From Parasitella parasitica NRRL 2501 (taxonomy: Eukaryota > Fungi > Mucoromycota), in NCBI GenBank assembly GCA_025201805.1, contig MU619273.1, positions 124,001 to 188,000 on the forward strand: 64,000 nt of DNA, given 5' to 3'. Every line of letters starts with the position of its first letter. Position 1 is the first letter of the stretch. Below, piece after piece: positions 1 through 64,000 of this stretch. The notes below the pieces were generated by a model that was not told the origin of the DNA, did no database searches, and saw only the letters and a list, made by a program, of their open reading frames with translations. The translations under genes were made by a program, and so were the position numbers.

Positions 1-171
1 GTACCAGGTAGGGTTCTCTATATCCAATTGCACAGTAGAAGAGCTAAGCAAATCTGTGCCAACTTTTCTATAATATTCGAAAGGTTCAAAAGTGTGTGTC
101 TTTTGCGAAGCCAGTTACGTAAATTTCAGGCGCCTAATTTTCTTTTTTGGATCTTCAGTATGTTATTGTCA

Positions 172-191
172 NNNNNNNNNNNNNNNNNNNN
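172..191. other. Assembly gap (20 N)
   Basis: Run of n characters. Confidence 0.99.
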
Positions 192-2159
192 ACGAAAACA
201 ATGCTTGGTGATCTCAAACACAAAAAAAGTAATGCACTACACTATAAGACACGTTTTAGTTACACATTTGCATAGTTTAGAGCAAGTTTTCTGTACTTTT
301 CAAGTTGGCATCAGATGAAAGGAAGCAATTTTTTTGACTTTTTTTCGGAAAAGTATTTTTAAAAATCGGAGCGTGAGATCGTCAAGCCAGATAAAAACAT
401 GTAAGTACTACCATTAGAAAGCCAAAAAGCACAACATTTGAATAAGCTAAGTTACAGTTGTTTTTCTCTTGAACTGGGTAAGCTGTGGCTATTCAAAGCT
501 AATGCTTCCTTCAAAAAAAAAAGGCACCGTTTTTCTTTGATAGCGGAGATTAAATGCATCCAAAATTAGGAAGAAAAAATTCTTTCAAAAACTCCATTTG
601 GACAATTAGAAAACAAAATTACTTTTTTAAGACAAGATATCATCCTCTGATACTATGCATACCACGGCTGTCAGTCTATGATAATAGCTGTATTTTTGGA
701 CGCTCTAAACGATGGTATTATTTCATAATTCTCGTATGCTTATGGAAGGAGTTGTGTCGAGAAAACCTCAAAACAGATTAAGAGAGAAAAGTCAATATTT
801 TGCTTAATCAGAGCGCATTTGCAGTCTTTCAGATCATAGAATGACCTTTCACGATCATTTTCTTCCAATATATGCTATAGTAAAAAGTTGGATTTTTGGG
901 GTCAAAATTGAGGATAATGCGTAATCGATGATTTTGGATGTGTGGATACAAGGAAAAAATCGAAAAAATCCATGATTTTGCATCGAAAAAAAAAATCATG
1001 CTCAAATTGCACCAAAATCATATATAATATAGTTATTTCCCAAAGGATACTATTTCTGGTGTTTTTAGGGCACTTTTGATTATGAAAATTAGTCAAAAAT
1101 GGCATGCGAAGCTGAATTTTTTGCTTTTAAGCTGCAAAAATATCTACTTGGAGGTGATATCTCGTCAATATTAATTTTAGTACATGACACAGCTCTATAA
1201 AAATAAGTATTTTTAATGCTGCAAGTATACCTTTCTTCATAATAATATGATAAAACAGGTGCGGCTCATCGAGTTGGAAGCAGAAGAGGATAATTAATGT
1301 AATTACCCCTTGCCATTTGTCAAAGTTGCTAATTGCTATTGACAGAGAAGCCGTGTTACCCTTGTTGCTTTGAATAATGATTAATGTCAGTTGAAGAGTT
1401 CCTTTTTTTATGTTTCTAATGCTAAGCATGTAAAATAGAGAGTGAAGTAGAGGCTGGGATTGAGGTTGAGAGTAATTTTACTGCAAAATTGAGCTTCATA
1501 ATAAGCTTCTGGTAGATTCCAGGTTCCAGACACTGTACTGTAGAGTATTACATTCTGAACAGGGGATAAATAAAGCTTACTTGGAGGTCTAATTTCTAAA
1601 GGATATGTCAGAAATAACTTACCAACATGTAGACTTTATGGAATTCAAACAATATTGTATTATGGACTGTTGGTGATTGTTCAGTTTCAATCTCTGAAGT
1701 ACATGTCGACATGTTGATAACGCGTTTTGATTGTATTGAAATATGGGATAATCTAAAATAGAAATCTAAAATTGTGATTGTCCCTACTTGAAATAAAAGG
1801 TTTGTTATCAAAGACCCTAATGTATATCATCACAAACACCTGACATTAATCATTTACTTGAACCTTTTTTTTTTTTTTTCAGAAACCATAAAAATATTGA
1901 CTTTTGTAAAATGACTAGGGATTCAGTAATAAGTTATAGGTTAGCAAGTTAGTTCAGCAAATCACTGCTTAAATAACATTCACATCTGCTTTAGACATTA
2001 GCAAACATTCAGGGCGAGGCAGAAAGTATAACACATTACTGTCATCTTGAAATATATTGATATTAGAAACTGCTTCTTTTGAATAGAATAGATGAAAATA
2101 CGATATTAAAATTTTTTAGTTTGTCAAATACATACACATTAATGAATAACCCTTAGATC

Positions 2160-2490
2160 AAATAGTTGTTAGATGCACATCTTGCGGAAGAGAAGGTCCT
2201 ACCGTAGAAGAAGAACTCACGAAGATTGTCCTATGAAACCAAGAAAAATGATCAACCCGAGTATGTTTTACGTTACCCTGAAATTTAGTATATCAAAAAA
2301 AGAATGAATACATTGTTATGTATGCGATGACATTCAACCTTGGATTCGATCAGGGACGGTTGCCATGACAACTGAGTGGTACTCACGGAATTCTATGGAT
2401 ACAATGCATACACTTGGAAGCAATAAAATTTCATTTATTTTGGAGACTGGCAGCCTCGAAGAGCGAGATGAATCCAACTTGTAAATACAT
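2160..2490 (+). mobile_element. Degraded Helitron-like N-terminal relic
   Basis: Frameshifted translation VRCTSCGREG/RRRRTHEDCPMKP (zinc-knuckle-like), then MDT.CIHLEA and SK..NP remnants. These resemble the Cys-rich N-terminus of fungal Helitron RepHel proteins. Several stops and frameshifts. Confidence 0.35.
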
Positions 2491-2676
2491 AATTTTTGAT
2501 TAGTAGTGTTAACAATTGAAATTAGGTTTTAACATTGACGATGAATCAGATTTGCATTAGAACAAGAACTTTATTGGGCGGGGGGGGGGGCAGGTTTGTC
2601 TTTCTTAAACTATTAAAACTATATTACTTTGTTATATTTATACACATGTTTACTGATATTTAAGGGTCTTATACAA

Positions 2677-5534
2677 TTAACGCATGCGTCTCAAGTGTTC
2701 TGCGAAATTATTGTGATAGTCGTTTTGAGCATTTTCGGAATCATCAAATGATCGTTTACGATGTAAAGACGAGTTTGACCGGAATTGCCCATGAGGAGAC
2801 TGTGATAGTGATTTTGATGGGATTGCTAATGCGGTATAGGGGGTTGAGATGTTGGGCGCAGAGGTATCATTAATGTTGCTGCGGGTATATTTTGCGGCAG
2901 AAGATATGTTTGATGTCATGGATGAAGACGATATTTGAGTCAAGTCTGAGCCTTGTCCAATAATAGCCTGATGTGTGTATTTAAAGTGTTTTGTGGAAAC
3001 ACAGTTATGATCGTCTTCCAAGTCATCAAAAGATCGTTTGCGACGTGAGAGTAAGTTTTGCATTTTCTCGTTGCCAGGCAATTGCTCACAAGGGGAATGT
3101 GGTGATAGTGATGATGATGATGACGGTGATGTTGATGTTGATGTTGATGGGGTTGCTGATGCAGTATATGCGGTCGAAATGACAGGCTCAATGATGTTAT
3201 TCGGGTTGCTGCGGGTATCACTTGCAGAAGGGTATAGTTTGTCAGCTGAGGTTTGTACTTGAGCGAAGCGAGCATTTTCTCTAGTGGTTCTGTTTTCGAA
3301 AATTCGTTTTTTTGTGGTTTCAATAATCTTGTGTGAGCTTCGAAGTTTTTGGAATGAAATAAACTCTTGACGTTGATCCATATAAAATGAAGTAAATTCA
3401 GAACGTGATGGAGGGGTTTTCCAATGGAGGATACTAGTAGATGACGAAGATTGCCTATACTCTAGATCTTTTGGGCGTTCATTCGGCTTGGTTACAGGGC
3501 CTCTACGAGTAGGAACAGAATCTATATCGCTGGTATTGGTGATGCCAAGATGGTCGGTGAAAGACGATGAAGTGCAATGTCCCGAGGCTTTCAAGCGTTG
3601 TAAAGGCCTTATATTAGGGCTTGATTTGTTTCTTGGCAAAACGCCGTGTCGCAAGTAAAATGCATCCAATCGATCACTTTTAGACCATACAGCCAGTTTT
3701 TGCTCATTAGTCTTGTCTGCAGAATCCGCCAAAATAGTGGTTTCAGCAGCTGTTGGTTGAGGATTGATCCTAGGAGAAGCAGCCGTTCGTTGCGACGATT
3801 CAATAAGTTCTTTGTCTGTAGAGAAATTTGAGGCAGAGGCAGCTGCTGTTCTGACAATTTTTTGTTTTGAAGATTTAGTAGGTATTTTTTCTGCATTGTC
3901 ATCTGTAAGACCGTTTGTGGTAACTGTAGAGACAGAGCTGATCATGGGGGAGACAGTGCACATGCTGTTTACTTTTTGCTGCGATGACTCGCAGAAGGTC
4001 TGTTCTTTATCTTTGTGTGTAGAGACCTTCAAGACCATTTTTGAAGCAGCCGCTGGTATATGGTTAACAATGCGAGAAGCAATTGGTGATCTTTCAACTC
4101 TTGCTTGTTGCGATGATATGTCTCCCAATGGCTCTGCATTATGAGCTTTGCTTCTTGGTGATTTTGATAAGATTGGTGATTTCGTCAACACTGGCGATTT
4201 TGGCGATTTTGATTCAGGAGACTCGGGGGAGGGCTATATTACAGATTAGTCTGCTGCCATAATAATAGATGATTTAAAGATGCAACTCACAGAAATATTC
4301 TCTTTAACGGTATCAATAAAAGCAATGAACTCTTCTGTAATAGCTTCATTCAATGGTTCATTCTTTGGCTTTGACTTGGGAATAAGTTTGTTGACACGAA
4401 ATATAGTAGAGTCTTGTACAGCAGGAATTTTGCCCAGTTTCAGCATGTCTTGGCGGAAGCAGTTGGCTGGAAGAGGGTTTGAACGGATGTAACACATTTC
4501 ATCAATGTCGTAGACCCATTGGTGGAGAAAACCGAGGTTAGCAAGATAAAAGTTCTCGATGTAATCACTGGGAAAGTTTTTTTTAAGCTTGAATTTCAAC
4601 CAGTTTAGAGAATGATCCGTATTTTTGTTGCTATCGAATTGCTTGAGTATGGTTCTCAAGCCAATCCCTTTGAGTGATGGCAAGTAATCACAGCCAGATA
4701 AGATACAGATATGACGGAATTTTTCCACGTCATAACCTCGAAAGATGCTTGCATTACTATTCAATACTTGATCCAAAGATATTTCTACCCCGTTGCCGTA
4801 TCGATCAATCTTATAGATACATTTTTTGCACCCAAAAGCCAAAAGGTCAGAGTCTTCAGTGACAACTGCATCTGCCTTTCCTGTTCTAACCAAGTGTGTA
4901 AGTTGCGCATCTGCCTCGTTTGGCGCTACAATACATTGGACCTTCTTGGCAATTAATATCTGAAAAAAAAAAGGAACTAAGTTTCGTGCTGCATTGGTGG
5001 AAACAGACAACTTACTCTGATAATAGCATTAATAATGTCATCAGTAATGGTTACAGCTTGTTGGAAGGATTTCTCGGCCTCAGCATGTTTTCCTTGCTTG
5101 TAAAGAGCATGGCCTTCTTTCAAAGCATTATTGCGAAGGCTGGGAATAAAAAGGAAATGCTCAGTTACAGTGTTCAAGCAGAGCGTATGATATTTACCGG
5201 CAACGTTCATCGTTAGTAACTTTTTTGAGAGGGAGAGGCAAGCCATCAAACACGACAATAGGAGTGACACCGTGAAATTCAAATAGGCCAATATAGTGCA
5301 TAAAATGTGTGACATATCTACGCATAACAAGGTTGGATATCATTGTCAAAAGAAATCAAAGCTCGGATCTTACGAGTCTGTAGGCTGCTTTAACGCAAGA
5401 TTTGTAGCAGCACCAAAACAACCGCGATGAAGGATGCAATGACCATCAATGGCAACCGTTTTACCTTTATAGCTTGAGATGTTTATTTCTTTTTCAACTG
5501 GACGTAGAGATTGTAATAATCCTTTTATTCCCAT
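2677..5534 (-). CDS. EXO1: Exonuclease 1 (XPG/FEN1 family), 5 exons, long low-complexity C-terminus
   Basis: Starts MGIKGLLQSLRPVEKEINISSYKGKTVAIDGHCILH at 5534. Spliced exons give VVFDG.PLKK.TNDER, APNEADAQL, TEDSDLLAFGC and ILSGCDYLPSLKGIGL. The acidic catalytic residues are present and the GT-AG introns restore frame. Confidence 0.93.
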
Positions 5535-6332
5535 GATAAAGAATTGCTTTCAATTAGTTGGTATAGTTTATGATGAAAAAAAAAAAAAAAAAAAAAAAAA
5601 GAGATGCCAACGCGTTTGCCAGGAAGCGTCACGTCAAGTGAGGTTTGCTATATGTACACACCACAACATGTTGTGTATAGTAGATAACAGTTACTCTAGA
5701 GTAGATTCCAGTCAGCCACACTGGCATCGTGTCGCCTTTAATTGGATGATACCTAAACTTTCCATGTCGAAAAGCTGCATCATTCAAGAGAAACATCCTA
5801 CAGAAATTTCTCTCCTGCAGTTGCATGGACATCGCCATTTATTTGATTGTATATTTAATATAGAAAAATACTGCAATATAAAAGTGTCTAGATTCAGGGA
5901 CATTTTGATACGAAAACTGTTGAATCCACTTTCTAAAGCAACGCTGTACACTTTTTCAATAATTTTAGTCGTCTTTTTCTCAAGACTACAATATGTTGAT
6001 TTAATAGAGCCCCCAAGCTAAAAATAACAGTAGGTCTCTAATACAAGTTGCTTATTTCCCAGCTCTATTTCCTTTTATCCAAAACTTCTTCCCCTTGACC
6101 CAAAATCTTGAACAATCTGTGCAGTCCTACCCAAAAAAGAAAGTTTGCCAATCAATGCAGGATCCCCGAGTCAACAGGTTTATATTTGGATGATTCCGTC
6201 AATTTTTTTAAAGGTGTGGCAAAGCTGGATGAGCCCATTTTTAGCAATTTGTGTTGTATACTCCCCAATTTCATCGTGACAAAATGATTTGCACATAAGT
6301 TTTATTGCTGTTGATTAGAGAACATATGAAAA

Positions 6333-6432
6333 NNNNNNNNNNNNNNNNNNNNNNNNNNNNNNNNNNNNNNNNNNNNNNNNNNNNNNNNNNNNNNNNNNNN
6401 NNNNNNNNNNNNNNNNNNNNNNNNNNNNNNNN
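6333..6432. other. Assembly gap (100 N)
   Basis: Run of n characters. Confidence 0.99.
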
Positions 6433-6648
6433 AACTTTATGGTAAGGGTATTTTTTTTTTCGAGTATTTTGTTGGTTTCTGCATGTTTTTTTTTCGAGCA
6501 AACTGTATTCACTGAGTGATAAATAAAGGGAGAAAGATAGACAAATAGAGAGAACACCTTGATTTGAGCTGCTAAAAGGAGAAAAAGAGGAAAACGACAA
6601 CAATTACATGACAAAAACGGGATATAGCAATAGATCGAGTACGTGTGT

Positions 6649-7752
6649 TTACAGCATGTTGAGTTGCTCAGCAATAGCATTTTTATCAAACCCGGCTTCC
6701 ATTAAATTCTTGACAAGGTCAGCTTTTGCTTTGACTCGCTTGGTCAATTCTTTTTCAATCAATAGCTGATCTCTTTCCATTCGTTTTTCTCGCAGAAACT
6801 GTAACATGTCTTGAGATCGCTTCATTCTACCTGCTTCCTTTTCACGTGTAACTTGTAATAAAGATTCGGCAAGAAAAGATGGCTGTGTTTGTTGTTGTTG
6901 TTGCTGATGTGATGACACAGAGAATGTGTTAGACAATGAAGATGTGTTGGAGGAATTAGGATGAATGATAGGGGAAGGTAATACTCGTGGTAGTGGACGA
7001 ATAATAGCCGGCTGATGCTGTTGAGGTTGTGGGAGATGATGCTGTTGCTGGTGTTGATGCTGTTGCTGTAGTAACGGCTGCTGATGATATTGTACGTTTG
7101 AGGCAGGTAAAGATTGGGTGGAGTGTGTTGTGCTGGCTGAATCAGATGTGTTATCGACAGAAGATCTTGTAGGATGTAGTGTACTGTCACTTAAACGGCG
7201 CTTTCTTTTGACTGGTGATGCGAGAGAGTCGTCGTCCTCGTCAAATCCATACTCTTCTTGCTTTATATGAAATAATTCTTCCTCTTCAGAAGCATGCATA
7301 ATGCTGCTGATAGACATTGGCCAGGCAGAAGTCCGATTGCTGTTGAATACTTCATTTAAAGCGTCCCAGTAGGGAAATCGTTTTAGGAGCTCTTCATGGA
7401 TGCTCTCTTCAGTTGCGCCCGTTTCGAGTAGCTTCTTGCCGTCTACTTCTTTCCATTCACGAGCTAAGCGGTAATTACTCTGCAATGTGGATATTTTTGA
7501 TGCAACATCTTTTGCTAGGCGATGGTAAATGCCGACTTCTCTCATTTGCTCGATGATGCTTTCAAGCAGAGATTTCTTGGGGATTCTTTCACAGTCATCT
7601 CCTTTCCATTTAGCGTAATTCGCTTTCTTTGACAACCAGTTGACGAGGACATCCATAGAGGAAGGCCCGCCGTTGACACCATCTTTCAACCAACTCTTGT
7701 ATGGTTTCTTTCCTTTCGACGTGGCGGATGAATAAGGTGCCATCATGATCAT
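6649..7752 (-). CDS. Myb/SANT-like (trihelix/MADF-type) DNA-binding protein with Q-rich linker and C-terminal coiled coil; intronless
   Basis: 367-aa ORF. N-terminal pattern SW..DG..G.SSMDVLVNWL....NY.KWKG...R...DVASKISTLQSNY...KRFPYWDALNEVF, a basic NLS-like PVKRKRR, and a charged C-terminal helix. Confidence 0.75.
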   Translation of the reverse strand: MIMMAPYSSATSKGKKPYKSWLKDGVNGGPSSMDVLVNWLSKKANYAKWKGDDCERIPKKSLLESIIEQMREVGIYHRLAKDVASKISTLQSNYRLAREWKEVDGKKLLETGATEESIHEELLKRFPYWDALNEVFNSNRTSAWPMSISSIMHASEEEELFHIKQEEYGFDEDDDSLASPVKRKRRLSDSTLHPTRSSVDNTSDSASTTHSTQSLPASNVQYHQQPLLQQQHQHQQQHHLPQPQQHQPAIIRPLPRVLPSPIIHPNSSNTSSLSNTFSVSSHQQQQQQTQPSFLAESLLQVTREKEAGRMKRSQDMLQFLREKRMERDQLLIEKELTKRVKAKADLVKNLMEAGFDKNAIAEQLNML

Positions 7753-8341
7753 TTATCTTTAGTTTCTTTTCTTAAGCTTTATTAAAATACAGGGAAATCA
7801 AGGGGAAGATAATATAAAACGCAGAAAAAAAATAAAGAGAGAGAGAGAGAAAGGAACTTGAGAAATGCGAGAAAATGGTTTATTTTTATATCATTAAAGG
7901 AACAAAAAAAATCAAAACCAATCAACCGTCGATCTTTTTTTTTTTTGCTGTTGTAAAATTCTGTTTAAAAAGGCTATTTCTGCCTGTTGGCAAAAATATG
8001 ATCGGCCATTCTACCATTCAACCATTGGTTCCTCTCGATGTGCTGGGCAGAAAGGTCAGTTTGGCTGGATTTGCCCATCTTAAAAATGCAAGATTACTTG
8101 AACTTCTTACGCATCCTTGTGTGAAAATTGCAGTAAAACCCATCCTTCATTCGTGTATAATTATTTACTGTGCAATATTTATCTTTCCTGACGAGACATT
8201 ATAAGCGGAGTAGCGCTTTTAAAGATGAATTTCAGCAGAAAAACATGTAGATCTTCTTTTTTTATTTTTAATATATATTGGCTTCGAACTCTTTCGACAA
8301 AGTCTAGAACATCGAACGTCGATTTTACACACTACTTTTTT

Positions 8342-8381
<40 letters not shown>

Positions 8382-11332
8382 TAGTAAAGAAATATACTAT
8401 GATTGAGCGTGATGTGATGATGAATTACATTGCTGTCTAACGCTAAAAAAATAACTAAACGAATTGTGCAACATGCACTAAAATATTTTATGATTCAATG
8501 CAAAAAAAAGGCCTTTCTTGGCGTAAAAGAGTGCAATTTACTTTTTAGGATGGTTCCTACATGTTATGCATTGGCATTGGAGAATTAAAATGCAAGGGAT
8601 ATTTATAAAAAAAAAACCCCCAAAAAGCGGCTTTATTAGCGTTCAACAGGTTCATGTTCAATGGTTACGGTTTACCTAAATGATTTAATGTAGATAGTCT
8701 TGGGGCCAATCAAATGTTGATTCAAATTTCTGTACCACACTCGTAAATCATTATATTTATCTGTCTATATAAGTAACAATCCTCTGCTTATTAGTGACAA
8801 CTGATCGAACATCAGCCAAAGCCATGTGAAGCCCACGGCTGATGACTAATTCGTCATTACATGTAATTACTTGGTCAATTAGCGATATATTGAACTCTTT
8901 GGGTTACTATATTTTCTTTATAAAGAAAACACTGTTTATATATTATATATCGAAGAATCACACTCGAAGGAGATCCCGTCTCAATGACAACACCATTAGT
9001 AAGAATTAAATCCGGCATCTAATTAAAATTCTGTGGTATGCGCGGTATTAAATATGAATTCATGATACATACTAATAAAACCAGTCGCCATTAGCTATAT
9101 ACTCCATGTAATATGACTGAAATAAGAATGTCCAAAGATGTTTGACAGCTGTACCCTAGAAAGCAGGGGGGTACAAAGCTCTCGCTTTATCCTAGTACCC
9201 AGGGGTTACATTAGTATTCAGGAACGCTTTACCATAAAAGAACGTTGAGCCGTCTGCAATTACTGTACCTATTTGCAGTAAAAAATATGAATATGAAAAA
9301 GCATGCCATGTTATTATCCGCTTGCTTTCGACTTCAGAATAATTGCTACTAATATTTAATTGCTACATTGCAAACTTGCTTGAAATGAACCTAAATTTAA
9401 GATTGCATGTTGCTGATGCATATTTCTGCCGTATCCCAGAATTGAATGACCCAATCTCGGGTCATCAAGGCTATGCATCAACCTACTGGCAAAATATCCA
9501 ACCGATATTTTCTCTTCTTTTTTTTTTAAAAAAAATCTGCATTTTGATGACATTGAACAAATTTTCTAGTTATTATTGGACATTTGTGAATCAATAGATT
9601 GTTTTTGTTTTTATAAAAAACGGAGGCGGCTCTAATGATTAAGTCATCATGTTGCAACATTCAAAAGCGTCCTAGTAGATAACAGTTTATCGACTCGAAT
9701 ATGGGATGATGTTAGGCTTGGACTAAGAAAAAAGGAGATCGAACTGATAAAAACGATATGCGTAGTGTGTGGTGAAAACAATAAGACATATTACTCTAGG
9801 TATCAGTTATATGAATTAAATGTACCATCCTTGTAGCTTGCAGTCTTTCAAGTCTTGAGCCGTCGAAGAAATGGTGATATTCAAAAAAAGAGGCTTGCAG
9901 GATATTTCTTCAATCACAAGATAGATTGCATGCAATCGAATCATTTCCATACACTAATGAATGATATGCATCACTATTGTTGCAGACATCTAAATCTAGA
10001 GCACCTGATTTGAATTGTGCAAAGCTTGCTACTACAACTACTGCAAACAATTAAAACCCAGTCAATAGGAATTCTTTATTTTCGCTCAGTTTGTGTTTTT
10101 TGAATAGAAAGCGCTACTTTGAAGGTAGTATACTGGCCGAATTGTATCAATAAAGTTGAGTAAAAGCAATGGCTAATAAACTAGACGGTAGGTTTCTTTT
10201 TGGTAGTAGTCTCATGTCGTAAAAGTGTCAAACAATTGCACGCTCCGATTTTGAAGTCTGAACTTTTTGAATGTCAGAGTAAAGTTGTCAAGTGCATATC
10301 AATTCTCTGAAATGCAAAGAAATAGCAAGTAACCTATATAAAATTAGTATCAAAAGTTTCATCAGAGCTTACTGCATCTGATAGGTTAAATTTAGCTTTG
10401 AAATAAAGACATTTTAGTCGCATCCAGATTGGTGCGCTTGTTGAGCAGGTGTTTGGAAAGATACCCGTTACGGGTATTGCCTACGTGGGGCTGCTAACTA
10501 ACTTTAATAAACATATCTGCTGCTGCTGCTGCTGCCGAAGCTTTTTAGCTTGAAAATTTGGCGTAGTAAAAGGCTTCTTTTATGCAAGTTTATTTCTGCG
10601 TCGAAAAATATCTGTAAATTGTAAAAAAAAAAAAAAAAAAAAAAAAAACTATGTATTAGTGTAGGTTATGCTTGTTCCTGGGCAAAAAAAGACTATACAA
10701 CATTCGTGTGAAGGGCTGTAATCATCTCAACCTTCGATTTTTATTCTCAACTTCTATCTGATAGAATAAATAAATAAAAAAATTCTTGTCTTTACTTGCA
10801 TTTACGTACTCGGTGCACTGCGTAAATAATATACGCAGACACACGATAAATTTACGATAAATACACATTATAATATAGTTGAAATAAAGACGGAAAGCAA
10901 AGTCTTTGCCTTTAACAGCAATGCATACAAAAATCTAGCTGCTACTAGCGTTTGAATGGCTTTGTGGTGAAGCTGATTAATTATAAAGTGCTGCATATAT
11001 AATCGTACTTACTTCATAAGAGCGGATAGCACCTGAATTACCTCTTTCATTTTATCATATTGTGGTATATTCTGGACTATACCGCCCGATGCCAGTCTGT
11101 CCATACGCTCTGCATTTTAAACAGTTATATTCAAATTTTTGCGTGGCTGCTTGGTTTTTTTTTTCGTGGAGAATGAGAAGGCCAAACCAGCTTGTAGCTC
11201 TCCAATGCAGAAAGTGATTAATTATTGTGAGAAATCAAGCAACTCAATGCACAAAAAAAGAATCAAGCGGCAATTGAGGTCATCACGAAGCTCTTTACTC
11301 TGCATCCTTCCGAAAAAAAAAATAATCTTGGC

Positions 11333-12440
11333 ATGTCTTCGTTAGTGAATTTCTTCAACAGTATGAGCCTCAAAGGAAATAATGCCAATTTTTCTACTCC
11401 AAGAGCAGCGCAACGTCAACCCTCACCGCCATCACAGCCAAAAAAGATTCACTCAGCCAAACGTGCTGGAAGAAAAAGAACGTCTGAAACGTGTGTCATT
11501 TGCTTCCAACATTGCATCTCTTCGAGCTTTATGAAGGCCGAAAACTGTGAGCATGCAGTGTGTGATTCTTGTCTACGAGCATACTTTCAAAGTGTCTTAA
11601 ATGAGGGACGCTATACATCGTTTGAGCGAATTGAATGCCCAAGTCCTGGTTGCAACGCTACTTTTTTATCAAACAAGGTTACCCAAAACATTTTTACCGA
11701 TCCTCAAAGAAACGACTGGTGGACAATGGCTACGATAAAAGCAAACATTCATAACAAGGTAAGATCCACATTTATCCGTCTGTCAGTAAGGATGCAAAAG
11801 GATTTATCCAAGTGAGATAACTTGATAGGTTGTATGTCCTTTTGCTGATTGTGGAGCCATTTTTGATGCGGATCTCAGCTTGACAAAGAAATGCACCTTT
11901 GTTGAATGCTATGAATGCCATCATGGTTTTTGCTCTGCATGCCAGCAAATATGGCACCCAGGTAAGTATTACTTTTTGTGCAACACTATTGCTAAAAAAA
12001 ATTTTTTTTTTATCAGGAGTAGTCAAGATTGTGGACGATGAGGAAGAAATGAACAAGACCCTGAGCCAGGCAAAAGTAAATCTCTGGACTAGATGTCCCA
12101 AATGCCATCATCTTGTCGAAAAAAGAGTAAGCGACACATTTTCAATTTCACGTTGGTCGAGCCTCTCACTAATACGTACAATGCCATAGGCGGGATGCCT
12201 TACCATATGGTGCTTGTGTGGCACTGAATTGTGAGTAATTCACTTTGACAAAGGTGGTATATGTATATATATATATAGTAAACATTGCGTAGTTGCTACC
12301 GCTGTGGAGGCTACTCATCCGGTCATTCTTGTGCTAACCAGTGCCAGTATCTCTCGAGCGACCATATCAGCACCATCCGCAGTCAAATGTTTACAAGTAC
12401 AACTGCTAATTCGACTAATAAGATCCGAAGAATCAACTGA
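11333..12440 (+). CDS. RBR (RING1-IBR-RING2) E3 ubiquitin ligase, 5 exons
   Basis: RING1 CVIC...CEHAVCDSC...CPSPGC, IBR CPFADC...ECYECHHGFCSACQQIWH, RING2 RCPKCHHLVEKRAGCLTIWCLCGTEFCYRCG. Exons joined by GT-AG introns; TGA ends at 12440. Confidence 0.88.
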
Positions 12441-12687
12441 AATCATGTACTGTAGGCTTTCACAGAACTGAATTTTCATTTGAAACGGCGAATTCCATCA
12501 TGAAAATAAAGTTTTTTTTTTTTATTTTTTTTTATTTTTTTCATACTTAAATAACTGCAAACGATTATCCCTGTGTCCGTTTTCTTTCTTTGTTCTTTTC
12601 TTTCTTTTTTTCCTCTTTCAAAAAAAAAGGAGAAAAATAATAAATAAAACTTAGGGTCATCAATTAATCAAAGATAGAGAGAAATCA

Positions 12688-13461
12688 ATGCCTTCTAATT
12701 TGACTGCATCAAACACACTGGAATCAGATCACAAGCAACAGATTGAATCAGCAGCAAACAAATTGCCTCCACCTTCTGCTCTTTTTGATTTTTACGGTAA
12801 CCCCAAGATGAGCGAACCCGTTTCTCCTAATCCCAGACAAGTCTATATCCTTCCTCCTCCATCCTCATTGCCTGGCTACCATCTCCCACCCCCTCCCACC
12901 GCCATGAGCAGCAGCAGCAATACTAGTAACAACAGCAACATTAGCTATTACCAGCAACACCCCCCACAGCCTCAACCTCACCAGCCGGAATTTCATCCCC
13001 AATATTATTACCCTAGTCCCACTTCCACCAATGCCGGCATCAAAAGAGAACCTAGCTACCCTTCTTCTGGCCCTACCAAGAAGAGAACAAAGAAATCTAC
13101 TGCTGTCACCTCGGCTGCCTCCACTGCTACGGATGACATTTCGGTTGCCGCTGCGACATTGGCTTCGTTTGCCTCTTCAAATGACGAGGATGACGAAGAG
13201 GAATCTCAGGCAGAACTGCAACAACAAGTACAGCCAAGAAAGAAGAGACAATACAACAAGAAATACTCGTCCAAGGAAGATGCATTATCTAAACAACAAG
13301 AAAACCAAGTTCTGGAGGTAAATAAAAAAGAGAAAAAAAAATTTTTTTTTTTCGGGCTAGGGCTAAAAAATTTTCATTTTTCCATAATTATTATATAGGC
13401 AGCAAGAATTTTGATGGATATCTCAAGATGTGTTGTTCGTCCAGTCAGTGTAGCTAATTAA
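12688..13461 (+). CDS. Low-complexity Pro/Ser/Gln-rich putative nuclear protein, 2 exons
   Basis: Long ORF with basic clusters (TKKRTKK, PRKKRQYNKK). Intron 13318-13398 joins to a final exon AARILMDISRCVVRPVSVAN*. Confidence 0.7.
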
Positions 13462-13492
13462 CAAGACCACCTTTTATATATTTATATAAAAG

Positions 13493-13575
<83 letters not shown>
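13493..13575 (+). repeat. Poly(A) tract interrupted by TTTT
   Basis: Directly visible. Confidence 0.95.
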
Positions 13576-13579
<4 letters not shown>

Positions 13580-13749
13580 GGTTCACATCATTGTAAAAGT
13601 TTCCTATTGTTTCGTTGTTTGTCATGCTGAAAATTGCGAATATAAAAATGGTATGTTTCCGAAGTTGGTTTATTGATAAATGGTCAATTTTTGATTTCTA
13701 TACATCTCTCTCTCTTCTTTTCTTGACACACTAAAAGTTCTGTATTAGA

Positions 13750-15832
13750 ATGAAGATTCATCATGCGTCATGGCTTTCATTTGCGGTGATATTAATTGCC
13801 TCAAATGTACAAGCAGCAAACCCACTTGCTGACAGCCCCTTAATGCACCCAACTGGTGATCCATTAGATGGGCCATATGTAGCTCCGTCCGAGCCAAAGT
13901 ACGACTATGCAGAGGTCCTTCATAAAAGCTATCTGTTCTACCATGCCCAGAAATCGGGCGTGCTGCCGTACCAACGTATGGCCTGGAGATCTGATTCCTG
14001 CAAAGTCTGCGTTGGTGATTTCGGCGAAGATCTGTCCCGCGGCTGGTATGAAGCTGCAAATACCATGAAATGGGGTCTGCCTTTGGGTTGGACTGTCACG
14101 CAATTAGCCTTCAATATCATGATGTTTGAAGATTCCATGAATTCCGTTGATGAATTAGCTGAAGGTCTGGAGCTATTAAAGTGGGGCGCAGGTAAATATA
14201 TATCCGTATTGGTACATACAAGATTCACGGAAATTTATACACGTAGACTACATTACAAATGCGCATTATAACGACACCTACATCGTTGGTCAGTTGGGAA
14301 CATCTGCCGTCGGACCTATATCCAAGCAGGTTGAATTGGATGTTGATTTCAACTATTGGGGCCCTCCTGAAGAGTACGAGCAGTGGGTTCCGACAGGACT
14401 TCCTCATAAAGCCTACTATATCTCCCCTGATAACCCTTCATCCGAGATTGTGGGTGAATACAGTGCTGCTCTGGCGGCTATTTCTATCCCATGGAGAAAG
14501 CACAACGCAACTTACGCGGACACTTTAGTCGATCACGCAAAACGCCTTTACAAATTCGCTACTGATCATCCCGGCAGCTATGTTTCTTCCCGTCAAAATG
14601 CTTTCCAATGGGCTGCCTTTTGGTACCCTTCTACCCGCTACGAAGATGAATTGGCCTGGAGTGCTGCTTGGCTGTATGCTGCTACGAAAGATGAATTCTA
14701 CCTCAATGAAGCCAAGAAATGGTATGCTCAAGCTTCAGACTCTTGGACAGAGTATTCGTGGGACGAAAAGGGCGGTGGCCTTCATGTCCTGCTCTATGCT
14801 ATAACCAAAGATGGCCAGTTTTACAAGAACTCGATGGATTACTTTAACCAGTTCTTGCCCGGAAGCCCAACCCAAATCGTCAAATTCACGCCTCGAGGCC
14901 TTGCCTACATCGAGCACTGGGGTTCAGTTGGTTATTCTGGCAATGTCGCTTTTTTGATGTTGGCATTTGCTAAATCCATTGGCTACGAGACTGATGAAGC
15001 CAAAGCAATGACAACGTTTGCTGTTCAGCAAATCAATTATGCATTAGGTGATTACGGTTATAGCTGGGTAGTGGGCTTTGGTGATAATTATCCTTCTAAA
15101 CCGTATCACAAGTCCTCATACAACTCCTATATCGACTATCCTATGCGCGGTACTTTCCAAGACAAGGTAGAAGGCGACTTTTCCGAGTCAAGAACTGAGC
15201 AGCGTTTCATCCTCTACGGTGCTGTAGAGGGCGGGCCCAATGTCGACGATACCTGGTATGACGATCGTTCCAACTATGAATATTCTGAAGTGACTCAAGA
15301 TTACAATGCTGCTTGGACAGGCGCCATAGCCGGTTTGATTGATTTCTACGGATCGCAAAAGTTCGAGCCTTTCACTGATTGCGATTTGGATCTGGGCTGG
15401 TCTCACTCTAACGCTTCTGAGCCGCCAGCATGGCCAGAAGATGACTGTTATCACACCTGCAATAAGGGCTGTCCTCGGGGAGAGATGAAATCTTCATATG
15501 CATGGAAGCTCTTGACAGAACCTCAAGAACAGATGCACAAGCAGTTAGAAGTGCTTTATCCTGGCCAAGGCTTATTGAGGGCTGCTGCTCTTGAAGGAAA
15601 AACCATTGAAGACTTGAAGGCAATGGGTATTAAAGTAAGCAATAGTGATGAAGAGGATGATGATGAAGTGGAAGAAGACAGTGTGGGCGACGAAGTCAAG
15701 GCAGCCGGTTTTGCACCAAAATCCAAGTCCAAACATCGAGGTAAACATGCATCTGGCGCGAATAAAACCACGACCTTTGCTTTACTTACATCTGCCATAA
15801 TGGCATTCGCTGTATATGCTATCAACCTTTAA
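13750..15832 (+). CDS. Glycoside hydrolase family 9 protein with signal peptide and hydrophobic C-terminus (probable GPI anchor), 2 exons
   Basis: DYAEVLHKSYLFYHAQKSG..WRSDS...DLSRGWYEAANTMKWGLPLGWT, YEDELAWSAAWLY, YSWDEK, QINYALGD..YSWVVGFG..YP.KPYHKSS, LYGAVEGGP..DD...DDRSNYEYSEVTQDYNA. Hydrophobic N- and C-termini. Confidence 0.93.
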
Positions 15833-16196
15833 ATTGTCATTTTATACATCATATTCAATAAACCCAATTATAAAATTCGATGGTGTCATTCTGTTTTTTG
15901 ACCACTGCTAACATTTTCGTTTATAGCAATTTTTATATAAACTATTCAAAGGAAGCACCAAGTGGCCGCTCTCCATTGCAGAAAAAAAATGAACCTACTG
16001 TTTGCTGGACAGCATCTCACAATCTCATCTAATTTGGAGCCATTTATACTGAAAAGTGCTCCAGCTAAATCTTATAATTTTTCCTTCTCAATGTTTAGAG
16101 AGAGAGAGAGAGAGTACCTTCGTTTTACGTTATAGCTTTTTTTTTTTTAATCAATACAAGTTCATTAATAAATTAAAGAAAGAAAAAAAAAGTATT

Positions 16197-18540
16197 CTAA
16201 TGCTTCTTTCCTCGTCTTTTTCTATGGCTTTTGTTGACTATAATATGGTCAGCCCAATCATGCGTTTGATTCATCATTAGCTCCTCTTCCCTCGACACAA
16301 CTTGTCTAGTGCCCCACACAGTACGTGGACCTCTGCTCACATGGGCAGCGGGCACAATGAGATCCTCTTCAGGAGCCGAGGACGCAGCAGATTCGCTCAG
16401 TGCTTGTGATAGCTGTTCTTCGCTTTCCTCTGCTGTCATTACAGGACGGTACATGGAAAAGAAGGGGTCATTTTCCAACATTTGACGCTCTGCCTCATGT
16501 TCTTTGACAACTTGAAACTTCTGCCTGTTTTCTGCCTGTTTTCTTCTCTGATCCTCCTTTCTCTCTTTGTCTTTTCGTTTCTTTACCCGAGCTACCAATT
16601 CCTCTAATAACAATAACAATAACAATAATAATAAAAGTGTCAATGTCGAGCCCTCCGAGATAAGAAAAAAAAAAAAACTGTACATACCGTTGTATATTTG
16701 TATCGTTTCAGGAGACACAATGTCCTTGACGTTGATTTCCATGAACGTAACATCACAAGCAAGCGGCAAATGACCCAAATATTTGCATTTCTTTCGAAGA
16801 TCTTCAGTCAGCGTCGATTCTTGCACGCTGGTTGCCTGCACCTGAAGTTGATGAGGGAATTGGTCATAGTTGCCAAATTCATGTTTCAAAATACGAATGT
16901 CGAGAGGATGCAAATAGACATGCTGTCCATCAACAGCCTGGTAAAAATAAAAGTCAGTGGCAGGTGTGTTGTTGTTATTGCCATGGCACTGATGTGTAGT
17001 GGCTACTGAAGGAGACTGATTTGCATTGATATCGTCGCCCGCTTGATGGGAGAGTTGATACTGACGGTACGCTTCGGGCACTTGCTCCTGCGCCTTATCA
17101 GCTTGATGCAGCTGTTGGGACACTGGTGTCTTTCCGTGTTTCTTTGCATATTTTGCAACTGCTTCAAACATCATATCTGAAGTTTGAATAGCCAGCTCCA
17201 GCTCTTTTGTGTTTTGCTCATCCAATTGCTTCATTTTGGCCAATATTTGATCAACGCTTTTCTCGATAAAGGGCATCTCCTCAGCAGAGCCCCATCCTTT
17301 TGCATCGGCCATAGCATCGTTCAATTCAACGCAATCTCTATTATGCTCTCGTTTAAGGTAGTCTGGACTTGCTAGCATAAATCGAGCAAATGTCATTGCT
17401 CCAGGCGTAAAATGCCAAGGTATCAAAGGTGTGTCTGGTTTCATGTAGTTACAAGTGACATTAGGTGGTAGAGGCCACGTATCAGAGAGTGGAAATGCTA
17501 ATGTGGAATCATTTGCTCGCTGCATCAATGCCATGTCAACTCGATCGCCCTCGGTGACGCCACAGCTTAACGTCGTTGATGCCGTGGTTGCTGCAGCCGC
17601 AGCAGCTGCTTCTGCTGTAGTGGTAGTAGTAGCTGATTGGCGATGATGGTCTGATACAGCAAAAGGCTTCATAATGCGGACTGGCTTGAGATCAGCTTCA
17701 TAAATAGAGTCCCAGCAGATGGGGCATTTGCGCCAATTCCTTTTGGATTCACGCAAGGCAAGATAGTGTAAAATGCACGGTAAACAGTAGATATGGCCAC
17801 ATTTAGTTACTCTGGCAGCTGTAGGAGGTGATAAGCAGATCGGACACAACTGAGTCTCTGAAGAGGAGATGAGCTACGCTGATTGATTAGTAACAAGTTC
17901 GGGTAAGAAACCAAACAATTCAATACTTTACAACTTGCTCGATAGTTTCCCAATCAAAATTGATGTCTGGATCTGCCAATTGATAGATGTAATTACCAGT
18001 GGAATTCAACATGAATCGAAAACTACATGACATGAGCATGTGCGTATTTTTAGAGTCACTGTAGTCCCATGCCTCCCTGTCTGCCTTACTTTGCATTAAT
18101 AAACCTTTCTTTGTTGAAAGGTTGATAAGACGTTGTCCTTGCTTTTCGATGTGGAGTTGCAGGAGGTGCTTGTCTTTCAGGAAAAGAAAATCCAAGTAAA
18201 TGGTTCAGAGACACTCGCCCCTTCTTGTCTGTTGATCCACCAGTACGTTGAGCTACTTGAAGCAGGTTCAAGCTGTCCAAATCAGAAACTACTCGCTCAT
18301 AATCTCGATTGCCATTGTTGGAAGGGCGCTTTTTGTCTGTATGTAATTTTGCAAATTAGTGTCGCGTAGAGTTATACGATCGTATTTCCACACAGTATAA
18401 TAAAACTCACTTGGGCGTTTCTTCCTGCCATTTCCGTTGTTTCTGTCTCGAGAAGATGTGCTGCCATTGTTACTGTTTGCTCTTCCTTCGCCTGCTGATG
18501 CTGATGGTACAAAACTGGCTGCTGACGCATTCATACTCAT
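16197..18540 (-). CDS. RNF10: RING finger protein RNF10/Mag2 family E3 ligase, multi-exon
   Basis: SLNHLLGFSF, FNKERFINANFRF, LADPDINFDWE, C3HC4 RING CPICL..PTAARVTKCGHIYCLPCILHYL...WRKCPIC, FYFYQAVDGQHVYLHPLDIRIL, and KYLGHLP. Confidence 0.9.
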
Positions 18541-19417
18541 TATGAGGATTTGAAATCAATTGAAATCGTTTCAAAAAAAAGAAAAAAAAAAAAATGTATA
18601 TATATTATTGTCGTCTAAATTATATACATAAATTCACAAAGGCTTTTTGTACAAAGTTTAAAACACTAGTGTCTAAACAGACAAAGCTTCAAGAAGGAAA
18701 AGAGAAAAAGAAAATTTTTTATTTGTATATGCTTCATTGTCGCTTCGCGAAACACACATACGTCGCAGCAACCACAGATGCATTGACATTAGCTCAATGC
18801 CAAGTTCTCTATAACGAACCACAGTTTTTTATTCTGCGTACTGTAACATAAATTAAGCGTAGCAAAGTATTTTCGAGTGTTATTCACCCCCAAAGCTTGC
18901 TTTAACAATTCTGTAACAAAAAAAAAAAGTCTTAATTTTGAGATATCATCTGCGTTCGTTGTGCAAAAATTAATGATTTTTTAAATCTGAAGACAAAATT
19001 ATTTACATACAAAATTAAATGGGCTACCAAGCACAAAAATATAAAGCCATAATAAAGTTATTTTTCGCAAAGATATACAAGGGTCTTTCACAATTTGAAG
19101 TTGCCTCCTGTCTTCATAATCCTAGAAATTGAAAGAATTGAAGCGGGTATTCACGGTAAATCACACCATTCGCCTGCAAATCATGAAATTAATCTCATTA
19201 CCTAACCGGAGAACACGTACAGTAGAAAAGTCCCTGTAAACTTACAAAGCAATCATGCAGCTCTTCCCAATGTATGATGTAATATTGTTCCTTTATTGAG
19301 GGCTAAATAATTTATCCTCTGGTATTTAAACCAGATGGTTCGAAAATGCGAGGTTGATTTCTTTTTTTCTTTTTCCCGTTTTTTATTCCTTTTTGATCTC
19401 TACCAGCCGAGCAAACC

Positions 19418-20181
19418 ATGAAGAAAATAAATAATTTCGCCTCAAGTATCGCGACTACAGTTAATTCGCCTATTCCTACCAGCCTAAGAGGTAAGCTGAG
19501 GTCTGTTTATTTTGAATGTCATTCTGAATATGTATAAATAAAAATTAGGTGAATGTCAAAAAGCAGCGAAAATCCTCAACAGCTTTATAGGTTAAGCGAA
19601 AAAAAGATAAAAAAAAAAAGCAAAAATTAGTGTATTGACATTAATGCTGTAGACCCTGGACAAGGAATGGACAAGATAATACCTGAGAATATTTTGGAAA
19701 AAGCCCAGGGTTTAGCCATTTATACAGTGCTCAAAGCAGGTTTTTTGTTCTCGGGACGTGCAGGAAGTGGCATTGTTATTTCAAGGTAAATGTAGAGTCA
19801 TTGGTTCAAGTCGAAAGATACTAATAATACCAATGTGCGGTTTAGATTACCTGAAGGAGGTAAACATTGTAGCGCTTTTTTTTTTATAATGTACAATAAG
19901 CGTGTAACATGATATCATACACTTTAGGCTGGTCAGCTCCATCGGCCATTGCAACTGGTGGTATAGGCGCAGGTGGTCAAATCGGTAAGTCGTTGCATAA
20001 CACTAATAAGACTATGAACAGATAAATATTAACAGATAAACAAAAGGTGCCGAATTGACCGATTTCGTGCTTGTTTTGAATACCCAACAAGCTGTCAAGA
20101 CTTTTTCTCAGGCTGGCAACGTTACCTTGGGCGGCAATGTGTCAAGTAAGTAAAAATAAAGGGAGGAGGAGGGGAGGGGGG

Positions 20182-20224
<43 letters not shown>

Positions 20225-21134
20225 GAAAACAAGGAGTTCATAGCCAAAGTGGTACTTAGCATTTTGCGTTTAGTTGCTGCTGGGCCTCTCGGACGCAACG
20301 CGGAGGCGTCTGGCAGTGCCAATTTAAAGCATATTGCCGCCATCTACTCATATAGCAAGACGAGAGGCTTGTTTGCAGGTGTATCGTTAGAAGGCTCTGT
20401 GGTAGTCTCAAGAGGAGATGCTAACGAGAAGCTTTACGGACGACGTGTTACTGCCAAGGAATTGCTCAGTGGAGCTATACCTCCCCCACCTGAGGCTGAT
20501 GCGTTGTACAGAGCCTTGAATGCCAAGTTTCATACATTGGGAGAGCAGACGTATTCGCCACGTAGCATCAATGGGGAAGACGGCTCTCCTCGCTCTATAG
20601 GACGCAGTAGTAGCACATTTAAGAGTACACATATATCTGCACCAGGCACATTACGACAGCCACCTCCAATTAGACAGTCAGGCGGTTATGGCGCGCCAAT
20701 GGCTATGCCACAGCAACCCTACAGCTCATCGCCATCCTCTCCGCCTGCTTACAATAATAATTACAATAATAGTTACGGACAAGATGTCAAACCACAGATG
20801 AATAACTACAGCAGCGCGAATAATCCTGCCACTCAAGCAGCCGCCAAAAGAGCGCCACCGCCACCTCCTCCTAGTAGAAAGCCTGTAATGGCGCCATCAG
20901 AACCAGTTGCAAAAGCTCTTTATGCATTTGAGGGCCAACAACAGGGTGATTTAAGCTTCCAGGAAGGAGAAGTGATTACAATCGTCCAGAAAACTGATAG
21001 TCAGGATGACTGGTGGACTGGAAAGATCAATGGTAGACAAGGCATTGTAAGTATTGGAGAGAAGGAGAAAAAAAGAAAAGAGGCTAACTACATGTTTTCT
21101 GTAGTTTCCTGCAAATTATGTTCAATTGCAATGA
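19418..21134 (+). CDS. YSC84: Ysc84/Lsb3/SH3YL1 actin- and lipid-binding protein (SYLF/YAB domain plus C-terminal SH3), many short exons
   Basis: NSPIPTSLRGECQKAAKILNSF, KAGFLFSGRAGSGIVI, WSAPSAIATGG.GAGGQIGAELTDFV, YSYSKTRGLFAGVSLEG, and SH3 ALYAFEGQQQGDLSF...DDWWTG...GIFPANYVQLQ*. Confidence 0.93.
20186..20220 (+). repeat. (GA)n microsatellite, intronic
   Basis: Directly visible inside a YSC84 intron. Confidence 0.9.
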
Positions 21135-21659
21135 TTGAATAATTGCAATTTTTAATAAATTAATTAATAAATTTAAAGCTATACTACAATGCAAGGTATT
21201 CTTGACCGCTTGTTCAATATAAGGAATCTTATCGGTGTGAATGCTGTAAATAAACGCTTTGATATGCTTGTATCTGCCTGAATTTAAACGACTCATAAAA
21301 AACTCTTGTTATTGCAGGTGTAGAGATCCCCCCACCCAATTCGCATCTATTGCTTAATTATGACCAACATGATCAACCATTAGAAGAAAAAAGTCGACAC
21401 CAACTCGTGATGTCTCTTCGATGTAATTGGAGGATGCAATATACCGGTACAGTAACTCCACAAGTTGAAACAATCACTTGCCTTCCAAATCACGAAATAA
21501 GGTACAACCATTCATTGATTTCCCAGGTACTGTAGAAATCATAGACTTGTAAGCCGCGTATTTTGTTCCAAGAGTTTGCGCCATATCTACAACAGGCATA
21601 CCAGCCTTTTTCAGCGTTGCCACAATTGTCCTGTCTTTACGACGAGCAAGGAGCACGGA

Positions 21660-21800
21660 GAAGGGGATTGCCACAAACACATGCCACTTCATAATTGCTT
21701 TAAAGCGACTCATTTCCATGTAGTCACCAAAATCAATGTTGAGAGAATAATGGCAGGAGCTTTTTTCCCAATAAATACTTATATCTAGGCAGGCAAAATA
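21660..21800 (-). mobile_element. piggyBac-like transposase fragment
   Basis: IYWEK...DFGDYMEMSRFKAIMKWHVF resembles the piggyBac YW...F...MS..RF..I...LHF segment. Short and isolated. Confidence 0.45.
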
Positions 21801-21844
21801 TTTGATTGATGTCTTGTTGTCTGTCAATAACTTGATGATCGAGT

Positions 21845-22140
21845 TTCCAATATTCTGCAGCTCTCTTACCTTGATTGGCCTTTGTGTCTCTTCTTTGGTT
21901 CAAAACCCCATGTGTCTGTATGAGTAGTGAGTGAACTCCCCCAACCGGTGGCTGAACTTTCTGTCGTGATGATTACCTTTGGCTTTTGCGCGGTTATTCT
22001 GTGTATTGGTAGACCATTCTTGTCTGTCAAGAATTTCTGCCACCATGTCGCTTCCTCCACCGCTGATTGATCCAGATGACAACGTTCTCCCCAGTTGTGT
22101 GCATGCGGCGCTAAGCTTCTCGATAGGCATCCTGATCTGA
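21845..22140 (-). mobile_element. DIRS-type (tyrosine-recombinase retrotransposon) RNase H relic
   Basis: EEATWWQKFLTDKNGLPI...PKVIITTESSATGWG...TWGF, then after a frameshift TKEETQRPIKVRELQ. Matches the DIRS RNase H pattern EL.WW....NG.PI...TDAS..GWG...W...E....IN.RE. The catalytic Asp is degenerate. Confidence 0.7.
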
Positions 22141-22735
22141 TACTACATTCCAGTAGCTTTATAGTAACATCTTGTGTGTGCGGTCGTCATTTTCATATCT
22201 TTTTTTTTATTTTTTATTTTAGGCTGAAAAATGTATAAGCACTGTCATCAGTCTAGTACGACTGTATCATAAGTTTCGCATCATACTGAGCTACAAGATG
22301 CACTGCCAGCTCTTAAGTTAGCCTTTTCATATCCAAAGACTACTAAAACAGGTTTCCTAAGCATATTACTTGTAACGTATTACGTTTGTGCTTTTAAAAT
22401 CTACAGTATAAAATTGCAGAACATTGGCAATTCGCTTTAGCCTTGCATTGAAAGACATCCGACATCATGGTGTCATGCAGGAGCATATCACGACTACACA
22501 TTCACTTTGATTATTCAAGCAAATTTGTATAAGAGAATCTTTCTAGACAGCTTCGTCTTGCAAAACAAAAGCACTCTTGACGGATCGCTCTAAACCATGT
22601 TCAATTGCCTTGATCTGACGTTTAAAATAACTGAAAAAAAAAAAAAAAAAACTGTATATAAAACAACATTTTTTCATTATTCCATTCATTTTTCATTCTG
22701 TTTAGCAGACCCAACTGTACAAAGTTTAGCATAGA

Positions 22736-23257
22736 ATGCCTCCTGTTACAGAAGAACACATATACACCGATCATGTTCATCCCTGGGAAGAGATTGTCGA
22801 GTATGTTTGTAAGTATATAACGCCATGATGAAAAGAAAACACACAATAAATACAAAAGTTATAAGCCCGTAACGAAGTGAGCAAACTGCGCAGAAATGTC
22901 GATGGCCAGGCAGTGTACAAAAAGTGGACTTCTGACACTCTGGAGAGATACGGTACGGTTGAAAATTTCCTATTAAAAGAAAAGCTTCACTGGCCTGTTG
23001 ATGATCCCAAGCCAATTTTGGTGCTCCCAAATGACTTTCCTTATTCAGTTGACCCTGGAATTGAGCATATCTTGATCTGGTCTAAAGAGCCCTTGGACGC
23101 TGAATATGTAGAATCTGTATTAGACGAAAGATACGGCGCAACAGTTTGGGAATGGGTCTATTTTGTTAATCCGCCTGAATGGCAGAGCATTCCTACCTTG
23201 CCTCATGTGCATGTATTTATGCGCAAACGAGTCGCCACTGATGGTTTGAATAAATAA
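22736..23257 (+). CDS. DUF3605/Gig1-like protein, 2 exons
   Basis: HPWEEIVEYV|SRNEVSKLRR...Y..W, LPNDFPY...GIEHILIWSK, and FVNPPEWQSIPTLPHVHVF. Intron 22809-22865. Confidence 0.82.
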
Positions 23258-23925
23258 CAAGCCTGTTGTGCTGATCATGATAAAAGAAAACATATTGTTT
23301 TTTTTTTGTGCAGGCTTGTAATAATAATATATGTGCATTATCAATTGAATGTGCCACAAAAGCAGTTCAGAAGTTTGTTGTGATAGCAACTGCCTTGGCA
23401 ACAAGTAGATCTTGAAATTCAGTTTGTGTAATTTACACACTTCTTTGTATTCTTTTTCTTTTTCAGCGATCTGATTGAAATGACCCAGCAGCATCGACTT
23501 TCACTGCATCTGATGTCAGTCAATCTGAGAAGGCCAGACGCTAAGCTTTTTACAGGTAGTACACTGATTCGATTTGAAAGGGTACATATTTATCAACACT
23601 TGTATTTTTTTTTTTTTTTTGCGCATACAATCATGCTGATGCATCCCTTGATGATTTTATAGGCTTTCAAGATGTACATTCACAGATGGCTAGTATACCT
23701 GGGCTGTGTAGCTCTTGTTTGTTTGTTGCTAATGATGGATCTAGCCAACTCAGAGCCAACAAGAGTGAAATGACTCACCAAATGTCTGCTCGAATATGCC
23801 TTTTTTAAGCATCCGCATCTTTTTCGCCCTTGACCGAGCAAATGTTTGATGGGTATATAAATAAAGCTAGTTTTGCCTTAATTTATATTCTTCTTCTTGT
23901 GCTATCATAATTTAAAAAACTAAAA

Positions 23926-25058
23926 ATGATGACTGACGGCTCTTACACACTGGACAAACTTCGCAGCACTTTGATCCGTTTAGAAGATACAATCATCTTT
24001 GGTAAAATAGGCTTTCATTGATGCAAAATCCTTCCATGATGGCAAAAGAAGAAAAAAATTTTTTTTTTACAACTTTTACTGATTCAAAAAATAGCACTTA
24101 TCGAACGAGCTCAATTTGCCTTGAATCCTTGTGTATATAAAAAAGGTGATCTTGAATTCAAAGGTGCAACTGGCGATCGCAGCTTTTTGGAGTATTTCTT
24201 CTGGGAAACTGAAAAAGTGCATGGTAAATATTTGATTTTGAGAATAGCAACATTTATTGATTTGCGATTCTCTCTCGCTCTCTTTCAAACAGCCAAAGTG
24301 CGCAGATATACAAGGTATACTGAAAATTGCGTTTCCAAATTAACTATCCACTAATTGCTTGTAAAAAAAAAACAACAACAACAACACAACACAATAAAAC
24401 AAAACAAAACAAAAAGCCCTGATGAATATGCATTTACATCTCCTTTGCCAGAGCCAATTCTTCCACCACTCGATTTTGACAGATTTCTGGAGCCAAACAC
24501 GATCAATGTCAATGACCGAATCATGGACATCTATGTCAAGGACATTGTTCCTACCATCTCTAAAAACACAGACGACATGAATTACGGTAGCTCAGTGACA
24601 AAAGACATTGAAGCGCTGCAAGCCTTGAGTAAACGTATTCATTACGGTAAGCAAGCAACTATCGTAGCCTGCTCTTTCCTTTTTTTTTTTTTTTTTTTTG
24701 CTGAATCAGTAACATGATAGGCAAGTTTATTGCAGAATCCAAGTTTAGGTCGAATCCCGAGGAGTATATTCGCTTGGCTGTGGCTGAAGACCGAGAAAAG
24801 ATCGACGAATTGCTAACAAATAGGGCTGTCGAAAAGAAGGTGCTGGAAAGACTTCGCAGAAAGGCTTTGGTTTACGGCCAGACACTGGATGAAGAGCAAG
24901 AAGGCACAAGCAAGCATTTGCGTATCCCAGTAGATGTCGTTGTGGATCTGTACAAAAAATGGGCGATTCCCTTGACCAAGGAAGTCGAAGTTGATTATCT
25001 TATTGCTAGAGGAAAAAACGCTGCTGCTGCTGCTGCTGCTGCAGTGAGTAATCAATAA
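23926..25058 (+). CDS. ARO7: Chorismate mutase (eukaryotic AroQ type), multi-exon
   Basis: LDKLRSTLIRLEDTIIFALIERAQF, ETEKVHAKVRRY.SPDEYAF, NYGSS...DIEALQALSKRIHYGKFIAESKF, and IPLTKEVEVDYL. Confidence 0.95.
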
Positions 25059-25371
25059 AGTTTTGTATTGATTATATTTGCAAAATCGTTCAATTTAAAG
25101 TATACATGTGCATATATATTTGTGTCAGGTTAATGCAACAATAGACAAACAAAACTTTATACATCGACATCCGAGGGAGTTTTGCATCCAAACATTGTAT
25201 GAACCGATACATTTAAAAATAGGCCTCGTCATAATATGATACTTCTGATGCGTATGAACGCAAATCAAGAAGGAGAGACCCACAATGAAGAAAACCCCCC
25301 TAGTACAAAACAGCATTGTTTTTCCTTTTTCATTTTCTCTTGCTTATTCATGCGCTGCTTTGGCTAATAAT

Positions 25372-26480
25372 ATGGATCCTCCATCATTGATAGACGAACG
25401 GCTCGACCCACAGCACAACTTGCATCAGCTGCAGCTACCGGCTACACCACGTCCTAGTAGAGCCAGCGTTTTCAGCACAGCCTATTCTAGCCGACCCAAC
25501 CCAAATGCAGCCATCAACACTATTCGCTACCCACCCCGCATTCCGAGGTTGAGGCGGCCGCAAGTGCCTGCTCACAGAGACACAAGCGCCAGAGATCGCC
25601 CAAGCAGCATCAGCTCAGCGGTTTCAATGACAAGAGATTTGCATAGACAGTCTGGGTCTTCCATAGATCCTGATGAATATCAGCAAATAAACGATGATGT
25701 GATCCTCAGCAATAGCATCTACGACTTGCATTGTGTGGCAGACGAAAAGGCAGTCGATTTAGCACATATTTGCAATATAGACATTGAAAAAGTGCCTTCA
25801 AGCACAAATTTTGTTTCGTTGGAGTTTGCAGTGGTATCAGAAGACGGAGGACAGTATAGCTCAACTTACAACGTTCACAACATTCTCAAAAACGATGGCA
25901 CAGTGTACTGGTATGTGGTAAATACAGAGAGTTGTAAAAAAAAAAAAAAAAGTTAAATGAGATACATCTAGTTCTGAGCGATGCGGCACAATCAACATTT
26001 TACTGCAATACAGAGGCGTGGAAGATGTTAAAAAGCAACACGGCAGATACTGCGTGCTGTCGCATATTGTCATTAAATCGCCCACTCATGGATATACAGC
26101 ACCGTGTAAGGAAGGCATGATTTTCATATCGCACAAGCCTATTGACGTTGAGGGTGAGTTCACACATATAGACATACATCTAGGTACTTTTCTGATCATT
26201 TCGATGCGCAGGGACTCGAGCATTTGATCTATTCACAAAGAATAATTTCGAAAAGTACACGCAGCTAAACCAACACAGCCTAGACGACTCTGACCCCGTT
26301 GCATGGTTTAGTGCGTCAAATCAGCGCCAATGCGTGGTGAATATGCAAGAAAAAAGTGGGAAATACGTTTTAATCAAATTACTGCGAGCAGACTACGAGT
26401 CAGAGAACATGGATCTGCAGTACATTGGTTTTGTGGGCTACACAGGGAGCCGGTGCTTTGCGAAAGCCAAAATTTGCTAG
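25372..26480 (+). CDS. Conserved fungal hypothetical protein with a probable galactose-binding-like (jelly-roll) domain, 3 exons
   Basis: Disordered N-terminus, then LEFAVVSEDGGQYSSTYNVHNILKNDGTVYCS, LSHIVIKSP..GYTAP.KEGMIFIS, and SGKYVLIKLL....ENMDLQYIGFVGY.G. Introns restore frame. Confidence 0.75.
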
Positions 26481-26505
26481 GATTATTTACAAGGCGTGGT
26501 TTTTA

Positions 26506-27553
26506 TTAAAGTCGTTGTTTTCGCTGCTTCTTTAACTTTTTCAAAAACTCTTTTCCTTTTTCCATCTGGAAATCATCTCCACTGTTTAAAAGCGCATTCA
26601 CCAGTCCAGTTGCAATATTATCGCTGCAGTAAATAGTTAGTGCATGCACGCAGAAAAGACGGATGAGTGATACTTGCTTTAATAAAGAGTCTTCCAAGCT
26701 TTTCTCCTGTTGTCGCAAATTCACATACTCGAATCCTGGCATATTGGGAGCGAGGTTAAAGTGTCGCAACTCAAACCCACCCAGAAACTCGTTGTCTGTT
26801 GGGTCTCTAAAGGCCATCGTCCCAAAGTCATCGGCTTCGCAGCTTTCATCGTCCTCATAATCATCATCGTCGTCGTCAGGTAAATCAGGGCCCAACAGAT
26901 CACTTAGATAGTTGGCGTATCGAGGCTGTCCGGTAATGGTTTCTCTTTCATTGTAATCGTCGTCATCGTCGTCATCGTCGTCGTCGTTGTCGGTTGCATT
27001 TGGCTGCACGCTCATTTGTACAGCGCTGTCATCCTCGTCTTTGTATACTATCGATGAGCCAACAACATGTACAGAGCTAGTTTGGTGATTAATGCATGGC
27101 TCATGATGAGGGGGGGGGTATATAGGGCAGTCCTTACTTGATTCCCTCCACGACCAAGCTGGCTTTGTCCTCTGCTACGAACGAATGGCTCAAGGCCTGA
27201 CACTCAACCTGCACTTGACAAGTTTGGTGTCACAAATCCAGCGCACACGATAGACACGCTACTTACCACATTTCTCTCGAGAGTGCATAATGTAAAGACA
27301 TTTCCTTTGGATCTTACTTTGACAAACGTTTTCCCCTTTGCGGGGTCCTTTGCAAGAGACACCTTTGATGCTCTGCAGGTCAGTACGGTAGGAAAATAAA
27401 AAGTCCTCTAGTTTACCTGACTCAGTTCAAGTATTCCAGCAGACTTTAGTGATTGGGAATCCCCCGGCTTTATACAATGGGCTGTTGCAGCGGTTATTTT
27501 ACATCCGTTGGAGCACAGTAGACGACATAGTTACCCCATAGTGTGGTTGGCAT
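26506..27553 (-). CDS. Nucleoplasmin-like (NPL) domain protein with acidic tracts and basic tail; putative histone chaperone
   Basis: Spliced translation MPTTLWAHCIKPGDSQSLKSAGILELSQVSLAKDPAKGKTFVKVRSKGNVFTLCTLERNVVECQALSHSFVAEDKASLVVEGINSVHVVG fits the NPL fold of Fpr3/Fpr4 and HD2. Followed by poly-Asp tracts and KKLKKQRKQRL*. Confidence 0.78.
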
Positions 27554-27778
27554 TGTTTGCAGAGTTTTGTTCTTGCAAGTTAAACAAGGGAGAGAAAAAA
27601 AAAAACTTTCCACAATATCCCAAATTAAGAGCATCGATCTTGAAAACGCCGCCTAGAAGCACTGTCCCTGTTTGCTTCCTGTTTTGTATCTCTCTCTCTC
27701 TCGCTCTTTTTTTTCTTTTCTTTCTTTTCTGCATCGCTCCCCCCCCCCCTAGAGTACAGCTTTGTTAATTGAGAATTC
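27554..27778. promoter_or_regulatory. Probable bidirectional promoter
   Basis: 225 bp between divergent start codons at 27553 (-) and 27779 (+). Confidence 0.55.
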
Positions 27779-28375
27779 ATGTCTGGCTTGAGGAACAGAA
27801 AAGGCCGACCAAAAAGAAACAACGTTACAGTTTTACAGCAGCAGCATTTGCAAGAAAAAACCCTCGCCTCAGACACATCATTCGCCCTCGACGCAAGTCA
27901 GCCTCTAACGATCGTCCAGCTTGCAAAAAAGCCATCATCTGCTCCTCTGCTGTCGTCTTCCTTTGCAGATGTTGCCGACAAACAACCATCTACAGCAACA
28001 GAACGCGACTCGACACAGCAGCATCCCATCAACTCCGATCTTGCTCTGTCCACATCTCCATGCTCTTCGCTGCTAGACCCCAATGCAGCTGCATCTGTAT
28101 CTTTTGAATCATCAGAGCTGTCTTCTGAAGATGACGCTATAATTACGACAACGCCACCTCCATCGGCTGGTAGGAGAGCAGTAAACACATCCCAAGGTGT
28201 TGATCTCGACCGATTACCCAAGGTGCAGTTTGTGAAAGGGAGCACGCAGGACGAGTTCAACCACGACCAAGAGGAGCAGATATACCAGCAAGAGCAATTA
28301 GCTCAAGAAGAGCAGCTATTGGTCCAGCACTACCAAATGCAACAGCAACACAGCAGCAACGCCTCACTGACCAGT

Positions 28376-28413
<38 letters not shown>

Positions 28414-29378
28414 CAGGGACATTTTACAACATAGCCGCACCTACAATCGGCCAGAAAACCACTACATTCATTACAATGAGCCCTCTGATGTAGAACTGTA
28501 CGACTCTGTTGAATACGATATGGACGAACAGGATCAGTGCTGGCTCAAACTATATAACAAGGAAAGACGCAAAGAGATTCTGGGCGACATTTCCCCTTAT
28601 TTATTCGAGTGTATTATGGACAAGCTGGAAAAAGAGTGGTTCAACCTGGTAACTTAAACGCTGCTATTTCCTGCTGGCTGTCGCTAATTAGCTTTTTCTT
28701 TTTATCAGATCAAGGATGCGCCAAAACCCGAGGCGGAGCAAGAGCTGCTGCCCGAGGATTCTGCCTGTGTGGTGTGCGACGACACAGAGGTTGAAAACAG
28801 CAACGCTATTGTATTCTGCGACGGCTGCAATGTTGCTGTGCACCAAGACTGCTATGGCATACCCTACATTCCAGAAGGCCAGTGGCTCTGCAGGAAATGC
28901 ATGATTTCACCTGAATTCCCGGTATCCTGTATATTCTGTCCCAATGAAGGAGGTGCTTTCAAACAAACAAACACAAATCAATGGGGCCATCTGCTATGCG
29001 CCATTTGGATCCCAGAAGTCGGTGTCAGCAACACCATCTACATGGAGCCTATTGACCAGATCGAAAATATACCCAAGAGTCGATGGAAGCTGACGTGCTC
29101 GCTGTGCAAAAGGAAACAAGGTGCTTGTATACAATGTGATAATAAACACTGCTTTTCTGCTTTCCATGTGACCTGTGCAAAGGCCGCAAAGCTTTGCATG
29201 AAAATGAATTCGCAATCATCTCAAACTGAAGGCGTCGTTTTAAAAGCTTACTGTGATCGGCATACTCCCAAAGAGCATTATGCAGACAAAAACGCTGGCT
29301 CCAGTGGTAATGCTATCAGTGTTGGCAGCAGCAGCAGAAGCAACAACAACAGTAATAGTAGTAGTAGTAATAGAAATA

Positions 29379-29463
<85 letters not shown>

Positions 29464-32083
29464 CAGTAGTAGTAGTAGCGAAGACGACGACGGCCTTTCG
29501 AGAGCAGCACGAGCAAGAGAACGCGGGCGAGGACAAAGTAGGGGCAGGGGCAGGAGCAGAGGAATGAGCAGAGGTCGAGGCAGGCCTAGCAACAAAGCAA
29601 TGACTGAGCAACAGCGGCAGCATATCGATGAAGCCAACAACAAGGTCGCGCGTGCTCATCAGCACCATTATTCAACGGGTGCCCCAATTGCTCCTGACAT
29701 TATTTTATCGAAAATTGACAATTTGCCATGTGTGCGGCTATCGGGTATTCGAAAGAGACCACAAGCGGTTACTGCGATAGCTCATTACTGGTCCCTGAAG
29801 AGAGAGTCAAGACGGGGAGCGCCGCTTTTGAAAAGACTTCATTTGGAGCCTTGGACGGCCTATTCCAAATACACTGGTGGCGAGGATGAATATCGGATCC
29901 GCAAAGCCGTAAGTGGAGGTGGTTCTGGTCGAACTTTGCATGGCATACTGATGACACCCTGTAACTAGGTCATTACCCAACTACGAGCAGACTTGGAAAA
30001 AATACGCATGCTTTCAGAACAAGTGCAGAAAAGAGAGCGGCTCAAACTGGAGCAGGTAAAAAAGCAAAAGGCCTATCTTGAGATGATCTTCTTTCCGCTT
30101 GAATACGTGATACGACCTATCTTGAACCAATTCATGGAAGTCGATCGCAAAAAGCTGTTTCTCAACCATGTCACCATGGATGACGCCACAGACTATCGCA
30201 GCATCATTGCGCAGCCCATGTGCTTTTCAGAGATATATCAAAAACTAGCGAATCATTCCTACGCTACTTTTGACCATTTCAAAAACGACGTCCAGCTGAT
30301 TTGGAAGAATAGCATGGACTACAACGCTGCAGACACGAGCTTTTATAAAGTTGCCAGGAAACTGCAAAATGCATCGCAGAAACTGTTTGAAACCGCGGAA
30401 GCCAGGATCAGTTACTTTGAGATGTTGCAGGACGAAATGCTTCAGGAGCCCATTGATGAAGCGATATTCAGTTATGACGCTAATTTTGAACAAGAGGTTG
30501 TTGTCAAAGTAGAAGAGCATCATCCTGAGGCGGTCGATACCGAAGCAGAGCGTCAGTTGAAGCTGGAAAGGGAACGGTTGAAAGCTGAAAAACTAGAAGA
30601 ACACCGCAAAGCTGTGCAGGCAAGAGTCGAAGGAAGAGCAAAGGCAAGGGCATTGCGTGAAGAAAACAAACGAAAGGGGATCTCGCCTGCTGCGACTTCT
30701 GCCGAGAGGAAGTCCAAATCAAGAATGCTAAGGAAGCTGCGAGCTCGAAATAGCCCAAAAGCGCCGAATGCTTATACTGATTCTGCAGTGGGCGTCGAAA
30801 TCACCCAAGACTCCAAGCCTAAAGCGAGCCGCTCACCTATACTTGGAGAAGCAGCAAACGACCAGCAACTGCAACCTGTGCAGCATACAGCCAAGCAAGT
30901 AAATGATCTCAAGGTGGAGCAATTTGTTGCGTCGCCAGCAAACCCATTTATGACCAATGCTCCATCGTTATCTGCAGCTGCTACCGATGATATTGTGGAT
31001 TTACCCACACGGGATCCACTAGTTGGTCACGGCTCCTCCAAAGCAGCGGCAGCGGCGGAAGAGAAATCTGGATCAAGTATCAAAGGAAAAGAGAAAGAAA
31101 ATCAGAATGCGAGCGAAAAGAATGCTCTTACAACGACTGGAAAACGCCGGCAAACCTCTGCACGTGTTACGCCGAGATTGACTCGTAGCAATGGTCTCAA
31201 AGCCAGTATTGAAGAGTTGACAAAACGGCGCAAGATCTCTCACGAAGCAAGGGTTTTGTTTGCGTCTTATAACGGCGTCTCTCATTTAGACCGACCTGTT
31301 GAAGTGTACAAAGAGAATCGCAAGATACATGCCCCGGTTGGCTGGGTTTATTTAGACGATGACGACGACGACGAGGATGACGATGAAGAGGAAGGCGAAG
31401 GCAAAGGCGAAGACGAAGAGAAAGAGGAAGGCGAAGGGGAAGGCGAAGACGATGACGGCAAGGGTCTTGATCAAAAAGACAATGAAGAAAAGCATAGCCA
31501 GGGGGATGAGCAAAATCCTCAGCCAGCAATGTATGGCTCCACAGCGAAACCTGCAAGGCAAGGGCGTAATGATATCCCTGTACCTCAATTCAATCGGGGT
31601 GAGATCGTATGGGCTCGTGTCAACCGTTATCCTTCACATCCAGCCAAGGTGAGCAAAAAAATAGCATTTAACCGCCCACCCCCCCCACCACCACCACCAC
31701 CGTACCATGATCCTATTGCTAACTGAATACCATAGTTTTTGAATTATTCGGATGAAGAGGCAGGGTCCAAACTCGTAGCTAGTCGACGATATAATGGCGA
31801 TATCCTTGTCGAATTCCTCAAAGTGCCTGAAATGCATAGATTTGGCTGGGTCGGACGTCGCACCATTTGCGACATTGGGGATGCACAAACTGACAAACAA
31901 AGATTATCAGAGACACTGCACAAAAAGATGAAAAGGAAACAATACATTGAAGAGGCCAAAGAAGGCTACCGTTGTGCAGGCTCGATTTTGGGCCTGGATC
32001 CTGAGCCTCTGTTAAATGAGGTCTTTGACCGTCCACTTGCAAAGAAACGGAAAAAGCAAGCCAGCAACAAGAAGCGCAGATAA
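27779..32083 (+). CDS. NTO1: BRPF/Nto1 histone acetyltransferase complex scaffold (EPL1, PHD-Zn-knuckle-PHD, bromodomain, PWWP), 4 exons
   Basis: VEYDMDEQD..WL, FECIMDKLEKEWF, CVVCDD.E.ENSNAIVFCDGCNVAVHQDCYGIPYIPEGQWLCRKC, YWSLKRESRRGAPLLKRL, bromodomain DYRSIIAQPM...NSMDYN, and PWWP GEIVWARV.RYPSHPA. Confidence 0.93.
29384..29480 (+). repeat. (AGT)n coding microsatellite encoding poly-Ser
   Basis: About 32 Ser codons in frame after the second PHD finger. Confidence 0.95.
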
Positions 32084-32836
32084 ATTATATTCACATTCAT
32101 TACAAGCATTCAGACATGACATACACACTATACATTCATTATATAACATATATTTATACTTAATCATTTCAGAAGCTCTCACAATCAGCTTTTTATGTTC
32201 ATAAATAAAGAATTACCTCTCATGTATACTACATCTTAACAACAGAAGGCTATTTTTTTTTTTTTTAAACAAATGCTAAAATATCCAAGCGATATACTAG
32301 TATTATTAATATCATTACTATCTACAAGCAAGAGGCAGATATAGTTACCATAGAGAATTAAAATCTTGGTACAACCAAATAAAGCGTTTCCAAAGGATAA
32401 AACTTGAGTAAAGATAAACTTTTGTGTAGAATGTTTCTTGAAAAACAGCTAAAATGCTCAGAGCATTCAAGATCGTCGGCATATGCTACCGATTTCTTGG
32501 TAAAATGGAATCTGTGCTAGTATTTTTCTAAAGCAAGCTTACATCGATATATAATAATTTCGAGGCAAAGTCTCAATTTACCAGACATTTCGATACAAAC
32601 ACTTCATGTACCAATGTAGCCTGTTGATCGCACGATTAATAACGCCATTAATGTAATCGACACGGTTGAGCTTGGAACAAATGAAACTTTGTTTTACATC
32701 ACAACAGATCATTCTACTAAGTTTAATACAGACATATGCTATTTATATATATATAAAGCCTGTATTGAGGAACCCATCGACGTTAGCTCTTCTTTCTTAC
32801 TTACTCAAAACACACTTTAAATCAATTGACCTCACA

Positions 32837-33762
32837 ATGTCTTTATCTGAATACCACAACACCGTTGATGCTCGCTCCCCTGAGCATTATCACTCTGCCG
32901 GTGGAGAAGAAGAGGTTGCAAACCATGCTTCATAGTGAGTAAAATAGTTATTATTGGTGGGTTTCCAGTTGCTAATGTTAGATATCGGCTGTAGCCCTGA
33001 GCCTCAACTGCCCTCTCATAATCATCTCGATCAATCAATCTTCCAAAATTATGACAAGCACGATATGGCCAGTTTTCCTACTCCATATGCCCATAATAAG
33101 AAAGTCCAGGAGAACGTGCCTCATACCAACGCTGCCATCTATAACTTTCCAAACAAGGAAAAAGCACCTTATAATCAAACAAATACCTCTGCTGCCATCT
33201 ATACTCCAAATACGGAGGAAGAGGCTGGCAATGTCCAAAATATTGACGTCCCAGAGGTATCCAATGACAATGAGGATTGTGCTGTTGGTTCTTCTAGTGC
33301 CAATGACACAAGTGAAGAGGAAAAGTGCTCTCAAGAAAGTCTTCCTATTTCTCCTGACAAAAATTCTGTTTTTAATAAGAGAGATACACTCATTGGCGAC
33401 GAAGAAAAAGACGATGAAAATATTACTGCGAGCAGCCAACAAGCAAAAGAAGCCCAAGCATTGGAAAAAGGGATAAGAGCAAAGGCTACAATTGAACAAA
33501 AGACAAAGAACGAGGCTTTCCAACCAGAGTAAGTAGAGATATAAGCGATTATATGAGTTGATTTCTAAGATTTGAAACGACTAGAGCCGAACCTCAGGCT
33601 GTCTATGTAACCTCTGTCAAACCTCGAACTGACACTCCTGATAAGTATTGCTGCTGGGGATGGTAAGCTAACAGCCAAAGGAGTTGGGGCATCTTTTTGA
33701 CGTGTTGCTATAGCTTTGCTTGGATTTGCTGCTGGTCTACTTTTGCAACCGACAAGGAGTAA
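32837..33762 (+). CDS. Disordered acidic protein with a C-terminal Cys-rich CYSTM-like membrane module, 4 exons
   Basis: GT-AG splicing links 32837 through the 32954-33532 ORF to terminal exons ending DKYCCWGCFAWICCWSTFATDKE*. Confidence 0.68.
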
Positions 33763-34082
33763 GTCCTTTGATATCGGGTATCACTGCAATTAAATATCTG
33801 CAATCCTTCACTAAATCCCTGAAGCTACACCTTGATTACAAATAAATAACACAAAATCCAAAATCATGCCTTTCTTTTGGTCTCACGCAGTTATTTGATA
33901 AACGCTTTGGTCACGGACCATTTGGCAGATGCTTTTCACTTGATCGTGCCATTCCCTTGATCCCCTTTCAAAGCTTGTCACATTGCCTTTTTGGATGAGA
34001 TGTGGGGGGGGGGACCCGAAGCAGTTTTTTCTCTCTTTGAACTGGAGCTTACAAATTGCGCAAAGGTATATACATTCGTTAG

Positions 34083-35076
34083 ATGGCCGGATCGAAAAGA
34101 ATCCGAATAGAAAACGGTATGTATATATGGAGAGGCATCTTTGGATTGCGCTTGAGTTAACGCACAGGACAGACGCCCAGTCGATTGATTTCGGGAACAT
34201 AGATCGCCTAGCACTCAAAGACTTCAAATTTGACTTTACGCCAACAGCTCAAACTCATTCAAAGACCCTCGATCGAAATCTTTTGATAGATACGTCTGCG
34301 CCATCTGTTGGGCTTAATCCCAATGTTCTGACGCAAAGATTCGTTTCTCGCTCTAAAAAGTTCTGGAGAGAGAGCAAAGATCTGAAAGCCACAGCCAGCT
34401 CCGTATCAACTGTCAAACCACCATACGAGCCAGTGTATCTCAGACACCAGGATATCTCAGACACTGTCATCGTTTATGTTCAAATGATTTTCAACATCAT
34501 TGTGTCAGCAACATTTCTCTATATATTCATCAACGTAATGTTGACTGTGCGGCAAGATTTCCGATTGAAAGCAGTGGAGCGTATCCAAGGTAATGCCGTA
34601 CGAGGTTATCTAGAAAGACGTCATTGCTAAACATATCTTGGGGACATAGAATTGTATAAGGAAAAGATGATTTGCTCCAACAACTACAATATGAACCAAT
34701 GCGGACATGATGATAGGATTCCTGCCATTGAGGACATGTGTAACGAGTGGGCGTCGTGCATGAATCGAGAAGTTGTAGTTCCACAGTAAGGCAATCGTGA
34801 AATAAGTAACCATGTCGAATTGAAACACTAATCATTTTGGCTTGTTAGAGCTCAAGCGTCTGCTGAAGCCATTGCCGAAATCATAAACAGCTTTGTGGAG
34901 CCTATCTCCTACAAGACATTTGTAACTATTGTGGTTTTTTTTTTTATAGAATGCCATGTCACTGACACAAAAACTAGTTCTTTTCCTCATTTTTAATGTT
35001 AGGTGTCGTTGTATTCTCAAATCTAGGATTTGGTATACTGAGAAGAAATTACAAATCAATTCGTGCCATTCAGTAG
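34083..35076 (+). CDS. BRL1: Brr6/Brl1 nuclear envelope protein, 5 exons
   Basis: YVQMIFNIIV...LTVRQD transmembrane segment, CSNNYNMNQC...RIPAIEDMCNEWASCMNR (four conserved Cys), AEAIAEIINSFVEPISYKT, and a second transmembrane segment ..VFSNLGFG. BRR6 versus BRL1 cannot be resolved. Confidence 0.85.
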
Positions 35077-35574
35077 CAACACACGTTGCTCATAGCTTGA
35101 TGAATTTCATGTATATAAAAGTTACCCCTCCCAACACAAAAGGCCCCTTTACTTGTCAAATTAGATAATAAAATGTATGCGAGACCTATTTGTTTAATAT
35201 TCGAGACATGTTGAATGTCTTTGCAAAGCCGATGGTAAATGATACCAAAAAGTTGCTGCCAACTGTACATAATGCGTTATATATTGCAGATCATCAAGTA
35301 ATGCCAATTCGTCTCGAGAGATCATGCTACTTGGAATCTGACATAGATCGGGGTTGTACATGTTACCATGGATTTTATTAAAGGGGGGGGTCTATTTTGT
35401 TTATAAATGTTGCAGCCAAAACCCGAGAAGCAAATGCTAAAGAACAATGCGCAAAGGCTAGAATGAAGAGGCATCACTCTTCCTTGATGGTAAGCTCTAT
35501 TCTCAAGCACATTTCATAGCATCGTTTACGTCATATTTTTGATAGCTCTGATAGTGCACTATATTACTCTCACA

Positions 35575-35577
<3 letters not shown>

Positions 35578-35656
<79 letters not shown>
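35578..35656 (+). repeat. 79-nt poly(T) tract upstream of the mitoferrin gene
   Basis: Directly visible. Confidence 0.95.
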
Positions 35657-35782
35657 CATCATTTGAGAAACAGTTTAAATCCATTTTTGACATTGAAATA
35701 ATTCGGGTGTCTTTTTATTCCTGTTTCTCATCTCCTGGCAAACGAATATAACCAGCATAGCTTTTACACTATACAAGTGATC

Positions 35783-36955
35783 ATGGATGGAGAAAATGAA
35801 CACGACTATGAATCATTAGGAACAAATTCGACAATGTCACAGAACGCTATTGCAGGCGCTATGGCAGGTATCGGAGAACATTGTATCATGTACCCTGTAG
35901 ACAGCATAAGAGTAAGTGTATTTTAGCCTGCTGGCAAAATGGGTTAGAGATGGGGTTTATTATTGTGGGCCGCCAGTACCCATTGCAAAAGTGGGTGTCT
36001 GTGTGCATCAAGTCTGCTTTTTATTTTGTCAATTGACGTTGCTTTGTAATCAAATTAGACTCGAATGCAGGTGCTGTCAGTGCCTGAGCTTGGAGCAACC
36101 ATCAAGGACGCGTCCAGGAAGCAGCTGAAAGGCCATCGAAATCTGTGGAGAGGTGTCTATTCGGTCATAGCAGGTGCCGGTCCTGCACATGCTGTTCATT
36201 TTGCCGCATATGAATTCTGCAAAGAAAAATTCAACAAGCAGTTAGCCGGCAATGCCAAGGTGCGGGCTCCAGGCAGTGTGTTCGAGATATCTAACCAAGT
36301 TATAGCCTCAAGCGCTGCAGGTGCAATCGCTACTTTTGCTCATGATGCATTAATGACTCCCTTTGATGGCAAGTGTTTTTCCTTCAAGCGTAACGCAAAT
36401 GGAAAAAAAGGGCTAAAATATTTTCCTTTTTGTATAATAGTACTAAAGCAGCGAATGCAGCTGCGAGATTCGACCTATAAGTCTGTTCGCGATTGTGCAA
36501 GGAAAGTTTACTCTGCCGAAGGCATCAGGGCATTTTACATATCTTTTCCGACAACTGTCTCCATGTCTATTCCGTTTCAGTCTGTTCAATTTGCGACATA
36601 TGAGTACTGTAGATCTATGCTGGACCCGGAGGGATCGTATAATCCAAAGGCACATATGATGGCGGGTGCCGTCGCTGGTGCCGTCGCCTCGTCCGTAACC
36701 ACGCCATTGGACGTTGTCAAGACGCTGTTGCAAACAAAGGGCTCGTCTAAAGATGCAGAGATCAGAAATTGCAATGGATTCAAGCAAGCTACAAGTATAA
36801 TTTATGATCGATACGGCGTCAAGGGGTTCTTTAGAGGTTTCCGCCCTCGTGTATTGACAAATATGCCCAGTACTGCTATCAGTTGGAGCGTATATGAATA
36901 CTTCAAGTGGTTTTTGGCAAGTGACGAAGGAGACAAATTCATAGATCGCATTTAA
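35783..36955 (+). CDS. MRS3: Mitochondrial iron carrier (mitoferrin, Mrs3/Mrs4), 3 exons
   Basis: DYESL...[68 protein letters not shown], and TTPLDVVKTLLQT: three carrier repeats. Confidence 0.94.
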
Positions 36956-37269
36956 AAAGCCTTTTTATATAGACAAATCATCATCCCATCATACATACAA
37001 CAACAAACTCATGTATTATAGACTTCTTTTTTTGCTTTCTTTTATCCCCATCATCATTTTCTCTTTTGTAATTCTCTAATATCTTTACCAAATCTAATAA
37101 ACTATATCAAAAAAGTGTCGTCTGCTTGATAGCCCATTCTACATTTGTTGCGTTGAATCGTATACAATGATGACATTTTTATCATGTATAAATGGGATGT
37201 TATACATGTTAGAGTAACCATCAAGATAAGCTTTATTACATCAATCTTAATGATTAGATCTATCTATAT

Positions 37270-37271
<2 letters not shown>

Positions 37272-37302
<31 letters not shown>
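37272..37302 (+). repeat. (CA)n microsatellite
   Basis: Directly visible between convergent genes. Confidence 0.9.
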
Positions 37303-37304
<2 letters not shown>

Positions 37305-37376
37305 GGAATGATCATAGTTTGAAAATAATACATAAAAACACATCAAAAGACGCCTACAAAACAGTTTCTACCATCT

Positions 37377-37972
37377 TTAGTTCTTGGTAGGTTTCTTGGC
37401 TAAAGAGTAAAATTAGTACCTCTGCCTATCCTACGCATGTCATCTTAAAACCTACTTCCGTATTTGGATCTACTAGTAGTTCTAGTAGCAACGCCTTGGA
37501 GATCTAAAGCACCACGCACAAGATGATATCGTACACCAGGAAGATCAGGGACACGACCGCCACGCACCAATACGACCGAATGCTCTTGTAAATTGTGCCC
37601 CTCACCAGGAATATAGGCTGTGACAACTTTACCATTAGTCAACTTGACTCTGGCAACCTTTCTGACAGCAGAATTGGGTTTCTTGGGCTTGGTAGTATAC
37701 ACTTTGTTGCAAACACCCTTACGTTGATAGCATCCCTCAAGAGCTGGTGTTTTACTTAACTTTGTCTTTGTTTTGCGACACTTTTTAATGACCTGATTTA
37801 AAGTAGCCATGCCTGCTTTTTGTTGTTGAATAGGTAAAAATGCTGTTGGTTTTAATTGACTGAGGATGCCGCTTGGTCTAGTCTGTGTCATGAAACTACG
37901 AGGTGCCAATAAGTTGCTGGAGCTGGTCAAGGGCTTCCATGCTGTTTTTAACAATGAACGAAAGGCTTGCAT
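37377..37972 (-). CDS. MRPS12: Mitochondrial ribosomal protein uS12m, nuclear-encoded with presequence, 2 exons
   Basis: Basic, hydroxylated presequence, then [22 protein letters not shown], and [31 protein letters not shown] short intron joins RSKYG to TKKPTKN*. Confidence 0.95.
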
Positions 37973-39128
37973 TCTATTCAATTTAATCTATCTCTTGACT
38001 GGATGAACAAAAAAAAAAAAAGCAAGAAAGGAAAGGGTGGACAAGAGGGGGGGGGGGGCTCCCGGTTTGTCAAAAATGATGTCCTATTGATGTCCGATCA
38101 ATTATGTGCCAAGAAAATCCTTAATTTTAAGCTATTGTATGCCTAATGTAAAGCTTATTTTCTTTTTCTAACCCGGCGATTTGAAAAATATCCATCCAAA
38201 TTGGATGGGGCCGAAAATAAAAGCTAATACTCTAGGTACTTGAAATATAAAAAATACCAGCATATACAGAATATGATGGTCAATCATATAAATGCTAAAT
38301 AAACTGTAGATACATTGAAAACTGCTTGGTAAAAATTCACAAACTGAAATCGTTTTTGAGTCTTGATCTCGTATAAGTATAAAAAAAAAAGTCAAGATAA
38401 ACGCTTTCATAATGTCTATGATCTTCATATTCACCTTTTTGTCTCGCAATGTTATGTATTTAAAGTTGACTTGGTTGTAGTAAACCCATTTTTCAATTTC
38501 GGCTTTCAGGGCCAAGGTTTATACAAGGGATTTTTGGGTGGCTCAAAATGTATGCTAAAAAAAAACTGAATTTTAATATGCTATTTGCTTGAATATCATC
38601 AAAAGCATAGAACAACAATAACGCGGATGTCAGTTGTCTGAAGATATAAATACAGTTTCAACCAAAGCAGAGGTCAATTCATGTCCACAAGTTTTACTTG
38701 CAGTTTTCATTAATAACTCTTGTTTTCAAATATATGGAAATTTACTAGCGATTGAATGTGCTTGCTCAAAAATTTGCCATAGAAGGATTGCTATGCTTTT
38801 TGTTGTATTTATAATAGATCCAGATAAGTAGATGCTGATCGACACTTATGTACTCGTGCTGGCATCTGTTTGATCAGCTATCCAATCAATATAAAATCAA
38901 ATTTTCAATTGCATCTTAAACTTTCAAACTCTTTGCGGCTTTTTTTTATGGCTTTCATCAGTTCATGTTGTCAAAAATCATCCCAATATGGATCGAACAT
39001 CGACGTCACTCAATGAGATGGTACCCTTCACGAGCTCTTTTTAATTCTTAAACTCCCATCCATCTCAAAAAAAACTTTTCTCGTTTCAATTTTTACTTTT
39101 TCTCATTATTTATCTTTTCAACAAAAAC

Positions 39129-42121
39129 ATGACGGACACTTGGGATAGAACTCTCTTTGACAAGGATCTCAAAGCGATATTGGAAACCAAGCTTCCCGTA
39201 TCAGCTTCCAAAATCACTTCGTTGCAAGCTTTGGCAACTGCTCACCCTCAAGTAAGCAATTTTACCCGCTGTGCTTGCAAGGGTATTTTTCTGTACTAAT
39301 TCTTCAATCATTTCAGCATCACAACTACATCACGCAATGCATTGCACGCTTTATCGAAAATGCTCCTCCAGACTATCGCTTGGCAGGTTTGTATGTTATC
39401 GATGCCATTTCACGTGCTTGTCATAAGCTGCAGAAGAAAAGAGAGGAAACAGGCGAAGAGCCCTCTGAATTGGATGGATATCTCAAACGATTTGCGGTTG
39501 TTTTGAAGGACAGATCTCTGAATGGATGCTTTGAGCCTTGCTCAGCAAAGGATAAGGTGAGATTTTGCTCTTTTTTTTTTCTTCATACATGCTTTAGTTT
39601 AGCGGGTGTATATTGCTACATTTTATCAATTATGGAGCGGCTATTTGTCTGTGATTGATCTTCCTGGTTTTTTTTTTTTTTTTTTTTTTTTCATGTATCT
39701 TGTACGGGATATTTCCTTTTTACGTTCTTTTTTATTCAAGAGAATGAGAATCGGAACGAAGATGACAGAGAAGAACAAGGGAGAGTCTTACAAACTACGG
39801 AAAAAAAAAGAGGGAGGGATAATAGAAGCTGTCGGCTCCTGGAAGAACTCGTTTAAACTAGTTGGTTCGAACTACTAATTGGGATTCGCTTGTACAACTT
39901 GGCCATGTTTAATTTGAAATTACTTGAATAAATTGTCCCGCCTATTGGAAGCAACTAAAACTTTATGATGCTGATAATGTCTCCATGTCCTGTCTCCCGC
40001 TCTCTTCTATTATCTTGAATTTTCGGTATTTTTTTTTCCATCCGTCTGTCTGCTCCCATGTTCTCTCTTTGCTGTCATCTGGTCTCGCTTTTTTGGTGTG
40101 ATTTGGACACTTGCAACGCATTTGGTATCTTTTTTTACGAATTAAAATGGGTGCATACTTACAAACACACGCTCACGCATACACACATTTGGTTTAAAAT
40201 ATTGGCATTGATTTTGATGGATTGAATCTTAATATTTCTTTCACGCAATAAAATAGGATAAAGTCAAAAAGACACTCGATTTCTGGGAGCAGGGAAATGT
40301 TTATTCAAAAGATTTGGTTCAACATGTAAAGCGTTCGTTTTTGACAAGTGGAGACGGCAATGATTCAGCAATTGAACAAGAAAAAGGTTATTATTATTTT
40401 ACTTTATATAAAGAGAGAAAGAAAATACTTGATCGATTTGGTTTATATATATATAAATATATATATATATATTTCATACTTGAGAATGTTGAATGCAGCA
40501 AGTGAACTGATTTGCTTTTTTTCTATAGTCGCTCCACCAGTTGATACAGCATCACTATTGGCTACACTTAGCAACATTGGAAATGGTACATTGGCAAACC
40601 TCAATATTCCTGGCATGGCTCCCACTCCTCCTCCTGTTACTGCTTCTGCAGCCGCCGCTCCCGCTCCCGCTAATATCTCTGGCCTACCTTTACAAGATAC
40701 CAATTCAATGCTACCGCCTGCACTCGCCAAGTTACTCGGTAGTTTAGTTTCTTCTCCCACACCTCCCTCAAAAACCTCTCCTCCATCACCAACTTCTTCT
40801 GATCCTCGTATGCGCAATGACCCTCGAATGCGAAATGATCCTAGAATGGCTACTGTAGAGGCACCTGTCAAAAATTCTGCAAACTGGCCTCCACCTCAGG
40901 GCCCTTCAATCCCAGCAACTCGCTCGACAGAGAGAAAGTCAAGATGGGGAAATCCTAACCAAGATAATACCAATAAATACGCTGCCACCAACCCACCTCC
41001 CCAACAAAATCAGCCGCATCAGTTTCCTACGCAAGATCTTTGGCAGCAGCGTCAACCGATGCAAGACAATCGCATGAACATGAACATGAACATGAACATG
41101 AACATGAACATGAACACGAACAATTATCAAAGACAGCCACCCTTCCAAGTACCTCCACAACATGCACAGCAACCTTACAGGCCATCTTACCAGCCGCAAA
41201 ATCAACCTTTTACGCAAGCATTCAACCAACCCCTTCCTCCTCCCCAGCATTTTCAACAATCCAACCAATTTTATAATAGCCAAACGCAGCAGCACCGTCA
41301 ACAACACCAGGAAGGGGCTGATCCTGTGAGCGACCCGTCTCTACCTCCTGGCACTATCAAAGGTAAGTATTTTTGTACATGGCACAATAAATATATATAT
41401 ATATATACACGCCCATCTAACTGCACTCAATCTAGTTCTCACAAGAACGTTGTTTGTCGGTCCTATCCCTGACCACTATGACAAGAATGACGTTGCTCAA
41501 TTATTCAGTAAATACGGTGAATTAGCAAGTGTTATTGTAGCCAAAAAGCTCAAAGGTCGCCATAATGCCTTTCTTAAGTTTACAACCAGAGCTTCTACAG
41601 AAGCTGCCAAATATGAATCTGAGGGACTAATTGTCGAAGATGTGCCAGTGAAAGTCAACTGGGCGTTCGGTTTCGGACCAAAAAAACATTTCAACTATGA
41701 CCGTGGTGATTCCATCATTCCTCTGGCTGAACTGAGTTCAGTCGAGAAAGACTATTTGGCGAATGCTCCTGTTGGTGGGTTCCATGGTCATCCTGTGCGA
41801 GAGTTGATGGTCATCGAAGAGCCCGAAGCTCAATACCGTCCTGAATGGAAAAACTCAAACGCAGGTGGTGGCGGAGATGAGCCACGAGGTTTCAAGCGTC
41901 AGCAAGGCAGTGGTGCAAATTTTGAGGAAATCAACACTGTTAGAAAAAGAGGGAGGTTTGCAGCCAACAACAATGATGATGGGTATAACGACCCAAACCT
42001 CCCGAATTTCTATGGCTCTTCTCCGATTAGAAATAGTGGACGTGGCCATGGTTTTGGCTATCAACAACATCAGCAACAACACGATGGCTCATCAAGCATC
42101 ACATACTCTGATCATCAATGA
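39129..42121 (+). CDS. NRD1: Nrd1/Seb1 (SCAF4/8-like) RNA polymerase II CTD-interacting RNA-binding protein (CID plus RRM), 5 exons
   Basis: CID FDKDLKAILETKLPVSASKI...YRLAGLYVIDAISR...KVKKTLDFWEQ. RRM PPGTIKVLTRTLFVG...HNAFLKFTTRA...VNWAFGFGPKKHFNYDRGDSIIPL, typical of Nrd1/Seb1. Confidence 0.9.
41074..41115 (+). repeat. (ATGAAC)7 coding repeat encoding (MN)7
   Basis: Directly visible in the NRD1 low-complexity region. Confidence 0.95.
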
Positions 42122-44036
42122 TTTGGATTTTATTTTTTAATCCATCATTAGCGTCATGGCTGCTGCTGTTACGAATGTTGTTTGTAGATAATAAAAAGTG
42201 ATCTTTTCTTCTTTTCTTTTCTTTTTTTTTTTCTTTCCCTCCTTCAATTGTCGACATTAAAATGACTCGACGCCAGGGAGCAGCTTGGCTGCAATCCTCA
42301 GTTCAGCGCATAATATGAAAATAGGGTGCTGTATTTTAGAATAGCCACAATTTTTATTTTTTTGATACATGGATGACCATTTGTGTATTTATTTACTACT
42401 AATCACAAAACCAATTGCCTTTCCAGCCTTGTATCGAGTTTATATTTGTCCATGATTTTTTTGTTCTGAAATCCTTGATAATCTTTGGCACCTTCAAGCA
42501 TCTTTCATTCATTTTCTTTACCACTTTAGCTCCATATATAGTATCTGAGCAGCAGATCTGGATGATCAGCTATTTCATTTTAAACCAAAAAGACAAGCTT
42601 TTGATGTGTTCCGTTTCTTTTCAATTAAATTTGCCTGGTTCAACCCCTCTTATTGAATATTTTGTTCGGTCAACTGCTTTTCATGCGTGTTTCTTCTTAG
42701 CTGCTCGCATTGGAGACTTTGTGTTCTGTATAGATGGAGGTTAAAGTACTATGCATCCATCCCTCTCTTCCCGTTATCCATCGTGTATTGCGTTGTTTAA
42801 TTAAAGATTGATGAATAAAATCATTATTTCAACATCGTCAGTTGTAGAGATCACCAAAAAAAAAAAAAAATCTTGTTTAACCAATTCCTCATGTCTCTTT
42901 CCCGATAGATTCTTTAGTATGTCATCCTTTGCTCTCATTATTAACTTGATTCCTTTCTTTCTTCTCGAGATTTAGGTTTGTATTTGTCGTGCAGCATATC
43001 TGTTGTGTTGGCTGCCCTCTGATGTCTGGAGGGTATATGGTAGTTGTGAAACAGTAATGTGACAAACCCTAGGGTAGTACCCTGGAGCCTTGTTTGCGCA
43101 TAGCTTCGTTTGTGATTCAACTGACGCATGTAACTATTGTATCAATGAACTTTATATTCACATATTATCAGTCGCTTCCCTGAAATCATTCTCGTCCATT
43201 TTGTCGTGTTGTTCTCGTTGTCTTATCTTTCCGCATAACGACATTTATTAGCTCTAAATATAAGTTTACTTCCTTGGACCTTTGATAAAACCACGACATT
43301 AAACAAAGATCTTTTTTATTCTCATCTCACTTTTACTGAATTGTAATCTACATAAATAGCTTGCTTACATCCACAGTTCTAACATCGATATGCAAAGATT
43401 CTAAAGTTCAAAAAGATGATCACATTCGACTAGGTTTCCTTAATCGAAACACAAGACATTGGTTATAACAGGAAGATTGCAGCATAACATCTGTCAGGCA
43501 CATGAACAATCATGGCCGGCGATGAATGGACTTCAAATATGCAAGCTTCAAGATCAACTAGTCAAGGATTTCCATAATAGGCCCGTTTAACATGCAAACA
43601 GAATTATCACAGGTTTAAAGAGACCATCCCAATCCTCAGCAGTCGATTTTTTAATTCAGATAGCTATAAAAACCGTTAAAGATTCAATATATGACATTTC
43701 ACCCCTTAAAAACGGCGAAAATTAGAAATTATATATACATCGTTTGCCTGCTATGCACAAAAATGAATACCCGTTGATGGGTAAAATAGCCTTTTCAGCG
43801 TAGCGTAACTTGATATTAATTGAATGGCGATAGATATCATTGGGTAGGTTTTTGAATTGAAAGGGGGGTTGGGTTGGGTGGTGGTGATGAAAGGGTTCAC
43901 TTGACCATTTATTCATGGTGTAAAACCAGGATCGACATTAGATTTTCCGTGTTCCGCTTCAACAAGGTATAAAACAGCGGCAATGCTTATTTCCTCTCTT
44001 GTTTCTTCTTTAATATAGTTTTCTTCCATACATATT

Positions 44037-44342
44037 ATGGGTTTTGTCGAGAAAATCAAAAGCACTTACGACTATTATAAGCTGGATAAATACACAAAAA
44101 GACGAGTATCACAGTCTCAATTCGAATCGCATGATCGCCGTTATTATGAAAACATTTACAGAGACGGTGCTTACTTGAGCCCTGAAGAATCAAACTCAAA
44201 TAATTCATCCTCTTCCCATGGAAGCTGCAAGCAAAAACGATGGAGCCTACACGACTTGGTGAAAAAAGCAAATAGGAAATCGCCTGCTGTTACCGCAAGT
44301 CAGACGAAAACCTCAGAGACGTACACACTGGGCCGAGTTTGA
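44037..44342 (+). CDS. Small hypothetical protein (101 aa), intronless
   Basis: Clean ATG ORF with non-random composition (KYTKRRVSQSQFESHDRRYYENIYRDG). TATAAAA lies about 70 bp upstream, followed by a pyrimidine-rich leader. Confidence 0.65.
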   Translation: MGFVEKIKSTYDYYKLDKYTKRRVSQSQFESHDRRYYENIYRDGAYLSPEESNSNNSSSSHGSCKQKRWSLHDLVKKANRKSPAVTASQTKTSETYTLGRV

Positions 44343-44519
44343 GTTTACTCAATTTCTCCCCTGCTCTATCAAATGTGCTATATACCGTATATATATCTTT
44401 TAATATAAGAATCTTTATTTTTCTTAAAAAAAAAATTGCATGAAAATAATATATTTTTTCAATAAAGCATTCATTAGAAAGGCATACTATTTGTGTCAAT
44501 TTGCAGTCGGGTGAATTGT

Positions 44520-44971
44520 TCATAGGGTTGTGATGGTGTTTTCCATAGCATGAAGTCTGCGTCTCATTTGGTCTGTGCCAAAGTTCTCAACCTATTTTGT
44601 ACAACACAAAAAAAAAAAAAAATTAGCATAAATTCATCGGTTCCTCCTGGTGATAATTGTATACTTGCATTACGTATGATACCAGGATTAAGATCCCAGA
44701 AAAGATCTTCTTGTTGTCTTTGTTCAGGCCGCCATAATGGATCATCATTTGGATTATACAATCTGCCAGGTGGTGTATTATTCATCTGAAGAAAATTGGT
44801 TTGCTCTCGTTTTTTTTGTTCTTTGATACGTTGAGGAACGTTTCCATTCGTTAATCGACGAGCAAGGCCCGGATAAAGATCATATTGTGTGTGTGTCGTA
44901 TAATGCGCATAATATACTCTGGGGGTTGTTTCCAGTTGTACGGTTTTCTGAGAGGATGTGTTAGCAGACAT
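44520..44971 (-). CDS. Small hypothetical protein, probably 2 exons
   Basis: MSANTSSQ...LFWDLNPGIIRN, then an intron-like segment (gctaat branch, poly-T, aatag) and an open exon VENFGTDQMRRRLHAMENTITTL*. This model needs a GC donor. Confidence 0.45.
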
Positions 44972-47138
44972 TCCGGTGTTGAACCAAGAATAAGTAAAGG
45001 TGAAGTTGAAAAAAGAAAAAAAAAAGACAAAGAAGAATGTATTTATAGACAAAAAAAAAAACTGAATACATGTGGTAATATCGTATGCTTATTGTCTTTG
45101 ACGTTCCTTTTTCAAATATGGGGGTTAGCAGGTGATATTACAATTTATGTAGTCCACTGCCGATGCTATATTATTTGAATTTCATACAGATCTGTGTATG
45201 CATGGCACGTCTTTTCTACATGTTTGTATACAGAATACTCAACCCGCCATCACCTATTTACTATTTACACTTCTTAACCACCAAACGTACCTCTTAGAGG
45301 AACCCAGCGCTTTAACACGAGATATATAAGAATAAGCAAAAAAAGAGGAGTATTGTCACCCTGTTCTAGGAAAAGCATCATCATGCGGACAATCATGTGC
45401 CTTAAACTGAAAAATAGCCTAAAAGGTCTTTTTGAAAATATGTTTAATATTTATGTGATCTCCAAATCAATGAGCATATAACTAAAAATGTTTTTACGTT
45501 TACTCATATATTACAGCAACCAAACTTCATGTGCTTTTTGTTGTTGTACATGTATATATACAATAGTGAATGTACAACGAAATCAAATAGTGTACTGAAT
45601 ATACCAAGAAGATTATTATTGAAATATATAACATTTAAGAAGCACTAACTATTCCCGTGTTCTGCAGAAGATAGTTGATGGCACGTGCGTTATGAAGCAT
45701 TTACCATTGAAACCTTAAAAGTACTTTATATATATTTCATGTGACAAAAACGCATCAAAGTTAATCATACAAATGCTCAATTAGACCGTGCGTACAAAAT
45801 AATGGAATAGAAGTCTAAGTTTATTATCCCTACATATAGTACATATAAAATATAAACAGGTAATGAAATACCTATGCCGTACATGTCATAAGATATGCAT
45901 TCACCTAAAAATTAGACCATCTGCGATAAATTCAATAAGGACACGTTACTATTTTAAAGCGAAATATGTACAAATTGCACAATTGCAACTTATATGATAC
46001 AATGATAATTAGGGATGTAATAAGCTTTGTATTGCGATAGGGTACAGTTATCTAAAACAATCTATTGTGTTAATGGAGTTTTTTAATTGCTAGCATTAAC
46101 ATGATCTGAACCATTACTTACTATATAATACATGGAGATATTACTGGTTACGCAGTGATGGAGAGCAATGTATGTTATGTGAGCTATTCTATGGTAATAA
46201 ACTTCTTATTATACAGTAAATCATAAAAAAAAAAAATACGGTTAATTATGATATTTTGACAAGATGAAAATAGATATAGCCAGATAGATGTTTCCACTAA
46301 GGCCCCACTAAGGGCCCAATATCTACCACGATACGTGCTTTTTTATATCAAGTTGAATGTTTCACGTTTAAATAAGTCTTGATGGTCAGAAACATTTTTG
46401 TGCTCTCGACTTTCTAAATTGTATTTCTTTTTCCTACATACATTGAATAAAACTGGAGAATTTGCTATTATTTGAGAGGCCAGCAAGTATCGTAGGTGAT
46501 CTGCCATAATTATAGACAGGAGATCATGCACATATAAACAGGATAATCGTCTAGATCATCAAATGATGACTCTTTGGTAAATTTACCTGTCCTTCTTCCT
46601 TTCGTATAGTCGTCGTTATTTGATTTAATAGGTTTTGACATTGACTGTGTAAGATTGATTTGCAAAACATTGATTTTTATCTCCGTTAGAGCAATTATTA
46701 TAATCACATCATCGTTTGTTATTGTTTTATGGGCATCTTTATCCAGAACTATTGAATGATGGTAAACTTTTTAGCTGATGAAATTACTGCCGAACTTGAT
46801 ATCTTTTTTATCATTATTTTCTACTACTTCAAAATAACGTATGTATAGAACTTCGTAGCGCAATGCAAGAGACTGTGAAGTCTCCATAATGGGGAATATC
46901 AAAAGAAATTTATCAATAAGGAGTCCTAACAAGAGCCAAGACAGCAACGAAAGTTCGTCGTTCATATAATAAGCTTCACAATAAGACTTGAGAGAGTGTA
47001 TCGTACGAAAAAAATGCCATAGAAAATGGGTAGTATATGCTAAACTTACGCCAATTGAAACATTACATTACATTATTTAAAATCCAAATACAGGATATGC
47101 ACGATCACTTTTTTTTTTCCCCTCTCTTTATTTTAAAT

Positions 47139-50100
47139 ATGAGCAGTAGTAAACGACGCCAAAGTTCATCCTATAGCGAAGACTTGTCAAGATATGAATT
47201 TGTTGATTATACGTCCGTGTCTCATTTCGAGAAATTTGTTACACATATCGAAGAGACGCTGTATTCTTGGGGTATCAAGGATGGTTCTTATGGTATATTT
47301 TCACAACAACAAGTAGCAAATGTTAAAGCGGCCATAGCACAACCTTCACCTGTAGAATTTACCAGAAGAGAGGAATTATCAATGAGCGACGATGTATATC
47401 AACTCACCTATTATTGCCATCCTACTATCACTACTTCTACGACGGATACTGAAGAGGGAGCCGTCGAGCACTTTCACCAGTTCAATACAGTGCAATATCA
47501 TCCTCTACATCGATGGACTGGCCAAGAGCGTTTGTTGGTTTTGAAGCCAATGCAAGATTCTCTTAAAAAGAAAATATTCAACACTAATAAATCATCCATT
47601 GATATCTCACAAACTAAGCAATTGATATCAGCATGCGCCATTGCGTTTCAAAACACTGGTTGCAGGGTGCCTGTGTTTGTGCCTGTTGGACAGAACCGCC
47701 ATGAAATGTATATGGGATACGGCGTCACTACTCAGCAACCAGACAGCCCTTTCAACGAGACTGAAGTGCGGTACAATATGACTCTCACAATCCCACCTGC
47801 AGCAGATCTGTCCTATTTGGAAGGCTTAAAGACACTTTTTTTACAAAAGCTTAGCATGCACCGAGAAGATTACGGTATGTGAGAGAGAAAGTAGATATTG
47901 AGTTGATTTAGCTCACTGTGGCAAACAGGGAAATCCGGAGAGGCACCAGATGCATCTGTCTACATATCAGCGGTTTATACCTACAACCTTAAAAATTGGT
48001 TTGACGAAAATTGGAAGGATTGGGAAGAGATTTCGGAAAAGGAAACCAAACGTAGAGGCAGTTTTAGTGACGATTTTGAAGCATGGGGCGATGAAGATGA
48101 TGGAGCGGATTTGATGGAGGCTGACGGTCAGGATACTGGCCTAAGATATAAACGAAAACTAGAGAAAATGAATCAACATCAGTTAACGTTTGGATCCTTC
48201 AATGACCCACTTCGCGCATTAACCTTAAGTGCATTGTTCCCTCTTATCCAAGAAAATGAATTTCATGAAGCTTATGATCGAAACATGGATGCATTGACAG
48301 CAAAGCAGTGGCAAATTTCGAGAGAATTCGCTCCGGTCAGCCAGCAAAGAGCCTATTTAGCTACGTTGGTAGAGCAGGTGGTTGAATCATGGATAAAGGA
48401 TCCTACAAACCGAGAGTACCTGGCTCCTTACGACGACGATAACGATGAACCTATAAATGATGGCGCTGGACTAATGCACCACTTGTTTACAGCTGGAAAT
48501 CGAAACAAATTTTCAGCACAAATGGGAGCGTCGACAGGTACAAGCACGACCAACAGCAGCACCAGCGGCCTTGCAGACTCGATTACTGTCACTAAATCAG
48601 ACGCAGTAGATAACGTATTGACAGCGCTGTTTCACCCGATGACTTGCAAAGAAGACACCACAAGGAAGAGCACTACGCCGTGTAAATTCGACAACACCAA
48701 AAAATTAGTTTTCAAATTAAAGTGTAACTCTACTGTGCCATACCGATCCTTTTTATGGAATTTGTTACTCTACAGTTTGGAAGAATCATCAAAAGGAAGG
48801 GAATCAGGCTCCAAAAAGAATATCACAAGCTTTTTAGGATTTCTTAAAATGGTTTGGATCGAAGTCTTGAAGCAGATCCGCTGGCATTGGGAGAATTCAG
48901 AGGCTATTCCTAGCTTAAGCCCCTATCTTTATGGCGATTCAAGTGCAGAGGTGCCTGAAAAGGATAGCAAAACACTAGGCATTGATCTTCGTTATAATAT
49001 TGTAAGTTGTCACCCGAATGTGTCAAACGCTTATGATCTGACAAGTTTGAGAATTAGCTGCACCAAAAGATAGCCATGGTGAATTGCTGTATTTTACGGC
49101 GAAAACAGAATGCTCCACAAAATGGCAATGTTGGAAATACTGCCATCAAACCAGTTCGGCAAGCTGGGAGTCTGTTTAATCAAATGGCTGAAAAGCAAGT
49201 ACCCAAATTGTCAAAGTTTCAAACATTGCTTGAGAGATTTGTTGAAGGAGGAGCTGATAACGACAACAGTGAAGCCATTGAGGTATGTTTGACAGAAGAG
49301 AGCAGACAATAGCTGAAAGATGACGGGAATAATAGGACTCTATCACATTTGCGCTCTCCGACCTCGACGATAATCAAGTTTCTGATGAGAGCGATTTATT
49401 TGTAGACGCTGTTGACGCTAGTTCTAGCGACAGTGGTGGCAGTCAAAACAATCTTACCCAATCACAACAAGAAGACGAAGAAGTGGAAGTGGTTGTACCT
49501 AGTATGCCATTTACAGTCGAAGAGTTGGAAGCCGATGAGGTGAATGCTGTCAAAGATCCAGAAGCTATCGAAGGGGAATCAACGGTGCATGATTCATTAA
49601 AGCTCTTAAAGACAGGACAGCCAATGCATATTCCTATTACACAAGATCCTGGATTTATGACAGAAGATATGATTACACAGCAAGCAGATCTGTTTGAAAA
49701 GTTAGGCACATCGATAAGCGCCACACAGCAAAGAGCCAAATTGCAGTCAGCACAACTCTATTCGGACATGCAAGCGTTCAAAGCTGCAAACCCACATGCC
49801 TGTTTAGAGGACTTTGTTCGATGGCACTCACCGCGTGATTGGGTAGCAGATAAGGATGGAGAAGGTGGTCGACTAAGCACTCGTATGTCAGAACCGAACA
49901 ACATTTGGCAAGAATTGTGGAAATGGTCGAAAAGAATACCCTGTGTTCGACAAAAACCGCTATTCAATCTGTGCGCTGAGGCTGAGAAAGCACTGCATTT
50001 TTTAGAAACAACATCAATCCATGACTTCTTCTCTCTCATGCTGCCCACACTTGGTTTAATTGCTTACGATACGCTTTCTGTCCATCCTATCGCACAGTAC

Positions 50101-50694
50101 AGTCAACATGTCTCAAATGGTTTAATACATCTATCAAGTGAATTGGTTGATTTCCCATGGGAGGAATTACGGTAAGTTGCTTAGCATTGTACGTGACAGT
50201 GGCTCACTTTTACTTTTGACAGCCAAGGAAAACAAACATTCGATGGGATCATTTCTGCCATACGCCACCAAGAATCGCTTATGTGTCATGCTATATCGTT
50301 ACTTCGAAAGGTGGGTTATAATTGTCAATTATTATATAGACATCTCATTCATGCTATTTTTTCAGTTACCTAGGCAGTACGATCTTGTGGATCAACTGCT
50401 GCTTAACGATCAAACAATAGTCAAAGAAGGAGATGAAAGATCAGCTGTATTCCAATTGTTTAGAAACGATCGTAAGTTTAAATATATCCTTTGCAAAGAT
50501 CTATAATTAAACACATTTTAATCACTTTAGGTGGCATTATATCAGAGCCAACATCTAGCGAATACATTTTATATAGCGATTGCAAGGATTTGACCAGCCC
50601 TGGCCGCATTTTACCATCAAGGCAGTATGCGATCGTTAAAGATAACGAAATCCGAATCATGTATACACAAACAACAGATGCATTATTTGCTTGA
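47139..50694 (+). CDS. RAB3GAP1: Rab3 GTPase-activating protein catalytic subunit, multi-exon
   Basis: EFVDYTSVSHFEKFVTHIEE..W, HPLHRWTG, IDLRYNILHQKIAMVNCCI, PMHIPITQDPGFMTED, and QSAQLYSDMQAFKAANPHACLEDFVRWHSPRDW...LSTRM...NIWQELW...QKPLF...EAEKALHFL. Confidence 0.93.
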
Positions 50695-50852
50695 AAGATA
50701 GTGCATCAGAAAAATCATATACAAACATGTCCAATGATATTACCAGAAAAAAATATTTTCCTTTATTTTTTTTTTCTATCTTTTACATCTATAATATATT
50801 CTTTCTTTCTCTCTTGCTTGCTAACGAAAAAGGCAGACAAACAAATAAATAC

Positions 50853-51314
50853 ATGTGGAAAAACAGAGAAAAGCACATTCTAGATATCTATAAAAATGAT
50901 CAATTAGTCGTTGAACGGAATCTAACAAGACAGCCAACACAACATCCGTCAAATGAAAAAAGCAAGATGTACCAGGGAAATGAATTTGATGTTTTCGGTA
51001 AAGACTCGAAAGAAGAGCAATTTGCACCATTATACTCGAAAGAGCAATTTACACCGAAAAACAAAGACAAGATGGACGGATCGAAACGAGAGACCTTGCT
51101 GAAAACAGAGCTGAAAACAGAGCTGAAACGAGGACAAGTGGAGGCTCTAATGCAGCACACAATCATTATCAAGAAAAGAAAAGTGTCACCTGTGACAACA
51201 CCCACTTCTAGCAACGTGTTTTTCAAATCAACTGCAGCTATCAACTCGCCCATTGCGAATATGTTTGTTGACCCAAAGCAAGATCACCAGGATAAAGATT
51301 TGGCCTACTATTAA
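50853..51314 (+). CDS. Hypothetical protein (153 aa) with short internal duplications
   Basis: ATG ORF with coding-like composition and repeats SKEEQFAP/SKEQFTP and LKTELKTELK. No recognisable domain. Confidence 0.45.
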   Translation: MWKNREKHILDIYKNDQLVVERNLTRQPTQHPSNEKSKMYQGNEFDVFGKDSKEEQFAPLYSKEQFTPKNKDKMDGSKRETLLKTELKTELKRGQVEALMQHTIIIKKRKVSPVTTPTSSNVFFKSTAAINSPIANMFVDPKQDHQDKDLAYY

Positions 51315-51426
51315 TAAATAATGTAAATAACTATACCATCCACAAATGTAAATACAAGAAAATGTCCCCTTTTAAGAAAACTAGAAATATGTGCAACGCC
51401 AATACATTTTATTGGCTGTGAGATAA

Positions 51427-52519
<1,093 letters not shown>

Positions 52520-52595
52520 GGAAAACAACAACTCAAAAAGCATTTATTTTCATTTTATTACATTATAAAGAATTACACACAACCACAGTAGATTT

Positions 52596-53733
52596 CTAAT
52601 TGATCTTTTTTGCGCTTGTTTGTATTGCTTTGCTATATTCATAGCCTGCAAAAAACAATGGCAATGTGAAGGAACTGGACATGAGAGGCGTTACGGCGAT
52701 GAGAATCCATACCCAGGAAGGGACATGCTGATAGTCTCTTTGGCTGACAGTGTACATCCATGCCACAGAAATTAATTGCATGCAAACAATGTCGTAACTG
52801 ACACTCGATTGGGCTGGATGACTGAAAAATGTGGTAATTGCAGTGTCATATATCTGGTACCATGTGTGCTGATTAAATGGTGCCAATGTTGCCAAACAGG
52901 TGAACCACTGATTGGCATAGATAGAGAGATTGGCACCTGCCGCCAACGCGTACAAGACAGCGGCATAAGTGGATGCACTCTTTGACGACAATGGTGTTGA
53001 TGATTCAGTGTAAACTAGAGGAAAAATGAGCAAAATATGCATAGCCAAAAGATTCCCCATGAATGCATCTGTGTCGGCAACAAATGGGCACAAAACCACA
53101 GTAAGAATACCTCCAACAGATGACAGTGTTAAAGTTTTCAGTAACCTGGAAGACGGCTGTCTGTTTGAAAAAGGCTCAAAGGTCAACAAGACGGCAAAGA
53201 AGAGAGAAGCCGCAAAAGAAATAGCCACAACTTGACCGAGAAGCATGTAAGTCCAAATATACGGAATACGTCGTCTTGTGCCTGTGTTTAGCCCAATCTG
53301 TTTGTTTTCAAATGCTCATGTTCAGAATTCACCATGGCTTACCTTCAATCGCTAAAATGGGAGTCCAAACTGACACGGTCAGAGTGCATATTTGGTGGCT
53401 CCACAACCATTGCCAAGCACCAACACAAACTTTTCTCCAGGCACTATCGAACAAAGATACGTCTTTGAGCCAATACGACATTGAATTCAGTGATAACGGC
53501 TGCTCGTATCTAGCAAGTTGCTTCCATTCTTGATAGCTATGTGCAAAGAACTTGAACATGTAGGTCCATGTAGAAAGTAATGATATCAAAGACAAGAGAG
53601 CAAACAAAATGACTCCCGGGTGATTGAAGTAATACACCATTTGAAGTTCGCGCTTCACTCTCCACACCAAAACAAAGATAAGTGCAAAATAAGACGCAAG
53701 AATTGCAACTGTAAATGGATGTTCTACGTTCAT
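52596..53733 (-). CDS. Uncharacterised multi-pass membrane protein, 2 exons
   Basis: Several hydrophobic helices. Motifs STWTYMFKFF.HSY, WL.D.SLFD.AW, W.WS, YMLLGQVVAISFA.SLF and HPAQSSVSYD. Confidence 0.8.
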
Positions 53734-53929
53734 TGCGTGTGTGGTTGTTATATGGTGGTATATTAAACAGAAGAAAAAAGGGGAGGGGGGTGGTTGTGTG
53801 ATGGCATTTTTAAAACAGCCCTTTAATATGAATCTGCATTTTGCGCTATACATATTATTTTTATTAAATCAGGAAAACCCGCTTTTGCATTATTATTATT
53901 ATTATAATCATCACCATCATCATCAACGG

Positions 53930-56540
53930 TTAAATTTCCACAAGTATAATTGTACAATCATCGTAATCTTGCAATTTAGATGCGAAGAAGCCATGAGCCC
54001 CTTCTCTGTTGGCAAAGTATCTAGCAGAATGAACAAGCGTACGTTCTCTAATTTTGCGTGCTCGGAGATCCTCCTCGTCTAATTCTTTATGCAAGAGAGG
54101 CGCTGGTGGCAATGGCTCCTCATTTTCTGTTTGCTGCGGTGCTTTCAATTCAACGCTCATGGGAGATCCAGCTTGCTCTTCATGCATCGTTGTGAAACTA
54201 TCACCGTTTACAATGTCAATATGACCACCTTCTTCAACTACACTGGCAGCTTCCTTTCCAAGTCTTTTCTTTGCAGTGTAGTCTTGTTTCAACTTTTCTT
54301 CTTCGTCCAGTAGATAGTGACCAATCTTCTCGCCATCTTCAATCATAGGACCCAGTGTCTTGGCAATAGCTTTATTCTGTCTGTCTGCCGTTTCTTCGTA
54401 CATGTAGTCAAAGGTACCGTCTGTGCTCATAAACAAAAAGTGCCTTCGCTTCTCTTTGTTCGGGCCATTTCTGATGGTTGTGCGAGAACCTCTTCTTGTA
54501 TCTGCTATGCGGATAAATGTGACATCAGGTTCACATGAAATGATTTTGCGGTCTGGATCCATCTTGAAGTCTAAATCACCACAGGAACGCGCTACGTTCA
54601 GCGAAGGTACTCGATCTCGATCCCGTTCCTCTGTTGCTCCAAACCGACTATTAGAACTGTGCCCTTCTGTTTTCGGTGAGAATATTGACGGATCAGTTCC
54701 TGTCTGATAATCCTTGGGCCTAATCCTTGCATTCTTGAGAGATATACGTTTAGCATGTCGATTTTTGTCCTCCCTCAACTTGTCCACGTCTACTTTAATG
54801 ACCCTGTTTTGAACAGAATCCACAAACTCGCCACCATTCTCCAAGATGTGGCGGGCCAAGTGCTCCAAGTAGGGTTTATGGTCTTGTGAAGCGAATTCAA
54901 CATCAAAATTATAGTCTTTATCGATGCCGACAGTGTATGGTGTAGTTACAGGTAGCGGGGTACTAGGTTCAGGAGCAGAAATTAATACTGAACGAGAGTC
55001 TCCAATATTCACATTAATGAGCCATTCGCCAAAGAACAAATTCAGAATAAGCGTACATCCATCATTATCTACCTTTTCGTTCAGGTTCTCTTTAGATGCC
55101 ATCTGTTGTCGCTTTATATCCAGATAACTGTCGTCCAATTGTTGAATCATGGTTTTTATATTCTTTTCTAGTTTTGCTCGTACGGTTGGATCGTTCAGTT
55201 TTGAAGGGACAAACTTTGAGCATACGGCCTGAACAGCCTGAGGCGTCTTTCTCACAAAGTATTCAGAGCAACCTGGGCCTCCATGGCCATCCGCCAACAC
55301 AAACAAACGCCCTACCACTCGCTTGTTTTTGGATATATCACTGACTCTATATTTGTCTTCGCAATGTATTTTGGGAATCTTAATTTTTTCATGCGAGCGA
55401 AAACGAGGGTATGAATAGCCTTTTTGTTGGACAATGGCAAAATTGCTGGCTACGTTGTACTCTGTGAAATTGATCGGGTCGATGTAATCTAGGTCTGCTG
55501 TAGGAGGTGAGAATACTAAAGAGTAGCTTGCTATTGTATCTTCAATCACTTCTGGCTGTTGTGGTGGTTGTAGTGGCACTGCCTTTGGTCCCTGTGAAGC
55601 GCCCAAAAGTTCCTCATAGTCAGACCCTAATCCCATTGAATCAAAGCTCCTATGTTAATTTTTTTTTTTTTTTTTAAAAAAAAAGGCCATTTTATAATTG
55701 ATTTAAAACGTACGCTGCATCATCGCTGCTTTCATAGTCATTTCCGCCGTCATCGTCTTTGTAAATTGGCACTTGCATTTGCTCTTCGAGAGATTGATCA
55801 CCTTCCACATCGATATCAGATTGGCTTGCTGATTCAGCTGGTATTGATTCGGTTATCGTTGGTGTTGAATCTTTGACAGCGTCTTTAGCTACATTATGTT
55901 TTGGCTTTTTGGCTTGTGGTCTTTTCCTAGTCTTTGCTGATACTCGTAACTTTTCGGTTGGCTTATATACGTCTGGTGCTTTGCGCTGGCGTTTTCCTGA
56001 ATATGAAATGTGGCTGTAAGGCAGTACAGGAAGTACCGTAACTGGTTCATCTGGAACTGTTTTCATTCTGGGTAGAACAGCATTGCCGACAAGTTCGTCT
56101 GAAAGCTTGTATTTAGTTTGTTTCCTTGCATCATCCCGCACGATGGAGAATGGATCTATAAGCTTTGCAGTTCTACATATTCCTCTTGAAGAAGATACAA
56201 TCCCTTGAATAGTGCTTCTTGGTGTTTCGCCTCTACATACCAATATAAAATAAAAAAAATTTAAAAAAAAAAAAATAAAAAAAAAAGAAAGCCAAGCATG
56301 AAAGCACACGCGCTTTTGTATATGGACTGTAAAGTATTACCTCAACGGCAGTAATTCCAAAGCTCGTACACAATTTACTATCTCTCCGGCTGTTAATGCT
56401 TGATTCCCGTAATAGAAAATGGTAGCAGCGACTTTCATAAAAGAACTATTTGCTCTTAGCTGATCACAGATGTTTAGTCCCTTGAGCTCAGTATCGAGAG
56501 GCTCATGCTCAATTTTTCCTGATTCTGTATCTGTTGCCAT
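53930..56540 (-). CDS. Fusion protein: N-terminal HARE-HTH-like winged helix, basic/acidic linker, and PP2C (PPM) Ser/Thr phosphatase; 3 exons (56540-56341, 56232-55714, 55649-53930)
   Basis: PP2C motifs ADGHGG, DGCT, NIGDSR, DHKP, LNVARSCGD, STDGTFD and DDCTIILV. N-terminal SFMKVAATIF....ALTAGEIV..V....L..LRGETPRSTIQGIVS. Canonical introns at 56233-56340 and 55650-55713 keep one frame. The PP2C call is very secure; the fusion is inferred from splice signals. Confidence 0.8.
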
Positions 56541-57910
56541 TATCTCTATTCTTTTTGGAGAAATGATAAAAAAAAAAGGCCTGATATATACTTCTGGACA
56601 TTGATTTCTTATTAGGGTGCGAGCGTGCTGTGTGTGCACCCCTTTGCAGTCACTGCAGGCGTTGTAGGTGGAGGCGTTTATCGCTTGACTCTGCTTGCCA
56701 GATCTTGCAGAAAATAATCCTAAAAGGGTCCAAATAGCAACTATGTATTTTTTCAAAGATCCATAAGTGTTGAAGAAACTGCCATAATTAAAGTTATAAT
56801 CTGAAATTCAGGTTTCCTTTTCTAATCATTTGTTGATTTGAAAACGAAAGGAACATTGGATAAGCCAGGGGAATCATTGACAAAGCAACTGAAGCCAACG
56901 ATAGCTACAAATTGGCATTATTAAATACTGTATATAGTTTGCCCGGTGCTGATTACTTGCGCAACTTTTGTTACAAGTTGTGTTCAAGTTTTTACGTATC
57001 AATTTTTGCGTATTCTGGATGAAATGCGGCTTAATGTTGCTTACAATAATGTTGGTCAGTCGATCAGTTCGCCTGTTACATTTTCTTTCAAAGCACAGAG
57101 TCTTTAGCTGGTTGTTTTTAGCGTTCAACATATTTTTGAACACTTATGGCTGGTATACAGCATGCTGATACTTTACCTATGAAAGGTAGTGAGTATTTAT
57201 ACACAACAGGGAGGAAATTTGTCATTTTTACGACAAATTTAGCACCTCTGTTTTCCCACATCATACTCTTCAACTGTGTAATTATTGCCTTGTAAACTAG
57301 TTGGCCTTTGCCGTGATCTAACAAGCTTGACGGTGTCTCATATCTTTACCATCCACGCTCTTACAACATAAGCAAAGAAATAGTCGAAGACATATCAATC
57401 ATTGCATGATAGTACCTGAACAGAATGCCCAAAGTCTCTCTCAAGACCGTCTTGGTATTGAAAATATCTACGTGCAAGTTGTTTAGACAAGTTCTAACCA
57501 AGGCATAACCTGTAACTGACAAATTCCGAATTAGAGCTTCATTTTGATACTCTCTGTGGTAAGATTAGTGTTAATGCTTTTCTATTCACGGCCTTTATTT
57601 TTTCACTCAAAGCTGTTTTTACTTCTGTTGGCACTAATTACCAACATACAATTTCAATATCTTCTCCTAATTATCTCATAGATCAATAATAATAGCATAT
57701 TTTACACATTTCTTGAGACATTGAATACAAAATAAAGTTTTATATTCGACAAATAAAATAAATCAGTAAATCAAGACGTTATAAAAGTTATTGCTGTCTT
57801 TACTGTTCGAATCATTATCGCCTTGAAATATATGAAATAATCTGGCGTAGAAATCCGAGGAGAATGCGACTTGAGAAATCAAAGGTGTGTATTTCTAAAC
57901 TCTTTACTCC

Positions 57911-59878
57911 ATGGTTCGAATCAAGAAACAAGAGATTCCAGAGCACGAGAAGGAAGGTACGACTACAAACCTTTTCTGACACACTATTTTCAACATGTCA
58001 TTTTGAAAAGTTGCATCTTATTCACTAACCTGTGCCACTACAGAAAATCGAAAGATTAGTTTTGCTTCTTGTTACAAAAGCCTGAGGAGCCGGAAACATG
58101 TTACAGTTCCATCTTATGTTCAAAGCGAACCTCAACTGGTATAAATTGACGTTGCATATTTCTTGGCGTGCATTTGTTAAAAAGTGAACTAGACCAAGCT
58201 TAGACAGTTTAAACAACAAGATGTGTATGGCTATTATGCGGACAAGGAATACGAAGCATTCAAGATCGAGTTAGCTGGGTAAGATAAAAAAAGGGATTGC
58301 TTTTACAAGATCTTTTCTGATCTATATGCGTTTATTCAGTGATAAAATAAATACTGTGTGTAAAGATAATGCATTCAGTGAACAAGTAACACGAGCTGAG
58401 CAAGTCCTCATTGAGCAGCGAGTTGCTTTACAGCAACAGCAGTTCAAGGAATTTGAGAAAAGAGAGAGGATCGACAAGATTAGAAGAGTCAAGAGTGTAT
58501 ACAAGTATTTAACAAATGAGGAAATTATAGCAATACTGGAAGAAAGCGGTAATAATGAGGTATGTGTGTGTCTGACACGACTATATGTGCATTGCATATA
58601 TGCTAAGTGACCCTAGCAAGAAGCCATCGTCCGCCTGACTCAGCCCGCTTACTTGTGTACAATTCTTAAATCTATTGCCTTAAAACATGCCACTGAAGTT
58701 GAGACAAATGAAAATGCTATGAATGAGGAGCAGCAATCAATCTACGCCCAAACTTTACAGATGCATTCCAAGACACTTGAGAAAATAACTGATGGGTTAG
58801 CTAAACAGTAAGTTTATCGACACGTTGGCTCTCACCTACTGCTAACATATACACATAGACCGCATGGCACAGGCCAAGGCCGCTTTGGTTTAGATGAAGC
58901 GCTTAAACAAATGCGAAACAACAGCGATGGTTATCTGTTTGAAGGTTGGTCATCTGCCCGTATCCGTGCCTATCAAATGGCCCAGCAGAACCCTAACAGC
59001 TATTACTATCGCTTCAACGCACCAGGAGAAGAACAGCGAAAAGGAAAATGGACTGAGGAGGAACGCACGATGTTTCATCAGCGGCTTGAACAGGTTGGAT
59101 CCAACGGTCAATGGGGGATATTCTCCATAAAGATCCCTGGAAGAGTAGGCTACCAGTGCTCCAACTTTTATCGCCTATTGGTGGAGACAAACAAAATCCA
59201 GGATCCAAACTATGTCCTAGATGAATATGGGAAGGCGCACTATTTGTTTGAGAAAAAGAGGATGGATAGTAGCACCAAAAATATTATCCGTACGCATAGG
59301 AAACATGGATCGAGGACTCATGCTGTGTTGGCGTCAGCAACAGCTGAGAGTTGTCACGAAACCCCATCTAGTGCAAAGGAGCCCACTGCTTCCAACAGAC
59401 ACAGAAAAAAGCGAAAGATGTGGAGCAGCGAAGAAGGGGATTGCGAGGACAAGTCTGGCACGTTTAAACTGAGATCAAGTACACGAGTCAAAGGTTAAGA
59501 GCAAAAGATTGTAAATTCTCTGCCTGGGTTTATGGACCCTATTACGCTGGAGGAGGTGGTCAAACCAGCCATTTCTACTTACGGTCATGTTATGGGGTAA
59601 GTGGAAGCATGGGCCGCCTAATTTTTACTAAAAAAAGCTACACGTGTATTTATGGAAACAGTTATGACAGTTGGGTGCGCTGCCTTACCAATTGGGAAGG
59701 CAAGAAGAGTGTTTGTCCTTTAACCAAGAGGCCACTGACAAGGAGAGATTTGAGTGAGTTTCTCTGGCGGAAAACAGCACTAAAAAGACAACTAAAGGTT
59801 GTTTTTTTTTTTTGTATTTCTGTAGCTATTTTAATAGTGGAAAACATTGAAGCATATCAAGACAAAATAATCCAATAA
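57911..59878 (+). CDS. CUE-like, Myb-like and U-box-like protein, multi-exon, interrupted by one in-frame TAA at 59496-59498 (possible pseudogene or truncated allele)
   Basis: YKYLTNEEIIAILEESGNNEQEAIVRL (CUE-like), NPNSYYYRFNAPGEEQRKGKWTEEE...WGIFS..IPGRVGYQCSNFYR (Myb-like), and LPGFMDPITLEEVVKPAISTYGHVMGYDSW.RCL...CPLTKRPL (U-box-like). Confidence 0.78.
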
Positions 59879-60005
59879 ACAAAAAAGCATGTCCTGCACA
59901 CATGCACACATGCACACAACAAAGTATATAAATACCCTGCTTCCCTTTTTACTTGGCTTTTCATATTTCTTTTTTTTTTTCTTTGCCCCCCCCCCCTTTA
60001 TTTTA

Positions 60006-61417
60006 ATGGATCGAAACCCAATCCTTATACCAGAAATAAGCCTTATTCTCTGCTCATTTGTAGACAGCAGAGATCTGCTTAACCTTGCACTCACATGTAG
60101 GGCGCTTTATCATTCGTCCTGCTTGCGACTATGGAACACCTTGGACCCACAATCACAGCGGATATTACGTAAAGTCAAAAACACATTGAATTATACAAAC
60201 ATGTACAACAAGTACGTTTGGAAATTCTGCCTGTCGACCAAGCTAAACATCAACCATCTGGAGAGGTTGTTTTTTGACAACTTTATCTTTCCAAACCTTA
60301 GGGAGCTGGAGTTCTCCAATGCTGCTGCACAAGATCACATCCTGTATCCAATGATCGCAGGCGCTAAAAAGTCGCTCTCGTCGCTCGATCTTTCTAAATG
60401 CTACTGCCTGTCTACCGCTGTAATCAAGCCACTACTCACCATGTCTCCCCATCAATTGGAGTCCTTGGTGTTGTATGGTTGCGGCAAGATGAACCTTCAA
60501 GTCTTGGCGGATATCATCAGCCGCCATTGCAATTCATTAAAACGACTGCGGCTTACAGATGTGAACGATGCTATCGTAGACGCAATCCAAAAATGTAAAA
60601 AGCTGGTCGACCTTGGGCTCGAGCATTGCAGTGATACCATGTTGTCCAGTGCGGCTTTAATCCGCCTTTTTACCAGCCTGTCAACACATCAGGTGCAGCT
60701 AACGCATCTTCGGTTGCGCGACATCAGCAGCCTCACTAGCCAGCATTTGCGCATCATTGCCAAAGCGCCTACTATTCAAACTTCACTAGTCTATTTCGAC
60801 ATGAGCGAGTGCAACCGGATTAGCCCCGAGGGTGTTTCTTGGCTCGCCACTGAATGCATCAATCTGGAAAACCTACTGCTGGCTTATCAAGAGGGTGTTA
60901 CTAATCAAGCAGTACAGGCAAGTTTGTTGCAAAAGTCCACATATCCAAACTCTATTAGTAATCGAGATTGCCGTAGCTATTCATTCAGAACTGTCATCGA
61001 TTGAAGCATGTGGATGTCTCTGGATGCCGACTTCTGACCGATCATGCGTTTTTTCCTCTTCTCGACGCTTTGGATGATAGCCTTGAAACACTCAACATCA
61101 GTGGTCTGGACATGTTATCGCTATCTTTGATACGCCAGCTGCTCAATAAAATCAGCTCGTTGCAGGAGCTGTGCTTGGGTGTAGCCTACGATCTAGATGA
61201 AGCAGACCAAATCTTGCACACAATCAACAGCGCCAGCTCCCACATCCGATTTTATATACACATCGACAAGTTTTGCACAATATGCAGGCTACCGTCGCAT
61301 ACCACGCCTCCCAGTAACGCCGCTAGAAAACTGCCGTTGCTAACGGAAAGCCAAGACGACATGGGAAACTTTACGAGACTACCATCGCCATCCACTTGGA
61401 ACATACCACCGCTGTAA
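60006..61417 (+). CDS. F-box/leucine-rich-repeat (RNI-like) protein, 2 exons
   Basis: F-box LIPEISLILCSFVDSRDLLNLALTCRALY..LW, and LRRs LSSLDLSKC, LESLVLYGC, LVYFDMSECNRI and LKHVDVSGC.LLTD. GC-AG intron 60918-60976. Confidence 0.88.
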
Positions 61418-61672
61418 CTGTACAGAAAACTTGATCGCATGCATTCCACTGCAAAAAAAAAAAAACTCCCTCCCCTCCCCCTTCCATGTAAAATTCACAT
61501 TTTGTTAATAAAAACACAGGATGTACACAATTCATATGACTCTTGGTTCAGTAATATGGCTACCAAATGCCACAGAGCAGTCATCATCATATATTCGTGC
61601 CAAATGCCGTAAAGATAGCACACAATACTTTGTGTATTAGGGTTGTTTATTTGTTTATAAATGCCATATTCC

Positions 61673-63582
61673 CTAGTATAATGTCACAATTTCATCGCCC
61701 ATCAGATCAAACGATACGCCAGTTGGTTGCGCTTCGACCGCATAAGGCAACGAAATCGTCAACACTATAGTATCAGTGTATTCAATAAAAGTAGTTGTAG
61801 AGTGAACAGTTTTAACTTTCGTAAGAGGTATTGTTGTAGTTATGACTTCTTTGGCATGGTGAGTTCTGGTCGCTGTCCCGACGTACGTTGTCAGTGTTGT
61901 TTTGGGGCGCCCGCGCATCTTGTTCAAGTCATTCAAGAGTTCTCCCATAGGGATTTCGGGAGGAGGGGCTGGCCTGGCCCTCAAAAAAGCCTCAATTTTT
62001 GCAGGATTCGCCGGATTCGCCGGATTCACAGCGAGCTCATCTTGTGTTGGAGGCGCCAAACCAAGAGCAAGAGAATCAGCAAAGAAGTTTTGAGGATGAA
62101 TGGCTTGTGATGCAGAATTTTGTTCACCAAGTATGCTCTCTTCACTAATTAAAGATTCAGCAACCGTAGCAGCGAAAGATGCTCCACTATTACTTTCATC
62201 AACAAATACACCGTTTCCTTCGTTGCTCAAAGGAAATAACTGCCGCCCTTTGCGAATAGTCCACTCCAAGTAGTCATCATCTTCTTCTTTTGATTCTTCT
62301 GTATCACCCACATCATTTCTTCTCAGATAAGGCCAGCATAATGCAGATGCTGCATGGCACGATGGTTCCACAGCCTCAAAATCATATAAGCTTGCACCAT
62401 TAGTCTTATAATTGGCGGCAATCAGCTGGCCTGCAAACCCTCCCGCCGATCCATCAATCACATTGCCTTGAATTCCACAACAATTTAGGTCTTTTTATCC
62501 GGGCATACACTAACCATACCTACCATAAGGCATTAAAAATGTGCCGCCGATCAAGCTGTTGATGTTTCTAGTTACAGTAAACGACTGTTCGCTGCTTTCG
62601 TCTATGAAACCGTCCTCATCTACTGTAAAAAAGTTCCAGACAGTGTTGCATGCTGGCAACTTGCTAGTAAAGCCTTGAAAACCAGCGAGTTCAAACGTAG
62701 AATTCCGGACAACTGGGATCTAAAAAGCCTGTCAGCAACGCTGCTTGCCGTATTATACAGCACACTCACATTCAAGATCACTGGTTTGTCGACTGGCCAT
62801 TGGACTGCATGTTGGTCTTGCGCAAATGCGCCCGGATGTGATAAATGCTGCATTTCGCTCGAAATGCTGCATTCAGCGCTGTTTTGACAAGAGGCGAAAT
62901 TAAAATAATAATATTTGTCATTTTTGTGTGGACGCAACGATTTGATATTCCCATCCTTTGACAAATGGTGGGTTGCCTTTTGCAATGCGAGATACAGCGA
63001 TGTTTTTTTGGCAGTATTCTCATAGTCTGACATGGACAGCGTATTATGCTGGCTGGGGTTGTTGACCAGCAATCGACAGGATTGCACTGGACGCACTAGA
63101 CTATCAAGGATATTCTTGCCGTAGCCGTAGACCTGGATCGAACCTGATATAATAGAGTCTCTGATTTGGTAGTTCTGCTTTGTGTGATCCATCCTGCTCA
63201 TGTAGAGACCGTACTCTGTTAACGGCACAGTTTCGTTGTACAGCGAAGTGCAGTTCATTTTGCCCTTACTGTTAACGTAGTAGTTCTCTATGGCCAAGTC
63301 TGAGCCAACCATCAATGGCCCATCGATACCGCTTGCAGCCAAACCCCTCTCGACATTTGCCTTGAAATCTTTAAAAACAATGGCGTTCCAATAATTCAAC
63401 TAGACAATTTTTTTCATACTAGCTTAGCCGAATCTGCAGCAAGCGCGTGTGAGTATGTGTTAGTATACCTCTTTTGATTGGCAAAGGATGTCTTTTTCCA
63501 ATGTTAATGGCGTCTTGCCTACAACACAGAGAATCTCATTGAGAAAACTCGTTGCAATCCCAAACAGCAAAAGTCTTTTCAT
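61673..63582 (-). CDS. Secreted protein with a choice-of-anchor-A-like (putative adhesive beta-helix) domain and Thr-rich tail, 4 exons
   Basis: Signal peptide MKRLLLFGIATSFL, WNAIVFKDF...IDGPLMVG..L, VILNIPV...CNTVWNFF, and GGTFLMPYGNVIDG..GGFAGQLIA. Thr-rich C-terminus. Confidence 0.72.
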
Positions 63583-64000
63583 GGCACTGGTTTTCAGAGT
63601 ATGGAACAAAAAACAAAAAAAACAAAAGGAAATTGTAATAATTGCGTATGTATCAATGTTATATGTAGACTGATATTGGTATGTAAAAGTGCCATTCCTT
63701 ATTCCGGATAATCTTAACACCCGGTCAGACACAGTTTCATAATTATGCGTGCATGTTTTGCAAGCGCGTCCAATTTGTTCAAAGCCGCCAGTGTGAATTT
63801 ATCCAGTGTCCTATGCGCCAGGCTCAGCAATTTTATTAGACAAAGTTGCCACACTACCTAATAGTAGTCCTGGAGATGGGTGTTGGAGCAGGTTACTGAT
63901 GCTTGTGCTTGACGCTACGACCGCAGCATCAGGCACACCGTCCTCAAGCGAGGTGGTTTCATTCACCAAATGTTGTCAATTAATCATGCTGAAACTCTAA

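What the first reader, a model, noticed from the sequence alone, without database searches (positions are those of the whole stretch)
53930..56540. Hidden spliced fusion of a HARE-HTH-like DNA-binding domain to a PP2C phosphatase
Seen in sequence: the ORF track lists 55692-56309 and 53930-55636 separately, only 55 bp apart on the same strand. A canonical 64-nt intron (minus strand 55713..55650; donor gc|gtacgt, branch attaac, acceptor catag|g) removes the upstream stop and gives ...SSDDA-A-SFDS-MGLGSD... in frame. A further intron (56340..56233) adds exon 1. Established: the N-terminal pattern SF.K.A..I......LT..EIV.....L....G.TP..TI matches HARE-HTH winged helices (ASXL, HB1, RNA polymerase delta), and the PP2C metal-binding Asp motifs are all present. 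Inference: this is a chromatin- or DNA-targeted PP2C with a basic NLS-like linker and large insertions in the catalytic domain. I do not know this architecture from characterised fungal PP2Cs (Ptc1-7).
Basis: partly seen in the sequence, partly recalled or inferred. Interest (0 to 1): 0.8.

Follow-up and report, generated by a model that had tools for sequence, protein, structure and literature searches.

The report
Winged-helix PP2C phosphatase gene, already annotated
The two neighbouring reading frames are exons of one three-exon fungal gene that joins a small winged-helix domain (GDS1/HARE-HTH type) to a divergent PP2C phosphatase. The gene model is already in public annotation and is conserved across Mucoromycota, so only the identity of the N-terminal domain is new.

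Summary
Exons 56540-56341, 56232-55714 and 55649-53933 on the minus strand are separated by introns of 108 and 64 nt. Their product is exactly an 812-aa protein already annotated in NCBI for Parasitella parasitica ("phosphatase 2C-like domain-containing protein"), so the fusion is real but not hidden.

- **Conservation.** Both introns keep their position and phase (2) in eight other Mucoromycota genera. A JGI contig (L001) carries the whole homologue as one uninterrupted ORF.
- **C-terminal part.** It is a divergent PP2C: Pfam 44 bits, Foldseek E 2.5e-13 to PPM1B, motif residues conserved, several large inserts.
- **N-terminal ~100 residues.** They fold as a confident winged helix (pLDDT 89.8).
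- **Family of the N-terminal domain.** Strict HARE-HTH membership fails: there is no PF05066 hit on this protein. The nearest family is the fungal WH_GDS1 domain (PF25318), whose members themselves give weak HARE-HTH hits. Support comes from hhalign (94.9 %, P 4.8e-8, shuffles P >= 0.03), reciprocal HMM hits, and an intron at the same column and phase as in the genome's own GDS1-like gene.
- **Distribution.** An exhaustive HMMER search finds this N-terminal domain only in this PP2C family, in Mucoromycotina and Glomeromycotina.

Chromatin or DNA targeting is inference. Interest is moderate.

The parts
56341..56540 (-). Exon 1 (ATG at 56540; 66 codons plus 2 nt). Encodes the N-terminal tail and helices 1-2 of the winged helix.
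   Evidence: Identical to P0001 residues 1-66.
56233..56340 (-). Intron 1: 108 nt, gtaata...tag, phase 2, inside the winged-helix domain just before G-E-T-P.
   Evidence: Same column and phase in Umbelopsis, Phycomyces (two genes), Absidia, Cunninghamella, Sporodiniella, Rhizopus and Rhizophagus. Same column and phase as the intron of the genome's GDS1-like gene.
55714..56232 (-). Exon 2: helix 3 and wing of the winged helix, a basic K/R-rich linker, then an acidic stretch.
   Evidence: Identical to P0001 residues 68-239.
56079..56495 (-). Span that encodes the winged-helix domain (about residues 16-118; includes intron 1).
   Evidence: AF2 model of the homologous 111 residues of L001: pLDDT 89.8, order H-b-H-H-E-E. 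Generic winged-helix matches at Z 7-8.7. hhalign to WH_GDS1 94.9 %. The family-wide conserved columns R29...Y108 are.
55893..56000 (-). Basic NLS-like linker (SGKRQRK...KTRKRPQAKKPKH; residues 145-180).
   Evidence: Sequence. K147, R148, R150 and K151 are conserved in at least 90 % of 39-45 homologues. The NLS function is inferred.
55650..55713 (-). Intron 2: 64 nt, gtacgt...attaac...ag, phase 2. It removes the stop that ends ORF 55692..56309.
   Evidence: Phase-2 intron at the corresponding linker position in six of nine mapped loci.
53930..55649 (-). Exon 3 (1 nt, 572 codons, then stop TAA at 53932..53930): the remaining linker and the whole PP2C domain.
53933..55534 (-). PP2C (PPM) catalytic domain with large inserts: a long helix at exon-3 residues 421-473 and disordered segments at 317-344, 384-398 and 475-513.
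   Evidence: PF00481 44.4 bits against a cut-off of 20.3. Family profile against the PDB: 2I0O at 7e-9. AF2 pTM 0.78. Foldseek E 2.5e-13 to PPM1B, with about 510 aligned columns reaching the C-terminal strand.

Best explanation
This is a single-copy, three-exon gene of Parasitella parasitica (Mucorales) encoding an 812-aa protein. The protein has an N-terminal winged-helix domain of the GDS1/HARE-HTH lineage, a basic NLS-like linker followed by an acidic linker, and a divergent but apparently active PP2C (PPM) Ser/Thr phosphatase with several large inserts. The architecture arose once and is kept throughout Mucoromycotina and Glomeromycotina. Shown here: the gene structure, the PP2C family and fold, the winged-helix fold, the remote homology to WH_GDS1, and the restricted distribution. 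Inferred: the winged helix, together with the basic linker, brings the phosphatase to the nucleus and to DNA, chromatin or a transcription-associated complex, where PP2C removes phosphates from nearby proteins. The precedents are yeast Gds1, which is recruited to promoters with NuA4, and the HARE-HTH domains of ASXL and RNA polymerase delta.
For: - **Gene model.** The exons give P0001 exactly. Both introns are conserved in position and phase. L001 (JGI 3300010866) carries the full-length homologue as one ORF of 874 codons (167-2788), with no intron where all genomic loci have one.
- **Architecture.** All 45 eukaryote-annotated homologues start with the same domain. The Geosiphon protein P0093 does too.
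- **PP2C.**. Conserved in 90 % or more of homologues, most of them invariant: E337 D338, D360 G361 H362 G363 G364, G456 D457 S458 R459, D496 H497 K498 P499, G597 D598, D650 G651, D803 D804.
- **Winged helix.** AF2 pLDDT 89.8. Many winged-helix families at Z 7-8.7. ESM Atlas leads to HARE-HTH clusters.
- **GDS1 link.** Sub-threshold PF25318 hits over 71 of 95 positions in P0078, P0079, P0093 and P0070. hhalign of 50 N-termini against 61 bona fide WH_GDS1 domains gives Prob 94.9, P 4.8e-8 and 91 columns; the reversed template and 30 column shuffles give P >= 0.03. Reciprocal HMM hits of 25-30 bits land on the right domain. The phase-2 intron sits in the same column as in the genome's own WH_GDS1 gene.
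- **GDS1 to HARE-HTH link.** Bona fide WH_GDS1 proteins hit PF05066 at E 3e-4 to 0.07.
- **Gds1 biology.** bioRxiv 10.1101/2021.07.27.454094.
Against: - No Pfam winged-helix model reaches its curated cut-off on any family member, and this protein itself gets no hit at all.
- PDB comparisons show only a generic winged helix, with no HARE-HTH-specific match.
- The N-terminal model was made on the L001 homologue (53 % identical to this protein over the domain), not on the window's own sequence, because an intron splits the domain here.
- There are no transcript data for Parasitella itself.
- No experiment on any family member was found.
- HARE-HTH and GDS1 domains are not uniformly DNA binders, so the target of the winged helix is open.
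- Assigning the conserved Asp residues to metal ligands rests on motif knowledge, not on a residue-level structural superposition.
Confidence: 0.75

Rival explanations
1. The N-terminal domain is a protein-protein adaptor or an intramolecular regulator of the phosphatase, not a DNA or chromatin reader. It could dock PP2C on a specific partner complex or gate the active site.
For: Yeast Gds1 is known from its association with NuA4, not from direct DNA binding. From general knowledge, the HARE-HTH domain of RNA polymerase delta contacts polymerase. Structural matches are to the generic winged-helix fold, which serves both roles.
Against: The adjacent conserved basic tract and the GDS1/HARE-HTH kinship fit nucleic-acid or chromatin contexts. 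Nothing tested here separates the two roles.
Confidence: 0.3
2. The N-terminal domain is a lineage-specific winged helix whose likeness to GDS1/HARE-HTH is convergent or reflects only the shared fold.
For: All Pfam hits are below the curated cut-offs. Single-sequence HMMER against 1.84 billion proteins finds no GDS1 or HARE-HTH protein. No other winged-helix family was available as a specificity control for hhalign.
Against: hhalign gives P 4.8e-8 over 91 columns against P >= 0.03 for 31 controls. Reciprocal HMM hits fall exactly on the domain. The G-x-T-P motif is shared, and the intron column and phase are identical.
Confidence: 0.15
3. The two ORFs are separate genes, and the joined model is an annotation artefact repeated across genomes.
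For: There are no Parasitella transcript data. In every genomic locus examined, an intron lies between the winged-helix exon and the PP2C exon.
Against: L001 has one uninterrupted ORF through both domains. Splice sites, phase and position are conserved over the deep Mucoromycotina-Glomeromycotina split. The Met at 55636 is not conserved in the family consensus. The exon 2 frame stays open right up to the donor.
Confidence: 0.03
4. The PP2C domain is a pseudophosphatase that serves only as a scaffold.
For: It is very divergent: phmmer finds no PDB hit, and the Pfam match covers only profile positions 36-199 of 255. It also carries large inserts.
Against: All canonical acidic motif residues are invariant or nearly invariant across 39-45 homologues. 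The fold is complete.
Confidence: 0.05

Closest known systems
PPM/PP2C Ser/Thr phosphatases (PF00481; human PPM1A/PPM1B, plant HAB1/ABI1, yeast Ptc1-7)
   Same: Same fold (Foldseek E 2.5e-13). The Pfam hit is above the cut-off. The DGHGG, GDSR, DHKP, DG and C-terminal acidic motifs are conserved.
   Different: Very divergent: no PDB hit with the single sequence. It has several large inserts, including a helix of about 50 residues and a disordered segment of about 40. The last motif reads DDCT rather than the usual DN. It carries an N-terminal winged helix. By sequence the clade is confined to Mucoromycota. Its relation to the Ptc1-7 clades was not tested.
WH_GDS1 domain (PF25318) of yeast Gds1 and the fungal GDS1-like/APSES proteins (Parasitella P0100)
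   Same: Profile-profile homology over the whole domain. Shared G-x-T-P at the start of helix 3. The phase-2 intron is in the same column. The domain is N-terminal in both proteins.
   Different: Family members score below the Pfam cut-off: best 22.9 bits against 27, and this protein gets no hit. The partner domain is PP2C rather than KilA-N/APSES.
HARE-HTH (PF05066; ASXL1-3, plant HB1, RNA polymerase delta, bacterial Mrr-type restriction enzymes)
   Same: Winged helix with the same order of secondary-structure elements. ESM Atlas features and structure lead to HARE-HTH clusters. WH_GDS1 members give weak PF05066 hits.
   Different: There is no PF05066 hit on this protein. The best in orthologues is 12.5-14.2 bits against 25.9. 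No HARE-HTH structure appears among the top PDB matches.

Membership tests
PP2C / PPM (PF00481) | Pfam model above the gathering score | tested here: met
   44.4 bits on exon 3 and 42.6 bits on P0001, against a cut-off of 20.3. 44 of 45 homologues match.
PP2C / PPM (PF00481) | PPM beta-sandwich fold, including the C-terminal strand | tested here: met
   AF2 pTM 0.78. Foldseek E 2.5e-13 to PPM1B and 6e-13 to PP2Calpha, TM by target 0.5-0.78, about 510 aligned columns.
PP2C / PPM (PF00481) | Conserved acidic residues of the binuclear metal centre (motifs ED, DGHGG, DG, D[N]) | tested here: met
   E337 D338, D360 G361 H362, D650 G651 and D803 D804 are invariant or at least 90 % conserved. Their assignment to metal ligands follows motif knowledge, not a residue-level superposition.
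PP2C / PPM (PF00481) | Metal-dependent phosphatase activity | not testable with these tools
   Needs an enzyme assay.
HARE-HTH (PF05066) | Pfam model above the gathering score (25.9 bits) | tested here: not met
   No hit at E <= 10 on P0001, on nine other homologues or on L001, and none in the six-frame genome search. P0078 scores 12.5 bits and P0082 14.2 bits.
HARE-HTH (PF05066) | Winged helix-turn-helix fold | tested here: met
   AF2 pLDDT 89.8; H22-33, bridge 39, H41-50, H61-78, E85-90, E95-100. Winged-helix matches at Z 7-8.7.
HARE-HTH (PF05066) | Specific structural or sequence similarity to solved HARE-HTH domains | tested here: inconclusive
   No PDB sequence hit. The top Foldseek and VIA rows are other winged-helix families. 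ESM Atlas rows are HARE-HTH clusters, TM 0.79 by row, which is a lead only.
WH_GDS1 (PF25318) | Pfam model above the gathering score (27 bits) | tested here: not met
   Best scores are 22.9 bits (P0078), 22.6 (P0093), 19.7 (P0079) and 15.2 (P0070). P0001 gets no hit.
WH_GDS1 (PF25318) | Profile-level homology to bona fide members | tested here: met
   hhalign Prob 94.9, P 4.8e-8, 91 columns; controls give P >= 0.03. Reciprocal hmmsearch gives 25-30 bits on the domain.
WH_GDS1 (PF25318) | Shared gene-structure marker with a bona fide member | tested here: met
   A phase-2 intron lies in the codon before G-x-T-P in both the PP2C gene and P0100/L012.
Fungal Ptc1-7 subfamilies | Orthology to a named yeast PP2C | not tested
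   No yeast Ptc sequences were fetched. Hits outside Mucoromycota were only two chytrid PP2Cs at E about 1e-10.

The most novel reading that the evidence does not exclude
The GDS1/HARE-HTH-type winged helix could read a DNA or chromatin mark, for example the abundant promoter-proximal 6mA of early-diverging fungi. It would then station a PP2C at marked genes to dephosphorylate the transcription machinery or histones, giving a direct link between a DNA mark and protein dephosphorylation. HARE-HTH has been proposed as a 6mA-discriminating module (PMC4738411). Readers of fungal 6mA are stated to be unknown (PMC12695648).
Probability: 0.08. Interest if true: 0.8.

Novelty: new variant of a known kind. 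Interest (0 to 1): 0.4.

Why it matters
PP2C phosphatases usually gain specificity from accessory domains or partners. Here a whole fungal phylum-level lineage, which includes the agents of mucormycosis and the arbuscular mycorrhizal fungi, keeps a PP2C permanently fused to a winged helix related to that of Gds1, a NuA4-associated promoter factor, and to HARE-HTH. Public annotation names only the PP2C part, so assigning the N-terminal domain gives a testable hypothesis: a nuclear, chromatin- or transcription-coupled phosphatase specific to Mucoromycota. It does not reveal a new gene or a new principle.

Tried and rejected
- **Pfam and NCBIfam on the separate exons.** Exons 1 and 2 gave nothing, as expected because intron 1 splits the domain.
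- **PF05066 over the whole genome.** No match.
- **PDB sequence searches.** phmmer with the N-terminal domain and with exon 3 found nothing. The family profile found only PP2Cs.
- **Foldseek and VIA-align on the N-terminal model.** Generic winged helix only.
- **Two metagenome scans.** No confirmed locus.
- **Exon-piece alignment A3.** It was meant to give an N-terminus-only profile for the large searches. MAFFT misplaced GETPxSTIQ, so A3 was not used.
- **Representative search.** Two hits, P0090 and P0095, are bacterial PKD-repeat proteins and were rejected as spurious multi-repeat matches.
- **Aravind & Iyer 2012 (PMC3272235).** Not held, so whether that paper lists this architecture is unknown. 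Searches for HARE-HTH with PP2C or phosphatase, and for PP2C with Mucorales, found nothing relevant.
- **Single-exon continuity.** I looked for a winged-helix exon that runs on into PP2C in other genomes. None does; all have the linker intron.
- **Joined model.** The joined product was handled only as database protein P0001. The exon-mapping scripts concatenated exons internally, solely to test identity with P0001 and its orthologues.

Full report
**Observation**

The ORF list shows 55692..56309 and 53930..55636 on the minus strand, 55 bp apart. On the minus-strand sequence, the 64-nt stretch 55713..55650 has gtacgt at its 5' end, attaac 5 nt before its 3' end, and ends in ag. Exon 2 ends gc| and exon 3 begins g, so the junction reads ...SSDDA-A-SFDSMGLGSD in frame.

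The 108-nt stretch 56340..56233 (gtaata...tag) joins ...LELLPL to GETPRSTIQ through a split Arg codon (ag|a).

A word search with exon 3 returned P0001, an 812-aa NCBI protein of Parasitella parasitica named "phosphatase 2C-like domain-containing protein", at 100 % identity. Its sequence is exactly exon 1 + R + exon 2 + A + exon 3. A script confirmed the exon coordinates 56540-56341, 56232-55714 and 55649-53933.

**How the joined model was handled**

The joined product was used only as database protein P0001. The exon-mapping scripts concatenated exons internally, only to test identity with database proteins.

**Is the splice real?**

I mapped annotated orthologues onto their genomic loci: Umbelopsis, Phycomyces (two genes), Absidia, Cunninghamella, Bifiguratus, Sporodiniella and Rhizopus. 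Rhizophagus was mapped for intron 1 only.
- Intron 1 lies in the same alignment column at phase 2 in 8 of 9 loci.
- Intron 2 lies within two columns at phase 2 in 6 of 9 loci.

No genome has the winged-helix exon running directly into the PP2C exon. However, contig L001 (JGI sample 3300010866, 3060 nt) carries a full-length homologue as one uninterrupted ORF of 874 codons (167-2788). It has no intron at the position where the related Umbelopsis gene has a 253-nt intron. L001 therefore looks like a transcript-derived contig, although I could not confirm the sample type.

The gene appears to be single copy in this genome. Its downstream neighbour is a DUF2834 membrane-protein gene, as in Absidia, Cunninghamella and Phycomyces.

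**C-terminal domain**

Exon 3 hits PF00481 PP2C at 44.4 bits against a cut-off of 20.3. The single sequence finds nothing in the PDB. The family profile finds PP2C 2I0O at 7e-9, followed by plant and human PP2Cs.

An AlphaFold2 model of exon 3 (pTM 0.78) matches PPM1B, PP2Calpha, Wip1, HAB1 and others at Foldseek E 1e-13 to 1e-9. The alignments cover about 510 columns and include the final strand.

The motif residues are invariant or at least 90 % conserved in 39-45 homologues: CED (337-338), DGHGG (360-364), GDSR (456-459), DHKP (496-499), GD (597-598), DG (650-651) and DDCT (803-806). Low-confidence or extra elements mark the inserts: 317-344, 384-398, a helix at 421-473, and 475-513 (exon-3 numbering). 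This is a divergent PP2C that is probably active.

**N-terminal domain**

Residues about 16-118 are strongly conserved. Because intron 1 splits the domain in the window, I used the uninterrupted homologous stretch L001:167-499, which is 53 % identical to this protein, as a proxy.

With the family alignment, AlphaFold2 gives pLDDT 89.8 and the order H-b-H-H-E-E, a winged helix. Foldseek and VIA-align against the PDB return many winged-helix families: forkhead, H1, Fur, ArsR, MarR and YceH, with Z up to 8.7. None stands out, and no HARE-HTH structure is listed.

PF05066 (HARE-HTH) does not hit this protein or most homologues. The only hits are 12.5 bits in Funneliformis and 14.2 bits in an Endogone fragment. 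ESM Atlas points to HARE-HTH clusters both by features (0.82) and by structure (TM 0.79 by row), but these are leads only.

**The better match: WH_GDS1**

Scanning all 45 members showed sub-threshold hits to PF25318, the GDS1 winged-helix domain. The Glomeromycotina orthologues score 22.9, 22.6 and 19.7 bits against a cut-off of 27, over profile positions 5-75 of 95. A Phycomyces paralogue also hits.

The Parasitella genome has one bona fide WH_GDS1 gene: G000:C162, protein P0100, 101.6 bits, with a weak KilA-N/APSES domain. I sliced 50 PP2C N-termini and 61 WH_GDS1 domains from tool-returned proteins and compared them.
- hhalign gives probability 94.9 %, P 4.8e-8 and 91 aligned columns.
- A reversed template and 30 column-shuffled templates give scores of 8.5-16.9 and P >= 0.03.
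- Each family's HMM hits the other's domain at 25-30 bits, in the right place.
- The alignment sets PLR|GETP against TLG|GATP, and both genes have a phase-2 intron in exactly that codon.

Bona fide WH_GDS1 proteins themselves hit PF05066 at E 3e-4 to 0.07. No other winged-helix family was available as a specificity control for hhalign.

**Distribution**

An exhaustive HMMER search of 1.84 billion representatives with the N-terminal domain gave 19 hits at E <= 1e-3. Seventeen are this PP2C family or fragments of it: Umbelopsis, Hesseltinella, Apophysomyces, Spinellus, Bifiguratus, Endogone, Rhizopus and Geosiphon. Two are spurious bacterial PKD-repeat proteins.

At this sensitivity the domain is therefore found only fused to this PP2C, in Mucoromycotina and Glomeromycotina. 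No Mortierellomycotina, Zoopagomycota, chytrid or Dikarya protein was recovered. The two chytrid PP2C hits lack the domain.

**Mechanism**

Shown: one gene, a winged helix of GDS1/HARE-HTH ancestry, a conserved basic tract (GKRQRK...), an acidic tract, and an intact-looking PP2C.

Inferred: the basic tract acts as an NLS or DNA-contact region. The winged helix tethers the enzyme to DNA, chromatin or a transcription-associated complex, and PP2C dephosphorylates nearby substrates. The closest functional precedent is yeast Gds1, which is recruited to promoters and co-purifies with NuA4 (bioRxiv 10.1101/2021.07.27.454094). HARE-HTH has been proposed as a reader of modified DNA, including 6mA (PMC4738411), and readers of fungal 6mA are unknown (PMC12695648). 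That link is speculative here, because chytrids and Mortierellomycotina were not found to carry this fusion.

**Novelty and verdict**

The gene and its architecture are already in public gene models, so nothing was hidden. What appears unrecorded, in the annotation and in the literature I could search, is the identity of the N-terminal domain and hence the winged helix-PP2C architecture as a Mucoromycota-specific family. The one paper most likely to list HARE-HTH architectures was not readable. I rate this a new variant of a known kind, of moderate interest.

Noticed in passing
G000:C162:42220-45952 (L012 1438-1634 and 1690 onward; L014 473-3952): The genome's one bona fide WH_GDS1 gene (P0100, 1224 aa) combines the GDS1 winged helix with a weak KilA-N/APSES domain. 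Its phase-2 intron is in the same domain column as intron 1 of the PP2C gene. Orthologues occur in Mucoromycota, Mortierellomycotina, Zoopagomycota and chytrids.
   Followed up: partly
window 52596-53853 (-): The downstream neighbour is a multi-pass membrane protein with DUF2834 (28.4 bits). The arrangement of PP2C followed by DUF2834, with a CUE-domain gene upstream in other genera, is syntenic in Absidia, Cunninghamella and Phycomyces. The window's upstream side was not examined.
   Followed up: partly
P0002 versus P0001: A second assembly labelled Parasitella parasitica encodes an orthologue only 86 % identical over the PP2C part, and 74 % for the GDS1-like protein (P0101 versus P0100). That is a large divergence for one named species.
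   Followed up: no
P0090 and P0095: Bacterial PKD/Ig-repeat proteins reached E 2e-10 and 9e-4 in the single-sequence HMMER search by summing 8 and 3 weak repeat matches. This is a reminder that multi-stretch hits to repeat proteins can pass the threshold spuriously.
   Followed up: yes
window 56233-56340 and 55650-55713 (-): Both introns carry long homopolymer runs: T-runs of about 30 nt in intron 1 and an A-run of about 17 nt in intron 2. Intron 1 is a multiple of 3 (108 nt) but contains in-frame stops, so its retention would truncate the protein after the first half of the winged helix.
   Followed up: no
L004 and L010 (Phycomyces); P0024 and P0059 (Sporodiniella); Rhizopus P0013, P0028 and P0058: Several Mucorales keep two or more paralogues of the winged helix-PP2C gene, some shorter (584-666 aa) with more divergent winged helices. 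Parasitella appears to have one.
   Followed up: partly
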